Source of the DNA: a virus
Lineage: Duplodnaviria; Caudoviricetes
Reading direction: 5' to 3' (one strand)
Length of the DNA: 27,888 nt
Virus record (IMG/VR): IMGVR_UViG_3300031519_000169
Coordinates: 1-27,888 of that record
The notes below the pieces were generated by a model, which had not been told where the DNA came from, ran no database searches, and saw only the letters and a program-made list of their open reading frames with translations. Shown here piece after piece: positions 1 through 27,888 of this stretch. The first letter of the stretch is position 1; every line of letters starts with the position of its first letter. The translations under genes and the position numbers were made by a program.

Positions 1-89
1 CTAATTCCTTTTTTTAAGAAAAAAGACCACCATCTATTACCATCATCCTCAAAGACAACATAAAGTTTAGTAGGTATTTTAGAAGACAT
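1..89 (-). CDS. Hypothetical protein, 5' part only (runs off the left edge)
   Basis: Not in the ORF track. ATG at 89 overlaps the terL end and reads MSSKIPTKLYVVFEDDGNRWWSFFLKKGI with no stop before the edge. Confidence 0.6.
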   Translation of the reverse strand, partial: MSSKIPTKLYVVFEDDGNRWWSFFLKKGI

Positions 90-1536
90 TAACTTTTATC
101 TTTGCAGTATGAGTCTTATCAAACCCACCAGCGCGAGCTAATGCAGAACGACCCTCTCCTTCTCCCTGTAAAGCGTACTCTAGTGCTTCTACTGGGTGAG
201 AGTATTCATTCTTATCTGGTTCATCAGTGTATCTCTCGCCTGTAGTCTGTACACGACGATAACAAAAGCCACCCTGTAGACCCTTTCTAATCATAGAGGC
301 TTTAGGCAGGACAATAAATCTAGGCTTACCGTCCATACACATTTCTTTCATAGGCACTTCTAGCGCGGCCCTACGCTTCATAGGATCGTTAGACACTGTA
401 GGTTGACAAGGGATGCCAGCGGCTCGCATAATCTGGAACGGAGTCTCAGAGTTAGATTGGTTCTTGTTGTTACCAGACGGATCACCCCATCCTTTAAACG
501 TGTGGTTAGGGTACATCTCTTCAATGTATCGTTTAAGACTAGGAGCAAAGTCAACAGCACCAGAGTCCGTTAATACAACCTCGTCAAAGCATACCCAACG
601 TCCAATCGATGTTCGTTGTAAGAAAGCACACGCAGGGGTACGTCCAAAGTCAAAGCCCAAAACAATAGGAGTATCTTTATCAGGCTTAAATTCCAAGTGT
701 TGACAGTGGACAGAATCGGTATACATAGGATGGACAGGTTTACCGTTAGACACAAAGCCGTATTCATTGGCTAGATTAACCTTAATCCAATCATCAGTCT
801 TTCCTTGTAGGCCCCTACGGTAATAACCTTCAGGTAGATTAAAAAGATTCTCTGCTTTTTCGTTGACTAACCAGTTCTCACCGTCTTTAATCACACCACC
901 AGCTTGACGATAGAAAGCCCAATCTTCAGGACGCTCTATCTCAGCTAGTTTAAAGTACCAATGGTCTTCATCAGGAGCGTTACTATCTCCTATTATGCCA
1001 TGGTGTGTAGGACGCGCACCTTCCTTGTTAGAGGGATAACGACCATGACGTAGATCAAGCATATCAAGGACAGCTTTAGAATGTTCTTTAGTCTCGTTTA
1101 ACCATACCCATGTAGTTTGGATACCCCTAGCTTTCTTAACGTGTTCAGGACGGTCAAAAGCAATGAATACAATGTCACACTCTACCCTAGTGCCATCTTC
1201 TAGCTTAAAGCGGATAAAGTGAGTAGGAGGCTCTTTGTTACCTTGTTTGAAGTCACCTAACTCACCGTGTATCTCTAGCCAATCCTTAATCGTAGTAGAG
1301 AACAGTTCGGAATAAGTATTACGTGCGGCAATGATACGAGATAAGCGAACACCATAGTTCTTATGTTGCTTATCCTTAACAGGCTCTTGCTCACACATTA
1401 GGTCAAATAATTTTAGAATACACTGAACAGTCTTACCAGAACCTAGAGGTCCCATGATGAAAGAGTTTCTTTCTCGACAATCGTTAAAATCTTGCAGAAC
1501 TTGGCCTTGAGCCATTAAGTTATATTCAATCTTCAT
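79..1536 (-). CDS. terL: Terminase large subunit
   Basis: 485 aa. Walker A GPLGSGKT, Walker B-like WVWLNE, coupling motif DSNAP, RNase H-like nuclease motifs LGFDFG, GDPSG and SHPVEALEY. Confidence 0.93.
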   Translation of the reverse strand: MKIEYNLMAQGQVLQDFNDCRERNSFIMGPLGSGKTVQCILKLFDLMCEQEPVKDKQHKNYGVRLSRIIAARNTYSELFSTTIKDWLEIHGELGDFKQGNKEPPTHFIRFKLEDGTRVECDIVFIAFDRPEHVKKARGIQTTWVWLNETKEHSKAVLDMLDLRHGRYPSNKEGARPTHHGIIGDSNAPDEDHWYFKLAEIERPEDWAFYRQAGGVIKDGENWLVNEKAENLFNLPEGYYRRGLQGKTDDWIKVNLANEYGFVSNGKPVHPMYTDSVHCQHLEFKPDKDTPIVLGFDFGRTPACAFLQRTSIGRWVCFDEVVLTDSGAVDFAPSLKRYIEEMYPNHTFKGWGDPSGNNKNQSNSETPFQIMRAAGIPCQPTVSNDPMKRRAALEVPMKEMCMDGKPRFIVLPKASMIRKGLQGGFCYRRVQTTGERYTDEPDKNEYSHPVEALEYALQGEGEGRSALARAGGFDKTHTAKIKVNVF

Positions 1537-1907
1537 TATTTTAACAAAGAATTATCTGGTTTTTGGGCTAACGGCCCTTGAGTAGCGCCACCTGCATTTG
1601 AACGCATTATAGCCGCATCTGTAGCTTCTTGATAAGCCCCAGCACCATAACGCGGAAACTGTTTGCCTGTTTCTTTTTCGTATTCTATAGAAAGCTGAAT
1701 GGCTTTTTTTAATTGGGTTTTGTTATTAGGGTCAAATAAAGTAGGTTTTCCTTTAGCGTCCCACCAAATAGTTGGAATATTCATAACTCCACCTTCTGGT
1801 GAATCTACAGTGCTTATGTACTCAGTAGATGGCCCACCTAAACCTACATCTTGAGGCTTATGTTTTTTAGGATCAAAAGGTTCTAATTGTTTATTAAGCA
1901 GTGGCAT
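1536..1907 (-). CDS. Hypothetical protein, 123 aa
   Basis: SD-like AGGA upstream and TAATG coupling to terL. Ends in NSLLK. Confidence 0.7.
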   Translation of the reverse strand: MPLLNKQLEPFDPKKHKPQDVGLGGPSTEYISTVDSPEGGVMNIPTIWWDAKGKPTLFDPNNKTQLKKAIQLSIEYEKETGKQFPRYGAGAYQEATDAAIMRSNAGGATQGPLAQKPDNSLLK

Positions 1908-1915
1908 AATTTTTC

Positions 1916-2107
1916 CTAATTAGTAGACTTAATGTAACTCTTACCAGTGTACGACCAATCAATAGCATCGTAATTAGACTTGTATACTGTTCTACTTTCT
2001 ACTGTAGACTTTCTAGCATGACTACCCTTACCACCATTAGACTCAGGAAAATGTCTATTACGAGTCTCTTTGTCTAACTTATGAATCAAATTCTTACCAT
2101 TTGCCAC
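1916..2107 (-). CDS. Small hypothetical phage protein (GGKGS..R...Y..NYD.I type)
   Basis: 63 aa, GAGGA SD, overlaps the upstream ORF. The motif resembles small proteins I recall from marine phages. Confidence 0.65.
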   Translation of the reverse strand: MANGKNLIHKLDKETRNRHFPESNGGKGSHARKSTVESRTVYKSNYDAIDWSYTGKSYIKSTN

Positions 2108-2276
2108 AAATACAATCCTCTTCTAAGCAGGAACACTCTACAGACATCTTTTCGTTAACAAGATATAAGACCTCATTCATCGAATAAGAATCCTTATCAA
2201 TTAAAGCTAAACAAAAGGCTTCTATTAATTCGTAATCCGAATCACTCACAACTTCATCTGTATTTAAACTAATCAT
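2094..2276 (-). CDS. Small acidic hypothetical protein with Cys-rich C-terminus (CSC-x4-CIC)
   Basis: Start moved to ATG 2276 (MISLNT), which makes an ATGA overlap with the upstream stop and has GGAG upstream. Confidence 0.6.
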   Translation of the reverse strand: MISLNTDEVVSDSDYELIEAFCLALIDKDSYSMNEVLYLVNEKMSVECSCLEEDCICGKW

Positions 2277-2479
2277 TCCCCATCTTCTCCTAACCAATCT
2301 CTCATTACAAGTGTTTTTGCCAATTCTAAGTAAAACACCTCCTGTTCGCTTGTAAGGGTACTTCCTATCTCTACCCCTACATCGGCTACCGAAATAAGAA
2401 TAAAGTCCTTAGAACGGCTTATATGAGCTTCTACGGCATCTCTCAGTGTGTCTTTAGGGTTGGGTAACTGTAAAATCAT
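2273..2479 (-). CDS. Hypothetical protein, 68 aa
   Basis: Start moved to ATG 2479 (MILQLPNP), because the longer track start crosses a low-complexity non-coding element. Confidence 0.6.
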   Translation of the reverse strand: MILQLPNPKDTLRDAVEAHISRSKDFILISVADVGVEIGSTLTSEQEVFYLELAKTLVMRDWLGEDGE

Positions 2480-2540
2480 AATTTTTTTTCGCGGGGGACA
2501 TATATACATACATAACACGCGCTCTCGGAGGGGGGGGTGC
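2480..2540. other. Low-complexity element (T8, G5, TA-rich, G8) directly after terS; candidate packaging/terminus signal
   Basis: ATTTTTTTTCGCGGGGGACATATATACATACATAACACGCGCTCTCGGAGGGGGGGGTGC. Function is inferred from position only. Confidence 0.35.
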
Positions 2541-2846
2541 CTACTCAGCTACATCATTAGCCGATCCGTCGTATTTCTTGCGCTGTATGCTCACTGTCAG
2601 TCCGTTGTCACCTGTACTGATCTCTGTGGCCTTTAGTTTAGGTGTGACGAACTCTGCGATCTTACCCCATGCGTGGATAGATTCCTTCTGGTTGGTGACG
2701 CTAGGGTCTTCTAGTGCCAGTTGATCCAGTGTTGCGGCCTGCTCCGCCATCCTCATGACCGGATCGAAGTCTTTGCCGTACATATCTTTGAGCCTATTCA
2801 ATAAAAAGGCCTTGTTTTTACCTAATGCTCCCTTGGGACGTGCCAT
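2541..2846 (-). CDS. terS: Putative terminase small subunit
   Basis: 101 aa. N-terminal ARPKG, helical middle, C-terminal PKLKATE. AGAGGA SD. First gene of the operon leading to terL. Confidence 0.7.
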   Translation of the reverse strand: MARPKGALGKNKAFLLNRLKDMYGKDFDPVMRMAEQAATLDQLALEDPSVTNQKESIHAWGKIAEFVTPKLKATEISTGDNGLTVSIQRKKYDGSANDVAE

Positions 2847-2892
2847 ATCGTGTAATCCTCTAGTTTTTTAATTCATACCCCATTGATTCAAT

Positions 2893-2930
2893 TGATCATT
2901 TTTTAACCAACATGCTCATTATTTGACCAA
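2893..2930. repeat. Two imperfect 18-bp direct repeats, each with dyad TGnTCA-N5-TRACCA
   Basis: TGATCATTTTTTAACCAA (2893-2910) and TGCTCATTATTTGACCAA (2913-2930): 15/18 identical, 20-bp period. Confidence 0.7.
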
Positions 2931-2940
2931 TTATACATCA
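2930..2940 (-). promoter_or_regulatory. Candidate late promoter -10 for the terS-terL operon
   Basis: TGATGTATAAT on the minus strand with no consensus -35. Confidence 0.5.
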
Positions 2941-2999
2941 TTTACCCCCTTTATATGCCATTTAGTTCTATTAATCTAAGTTTAAATAAACATTCAGTA

Positions 3000-3027
3000 T
3001 TGACACAACGTAAAGTATGTATAGAAT
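3000..3027 (+). promoter_or_regulatory. Sigma70 early promoter
   Basis: TTGACA-16 nt-TAGAAT, AT-rich upstream, about 30 nt before ATG 3060. Confidence 0.75.
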
Positions 3028-3059
3028 AGATAGCACACACACAGAGAGAGAATAATAAA

Positions 3060-3461
3060 ATGACTATACAAATACACGGACTAGAGTACTTCACTTACTG
3101 CGAAACAATGGGCCTATCCAAATGTTTTAAGGCATTGGCTAAAATTGCGGATAAATGTGTAATGGATGATTGCATCGGCTTTAATGCTAACAGCGGTTAT
3201 GTATACATTGCATTAGAGGACGGTATTACCATCGCCAGTATGTTAGGGCGTGACGTTGAGTACATAGTTACCGATTATAACGACGGTGAGGAATTTTTCT
3301 TTGATACATACAAGGAAGCCGAAGCAAAGCTTGAAGAAATGAGCGGTGAAGAAGAAGAAGAAGAAGAAGCAACACCCGAAAAGTTCGAGACTGTACTACT
3401 TGAAGGTGCAGAGCTTGAAGCATATATTGCAACACGTTTTAATAATGAGGTGACAGCATGA
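3060..3461 (+). CDS. Acidic early hypothetical protein
   Basis: 133 aa with a poly-Glu tract (GAA x7). First gene after the early promoter. Confidence 0.8.
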   Translation: MTIQIHGLEYFTYCETMGLSKCFKALAKIADKCVMDDCIGFNANSGYVYIALEDGITIASMLGRDVEYIVTDYNDGEEFFFDTYKEAEAKLEEMSGEEEEEEEATPEKFETVLLEGAELEAYIATRFNNEVTA

Positions 3462-3649
3462 ACAAACGAGCATTAATGAGCGTACAGGTAATAGATTTTT
3501 ATCTTGATTGGTTCAATAACTACCTTACAGTGGATAAAATAGCTGAACATCACGGGCTTGATGTGGATGATGCAAAAGCACTGATTAGCATGGGGCGATA
3601 TATGCACCATAGGCACGTTGAAATGATGAATAGAGAGGTGACAGCATGA
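3458..3649 (+). CDS. Early hypothetical protein, possible HTH-like
   Basis: 63 aa, GAGG SD, ATGA coupling, LTVDKIAEHHGLDVDDA segment. Confidence 0.75.
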   Translation: MNKRALMSVQVIDFYLDWFNNYLTVDKIAEHHGLDVDDAKALISMGRYMHHRHVEMMNREVTA

Positions 3650-3849
3650 GCAACCAAATAGGTAAGCAATACAAAACGCGTGGTAAGCATCCTAGACTAT
3701 GTACAGTGATCGACGTACATACAACATACAACCAAGCAGGCGACATAGTAAAGATTCGCCATGTATCAGAGCATGACTTTCTAGGTCAAAAAGTGATCGA
3801 CAGAGACGTATCTATAACAACTATTTTAATGAATGAGGTTACAGCATGA
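3646..3849 (+). CDS. Early hypothetical protein
   Basis: 67 aa, GAGG SD, ATGA coupling. Confidence 0.75.
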   Translation: MSNQIGKQYKTRGKHPRLCTVIDVHTTYNQAGDIVKIRHVSEHDFLGQKVIDRDVSITTILMNEVTA

Positions 3850-4013
3850 AACTTACAGACAACAGAATAGCGGCTCAAAATAGGGCCGCTCGATACCTAG
3901 CACAAAAGCAGTTTGAACAAGATCAGAAGCAACACCGCGACATGGATAGATTCATGGCGTTCGTATGTGGAATATCTGTCTGCGTTATTGTTCACTTTTT
4001 GGGGGCGTTGTAA
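3846..4013 (+). CDS. 55-aa early protein with C-terminal transmembrane segment
   Basis: Not in the track. MKLTDNRIAAQNRAARYLAQKQFEQDQKQHRDMDRFMAFVCGISVCVIVHFLGAL, coupled at both ends (ATGA, TAATG). Confidence 0.75.
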   Translation: MKLTDNRIAAQNRAARYLAQKQFEQDQKQHRDMDRFMAFVCGISVCVIVHFLGAL

Positions 4014-4216
4014 TGAGCCAGAAGCAGAGAATACTTGATTACTTAGAGCGTGGGTATACATTAACACGCCTCAACTCTTGGGAGCTGTTAGGGGTGTTAG
4101 AATGTCCTGCTAGGATATGCGAGCTTAAACAGGACGGCTACGACATAAAGACGGAACGGATGACAATCAAAAACAAATTTGGCGAGAAAGTATCAATCGC
4201 TAAATGGAGGCTATAA
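4013..4216 (+). CDS. Winged HTH protein (HTH_39-like)
   Basis: Start moved to 4013 (TAATG). SQKQRILDYL..G.TLT......G....ARI.EL...GYDI pattern. Confidence 0.8.
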   Translation: MSQKQRILDYLERGYTLTRLNSWELLGVLECPARICELKQDGYDIKTERMTIKNKFGEKVSIAKWRL

Positions 4217-4473
4217 TGACTAAGATAAATAATTACATTGTAAAATGCACCGCTGTAATCACTGAAACAAGAGAATATATAGTTCAAGCAACTAACGAAA
4301 AAGAAGCCGTTGATATTGTTTTAGCGGATGGAAAGCAAGACAAAACAAGAATGTCAGCCAGTGCTCTATGGTATGCAACAGAGGAGAATTTGTATCATTG
4401 CCATGCTAGCGTTACTGGTGAAACAACTCCAGAACACGCTAAAGGACATCTAGGGGAATATTACCAACAATAA
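4216..4473 (+). CDS. Hypothetical protein, 85 aa
   Basis: Start moved to 4216 (TAATG, GGAGG SD). Confidence 0.7.
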   Translation: MTKINNYIVKCTAVITETREYIVQATNEKEAVDIVLADGKQDKTRMSASALWYATEENLYHCHASVTGETTPEHAKGHLGEYYQQ

Positions 4474-4490
4474 CCATATCCCTGCCATTT

Positions 4491-4513
4491 GCCCCAGTAA
4501 TTGGGGCTTTTTT
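4491..4513 (+). terminator. Intrinsic terminator closing the early cassette
   Basis: GCCCCAG-TAA-TTGGGGC followed by T6. Confidence 0.85.
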
Positions 4514-4520
4514 ATGCCTG

Positions 4521-5288
4521 TTACTTTCCTTGATACTTCTTTCTGAGATAATTCATTGATATCGGCAATTCATCAAAGCCACCGTTACCCACCTCGTGTA
4601 GCATCCACACACCACGCCATGACCCATTAGTCTGAGCGTTTAGATACTCTTCGTCATGTTGGTAGAAAATACCAGAGAACAAGCCAGTGAGATTAACCCC
4701 ATCGGCTCGCCTAGCGTAAGAAATAGACCTATCCTGTACATGACCCATCACTGCGGACATGTGACGCTTAGACAGCAAAGCGTTGGCACTAGCCACTGGT
4801 CTACCCATGACACCAGAGGTAAAATAATGAGAGTATGCGATTTGGTCAATCACTACCACTTCAAGAAAGTCGTAAACCTCAAACCCTGCCTCTTCTAATT
4901 TTAAATCCTTGTATCCGATCAATCCCTCTAGCTTGGGGTCGCTTTCTATGGCACGTTCAATACGGTTTTCATGGTTTCCAATGGTATAGACCATGCGTGG
5001 ATTCCATCGCTTGTCCTTGTTTCGTATGAGCCGTTGTTGTTCCTGTCTGATAGGTGCTAGGAATACGTCCATTGCAGAGATTCCTGCCTCGATATCATCC
5101 TTGTATCTGCGACCTTCAAAGGATTTCTTCCCGACATCCCATGATGACAGACTAGGCATATCAAAATGATCGCCAATATGCACAATGACTTCGGGTTTTT
5201 TCTCTGCGGCATAGAGTCCGGCCCATCTAAGATGGTCAGTAGGTGAATTAGGTTTGACTTGAGTATCTGGGATTACTAAATGTTTCAT
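4521..5288 (-). CDS. Calcineurin-like metallophosphoesterase
   Basis: Motifs PDTQ, GDHFD, GNHE, SH and GHVQ. Confidence 0.88.
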   Translation of the reverse strand: MKHLVIPDTQVKPNSPTDHLRWAGLYAAEKKPEVIVHIGDHFDMPSLSSWDVGKKSFEGRRYKDDIEAGISAMDVFLAPIRQEQQRLIRNKDKRWNPRMVYTIGNHENRIERAIESDPKLEGLIGYKDLKLEEAGFEVYDFLEVVVIDQIAYSHYFTSGVMGRPVASANALLSKRHMSAVMGHVQDRSISYARRADGVNLTGLFSGIFYQHDEEYLNAQTNGSWRGVWMLHEVGNGGFDELPISMNYLRKKYQGK

Positions 5289-5294
5289 AGAATC

Positions 5295-5369
5295 TCACTT
5301 TAATATTAAATCATCCTTTGCAATGGCGACTAGTCCGCACACTACAACTATTATGCAATAAGTTATCAT
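5295..5369 (-). CDS. 24-aa hydrophobic micropeptide
   Basis: Not in the track. MITYCIIVVVCGLVAIAKDDLILK with GAGG SD, just downstream of a promoter. Confidence 0.6.
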   Translation of the reverse strand: MITYCIIVVVCGLVAIAKDDLILK

Positions 5370-5396
5370 TTGAGCCTCGTTATGTTATGAAGCGCG

Positions 5397-5426
5397 ATTA
5401 TACTTACTGCCCATTCCTATTGGTAA
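5397..5426 (-). promoter_or_regulatory. Internal promoter for the micropeptide and phosphoesterase
   Basis: TTACCA-18 nt-TATAAT on the minus strand in an intergenic gap. Confidence 0.55.
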
Positions 5427-5458
5427 TGACTTCTGACTATAAGCGATATGCCAAAAGG

Positions 5459-5767
5459 TTATTTACTCCACGTTTGCAGTCGTTCTATCTCAGCATCTAT
5501 GTAAAACTTGATCTTCTTTGCATCTCTCAACTGGTCGCTATGTGATGCCGAACCGTAACGGTAGCATGATCGGAATATCTCCCCCATCTGCGCGTTCATA
5601 TTTTTATAAGAGATCAGGTGTTGTAGTTCAGTGGCGTTATTAGGCAATTCATAATAACTTGCTGTACTGCCATCGCTTACACTTAGCTTTAAACTTAGGT
5701 CAGTTACAATCGCAGGGTGTTCTTCTTTTAATCTTGCCCATTCTTCTTCAGTAACTTTATTTTCCAT
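5459..5767 (-). CDS. DUF3310/SaV-like (T7 gp1.7-related) protein
   Basis: GSTASYY...GEIFRSCYRYG......RDAKKIKFYIDAEI resembles the family pattern G...KY..R...K....DL.KA..Y. AAGGAG SD. Confidence 0.55.
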   Translation of the reverse strand: MENKVTEEEWARLKEEHPAIVTDLSLKLSVSDGSTASYYELPNNATELQHLISYKNMNAQMGEIFRSCYRYGSASHSDQLRDAKKIKFYIDAEIERLQTWSK

Positions 5768-5860
5768 TGCTTTTCTCCTTATTAATTAGCTCGTTTTTTG
5801 GCATCAGTGAGCCACGCTGACCAGATTGTTCCGCCTATCACATCGCTAAATATGATTCTT

Positions 5861-6154
5861 TTAAAACGGTATGTCTTCGTCTATAACAGTTTTGCTTTGT
5901 GGTGCAGATTGTGGTGCAGATTGTGCGCCATCGGTGAAAAACACCTTAACATTTCCTAGAATTGGAGTCTGTACACCCTGCTCGCGCTCTTCTTTGTCTA
6001 CGCTTTGGCTGATAAAACCGTTGTTTTCGTATTGATCTTGCTGATCTGTGTCTACAAACGTAGTTAGATCAAGGTAAGTACCCTTTGCCCCTGCATACAG
6101 GCGAGCTTTGTCGATCTTTGTAACGTCAATTCGTACTGATAAACCTATTTTCAT
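5861..6154 (-). CDS. Putative phage single-stranded DNA-binding protein
   Basis: 97 aa, follows sak-exo, has a Q/S/A/P linker (12-bp tandem repeat near 5897-5925) and the SSB-like tail DEDIPF. Confidence 0.65.
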   Translation of the reverse strand: MKIGLSVRIDVTKIDKARLYAGAKGTYLDLTTFVDTDQQDQYENNGFISQSVDKEEREQGVQTPILGNVKVFFTDGAQSAPQSAPQSKTVIDEDIPF

Positions 6155-6750
6155 GCTAATTTCTCCGTTTCGTTAATAATAATTGTAACAGCTTTGTCTA
6201 TTTCAGCCGCTAATTTTTCAATATACTCGTCGTCCCTCTCCACCCTGATAAGTAGGTGAGGCAAAGTCTCAGAGTACGCCATTAAATCCCACCACTTAGC
6301 ACCAGTAATCATCATACAGCCCATGATTTGTTGCTTATACTTGGTGACAAATGTTTTGTTGTTGCGATGATAGCCTATCATTGTCGAGTCAGCTGGACAT
6401 TTTATCTCTAATCCGCCATTTTTGTCCACTAGACCATCAGGTGAGCATCCAAACTCTTCAGAAGCATCCAAGATAAACCCATATTCGGTTACTTTTTGCT
6501 CAGTTATAAACTCGTAATGCTCTCTGGCTTCTGGTTCGAGCCTTGTTCCACGCTCCATATGCTCATTGACGTAGATAGGGACGCGAATGCCATTCAACCT
6601 TTCAGCTATTAGCTCGTTTATGTAGGTATCAGCACTAGCACTGGGCTTTCCTGCCGACGTTATGAGCTTGTTAAACATGGAAGCGGATGGTCTGCCTAAT
6701 CTACTGGCAAACCACTCGTCACTTCCCTGCTCATGGTCTAAGATAATCAC
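6151..6750 (-). CDS. YqaJ/lambda-exonuclease family recombination nuclease
   Basis: QGSDEWFASR...SAS, G..LEPEAR, CSPDGL and LEIKCP motifs. Confidence 0.92.
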   Translation of the reverse strand: MIILDHEQGSDEWFASRLGRPSASMFNKLITSAGKPSASADTYINELIAERLNGIRVPIYVNEHMERGTRLEPEAREHYEFITEQKVTEYGFILDASEEFGCSPDGLVDKNGGLEIKCPADSTMIGYHRNNKTFVTKYKQQIMGCMMITGAKWWDLMAYSETLPHLLIRVERDDEYIEKLAAEIDKAVTIIINETEKLA

Positions 6751-7286
6751 TTGTTAGCCTTTGCCTTCAGCGCACTAACAGCCTTAGAGTAATGTACAGC
6801 TAACATTTCATCGACTGAGCTAGTTTTGAAGTGTTGTAAAAATACTTTAACATCCACACTATGCTCCGCTAATAGTCCCTTGATCTCTGCGGCTTGATCT
6901 TCTGACACTACAGCAGTTTGTACGGCTTGCGGTAAGTCTTCCCCTGCATAGATGTAAGCTCCTAGACCATGCATGGCGATAGCTTTCACCAAACACCGCA
7001 TACGAGCGTCTGAAATGTCCCTAGAGCTAGGGTTAACAATAGATTTGTTGCGATTATCCATTACTGGTAGCCACATAGAATGCGTTTTACCCTCTACCGT
7101 GACAGAAACATTCACCTCACAAGTGCCATTTTCTAAAAACGATGGTGGACAGTAAGTGTAACTCGACTCAGGGTAATGCTCGTTCAGTGTTGACCACGCC
7201 CATGCCCATGATAGATAGGATAGGTTGCCTTTTTTCTCAATGTTCTTTGATACGTCTATTGCTGATAATGTTTTCCAAGTATTCAT
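6747..7286 (-). CDS. sak: Sak/DUF1071 (Rad52-like) ssDNA annealing protein
   Basis: IEKKGNLSYLSWAWAW, LPVMDNRNK and RCLVKAIAMHGLGAYIYAGED motifs. Confidence 0.88.
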   Translation of the reverse strand: MNTWKTLSAIDVSKNIEKKGNLSYLSWAWAWSTLNEHYPESSYTYCPPSFLENGTCEVNVSVTVEGKTHSMWLPVMDNRNKSIVNPSSRDISDARMRCLVKAIAMHGLGAYIYAGEDLPQAVQTAVVSEDQAAEIKGLLAEHSVDVKVFLQHFKTSSVDEMLAVHYSKAVSALKAKANK

Positions 7287-7447
7287 TACTTACTCCCTGC
7301 TGATTGGTTCTGCTCTAGCACATATCGTGCGCCATAGCCTATATAGTATGCGTCTGACTCGTCCTCTCTGACAGTTTCGCCACGTTGACAGTCATAGTTG
7401 CCACGGTCAAGGTCATTTAAAAACTCAATATCGGTTCTGTTATTCAT
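7286..7447 (-). CDS. 53-aa hypothetical protein
   Basis: Not in the track. MNNRTDIEFLNDLDRGNYDCQRGETVREDESDAYYIGYGARYVLEQNQSAGSK, with ATGA and TAATG coupling at the ends. Confidence 0.75.
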   Translation of the reverse strand: MNNRTDIEFLNDLDRGNYDCQRGETVREDESDAYYIGYGARYVLEQNQSAGSK

Positions 7448-7659
7448 TTTTTACCCCACATTGTGTCCCAACGGTTTAGAATTGCTTGCACTTGCTGTTC
7501 TTTTTTATCGTAAGCTAATTTATCTTCCATCGTAAACTCTGATTCGCGATTAGCCGGTGGCATTTCATACGACGCTAAATCACTAGTGTTTTTGCCAGTT
7601 ATCTTACTTATAAAGTTAGTGAAATAATCTTCTGGATGCTGTATCGGGTGATCTTTCAT
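7444..7659 (-). CDS. Hypothetical protein, first gene of the leftward early operon
   Basis: 71 aa, AGAGGA SD, directly after the promoter. Confidence 0.75.
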   Translation of the reverse strand: MKDHPIQHPEDYFTNFISKITGKNTSDLASYEMPPANRESEFTMEDKLAYDKKEQQVQAILNRWDTMWGKK

Positions 7660-7686
7660 TTTATTATCCTCTGTTGTTGTAGGTTT

Positions 7687-7716
7687 ATTCTATAACTATT
7701 ATTAATGCCTTGTCAA
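7687..7716 (-). promoter_or_regulatory. Leftward sigma70 promoter (PL-like)
   Basis: TTGACA (7716-7711)-18 nt-TAGAAT (7692-7687). Confidence 0.7.
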
Positions 7717-7723
7717 ACACTTG

Positions 7724-7752
7724 TTGACTATCTAACTAAATTAAATTAAAGT
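7724..7752 (+). promoter_or_regulatory. Rightward sigma70 promoter (PR-like)
   Basis: TTGACT-17 nt-TAAAGT. Confidence 0.7.
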
Positions 7753-7778
7753 TCACTCTCACTTACAAGGAAATCACT

Positions 7779-7979
7779 ATGGACATTAAAAGATCAATCG
7801 AACATTTCATGTATGAACTACGCTTGAACCAGAATCAGCTTGCTATTAAAGCAGGAATGGACGTTTCTACTCTCAGCCTTATTAGAAATCAGCGCAGATC
7901 ACCTAACCTAGACTCATTAAATAAGATCGCTACTGCTTGCGAAGTTAAAGTTAGCGAATTTATCGCGGCTGGTGAGTAA
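7779..7979 (+). CDS. Cro-like XRE-family HTH regulator
   Basis: 66 aa, LNQNQLAIKAGMDVSTLSLIRNQRRSPNLDSLNKIA. Confidence 0.88.
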   Translation: MDIKRSIEHFMYELRLNQNQLAIKAGMDVSTLSLIRNQRRSPNLDSLNKIATACEVKVSEFIAAGE

Positions 7980-8692
7980 TGAATAAAGGATACTATGCAA
8001 TTATTCCTGCCGATGTACGTTATGACGTACGTTTAACGCCTAATGCCAAACTTTTGTATGGTGAGATCACTGCTTTATGCAATGAGAAAGGGTTTTGCTG
8101 GGCAATGAATGAGTATTTTGCAGATTTATACTCAGTTAGCAAGGTATCAGTCAGTAAATGGGTTGGTAATTTGAGGGATTGCGGCTACATAGAGGTGCAA
8201 ATGCAGTACAAAGAAGGCACTAAACAGATATCTAATCGCTACATACGACTGTCTACCCCCCTTAAAGAAAACTTTAATACCCTCACAAAGAAATCTTTAA
8301 TACCCTCACAAAGAAAAGTTAAAGACCCTATTAAAGAAAAGTTTAAAGATAATACTACAGTTAATAATACATTTAATAATACAGTGGGGGAAACAAGTTC
8401 CCCAGAGTTATCAAAGAAGAAAGTTGTCAGATTTAAAGAGCCTACACAAGAAGAGGTTTCTGATTACTGTAGAGAGAGAAACAATACCATTGACGCGCAG
8501 AATTTTATTGATTTCTACACTAGCAAAGGTTGGAAGGTGGGGAATACTAAAATGAAAGATTGGAAAGCAAGCGTTAGAACGTGGGAAAACAACGACAAGA
8601 AGAGGAATACCCAAAATGCAAATAAACAAAATGCTAAAAGCGAATATGCAAGCCTTAACAGCGACTACAACAAGTCAACCGGCCTCGTTTGA
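7979..8692 (+). CDS. Replication initiator (lambda O-like organisation, N-terminal wHTH)
   Basis: YAIIPADVRYD..L...AKLLYGEITAL....G.CWA.NEYFA N-terminal domain, FIDFY.SKGWKVG..KMKDWKA.VRTWE C-terminal domain, internal iterons. Confidence 0.85.
   Translation: MNKGYYAIIPADVRYDVRLTPNAKLLYGEITALCNEKGFCWAMNEYFADLYSVSKVSVSKWVGNLRDCGYIEVQMQYKEGTKQISNRYIRLSTPLKENFNTLTKKSLIPSQRKVKDPIKEKFKDNTTVNNTFNNTVGETSSPELSKKKVVRFKEPTQEEVSDYCRERNNTIDAQNFIDFYTSKGWKVGNTKMKDWKASVRTWENNDKKRNTQNANKQNAKSEYASLNSDYNKSTGLV
8255..8383 (+). repeat. Replication origin: four ~23-bp iterons plus an AT-rich tract inside the initiator gene
   Basis: Units start at 8255, 8279, 8302 and 8325 with consensus ACCC..(t/c)AAAGAAA..TT.AA, followed by three TAATAC repeats. 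Confidence 0.8.
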
Positions 8693-9086
8693 TGATAGCG
8701 AGAAGGATTCTATTGCTTACTTCTTTATGCGATTACAGAACACCTATGGCGTGGCTCGTATGCAATCACAATGGCCTGATGCTGACTCACTAAGGTTAGC
8801 TAGAAGAGAGTACGGCAAGAGGATTGCTAAGTTTAGTCGTGAAGAGATTAACAAGGCGTTTGATCTGACTCACGTAGAGAAGGAGTCGCAAAATAAACGG
8901 TTTGAGTTCCCAGATGTTGACGCTATCTTGGGATTACTGACTAACTCAGGCGTGTTTACTGGATCAGGTGGCACTCTATCGCACCGATTGTATAAGCCAG
9001 AAGAGTTGTTGCAGTATGGAACAAAGGAAGAGAGAAAAGAAATAGCTTTAAACGAGTTAGCAAAATTAAAAGATATGTTTAAATAG
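8616..9086 (+). CDS. Putative helicase loader/inhibitor-like protein (lambda P position)
   Basis: 156 aa, overlaps the initiator 3' end. The function is inferred mainly from synteny. Confidence 0.45.
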   Translation: MQINKMLKANMQALTATTTSQPASFDDSEKDSIAYFFMRLQNTYGVARMQSQWPDADSLRLARREYGKRIAKFSREEINKAFDLTHVEKESQNKRFEFPDVDAILGLLTNSGVFTGSGGTLSHRLYKPEELLQYGTKEERKEIALNELAKLKDMFK

Positions 9087-9098
9087 CAGGAGAGTAAA

Positions 9099-9566
9099 AT
9101 GATAAGCGATAGAAGAACAATATTAATTGAGTACAGAGGTGATAACCCTAAGTTAGTTTCTGGGCATATTTATAATAGACATGACATAGCAAAAGCGTTC
9201 GGCATATCACGATCAACGGTTGCTACTAAGCTCAAAGGAAAAACAATAATGGTTGACGATGACTTGATTTTGTTAAAGCCTCAACAATCTCATAAAACGT
9301 TTGAAGAAAAACGCATGACCTATATGGGAAAAAATATAAATGGGTTTGAAAACGGCAAAAAATACACTTACAAAGAAATATCTCAGCGAACAGGACTAGG
9401 TGCGAACGCTTTAAACAAAAGAATAGGTAAATCACTTGTATTTAATGAGCATCACGCCCGACCAAAATCTAATAAAGAGCCTATCATTTCAAACAAAGAG
9501 TTTAGTATTCAGTTTGAAAACTATCCTCACATGGTTAGCGCAAAATGGTTAAGGAGGAAATTCTAA
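9099..9566 (+). CDS. Protein with two tandem HTH-like repeats
   Basis: Y.G.N.....G..Y....I....G......K occurs twice. AGGAG SD. Confidence 0.65.
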   Translation: MISDRRTILIEYRGDNPKLVSGHIYNRHDIAKAFGISRSTVATKLKGKTIMVDDDLILLKPQQSHKTFEEKRMTYMGKNINGFENGKKYTYKEISQRTGLGANALNKRIGKSLVFNEHHARPKSNKEPIISNKEFSIQFENYPHMVSAKWLRRKF

Positions 9567-10000
9567 TGCCTGAAGGTTATACAGTAAACAGTGACTCGTC
9601 CTTGGAAAACTATGTAAAGTTTGCAACTGAGCTATACGAGAAAAAGAAATACGTTACGTTCAATTACAAGCTAGGTAAACCAAGAACCATAAAACAAAAC
9701 GATGCTATCTGGGCTTTCTGTAAAGACATAGCAGACAAGTGCAACAATGCAGGGTTTGAAATGCAAACTACTAGCCCACTGTTAAAGAATCCAATAGAAA
9801 CTCCTTGGACTTCTCGCAGTGTCATGGATAAATTGTGGATGGCAGTACAAAAAGCAATGTATCCTAACAAACCAGAAAGCAGTAGCGAGTTAGATACTTG
9901 GGAAGTAGCACCTGTAGCAGAAACTTTAACAAGACATTTAGGTGAGACTCATGGCATTGGTGTATTGTTTGCCAAGCAAGCTATGGACAAGGGGGTCTAG
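9566..10000 (+). CDS. NinB/Orf-like protein
   Basis: Start moved to 9566 (TAATG, AGGAGG SD). KPRTIKQNDAIW....IA and SSSELD motifs. Confidence 0.6.
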   Translation: MPEGYTVNSDSSLENYVKFATELYEKKKYVTFNYKLGKPRTIKQNDAIWAFCKDIADKCNNAGFEMQTTSPLLKNPIETPWTSRSVMDKLWMAVQKAMYPNKPESSSELDTWEVAPVAETLTRHLGETHGIGVLFAKQAMDKGV

Positions 10001-10112
10001 GATGCTGTTTAAAGGCATTCTAAGGGCTATTTCAGAGCGTTTAACGAAAATTATGATATACCCTACATGGTATGTTAAAGTGAGACGATCTAGGCAACTG
10101 CAAAGCAATAAA

Positions 10113-10517
10113 ATGGCTAAAACTTTACGCGCACAATGCTTGATAAAAGCACAGAAGTTGGCACGAATATCAGCCGCAGATGAGTATGGCATGGTTGAAT
10201 GTGTTTCATGCGATAAGAGAATGGGTTGGAAGGAATGCGATGGTGGTCACTACATAGCCAAAGGTAATTCGTCGTACTGGTCGCTTGAGATGGAGAATAT
10301 CCACCCCCAGTGCAAAGGATGTAACGGTTTCGGTATGAAGCATGGCAGTGCAGAAGGTCAGTACACGCTATGGATGATTGATATGTACGGTGAAGACTTT
10401 GTTAGAGAAATGCATAGAGACAAGCGCAAGATCAAAAAGTTATACACTGCTGACTACAGAGAAATGCTAAAAGAGTTCAATGACTTAATTAAATACCATG
10501 AGGAGAGACTACAATGA
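10113..10517 (+). CDS. ninG: NinG/Rap-like HNH-type endonuclease
   Basis: CVSC...DGGHYI...ENIHPQCKGCN. Likely start at MAKTLR (10113); 10002 is an alternative. Confidence 0.8.
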   Translation: MAKTLRAQCLIKAQKLARISAADEYGMVECVSCDKRMGWKECDGGHYIAKGNSSYWSLEMENIHPQCKGCNGFGMKHGSAEGQYTLWMIDMYGEDFVREMHRDKRKIKKLYTADYREMLKEFNDLIKYHEERLQ

Positions 10518-10747
10518 CTGGATATTTACAAGAGCTAAGAGCAAGAGCAATTAAATTTGAAATGAGTGAAATCCCTGCCAAGATGGATTCTATTGTTGAG
10601 GCAGTCATTTACGGACACGCACTCCCTGCATACGCTAGAGAAGAATTAGATTTAATCTGGCTAGAGGTAGAGGCAGAAGAAGAGGCTTGGTTAGAACCAC
10701 CAACAGAAGAAGAATTAAAGTTGCTTCATCCTAACTTTGATGTATAA
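10514..10747 (+). CDS. Acidic hypothetical protein
   Basis: 77 aa, GAGGAG SD, ATGA overlap with ninG. Confidence 0.7.
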   Translation: MTGYLQELRARAIKFEMSEIPAKMDSIVEAVIYGHALPAYAREELDLIWLEVEAEEEAWLEPPTEEELKLLHPNFDV

Positions 10748-10748
10748 T
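10721..10748 (+). promoter_or_regulatory. Promoter of the candidate small RNA
   Basis: TTGCTT-16 nt-TATAAT. Predicted start near 10755. Confidence 0.55.
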
Positions 10749-10754
10749 AACCTT

Positions 10755-10903
10755 GTGTTGACTGTCTTGGTTTTCAGTTTATTGTTAAGGGTTGTGCAAC
10801 CAACCGCTCGACAGGAGTTGCGTCAACAACTTCTATCAAACTAAAAGTTTAAATCGTTATTCTGTATTACCTCTGTTGTTTTGCCCTTTCGGGGGCTTTT
10901 TTT
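10755..10903 (+). ncRNA. Candidate ~150-nt trans-acting small RNA
   Basis: Bounded by a promoter and a terminator, with no credible ORF. Has a 5' interrupted hairpin (10756-10828) and an anti-SD segment (10856-10880). Confidence 0.55.
10883..10903 (+). terminator. Intrinsic terminator with UUCG loop
   Basis: GCCCT-TTCG-GGGGC followed by T7. Confidence 0.85.
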
Positions 10904-10911
10904 GTTATAAT
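10903..10911 (+). promoter_or_regulatory. Extended -10 promoter, probably giving a leaderless mRNA
   Basis: TGTTATAAT, then 6 nt, then ATG 10918. No SD. Confidence 0.7.
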
Positions 10912-10917
10912 ACAGCT

Positions 10918-11196
10918 ATGGAAAAGAAGAGCTTATTAAAACGAATTGGTGTCTCTGGTTACAATAAACCTAAACGCACACCTAGCCATCCAACAAAATC
11001 TCACGTTGTTGTTGCCAAGTCTGGCGATCAAGTTAAAACTATCCGGTATGGTCAACAAGGCGTATCTGGTGCAGGGTCTAATCCTACTACTGAAAAGCAG
11101 AAAGCTAGACGCAAATCATTCAAAGCTCGTCACGCTAAAAACATTGCCAAAGGTAAGATGTCTGCGGCATACTGGGCTAACAAATCAAAATGGTAG
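10918..11196 (+). CDS. Small basic protein, 92 aa (RRKSFKARH...SAAYWA type)
   Basis: Start moved to MEKKSLLK, because the track's longer start crosses the terminator. Very Lys/Arg-rich. Confidence 0.8.
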   Translation: MEKKSLLKRIGVSGYNKPKRTPSHPTKSHVVVAKSGDQVKTIRYGQQGVSGAGSNPTTEKQKARRKSFKARHAKNIAKGKMSAAYWANKSKW

Positions 11197-11205
11197 GAGA
11201 ATAGA

Positions 11206-11391
11206 ATGCCAGAAGGTAAGGGTACATACGGTAGTAAAGTAGGGCGACCACCGGCAAAGAAGAAACCAGTAGCTAAACGCGCACGTTCTATGCCTTTGAC
11301 TGACAAGCAAGCCAAGGCCGCTATACAGGCTTTGCGAGATGACGCTGGCAGAAAGAAGTACCGCAAGAAAAAATCTATGTTGAAGAAATAA
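11206..11391 (+). CDS. Small basic protein, 61 aa
   Basis: MPEGKGTYGSKVGRPP..., AGGAG SD. Confidence 0.75.
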   Translation: MPEGKGTYGSKVGRPPAKKKPVAKRARSMPLTDKQAKAAIQALRDDAGRKKYRKKKSMLKK

Positions 11392-11543
11392 TGAAAGGTT
11401 TATACGCTAACATACACGCTAAGAGAAAAAGAATAGCCGCTGGTTCTGGTGAGAAGATGCGTAAGGTTGGGTCTAAGGGCGCACCTACAGCTAAAGCATT
11501 TAAGCAATCAAAGAAGACTGCTAAAAGTTTGTTGAATCAATAG
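11391..11543 (+). CDS. Small basic protein, 50 aa
   Basis: Not in the track. MKGLYANIHAKRKRIAAGSGEKMRKVGSKGAPTAKAFKQSKKTAKSLLNQ with TAATG coupling. Confidence 0.8.
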   Translation: MKGLYANIHAKRKRIAAGSGEKMRKVGSKGAPTAKAFKQSKKTAKSLLNQ

Positions 11544-11878
11544 CTCCAGATAACAGGCATTCCCTGCCTAATGTCTACATGGATGAAGCTCTTAGCCACA
11601 CCTATACCATTAAATCCCATTGACTGCGCGTGTTTAATAATATCGTAGGCTTCGTTACCGTTGTTGATCCGTATGTCACTAGCAATTCCTCTGGCATGGG
11701 TTCCTGCTTTTGTTTTTCTTGCCTCAATGCTATGGGTCTTATCCCTGTAACCACTGGTAATAATGAATGGGAAGCCACACTTGTGCCTAAGTTCGTCCAA
11801 TTTCTCAAGGAACTCTTCTGACATTTCATTGTTGCCTGTCTCCTGACAATCAAAGTCTGACAGTTTAAAGTATCTCAT
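11537..11878 (-). CDS. Endolysin, peptidase M15 family
   Basis: ITSGYR, H..G.ASD and FIHVD zinc-peptidase motifs. Confidence 0.9.
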   Translation of the reverse strand: MRYFKLSDFDCQETGNNEMSEEFLEKLDELRHKCGFPFIITSGYRDKTHSIEARKTKAGTHARGIASDIRINNGNEAYDIIKHAQSMGFNGIGVAKSFIHVDIRQGMPVIWSY

Positions 11879-12234
11879 TGCTTCTTAGCCTTGCTTGCAC
11901 CTTCAAAGGCACCGCCACCAAAATAAAAGGCCACAATGGTTAACATGATCCAATCAATTTTAAATGCGGCAATGATCTCTTGTACTTCTGAAATATCCCT
12001 GCCAAGGAAAAACAATCCTAGTACCATTATGTATGAGCTAACAAACGTAAAGCCAAATATAAGAGCAAGATATCGTTGGGCTATTTTAAATGGAGAGTAA
12101 GCCGTTAATAAATCTGTCTTAGCCTTAGTTTTAGCTTCTATCTCCTCAGTTTTAGACGTATGCATGGAGTCAATGAGATCAAGACCCTTGCTAATAACAT
12201 CACCACTGCCTAGAATATTGCTAATAATTCCCAT
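11875..12234 (-). CDS. Putative holin
   Basis: Amphipathic N-terminus, two TM segments, FYFGG motif, basic tail. Coupled to the endolysin. Confidence 0.65.
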   Translation of the reverse strand: MGIISNILGSGDVISKGLDLIDSMHTSKTEEIEAKTKAKTDLLTAYSPFKIAQRYLALIFGFTFVSSYIMVLGLFFLGRDISEVQEIIAAFKIDWIMLTIVAFYFGGGAFEGASKAKKQ

Positions 12235-12416
12235 TAAGATAACCTTTCAATTAAAAATAATCCAATTATAAGAGGATACATTCCCCACAACATCATCTCC
12301 GACTTCTTGAATCTTTCCGAACCATCATCAAGGCGTTCTTCAATGTTCTTCATTCTTACAGCGCATTCACGTTCGTGTGCTTCTAGCTTGAGGAGTGCTT
12401 CCTTTACCGTTGCCAT
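12234..12416 (-). CDS. Coiled-coil protein with C-terminal TM (lysis-associated)
   Basis: LEAHERECAVR...IEERLDDG..RF followed by a hydrophobic tail. Confidence 0.7.
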   Translation of the reverse strand: MATVKEALLKLEAHERECAVRMKNIEERLDDGSERFKKSEMMLWGMYPLIIGLFLIERLS

Positions 12417-12424
12417 ATTCTTTC

Positions 12425-12526
12425 CTAGAATCTTTCTATGATTACGATTGTAATAGTGGTTATTACTAAAGCCAAAGCTAATATAAGTCCACCTATAACC
12501 TTGGGGTCTTTAAAATCTTCGCTCAT
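12425..12526 (-). CDS. 33-aa single-TM peptide
   Basis: Not in the track. MSEDFKDPKVIGGLILALALVITTITIVIIERF fills the intergenic gap exactly. Confidence 0.65.
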   Translation of the reverse strand: MSEDFKDPKVIGGLILALALVITTITIVIIERF

Positions 12527-12528
12527 AA

Positions 12529-12744
12529 CTATCTCTTATATATTACTGTAGTTTCTGGGTTTACATACTTTGGTATGCAATAGGATTTATAAGGTATTTC
12601 GTAGTCAACGTTACCTTGCAAAGTCAATCTTCTTGCAAAATAAATACAATGATCTATACTCTCAAAGACTCCAAACTCTTCAATTTTATCTACATAGCCG
12701 TCAACAATCGTTTCAAGCATCAATGCAAACACAAGTTGTTTCAC
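12529..12744 (-). CDS. Small Cys-pair hypothetical protein (paralog A)
   Basis: F..I..C.Y.A...C pattern with a hydrophobic N-terminus. Confidence 0.7.
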   Translation of the reverse strand: MKQLVFALMLETIVDGYVDKIEEFGVFESIDHCIYFARRLTLQGNVDYEIPYKSYCIPKYVNPETTVIYKR

Positions 12745-12932
12745 CCCAGAACCTTTTCTTTCCTATCAACCCACGCTAATTTACAAACGCATTTTACAGG
12801 CTCATAGTTTCTTTGTGGCTTGCTGTAGTTTTGAGCATAGTAGCGACAGTTTTCAATGTTTTTAAAGTAGATGGTTTTATCGTGATCTATCTGACCATCA
12901 AAGAAAAACACTAAAGCTACTACGAGCTTCAC
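12741..12932 (-). CDS. Small Cys-pair hypothetical protein (paralog B)
   Basis: Same pattern as its neighbour. GTG start coupled to the upstream stop. Confidence 0.7.
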   Translation of the reverse strand: MKLVVALVFFFDGQIDHDKTIYFKNIENCRYYAQNYSKPQRNYEPVKCVCKLAWVDRKEKVLG

Positions 12933-13231
12933 TACTTAGCCAACAAAACCTGAACAAGTGCCTGTATCTGCTCATTGGTTTTTTCTTGTATCTTCTCTTG
13001 ACGAGCTAGAGATTCTACAATAGCATCAACTTTAGTCTCAGTAACAGCTTGAGCCTGACCGTTAGCTTGTGCTTTAACAGCAGTTTCTTTAACGATAACT
13101 TGTATACGCTTTACTTCACTAGAGGTAGCTTCAGCATTAGCCTGTGCCGCACCATAAGAGATAGCACCAACGAACAAGGACACTACCAAAGGTAATGCCC
13201 ACGTAGGAATTGATATTGTGTTCTCGCTCAT
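12932..13231 (-). CDS. N-terminal TM plus coiled-coil protein, 99 aa
   Basis: Start moved to MSENTISIP (13231) with a GGAG SD. Confidence 0.7.
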   Translation of the reverse strand: MSENTISIPTWALPLVVSLFVGAISYGAAQANAEATSSEVKRIQVIVKETAVKAQANGQAQAVTETKVDAIVESLARQEKIQEKTNEQIQALVQVLLAK

Positions 13232-13266
13232 TTGTATACTCCAATGTATATTGCAGTGTATATTAT

Positions 13267-13569
13267 TTAAACAGGGGAACGCCAATTGCCACCGATACGC
13301 AAGACAATGCTAGAGGTAGCACCAAACTGACCTGTCTTACATCCTGCACGATAGAACATATTGGGTTCTGGCTCAAAGCCTACAAACTCACCAGTAGCAG
13401 TAAAGGTATCTACGTCTACCCATGATGATCCATCAGTGCTTCGCTGAACAGTAATGATTGCACTGTTAGCAAACGTACCAGAGACAGAGAAGTTAAAGTT
13501 TCCGTCAAAGAATACTGTATCAGTAAAAGTGTTTTCCGCAGTAATAGTCTTAGTAACGTAAGTAGTCAT
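13267..13569 (-). CDS. Beta-rich hypothetical (probably virion) protein
   Basis: 100 aa, Thr/Phe-rich, VQRSTDGSSWVDV motif, AGGAG SD. Confidence 0.65.
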   Translation of the reverse strand: MTTYVTKTITAENTFTDTVFFDGNFNFSVSGTFANSAIITVQRSTDGSSWVDVDTFTATGEFVGFEPEPNMFYRAGCKTGQFGATSSIVLRIGGNWRSPV

Positions 13570-13570
13570 C

Positions 13571-13828
13571 TTATTCTCCTTGCGCGTCTAAGTGAGTTTG
13601 ATATGCGGCTTTAGCTTCGTCTGTAAATACAGCGTTAGCAATTGCTACAACATCAGCATCTTCACTAGAAAGGTCTGCATCAGGTGTAACAACGTGACGA
13701 TGAAAGTTTCTTGATATTTCTTGATCGTCTCTGCTAATAATAGTTGCAGTGCGTACCTGTACTACTGGGTATCCTGCCAAATGTAATACTTCTATCTTGT
13801 CGTTCATTGTTACTTCTGAAAGTGCCAT
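13571..13828 (-). CDS. Small tail-fibre-associated protein
   Basis: DKIEV....VQVRTAT.I..D..EISR.FHRHV type, located after the fibre genes. Confidence 0.6.
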   Translation of the reverse strand: MALSEVTMNDKIEVLHLAGYPVVQVRTATIISRDDQEISRNFHRHVVTPDADLSSEDADVVAIANAVFTDEAKAAYQTHLDAQGE

Positions 13829-13880
13829 GTTTATTTCCTTAGTTTATCGCCAAAATTGGCCTGTCCACCCTCTAGGGGTA

Positions 13881-15095
13881 TTATTTAGCAACCCATCCAG
13901 TGTTGCCTGTTCCACTTTCTTTTGCATAAAAAGACGTTCCTGTGCTTCCGTCAGTTCTCATAAATACAGAGCCAATCGGAGCAGTTACAGCAGTTTCTGG
14001 CGTTCCTGATCCAGACAACAATCTAGCGGCTGTGCCATTTACACGAACATGCTCAGGGAAAACTGCATCAGCCGTTGTATTTGATGTGTTGGAAAAAATT
14101 TGGATGCGGCCAGTTCCTGTCATAGTTGGCGTTGTCTGACCAATATTAATGCCATTGAACGCAACACCAGAAGGAACAAAGATGGTGGACGATCCAGCAG
14201 TTTCCGTGATCCTACCACCAGAAATGTTGACCTGCGTTCCGCTTGCCGCATTAGTTAAGTCAAGCAATGTACTGGTGTTTGACGTATGCAAAAAACAGTT
14301 ACTGAAATCGACACACCCATAAACATAAGATGATGCCGAATACATCATAACGCCATTCTCAATATAACAACCATTGAAACTTAGCTGGGCAATATTTCCA
14401 CCAATGTGAACGTTTGTGCCACCTTGGTTTGCAATGGTGCAACCAAAGAAACTGTTTATTGATCCAAGAATGTATGCACCATAAATGCATCCTTCAATGC
14501 GGCCGCCATAAAAATTGTTGTTGGTTGCACCGCAGTTAATACCTCTTGTTGTTTTGATTACAGAGGCATCGTCATACCCAGAGATGTTAATGTTATAAAA
14601 ATTTGCATCTACAAGTTCAGCCGTATCAAGAGCAATGCCATTAATTGCCTTAAAACCGACATTCTGAAGGACAACACCAAATGCAATAGTTGGAGGCGCA
14701 CCAGAACCTGTGCAATCAACACCACCTGTTGCTACCCCAGTGCCGTTGAAAACAACATCTTTAATCTGAACTCCTTGCTTATCGTTAAAGCTAAACATCA
14801 GGATAGCACTTTCAGTAAAGATTTGCGAAACGCCAACAGCACTTGCTGGAGATGTTGTAGTTACGGCATTTACTGCATTACCACTTTCACCAAAGAATAC
14901 TTGATTTGTTCTAGTGAATTGTAATGTTGAACCAATCTTGAAATTTCCAACAGGCACAAAAACGTTCTTGTTTGTGTCCAAAGCTGTCTGAATTGCAGAA
15001 GCACTGTCAGTTGCTCCAGTAGGGTCTGCCCCAAAATCAACAATGTTGACAGGGGCGCTTTCGATCATGCGGTTGTGTGCTTTTGTTAGTGCCAT
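13881..15095 (-). CDS. Tailspike, pectate-lyase-like beta-helix
   Basis: VNIVDFGADPTGATDSASAIQ.A start, beta-helix repeats, C-terminal GSGTPE.AVTAPIGS...RTDG...YAKESGTGNTGW domain. Confidence 0.85.
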   Translation of the reverse strand: MALTKAHNRMIESAPVNIVDFGADPTGATDSASAIQTALDTNKNVFVPVGNFKIGSTLQFTRTNQVFFGESGNAVNAVTTTSPASAVGVSQIFTESAILMFSFNDKQGVQIKDVVFNGTGVATGGVDCTGSGAPPTIAFGVVLQNVGFKAINGIALDTAELVDANFYNINISGYDDASVIKTTRGINCGATNNNFYGGRIEGCIYGAYILGSINSFFGCTIANQGGTNVHIGGNIAQLSFNGCYIENGVMMYSASSYVYGCVDFSNCFLHTSNTSTLLDLTNAASGTQVNISGGRITETAGSSTIFVPSGVAFNGINIGQTTPTMTGTGRIQIFSNTSNTTADAVFPEHVRVNGTAARLLSGSGTPETAVTAPIGSVFMRTDGSTGTSFYAKESGTGNTGWVAK

Positions 15096-15104
15096 TGTTT
15101 ATCC

Positions 15105-16064
15105 TCACGCAGACCGATAAGTTAGATTAATTGTAATCACAGTGTTTGCCGTCATCTCAGATGCCTGAAGCGAAGTTGTCCCTGTAGAAGCATCCCATAA
15201 TTTTAAACCAACAGTTGTTGCATTAAGGTCAGTAATCATTCCAACAACCTGACCAGCCGTAATGTTTAAACTGCCAGCAAAGCCAGCAGAAGAACCAGTG
15301 TGTGCGCCAGCTGCCGAAGCCGTAGTGAATGGCAAGCCAGCCAGCTTTACGTTGCCAGACATAGAGCCAAGAGAAGATGCGTTAATATAACCAGACACAG
15401 TTACAAGATTGCCGACCTTTGTGTAAAAGCCAGCATTGTAAATTGACATGGTTGCGTTATTGGTTCCATCCGTAAAGAGTGGTGTCCATGCACCCTCCTC
15501 GTAATCATCAAGTAGCTCAGAGGTGCCAGTGCCAGCAGTAGCAGAAAAGTCTATGCCGTTGCCAGATGTCCCCATTATTACGTTGCCGTTGCTTAATCTG
15601 AAATCAACAACTCCAGCAGTACCGCCTCTGCCTTTAAATCTAGCTCTCTCTGCTAAAGCGTTTTGCCATTTAGTTTTAAAAACAAGATCATTTGCTATTT
15701 CAGCCTCGCTTATTCCTACTGCTTCAATAGTAGCGACTTGTGGTTCTATACTATAGGTGGAGTTTTTAAGATAAAAATCTATACCTACGCCCAACCCATT
15801 TCCTGTAGTGCCGCTAGGTAAATGAGATACTTTTACCGGATATGACACAGCAGAATTAGCTGTATCTACAACCGATAACGAACTTATTCCGGGAGTAACA
15901 TTTAAACTTGCAAGATTAGCGGCTCCAGTTACGTCAAGATCGCCAGAAACTTTTAAGTCTGAATCAATATCAATGTCACCATTGAAAGTTAAAGTTCCAT
16001 CAATTGTTACATCGTTAAATGTAGGGTTGCGGCCAAAGACACCACCATTCTGTTTAATGCTCAT
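15105..16064 (-). CDS. Tail fibre protein
   Basis: GIDFSAT.GTG.SELLDDYEEG.WTP and YTKVGNLVTV...GLPFT tip motifs. Confidence 0.8.
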   Translation of the reverse strand: MSIKQNGGVFGRNPTFNDVTIDGTLTFNGDIDIDSDLKVSGDLDVTGAANLASLNVTPGISSLSVVDTANSAVSYPVKVSHLPSGTTGNGLGVGIDFYLKNSTYSIEPQVATIEAVGISEAEIANDLVFKTKWQNALAERARFKGRGGTAGVVDFRLSNGNVIMGTSGNGIDFSATAGTGTSELLDDYEEGAWTPLFTDGTNNATMSIYNAGFYTKVGNLVTVSGYINASSLGSMSGNVKLAGLPFTTASAAGAHTGSSAGFAGSLNITAGQVVGMITDLNATTVGLKLWDASTGTTSLQASEMTANTVITINLTYRSA

Positions 16065-16080
16065 TTTATAAATTCCTTAA

Positions 16081-18558
16081 TTAAACTGTGACGTTTGATG
16101 CATCTTTCCAAACTGATCCATTCCACCAAATCGGTTTGTTTAATGATGTATCCCAGTATTGATATCCGCCTTGAACAGCCTCTAGGGTTGGCCTATTAGC
16201 TGTGCTATCGTATCTTGCTCCAGTAACCGCGTATGTAAATTGACACCCTGCACCAACAGTTTGCGTAAGCAAGGCTTTACTATAAAATCCTGTCACTTCA
16301 TTGCTTTCTATAATTACATTAATTGCACTTAATACAGAGATTCCGACGGTGTTACCATCCATGATTCTATTGTTTTTAATAGATATGTCTTTTGATTTAG
16401 CTTCGGTAACTACAATGCCACCAGTTCTAATATATGATGCTTGAGGGCTAACAGCAGTTGCATAATTCTTAATAGTATTACCTGTAACGTTAACATTTTC
16501 CATTGCTACAGTTGCCGCACCACCATTGATAAAGATGGGTGCCCCTGCTTGTGGAGTGCTTGTGCCACCACCAATGGTAGTCCTTCCTTGATGGTCAGTA
16601 ATAATATTATTATTAATAGAGATGTTACTACCATCGTAATAAGCTAGAATCCCAGCAAATCTTGGCGAGATAATTACATTACTATCAACAACCGTATTTA
16701 CTGTTCCCAATAAAGCAATACCAGCTCCTGCTTCTGGCACTAAATTGTTTGTTAAACCATCAACAACAGTATTTCCAGAAATAACAGTAGACCCTAAAGT
16801 AGCACCTGATCCAACATAAGAACCTACAACAGAAATGCCTGATAAAGCTGGGCTATAAATATTGTTATTAGAAACTACAATTTGCTGGTTAAAATTGTTT
16901 CCATACGTTGCACTGTTCTGGTTAATGGTGATTCCGTTTCCTAAAGAATTCCACAACATATTATCTGAAACAACATAATTTCTTAACTCAGAAGTAGTTC
17001 CACTCATATCGTGAACTACAATCTGAACCCCACCCCCAGTTACTTTATTGCCTGTGCATTCAACATCATCACCTAGCAAAGAAAATACAGAGTCGGTTGA
17101 AGTAAAGGAAGCGGAACAATTAACAACATTATTGCGGATAGTGCATTTTGTTCTACCATTAACCCCTAAACTTTGACCATTAATATCAGTAAAAGAAGTT
17201 AGGAACCCTGTACCGTAACAGTCTTTAATAGTAATTTGTGTTGCTTCATATGTTTGAACAGCATTCCTAGTTATATTAGAAAACGTATCATTCTCTACAT
17301 TAATTTCTGAAATAAAAGTAGAGTTTTTAGCATAAATTCCCTTGCCACCTAAAGCCGACCCCTGATCTTTTAAGTTTAAGTAAGCATTGTTTTTTGATTT
17401 AACAACAGTTGCTTCTGGAAGATGAACGCCATTACAATTTATCCCAGTTAAAACTGTACTATTACCATTTAAAATAATTCCTTCCATAGAAAAATGACTA
17501 GAGGCTGTAGCGCGACCTAACATATAAGCTGTACCTGTAGCGGTATTCAACTTAATAGTTACTTGCCCCTCAGTTCCTACTATAGAAATAGAGCTTGGGA
17601 CTTCTAATACATAATCAGAACTACTTTTGGATACTAAATAAGTTCCTTCATTAAACAATAGAGTTTTGTTATTAGCGGCATTAAAGGCTAGTTGTATAGC
17701 CGCTGTGTCATCTGTAACTCCATCGCCCACTGCGCCAAAGTCTTTAACGCTTACACTCTCGCGTAACTTAGTTTGAACAGTAGTAGCTACTGCACCAGTA
17801 CCAGCAGGAAGATAAGACACTAAATCAGAGCTAGTAGACCCTACTGCAAGAGAGGCCGTAACCATGACTTCAATAGTACTTAGATTAGGGGGTGCAACAG
17901 AAAAAGTAATTGTTGACGCTGACAGGCTATAACCATCTTTTTGTTGATAGACACCATCAATATAAACTTGAGTATTGTTCTCAGAATGTGGAACTATTCC
18001 TAAAACAAATGCTGTAGTTGATCCATTACCTGTAAAGTTATAAGCAGACCAAGCCGCAGAGTCATAAGCATCCGCACCTGTTCCAGCACTAACTTCAGGC
18101 GCACCAGTTGTAGCATTAAAGGATAAGAACTTACCTAACCTATCAGCCTTCAAAGGGATAGTCATGTCTACACCAGTAGTAGGCGGCTCTACATCTTTAA
18201 GTCTTAGGCTACGGTCGTTTAAGTTTTCGTTCTGAATAGCACCAATATAGATTTTATCAAAGTCTTCGTTAACATCATCGGCAAGAAACTTACCACTGTT
18301 CTGGTAGTTAGTAGTGCGGTCTAACGGCATAGCCAATACAAGGCTCACAATCTGCCCAGCAGGGACTCCAGTGTCTAGGACTACTGTTCCACCAGTTGTA
18401 TTGTTAACACCTGTTACAGTGTAACCAGAGGACAATAAGACCCCATTCTGGTATACAGCCATGTCAGTAGCTTCAATAACCCTAAAGGTATAGATGAAAA
18501 CAGTCTGACTAGCTGTAGCCGTTATGTCATTTCTTGTAATTAATGCCGATACGGTCAT
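16081..18558 (-). CDS. Anchored tailspike/fibre with beta-helix depolymerase-like domain
   Basis: N-terminus like a podoviral fibre anchor (QTVFIYTF.V....DMAVY), FTGNGSTTAF.L...VYIDGVYQ domain, VSVKDFGAVGDGVTDDTAAIQ, beta-helix, C-terminal RPT...YWDTSLNKPIWWNG domain. Confidence 0.88.
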   Translation of the reverse strand: MTVSALITRNDITATASQTVFIYTFRVIEATDMAVYQNGVLLSSGYTVTGVNNTTGGTVVLDTGVPAGQIVSLVLAMPLDRTTNYQNSGKFLADDVNEDFDKIYIGAIQNENLNDRSLRLKDVEPPTTGVDMTIPLKADRLGKFLSFNATTGAPEVSAGTGADAYDSAAWSAYNFTGNGSTTAFVLGIVPHSENNTQVYIDGVYQQKDGYSLSASTITFSVAPPNLSTIEVMVTASLAVGSTSSDLVSYLPAGTGAVATTVQTKLRESVSVKDFGAVGDGVTDDTAAIQLAFNAANNKTLLFNEGTYLVSKSSSDYVLEVPSSISIVGTEGQVTIKLNTATGTAYMLGRATASSHFSMEGIILNGNSTVLTGINCNGVHLPEATVVKSKNNAYLNLKDQGSALGGKGIYAKNSTFISEINVENDTFSNITRNAVQTYEATQITIKDCYGTGFLTSFTDINGQSLGVNGRTKCTIRNNVVNCSASFTSTDSVFSLLGDDVECTGNKVTGGGVQIVVHDMSGTTSELRNYVVSDNMLWNSLGNGITINQNSATYGNNFNQQIVVSNNNIYSPALSGISVVGSYVGSGATLGSTVISGNTVVDGLTNNLVPEAGAGIALLGTVNTVVDSNVIISPRFAGILAYYDGSNISINNNIITDHQGRTTIGGGTSTPQAGAPIFINGGAATVAMENVNVTGNTIKNYATAVSPQASYIRTGGIVVTEAKSKDISIKNNRIMDGNTVGISVLSAINVIIESNEVTGFYSKALLTQTVGAGCQFTYAVTGARYDSTANRPTLEAVQGGYQYWDTSLNKPIWWNGSVWKDASNVTV

Positions 18559-18584
18559 TATCTTGTCCTATGTTAAGTGTGCCA

Positions 18585-18591
18585 ATTATAC
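18585..18591 (-). promoter_or_regulatory. Candidate promoter -10 for the fibre/lysis operon
   Basis: GTATAAT(TGG) on the minus strand in the gap before the tailspike gene, with a poor -35. Confidence 0.5.
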
Positions 18592-18602
18592 TATTTTTAG
18601 CG

Positions 18603-21600
18603 TTATAAATCACTCGATGCTTTTTGAACTTCATCTAGTCCATGTCTTATATAAAATAAATTCTGCAAAGGTATAAGTCTTCTAAGTGTTCTTATATCTG
18701 ATTCAGTCATTTCACCTTCAGATGTAATTGCATTGGTTGCCGCTACAGTAGTGCTTAACAAGCTACCAAAAGTTGGCCCCAACAAAGACTCAGAAACAGT
18801 GCGAGCTACTTGCTTAGAAGCAGGGGCATCAATTCCTAGTAACGGCCTTAATCCTAAAGAGTTTCCTGATATCTTTTCTATTGTGTTAGTAATTTCTCCA
18901 ATAACACCTATAGCGCCCGATCTATCAATTCCTTCTGTAACCCATACGGCAGGATCATCGCTAACATCTCTTCCTGCAATCTTCTGTTTAAGATAATAAG
19001 TAAACATTCCCATACCAACAAGTGAAGCAAGACCGCCCACTGCATTGTGATCCTGATTCTGTAATGCGGCAATAAAGACTCGCTGAGTTGCAGACAATAT
19101 AAACGATCTAAACTGACCAACAGTTTTACCCATTTCAGTAGACATAAACAATGGTTTTTCTTGGCCGGGAATTAGAATTACGCGATCACTTTCTTTGCGT
19201 ACAGCCGCGCCCCACATTCTTTCTAGGTCTGGTCTATCCCAATTTTTAGCATTTGTAAGCCATACACCATCTTCATTCTTGCCATGCTTTACTACTTGCT
19301 TATACATGTCTTTTGCTGATTGCTCGTCAATACCTAATCGAGCTAGGCGCTTGTCATAAACTCCTTTTTTTAATCCATCAAAGATAGATGTTTGCATAGT
19401 AACAGCGTGAAGTTGTTTCATTCCTGCTGTCCAATGATCTAAGAAGTTTATCTTTCCAAACTTGCTAGAAGCAGATCGCAACCCTCTTTCGATAGCTGTA
19501 CCGCCTTGAGCATAATCGCCAACATCAGCAATAATTTCTGACTTGCCTGACATAATAGCATCAGTGCCAACGCCATAACGCTTTAACTCAGAAGCCGCTT
19601 CTTTAAATTGTTTTGTGTTTTTGATTAACGGCCCAAGACCACTCTTAAATGTTTTAGCAAAACCTTCAGCCATAAATACGCGAGAAACGTCAGGTAAACT
19701 AGAAACAGTTACACCACCAAGCAAACGCAAATAGTTTAAGTCTCTTGAAGACCTAGCCATACGAGTCCAGATATTATCTTCAGAAAATCCGTAGACACCA
19801 CGAATACGATCACGCATTCCTGCAATGTCTCTAACGTCACTTTCTCGTTGCTTTTCTAACTTTTCTTGTTGCTTTGGAGTAAGTGATTTATCATTTTTTT
19901 TCTTGGCATACCATGTGTTAATATCTTTAAGTTGATCGATCATATTAACATCATCAAACTTTCTAACTAACTCAATATCTCCAGCTACATTTTGAAGATA
20001 CCTAGCGCCTAATGTCTCAATGTCATTCTCTAAAAACTCTTCAACTATTTCATCGTCAATTTGGAATACACGATTTCTTAATGGGCCGCGCAATGCAGTA
20101 CCACTAATGCCGCGACTGCTAGAACCAGAACCTAATTTCCAATCATAAGGAAGTCTACCGTCTGGACTACCCTGTATTCTTTGTGCGATTTCTTGAGCAA
20201 GAGATTCATAATCTTGGCGTTCAAAATCCATGCCTTTCTTAAACTCAGCTTTATCAATAATCGCTTGAAGATTATCTTTTTCTTTTCCTGTTGCTGTAGC
20301 AATTTTCTCAGAAGCCGCTTTAGCATCTTCAAATAGTTTTACGTCTTTTTCTGCAAGCCAGTTAGACACTTTACTAACAAACTGAGGAAAGTTAGCTGAA
20401 ATTTTATTTTTGTTCCATACGCGATTTAGATAATTGTTAGCTGTTTTAACATCTACATCTTCAGGAAGTAATTTTAAAGCTACCATTTCATCTTTAAGGG
20501 GAGTGTATAATTCCTTATTCCAGTAATTAGCAGAAGCCTTAACTTGAGGAATGTCACTATCGCCTTTTCTAATTGCAGTAGATACAGCTTCATTAAACTG
20601 CTTTCGATTCATCTTTCCACCAGCACTTTTATACTCTGCAAAAAGATTAGAATTGTTTTGCAATGATGTGCCTAGCTTTCCTGAATGAGCTTTAGCTAAA
20701 GACTCAGCCGCTTGAAGAACATTGCCATCCATTTTGATGGGGTTCTCAGCCATCATAGTAGCAATTAATCTAGTTGTTGGATTCTCACTTGTGATTGTGC
20801 GAGACAGCGGATCAAAGCCTAATAGCTTTACTAGTTTTTTAGCTATCTTTCCCGAAACTTGAGTGTCACCAAGAGCTTGCTGTGCGCCAACACTGCCCGA
20901 ACCTACAGGCCCAGTAACAGCGTCAATAGTAGGATTAATCCCTTCTGCAATTTTAGGCTCAACATTCATAACATTTTCGTATGCGTCGATCATTTTAGCA
21001 TCAACACCATACGTAGCTAACTTAGCCGCTGTGCCTCCTAAAACGCCACCTAAGAGCATTCCAGCAGAAATGTTAGTGGCAGACTCTCCGTAAGTTCTAG
21101 TAAGCTGTTGCGTGTGTAAAGCCGCTTCTTGGATAGCTGTGTCAACACCAACAACCGAACCCATTACAGCCGCGCCCTTTAGAATGCCTTTTCCTGCTCT
21201 ATAAGTATTTAGTGCAACACCACCTATAGACAATAAAGAAATAGGGTCAGCCATCATTACAGGCAAACCAACAATAAAAGAAGTAGCTCCACCTTGAGCC
21301 ATTGTTTCTCTGTCGGTTCTTTCTCTAGTCATTTGGCGGCGTACAGCTTCTAACTCTTCATCATTATCCGCATACAGCGCATTGCTAACAAAAGCCTGAT
21401 CTAGTCTTTCATCTTCGGTAAATAATCCATAAGGATCGTAATCTGGGTTATCTTTGGTAGAGTCAGGTAAGCCAGATTCTTGAGAAACAAATGATCCAAT
21501 AATATTTTCTTGTCGATAAAACGCCTTGGCAATTTCACCAACTGAAGGACGCTCATCTTCTTCTAAAGCAAGAGGAACTAATTTTGGAGCTATTAACTCT

Positions 21601-21626
21601 TGATCTGGCGATGCAACAAAACCCAT
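18603..21626 (-). CDS. Large internal virion (ejection) protein
   Basis: 1007 aa, helical, Gly/Ala hydrophobic stretches, GQFRSF and RRLIPLQN motifs, T7 gp16 position. Confidence 0.75.
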   Translation of the reverse strand: MGFVASPDQELIAPKLVPLALEEDERPSVGEIAKAFYRQENIIGSFVSQESGLPDSTKDNPDYDPYGLFTEDERLDQAFVSNALYADNDEELEAVRRQMTRERTDRETMAQGGATSFIVGLPVMMADPISLLSIGGVALNTYRAGKGILKGAAVMGSVVGVDTAIQEAALHTQQLTRTYGESATNISAGMLLGGVLGGTAAKLATYGVDAKMIDAYENVMNVEPKIAEGINPTIDAVTGPVGSGSVGAQQALGDTQVSGKIAKKLVKLLGFDPLSRTITSENPTTRLIATMMAENPIKMDGNVLQAAESLAKAHSGKLGTSLQNNSNLFAEYKSAGGKMNRKQFNEAVSTAIRKGDSDIPQVKASANYWNKELYTPLKDEMVALKLLPEDVDVKTANNYLNRVWNKNKISANFPQFVSKVSNWLAEKDVKLFEDAKAASEKIATATGKEKDNLQAIIDKAEFKKGMDFERQDYESLAQEIAQRIQGSPDGRLPYDWKLGSGSSSRGISGTALRGPLRNRVFQIDDEIVEEFLENDIETLGARYLQNVAGDIELVRKFDDVNMIDQLKDINTWYAKKKNDKSLTPKQQEKLEKQRESDVRDIAGMRDRIRGVYGFSEDNIWTRMARSSRDLNYLRLLGGVTVSSLPDVSRVFMAEGFAKTFKSGLGPLIKNTKQFKEAASELKRYGVGTDAIMSGKSEIIADVGDYAQGGTAIERGLRSASSKFGKINFLDHWTAGMKQLHAVTMQTSIFDGLKKGVYDKRLARLGIDEQSAKDMYKQVVKHGKNEDGVWLTNAKNWDRPDLERMWGAAVRKESDRVILIPGQEKPLFMSTEMGKTVGQFRSFILSATQRVFIAALQNQDHNAVGGLASLVGMGMFTYYLKQKIAGRDVSDDPAVWVTEGIDRSGAIGVIGEITNTIEKISGNSLGLRPLLGIDAPASKQVARTVSESLLGPTFGSLLSTTVAATNAITSEGEMTESDIRTLRRLIPLQNLFYIRHGLDEVQKASSDL

Positions 21627-21634
21627 TTTATTTC

Positions 21635-23668
21635 CTATTTAGATATGGCTCTTAAATCTGGAGTAGATGCATAAATTTGTCCACTTTGCGCGGCTCTCAT
21701 TTCTTGTTCTGCCGTATCTTTAATTATAGCCATTTCTTCTTCTTCAGCAGTTAAAATGTCAGGCGTATATCTGTTTAACATTACCTCGTTACCATTTTCA
21801 TCTTGCCCAGCAAACACAGCAGTATTTAAAGTGCCATTACTATCCCTATACATTACAGTATAAGAAGGATTCCCTGTAGATGCTTGCCTTGCAGTAATTG
21901 AATCAGAAACTAAAACAATATCTTTTTTATCTAACTCAAGGCCAAAAATTCCAGAAGGGCCAGTTAGCTCATTATAAATATCTTCTCTAATATAATTTAC
22001 GCTGTCAGTAACTCCAAGCCCATAATAATCTTCAGGGCGAAACTTCATAAATCCAAACTCGCCTTCTTGATAATTAGTCTGAATGCTTTTCATAGCCTGT
22101 TCTTTAGCATTATCTACAGACATACCGGAAATGTAATAGCTTTCAACTAAAGTTCCGTAGTCTCTAATTAAGTCATATTGCGCAATATCATTTACATTAA
22201 ATTTCTCAAAATACCCTGAACCATATTGTTCAACCATTTCGTTTCTATAAGACCCACTAAAAGTTTTCTTACCTTCTGTAGATTTAATTTCGGCTGTTCT
22301 AGCTTCAATTCTTGCCTTATTAGTTGGGTCAGTGTTTTTAATTGCTTGTTGTGTAGCAAGGTCTGCACCCATAAACTGACTTAAAGAATTAACTTCTGTA
22401 GCAAAAGCGCGTTGTTGTTCAGTAAGAACTGTTTGTCCAATTCCAGCAATTTCGGTTAATCTTCCAATAGTTTCTGAAGCCGCTTGTATTCTGTTTACAT
22501 CTTGCGACATTAAATCATTAGTTAGCTCTTGCTTTAACATGGCAGGAACAAAACCAGTTTTTGCTACAAAATCTGTTTGCTTTGCACCTCTAGCATCAGG
22601 GTTATCAGATGGTAATTCTTGGAACGTAACTTCCGCATAATAATCATTTGCATCTTTTTGTGTAATTGGAATTTGATCGCCAACAGGTGTAACGCTGTCC
22701 ATTACATTTCCAACACGAATCATTCCTTGATCTTTTTTGATCTCTGTTAATTCTGCTTTATATGCTTGTCTAACACCATTTAATCTTTGGCTAATTAAAC
22801 CTAGCATTTGATCTTTTTCTGTAGGGCTTATACCTTCAATTTTAGATGTTCTAAAATCTTCAAGGAATTTTGCGCCACTAATAAGTTTTTCTTCATTAGA
22901 CAAATCTTCATTAAAGACAGCCCTATCAACATTGCCAATTTCAGTTTGAAGCATAATTGATCTTTCAACTTTGCGCTTTTCAGCCTCAAGGTTAGAAGCG
23001 TATTTAGGAGAAGCTTCAGCCAAAGCATCCATCTCTGCAAATAATATTTCTTTTTCTACACTAACAAGCTCTGCGTCACCATTGCGAGCCAAGTTTTCAA
23101 TATCAATAACACCGACATCAACACCATTAGACAATGTATCAATGCTTTGATTTTGAGTAGATACTTCAAACGCTTTACTTATGTTTGCGGTAGCAGTAGC
23201 AATTCTTGGGGCTATTGCGGATATAAGGTCTTGCCTTAATTCTATAGGAGCAGAGTTAATTGTTGCATCAAAGTATGCTTTAGACGCATTTTCATAGCCA
23301 ACAGGATCATCTGCAAATTCTGTTGCAAGCTCTATTAAACGTACTTTTGAATCAGTGTTACGCTGAGAAAGCTGTGCATTAATTACTGTATTTTGGTAAA
23401 CGTCAGCGCCATAACCTCGACGCTCCTCTATCTCTCCGTAAGATACTTTACCTTCTTCATCAACTATACGAGCCTCTTCAACAGCTAACAATGCTTCTTC
23501 AGGAGCCTCACGTTCTGCCTTAGCAATACCAAACTGTTCAGCAACACCGCCTACTTGCTCTGCTAATCCTGCTAGAGCTTGCATACGTCGCGCACCAGAC
23601 TGATCTACACCAGTAGGTTGGAACTTGCCGTAGAAGCCAATGCGCTCTTGTCTAGGTTGTCTAGCCAT
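21635..23668 (-). CDS. Internal virion (ejection) protein, 677 aa
   Basis: Start moved to MARQPRQ (23668, AAGG upstream). Helical, T7 gp15 position. Confidence 0.7.
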   Translation of the reverse strand: MARQPRQERIGFYGKFQPTGVDQSGARRMQALAGLAEQVGGVAEQFGIAKAEREAPEEALLAVEEARIVDEEGKVSYGEIEERRGYGADVYQNTVINAQLSQRNTDSKVRLIELATEFADDPVGYENASKAYFDATINSAPIELRQDLISAIAPRIATATANISKAFEVSTQNQSIDTLSNGVDVGVIDIENLARNGDAELVSVEKEILFAEMDALAEASPKYASNLEAEKRKVERSIMLQTEIGNVDRAVFNEDLSNEEKLISGAKFLEDFRTSKIEGISPTEKDQMLGLISQRLNGVRQAYKAELTEIKKDQGMIRVGNVMDSVTPVGDQIPITQKDANDYYAEVTFQELPSDNPDARGAKQTDFVAKTGFVPAMLKQELTNDLMSQDVNRIQAASETIGRLTEIAGIGQTVLTEQQRAFATEVNSLSQFMGADLATQQAIKNTDPTNKARIEARTAEIKSTEGKKTFSGSYRNEMVEQYGSGYFEKFNVNDIAQYDLIRDYGTLVESYYISGMSVDNAKEQAMKSIQTNYQEGEFGFMKFRPEDYYGLGVTDSVNYIREDIYNELTGPSGIFGLELDKKDIVLVSDSITARQASTGNPSYTVMYRDSNGTLNTAVFAGQDENGNEVMLNRYTPDILTAEEEEMAIIKDTAEQEMRAAQSGQIYASTPDLRAISK

Positions 23669-23699
23669 TATTCTTACCTTTATTCTTTTAAGTAAATGT

Positions 23700-24110
23700 C
23701 TATTCTGGCATAGCCTGAGCAATGCCAACACTACCTTTAAGCAATGTAGAAGTCGCCTGTATGTTAGCCATAGCTCTAGCATTAGCGCCTTGTCTTCGTA
23801 ACTGTGCGCGTTTTAGTTTGTCAGATAAATTCAACATACCTTCACTAGTGCCAATTTGCTTTGCGCTTTCAAGAGCAATACTTGCAGGAGTACCTTCACC
23901 AGTCATACCAGACATAGAAGCACTAACCGCATTAGCCGCAAGAACCTTATTAAGTTCTTGTTTACGCTGTAGCTCTCTACCTTCAGCCGCAATCTTTTCT
24001 TCTTCGGCTTGGCGCTCAAATTCTTGCTGTTGGGCTTTGCCAGCCTGAACCTGTCCATAAGTACTTACTGCTGTGCTTACCGCCATTGCCGCCACTATTG
24101 CAAAACTCAT
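23700..24110 (-). CDS. Small internal virion protein (gp14-like)
   Basis: Ala/Gln-rich with a hydrophobic N-terminus and SG...EGT motif. Syntenic position. Confidence 0.75.
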   Translation of the reverse strand: MSFAIVAAMAVSTAVSTYGQVQAGKAQQQEFERQAEEEKIAAEGRELQRKQELNKVLAANAVSASMSGMTGEGTPASIALESAKQIGTSEGMLNLSDKLKRAQLRRQGANARAMANIQATSTLLKGSVGIAQAMPE

Positions 24111-24488
24111 CTAAATATCCTCTGGCTCTAATAAAGCCTTTTCTATCTCTTCTATATCAGTTAAATGTGTAGGGTGGTATGTAACCCAAACACAATCTGT
24201 TTCAGCGTATATAACACGCTTAGTCTGTGGAATTGTTTCTCCCATAAAAGGTGCTTCAATATCCAAATTACCAAACTGGCTAGACACCTTACATCTGCCC
24301 TTTACTACTGTATACAAGTGTGTAGTCTTGTGTAATGCTCCTACTAAACAAACACCAGCAGGAATAAACAACTCTCTTGCATACAATCCTTCACTAAAAT
24401 GATGCTTTACCTCTAGCTCTAGTGTATCGCCTTTTAGCATTAAAGTCTGTAGCTTTACTATGTCGTCTTGCGTTGTTACTTCATTCAA
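24111..24488 (-). CDS. Cupin-like protein
   Basis: HHFSEGLYARELFIPAG..LVG..HK..H...V.KG and KRVIYA..D..W..YH motifs. Confidence 0.75.
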   Translation of the reverse strand: MNEVTTQDDIVKLQTLMLKGDTLELEVKHHFSEGLYARELFIPAGVCLVGALHKTTHLYTVVKGRCKVSSQFGNLDIEAPFMGETIPQTKRVIYAETDCVWVTYHPTHLTDIEEIEKALLEPEDI

Positions 24489-27325
24489 GAAGACTCTACC
24501 TCGTATTCAATAGCCTGTATGTGGAATGGCGTAGGTTCAGGTACAGTAATTATAGGCTGTACTTCAATATCCCAACCATTGCCACTGTTCTCACCTTGTA
24601 TAACACCTGTCTGTTCAGGCAAGTTTTCGTTTAATGGAGAGTCAGCCGTTCCTCCAAACTGTCTAATAGAAACAGGATTGTCATCAATGTACACGCCAGA
24701 ACTCTTGTAAACTCTTAGGTTAATACGAGTAATCTTCTTTTGCCGCATCTGGTTCTGACCAGCAGGAGCCGCAGTATTTAAAGGCATACTCTTAATCTTA
24801 GGTATAAAGTTATACCCTACCTCTACGTCAATAACACCAGTAGCAGGGTCTTGCTCAAGGATAAATAATTTCTCAGCATCAGTTAAGGCAATGTATCCTG
24901 AACCGCCAAAATCTATTTGTACTACACGCTTTGGAAGTGTCGTTCCTCTTGCCACCACACTAACTGTTTCTCCGTTTAAATGGTTTGAAGCCAAATATAA
25001 ATTGTTCCCAATAAGGCTAGTACTGCTTAAAAGTCTAACAGAAGAATCCATTAAGTAATCAAAATCCCACTTTTCTACTGTATAGGTAGTAGTAGTATCG
25101 GTAGTTCTTTTGTTCACTAAAAACAAATCATTCTTAACAACAGATACAGATACAGTCTTAAGAGGGTATGCAGTGCTAGTGTCTCCATTAATCCATTTAG
25201 TAAAACCATTAATGTCTTGTGATCTAAGCGTATTAAGAATTGCTGAAGTTCCATCTTGATTAACAATAAATACCCAGTTAGCATCTTCTGATAATGACCC
25301 TGCTAAAATACCTAAGTCTGCTGGGTTATCTATAAGTTGTGAAGACAATACAGATATGTCCGTACTGTTATAAGCATCTTCATTAAAGTTGTACAAGTAT
25401 GATCGTAATGTCCTACCATTTTGGTCAACAAATAATGTAGCGCCATCTACTGATTTAACTTCTAAAGTAGCCGCGCCATGCTGTGTTTGCGCTTGAATAG
25501 AAATGTCAGCAGGAGTAGAGCCATTAACTACAAACTCCGCACCAGCAGTAAATACTTGCAAACCGCGATCAGGATTAATATCAATAATTTCTGTAAGCTG
25601 TCTTGACGATATGGTTGTAAATATACCCTCGTCAGCATCGCCCTCTTCAGTATAGAAATCAAAAAACGAACTAGACCTAGAAGCAAACAAACTTTGCAGT
25701 TTAGACTTTGTACCACCAAACCATAACCGTCCTTCATGGAATGCGGCAGTCTTAGGAAATCCTCTAGTCGTAGACCATACATCTTCTTTACGAGGTGATC
25801 CTTGTTGACTTAAAACAAAAGCTACTGTATTTGCAGTTCCTCCACTATCTGAGGTTGCAAACCCTGACCACAACTCAAAAGATTTTGTAGATTCGCCAGA
25901 AACAGTAATAACAAATACAGCAGGGCCGCCTGTAACAGCAATACCTGTATCACCAAATATAGGCATTTCTTGAAGGTTTCTTTGTATGTTAGCCGCTGAA
26001 GATGCAGAACTTCCAGTTAAAGTAATGTTTTTACTTAACACACCTTCTACATCAATTTGAAATCTATCGCCTACAGAAAAATGGCCTAACGTCATTGTGG
26101 TTATATAATCTGTAGGTGTAGGGCTTTGTGAATCATCATAATCATATTGAGGAACATTAAGAAAAGGAATGTCATCAATAGCAAACACATTACCACTTGT
26201 GTTTATAATTCTTTTAGACGCATGATCTTCATGGAACATTAACATGACGTTTTCAGTCTGCACATCGCGTACTGCGGCTACCTCAGAAGATTTAAAAGGC
26301 AATGGCAGATAAGCTACAGGAACAAAGTTAAACGTTTGGTCTGTTACTCTGTAGATAGACATATTGCCATAAGAAGGTGTAGTCTCAGCGCCTCCAGTAA
26401 CAACGCATAAATAGTGTCTGTTTGTCTCAACACTAAAGTCAAATGTCTTAACATCTGAGGCTTCTGATGTTGGGTACAAAACATTAAACTCACTTAACTG
26501 AATTTTTAAAGTACCTAAATCACCAGTATCTTCAAATCTAACTATTCTATAATATTGACCAATAAACGTATCAGACAGACGAATACGATAAGATTGCTCT
26601 ACTTCTGTAACAGTAAGAGTCTTAACAGTAATAAAAGAAGAACCATCGCCAGAAACTTGCACTCTAAATTGACCAGAGCCAGTGCCAGTTAGCTTTATGT
26701 CTTTAACATCTATAAACTGACCTCTATTAGTTGTTCCCAAAACATTATAAGCCGCAACAACATATTCAGCATCTGCGCCAGTTTGTCCTGTTGTACCTAA
26801 TACACCAAGAGAAGTAGTTGTTAGTCCTACGGTTGTTCGATCAAAGTCATTAATATTAGCTACAGTTCCACCGCGAGGCATAGTTGCAGTAAATGTTGTA
26901 AAAGCAGAATAGGTAAGATTAGGAGTGCTAACTGTTTTGACAAGAGTGCCACTAGCAGTAGGATCATTAGTTCCAACCGTTCTTTCTGCGTAAACAGTAT
27001 ATGGTAGACTTGATCCAGTATAAGAAATAATTTTAAACGTAGAAGAATTATTTGTATATGTGCTTAAAACAAGAGGCAAGCCAGTAGTAACAGTAAAGCT
27101 AAATAATTGCCCTACTCCAGCAGACAGAAAAGGCTTAATTATTTTTTCTGCTACGTCTACATGCTGAGTCCCTGCTCTACGCTTTAAACCGCCTTGTGGG
27201 ACGATTAAAACATTCTCGGCAGTCTCCATACCCTGATAGTATTGATCTAGGTCTACACGACCTTTAAGTAGGGGCGATAGCTCTCCGCTTACAAACGAGC
27301 TTTGCATGAACTTAGACTTTGGCAT
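24485..27325 (-). CDS. Tail nozzle (tubular protein B-like)
   Basis: SFVSGELSP.L.GRVD...Y, N....QGGL.RRAGT and FP....FHEGRLWFGG motifs. 946 aa. Confidence 0.88.
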   Translation of the reverse strand: MPKSKFMQSSFVSGELSPLLKGRVDLDQYYQGMETAENVLIVPQGGLKRRAGTQHVDVAEKIIKPFLSAGVGQLFSFTVTTGLPLVLSTYTNNSSTFKIISYTGSSLPYTVYAERTVGTNDPTASGTLVKTVSTPNLTYSAFTTFTATMPRGGTVANINDFDRTTVGLTTTSLGVLGTTGQTGADAEYVVAAYNVLGTTNRGQFIDVKDIKLTGTGSGQFRVQVSGDGSSFITVKTLTVTEVEQSYRIRLSDTFIGQYYRIVRFEDTGDLGTLKIQLSEFNVLYPTSEASDVKTFDFSVETNRHYLCVVTGGAETTPSYGNMSIYRVTDQTFNFVPVAYLPLPFKSSEVAAVRDVQTENVMLMFHEDHASKRIINTSGNVFAIDDIPFLNVPQYDYDDSQSPTPTDYITTMTLGHFSVGDRFQIDVEGVLSKNITLTGSSASSAANIQRNLQEMPIFGDTGIAVTGGPAVFVITVSGESTKSFELWSGFATSDSGGTANTVAFVLSQQGSPRKEDVWSTTRGFPKTAAFHEGRLWFGGTKSKLQSLFASRSSSFFDFYTEEGDADEGIFTTISSRQLTEIIDINPDRGLQVFTAGAEFVVNGSTPADISIQAQTQHGAATLEVKSVDGATLFVDQNGRTLRSYLYNFNEDAYNSTDISVLSSQLIDNPADLGILAGSLSEDANWVFIVNQDGTSAILNTLRSQDINGFTKWINGDTSTAYPLKTVSVSVVKNDLFLVNKRTTDTTTTYTVEKWDFDYLMDSSVRLLSSTSLIGNNLYLASNHLNGETVSVVARGTTLPKRVVQIDFGGSGYIALTDAEKLFILEQDPATGVIDVEVGYNFIPKIKSMPLNTAAPAGQNQMRQKKITRINLRVYKSSGVYIDDNPVSIRQFGGTADSPLNENLPEQTGVIQGENSGNGWDIEVQPIITVPEPTPFHIQAIEYEVESS

Positions 27326-27327
27326 AA

Positions 27328-27885
27328 CTAGCGCCTTACGTTAATAAAGGGACGATCAGTTATAGGCACTACAGGATATTGTTGGGAATCTGTAAATCTT
27401 GCCATGCGAGAAGCATTAAGATACTGCCTAGCATTGTTTTCCATAGAAGCCGCGCTGTCACGAATAGAAGGTGCAAAGTCCATAGCGAGTGCGTACTCAA
27501 TCATCTTAGAGAAGTAAACAGGCCATGTGGATTCTGGAGCGTTATAAATGTAATCAGCAAATATCGCAGAGCTTGCATTGCAATACAGCTTGTCACCGTA
27601 TAGTCCGTATGGGACTTGAGGATTAATTGTAATGAGGAATAATAGATCAGCAGGAAGTTGGTAAATGGATTGCCATTCAGTGCCTACTGGTGTTTCAACT
27701 GTTAGGTCTAGCTGTGCTTTTTTCCTAGCAAACCCCCAACGAAACTTGGTTAGCTCATTCTGTACAATGTTGTCATACAGATTGTTAGCTACAGTTTGTG
27801 CGCGAGAATTGCCCTCTAAAGAAGTGATAGGCAAATCGCCAATTAAAATTAATGCATTAGAGATTAATTGGATTTTACTAGCCAT
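27328..27885 (-). CDS. Tail adaptor (tubular protein A-like)
   Basis: I.NAL..IG..PITSL, W.FA and YQLP.D motifs, directly upstream of the nozzle gene. Confidence 0.85.
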   Translation of the reverse strand: MASKIQLISNALILIGDLPITSLEGNSRAQTVANNLYDNIVQNELTKFRWGFARKKAQLDLTVETPVGTEWQSIYQLPADLLFLITINPQVPYGLYGDKLYCNASSAIFADYIYNAPESTWPVYFSKMIEYALAMDFAPSIRDSAASMENNARQYLNASRMARFTDSQQYPVVPITDRPFINVRR

Positions 27886-27888
27886 AAC

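Follow-up and report, generated by a model that had tools for sequence, protein, structure and literature searches.

A putative phage-encoded small RNA (sRNA), predicted at positions 10755 to 10903 on the plus strand of the DNA stretch analyzed here (the window, a 27.9-kb virus record estimated to be 85% complete), would act in trans: its U-rich 3′ seed would pair with early leaders and their Shine-Dalgarno (SD) sequences, that of the first leftward gene above all, and shut down translation. From sequence comparisons, we put the probability of this reading at about 0.6. The underlying unit of promoter, seed, and terminator is, in our view, a candidate for a real, conserved, and undescribed sRNA.

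The window encodes virion proteins of podovirus type and a terminase, together with a lambdoid early module in which a leftward recombination operon (with a Sak-like annealase and an exonuclease) diverges from a Cro-like gene followed by a replication initiator, NinB, and NinG. Small genes next to terS form an operon of their own, running rightward. A promoter scan of the window found two near-consensus early promoters, one at 3000 to 3027 (+) and the leftward TTGACA-18-TAGAAT at 7716 to 7687 (−). Between the divergent promoters, at 7690 to 7760, there is an inverted AGTCAA...TTGACA arrangement kept in all lineages compared, a candidate operator of the Cro-like protein. The protein encoded at 9099 to 9566 contains two HTH-like stretches with sigma70 region 4-like Pfam matches below cut-off and is a candidate late activator. 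The lysis and structural genes are oriented opposite to the sRNA locus, and no integrase or CI-like gene was found among the 47 proteins scanned in this 85% complete record. Among GenBank phages, only the downstream basic-protein genes matched (best 20 of 54 matches), and a genome scan returned one 30.9-kb contig, lacking the RNA, in a MAG labelled Piscirickettsiaceae, insufficient to assign a host. RNA runs with parts of the region were labelled seawater or marine. Related loci and genomes compared with the window are referred to by L-numbers.

The last gene of the Cro-replication-nin operon encodes a 77-aa protein of unassigned function (10514 to 10747, +) that matched no PHROG or Pfam family. 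Its 3′ end holds a predicted sigma70-type promoter, TTGCTT-16-TATAAT (10721 to 10748, +; TTGCTT at 10721, TATAAT at 10743), the same type as the early promoters, which was missing from the promoter-scan list because its −35 matches at just three of six positions. With its start placed from the −10, the predicted RNA opens with an optional hairpin module A (10755 to 10777, +), made of a short outer stem, a bulge, a 4-bp inner stem, and a variable loop, followed by two overlapping type-B hairpin modules (approximately 10782 to 10839, +) read from sequences and folds. The seed (10856 to 10882, +) has an allele-variable 5′ part and the core TGTTGTTTT at 10874 to 10882. It is predicted to be largely unpaired, the mean unpaired probability of its last 12 nt being 0.57 to 0.98 in 22 of 25 alleles and about 0.3 in the other three. 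It abuts an intrinsic terminator (10883 to 10903, +) with a UUCG-containing loop and a U7 tail, for which the scan finds the hairpin 10883 to 10896 plus U7; the tail is merely 5 to 6 U in L016-L019 and L058-L061. The promoter, the seed (10856 to 10880), and the terminator of the original prediction, made from the window alone, were all located letter for letter where it had placed them. The length of about 150 nt that it proposed agrees with 10755 to 10903 in the window but is not essential, as forms of about 40 nt exist. A promoter and an intrinsic terminator of its own, with no conserved ORF, are, at the level of sequence, what is expected of a trans-encoded sRNA. So is a conserved unpaired seed complementary to distant mRNAs, a feature that fails for the early leaders of the L018/L060 lineage.

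Downstream of the terminator, a separate −10 (TATAAT) is followed by the ATG of the next gene at 10918 (10906 to 10920, +), both missing in L016-L019. This gene (10906 to 11196) is leaderless, with its ATG seven bases past the −10 that comes after the terminator U tract, and is the first of a block encoding small basic proteins, which L016-L019 likewise lack.

Between the promoter and the seed, alleles carry zero to three hairpin modules, which are exchangeable. Among 15 distinct versions of module A, the outer stem was fully paired (3/3) in 14 and the loops were variable; this count came from a regular expression that selected for the stems and mis-registered the inner stem in five versions. 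Module B is present in zero to two copies in relatives, with variable loops and whole stems exchanged between alleles; L048, L063, and the window have it in duplicate. Read on the plus strand, module A has 18 G-U versus 2 A-C positions. A structured RNA from the minus strand was ruled out, although the window itself folds better there (z −2.68 versus −0.55 on the plus strand), because the plus strand gives the better fold for 14 of 19 module regions (U-rich sequence favors it anyway), because of the G-U excess in module A, and because promoter and terminator face the plus strand. The claim that the segment holds no credible ORF needs qualifying: a 34-aa ORF exists at 10740 to 10844, but it was rejected as the product since it is not conserved in relatives. 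Also rejected were a role of the middle modules as additional seeds (they have no meaningful match of at least 10 letters to start regions in the window) and, by eye, loop A-loop B kissing, CsrA-type GGA loops, boxB, and anticodon or T-loop mimicry, none of which fits all alleles.

Using the 77-aa gene as bait, we collected 18 viral and 30 metagenome loci; after removal of duplicates, the window's own contig, and early-ending loci, 41 sequences including the window were examined. Promoter, U-rich seed, and terminator were kept in 39 of these; the promoter-terminator pattern was matched in 38, and the other, L049, combines the seed with a variant form of terminator. L056 and L057 have lost the −10 at the stop codon and carry a new TTGCGG-17-TATACT and an altered seed instead. 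The spacer between promoter and seed spans 24 to 134 nt in the 41 sequences and shrinks to about 20 nt among all relatives, and the seed and terminator therefore represent the core of the element. NinG as bait gave 80 of 230 relatives, with 63 new loci examined. In 13 of these (L076-L088) the RNA was mostly about 40 nt long with TAGAAT as its −10, three (L096-L098) had the layout of the window in different letters, in three both leader and terminator were different, and in the remaining 44 a strict scan met no terminator within 1.8 kb. A census of 111 sequences found the layout in 55 and the core TGTTGTTTT in 49 of the 55; many of the genomes are near-identical and all are related, so these counts are not independent. 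L090 and L140 carry a homologue of the 77-aa gene and no RNA. In L016-L019 a convergent endolysin gene directly follows the terminator and there is no plus-strand gene, so the RNA would be the sole product of the promoter-terminator unit. The locus is hypervariable even among near-identical genomes. Seven RNA runs, available as assembled contigs, covered the flanking genes and sometimes bridged the locus, with none of them isolating the RNA; their contigs showed further short alleles with the seed kept, and their gaps at the variable spacer are allele differences. The Rfam search suggested in the original prediction gave no match at the gathering threshold in the window or in nine relative loci, the best hit of a permissive search having an E value of 0.77.

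Pairing was calculated with RNAduplex, which includes no accessibility terms, against 46 curated start regions of the window. The first leftward early gene (7444 to 7659) provides the main predicted target, its 5′ leader (7660 to 7680, −), with an 11-bp site at 7668 to 7678. The original prediction had named this leader among its targets, equating 10865 to 10880 with 7662 to 7678 with one gap; the match is as described, no seed match in the window is longer than its exact 11-mer (10870 to 10880, equal to 7668 to 7678), and the leader ranks first of 46. The second and third ranks, absent from that prediction, are the start region of gene 7286 to 7447 (7435 to 7470, −) and, as a weaker predicted target, that of the Sak-like annealase gene 6747 to 7286 (7275 to 7311, −), so that the best 3 of the 46 are the first three leftward genes. 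The duplex energies were −20.5 (7659), −19.3 (7447), −17.4 (7286), −17.2 (3646), and −15.8 (terS). The terS start, named in the caveat of the original prediction, is at rank 5, and 3458 and 3846 come next. The rightward early operon starts at 3060, 3458, 3646, and 3846 (3035 to 3860, +; promoter 3000 to 3027), which include the junction repeats and the RBS of gene 3060 proposed previously, are weaker predicted targets: their 6-bp Watson-Crick cores are there, extended by G-U pairs and bulges, but they rank only 4, 6, 7, and 10 (3060). The RBS of a micropeptide at 5369, put forward as a weak target, came 18th of 46 and was dropped; the ORF itself (5297 to 5369, −) has 24 codons, is hydrophobic, precedes a phosphoesterase gene, and is unsupported as a target.

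Shuffled controls supported this ranking in part. The energy difference between early and other starts (−3.2 kcal/mol) was reached in 8/1000 dinucleotide shuffles, and the early bias in 106/1000 when the ACCTC core was held fixed. Early RBSs took positions 1 to 3. The best duplex energy in the window was matched by 165/1000 shuffles, and three non-start sites in the genome equal or exceed the score of 7659. Dinucleotide shuffles gave an 11-bp helix with one or another of the 46 start regions in 86/3000 cases, and with the 7659 leader itself in 4/2000. With the 14-nt core, one of 13 early starts in the window forms at least 7 Watson-Crick pairs. The invariant seed portion lies opposite the ACA-rich stretch 5′ of the SD more than opposite the SD. 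The window alone is therefore suggestive, with energies moderately above controls, and the case is carried by the comparative data.

In five of seven genomes, the longest helix with the core lay in an early leader (window, 11 bp; L012, 10 bp; L016, 9 bp; L082, 13 bp; L080, 10 bp), and no late start in the seven reached 8 bp. In L016, L080, and L082, three early starts each form at least 7 bp, and no late start does. The window-type seed CCTCTGTTGTT stands opposite the leader AACAACAGAGG and the L082-type seed CCTTTTGTTGTTT opposite the leader AAACAACAAAAGG, a G-C pair of the helix being replaced by A-U between the two types. Window-type seeds form 10 to 11 bp with their own leader and 8 bp with the L080/L082 leader, and the L080 and L082 seeds form 10 and 13 bp, respectively, with their own leader and 7 bp with the window-type leader. 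The compensatory change that the original prediction had asked for in relatives was thus found in one clear case, the window lineage versus L080/L082; judged from the sequences, clean compensation is essentially one event. Its broader proposal, a trans-acting RNA against several early cistrons, drew support from conservation, from the early bias of the longest helices, and from this compensation at the first leftward leader, and lost ground through the micropeptide site and the weaker pairing in the rightward operon.

When 11 distinct seeds were set against their own start regions, permutation gave 48/20000 for the top three and 346/20000 for the top one, with some false starts among the automatic calls. 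An ACA-type motif, chosen after seeing the data, was present in 22/137 early versus 2/123 late starts of 11 related genomes. In line with the proposed pairing, L140, which lacks the RNA, has no early start (0 of 11) that forms 7 bp with the seed of the window. Other comparisons were negative or partial. The RNA is retained in the L018/L060 lineage, its first leftward leader pairs over just 5 bp, and the GCC seed variant of L018 has no compensating leader change. L016 combines an L082-like leader with a window-like seed in a 9-bp helix, a partial match only, reached in 97/2000 shuffles. An energy-based cognate test on the first leftward leaders alone was not significant (14/120, 11/120, 2298/40320), and the early-late top-three difference lay clearly beyond shuffles in just 4 of 11 genomes. 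The RNA of L096-L098 forms 8 + 6 bp with its own first leader, an energy reached in 159/1000 shuffles, and was excluded from the support. In some alleles, the window not included, the variable 5′ seed portion follows the start of the tandem-HTH gene at 9099, whose RBS varies with the seed allele in some relatives; in L009 and L011 seed and gene start match over 13 exact letters. This tracking may be linkage. By eye, the first rightward early leader of L012 matches the window seed over 14 letters; that leader (L012:140-200) opens a 9-codon minicistron coupled to the next gene.

Other readings of the locus were weighed against these data. That the RNA aims mainly at host mRNAs with ACA-type enhancers, as a GcvB mimic or general anti-RBS RNA that early leaders match through the same enhancer, appears unlikely to us. 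It would explain why L018/L060 keeps the core without a matching early leader, why ACA-rich first-gene leaders also occur in distant phages with no RNA at the corresponding position, and why several alleles carry tandem anti-RBS units, and GcvB does silence ACA enhancers according to the available part of PMC3879156; yet seed and phage leader differ in step between the window lineage and L080/L082, and late phage starts are largely spared. Nor do we think it probable that the pairing serves kin superinfection exclusion, with the early genes of related incoming phages as its targets, or maintains a carrier state, outside any lytic timetable. The match between the window seed and the L012 leader fits such a role, as do the better pairing of the L011 seed with the L080 leader than with its own (−21.2 versus −19.3), the hypervariability of the locus, and the lack of integrase and CI-like genes noted above, but cross-pairing is expected from the shared ancestry of the leaders.

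The same low credence goes to a vestigial pR′-type leader, whose terminator would end the middle operon, with the U-rich tract as terminator context and its complementarity to A-rich sequence as compositional chance. L075, where modules A and B lie between promoter and terminator before a holin-like gene without the seed, is what such a leader might look like, U-rich seeds pair easily with A-rich leaders, and several shuffle tests were not significant. Against this reading, the promoter is kept or rebuilt in every lineage, 49 of 55 loci retain the core seed across spacers of about 20 to 134 nt, and the same early leader gives cognate helices of 10 to 13 bp. Very unlikely, finally, is that the shared motif acts as DNA, an operator or UP-like site near promoters, or is the relic RBS of a lost minus-strand gene. 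It does lie at +3 to +13 of the leftward promoter and at about −47 to −36 of the promoter at 10906, and a minus-strand hairpin, RBS, and ATG in distant phages (L122) look alike. Against this, the motif persists without the downstream promoter and gene in L016-L019 and is found at internal early RBSs, in each case 5′ of the SD. The original prediction had stated that no minus-strand start codon follows the motif, which is so in the window and in 51 of 55 loci, the other four having an ATG (in L009/L011 it gives a 7-codon frame), and the shortest forms are too small for a gene.

We therefore favor a trans-acting RNA directed at the phage's own early leaders. Host polymerase would make the short RNA from its weak promoter, or it might be released as the 3′ end of the Cro-replication-nin transcript, and it would accumulate as the genome replicates. 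Probably with help from Hfq, the seed would bind the mRNA of the first leftward gene by pairing at its unstructured, ACA-rich leader and SD, and other early starts less strongly; the duplex would exclude the ribosome and block initiation, and mRNA decay would follow. Such an RNA might serve as the early-to-late switch of the original prediction; its promoter is of the sigma70 type shared by the early promoters. By analogy, the sRNA would likely repress ACA-rich early leaders by a GcvB-like logic. The presence of modules A and B in the pR′-like leader of L075 suggests that the RNA descends from a lambda pR′-type terminated leader. A more ambitious version, which we find somewhat doubtful, is that of an undescribed sRNA family of lytic phages, derived from a pR′-type late leader, that shuts off its own early operons by masking ACA enhancers and is a counterpart in RNA of RegB, down to about 40 nt; the seed would track the leaders, and diversifying selection would act separately on the swappable hairpins with hypervariable loops, perhaps as decoys for RNA-binding proteins of the host or phage.

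Several other loci had related or unusual features. L075:11150-11300, L089:11130-11250, and L101:7560-7660 each have a pR′-like promoter, a hairpin leader, and a terminator, flanked by a zinc-finger-like gene upstream and lysis-type genes downstream; the L089 leader carries an anti-SD tract within a hairpin loop, and L075 has an integrase-like gene in its ORF list. Directly before a terS-like gene, L099:11780-11870, L100:4530-4630, L106:4270-4365, and L108:13235-13325 show a conserved promoter-like box, a leader of about 50 nt with two anti-SD tracts, and a terminator, which could be a cis-acting late-operon attenuator or an anti-SD RNA. Duplex tests found no early preference for the anti-SD leaders of L089, L099, L101, L106, and L108. 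In the rightward early operon of the window, repeated junctions of GAGGTGACAGC-ATGA type (3444-3461, 3632-3649, 3832-3849) follow proteins ending in EVTA, and the genes between them differ among relatives, like exchangeable cassettes. About ten small middle-operon genes in L018:6270-8330 are joined by a repeated CCAGTGGGGGTGAAGTG-ATG junction.

Among known phage RNAs, C4 RNA of P1/P7 and CI RNA of P4 act in trans on their own mRNA via short complementary boxes; both are processed, multi-stem immunity RNAs with the pairing boxes in loops. Rfam families include GcvB and C4. Unlike C4 and CI, the window sRNA has one linear seed before the terminator, dispensable hairpins, and no Rfam match. P22 sar, lambda OOP, and aQ are small antisense RNAs that keep phage mRNAs from being translated or destabilize them, as far as the accessible part of PMC12197685 describes them; they are cis-encoded and overlap a single target there, whereas the window sRNA is encoded 3 kb and 7 kb away from its predicted targets (7668 and 3041 to 3844), overlaps neither, and would pair imperfectly. 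GcvB of enteric bacteria silences multiple targets at ACA translation enhancers immediately upstream of the SD (PMC3879156, available part), the position at which the window sRNA is predicted to pair with ACA motifs. From the same portion of that paper, GcvB is a chromosomal amino-acid regulator, and the window sRNA differs in being phage-encoded and 40 to 150 nt long, with a seed abutting the terminator and predicted phage targets. By Rfam score and target overlap, the window sRNA is outside the GcvB, C4, and cis-antisense groups.

To our knowledge, early-gene shut-off in phages that depend on host RNA polymerase is known for few models, all by proteins. One protein acting on early mRNA is T4 RegB, an endoribonuclease that cuts GGAG in translation initiation regions (PMC3014915, part seen); both RegB and the window sRNA would inactivate early mRNAs at initiation regions, the one as a protein nuclease and the other by predicted RNA pairing. 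Our literature search, which covered few subscription papers, found no paper on a trans-encoded phage sRNA silencing its own early leaders; the accessible part of the 2025 review PMC12197685 describes no such RNA, and the phage sRNAs in the literature examined, some of it partial texts, were either cis-antisense or host-directed. The natural 40-nt minimal form and the natural seed and leader variants make the system directly testable with reporters.

The window sRNA also resembles the terminated leaders of lambdoid phages. An Hfq-binding module consists of a U-rich stretch, a hairpin, and a U tail in the part of PMC4509938 available, and the sequence of the window sRNA has this arrangement. 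Lambda 6S RNA is Hfq-bound, has a single lambda early-operon partner by RIL-seq, and is without a known role (bioRxiv 10.1101/2024.10.31.621285, accessible part), and StxS is an Hfq-bound pR′ leader turned sRNA that acts on stx1AB and rpoS (PMC7547250, accessible part). In these partial accounts, StxS targets are not early phage genes; no sequence likeness of the window sRNA to 6S or StxS was found, and the window family, unlike these, has no Q-like gene before the promoter and no co-directional late operon after the terminator. As in the same accounts of 6S and StxS, though, a short terminated RNA follows directly on the nin region of a lambdoid-type early module, a position confirmed by the NinB and NinG families that precede it, and the pR′-like leader of L075, which resembles lambda pR′-6S-tR′, carries the hairpin modules of the window sRNA. 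The window sRNA suggests a function for terminated pR′-type leaders such as lambda 6S RNA.
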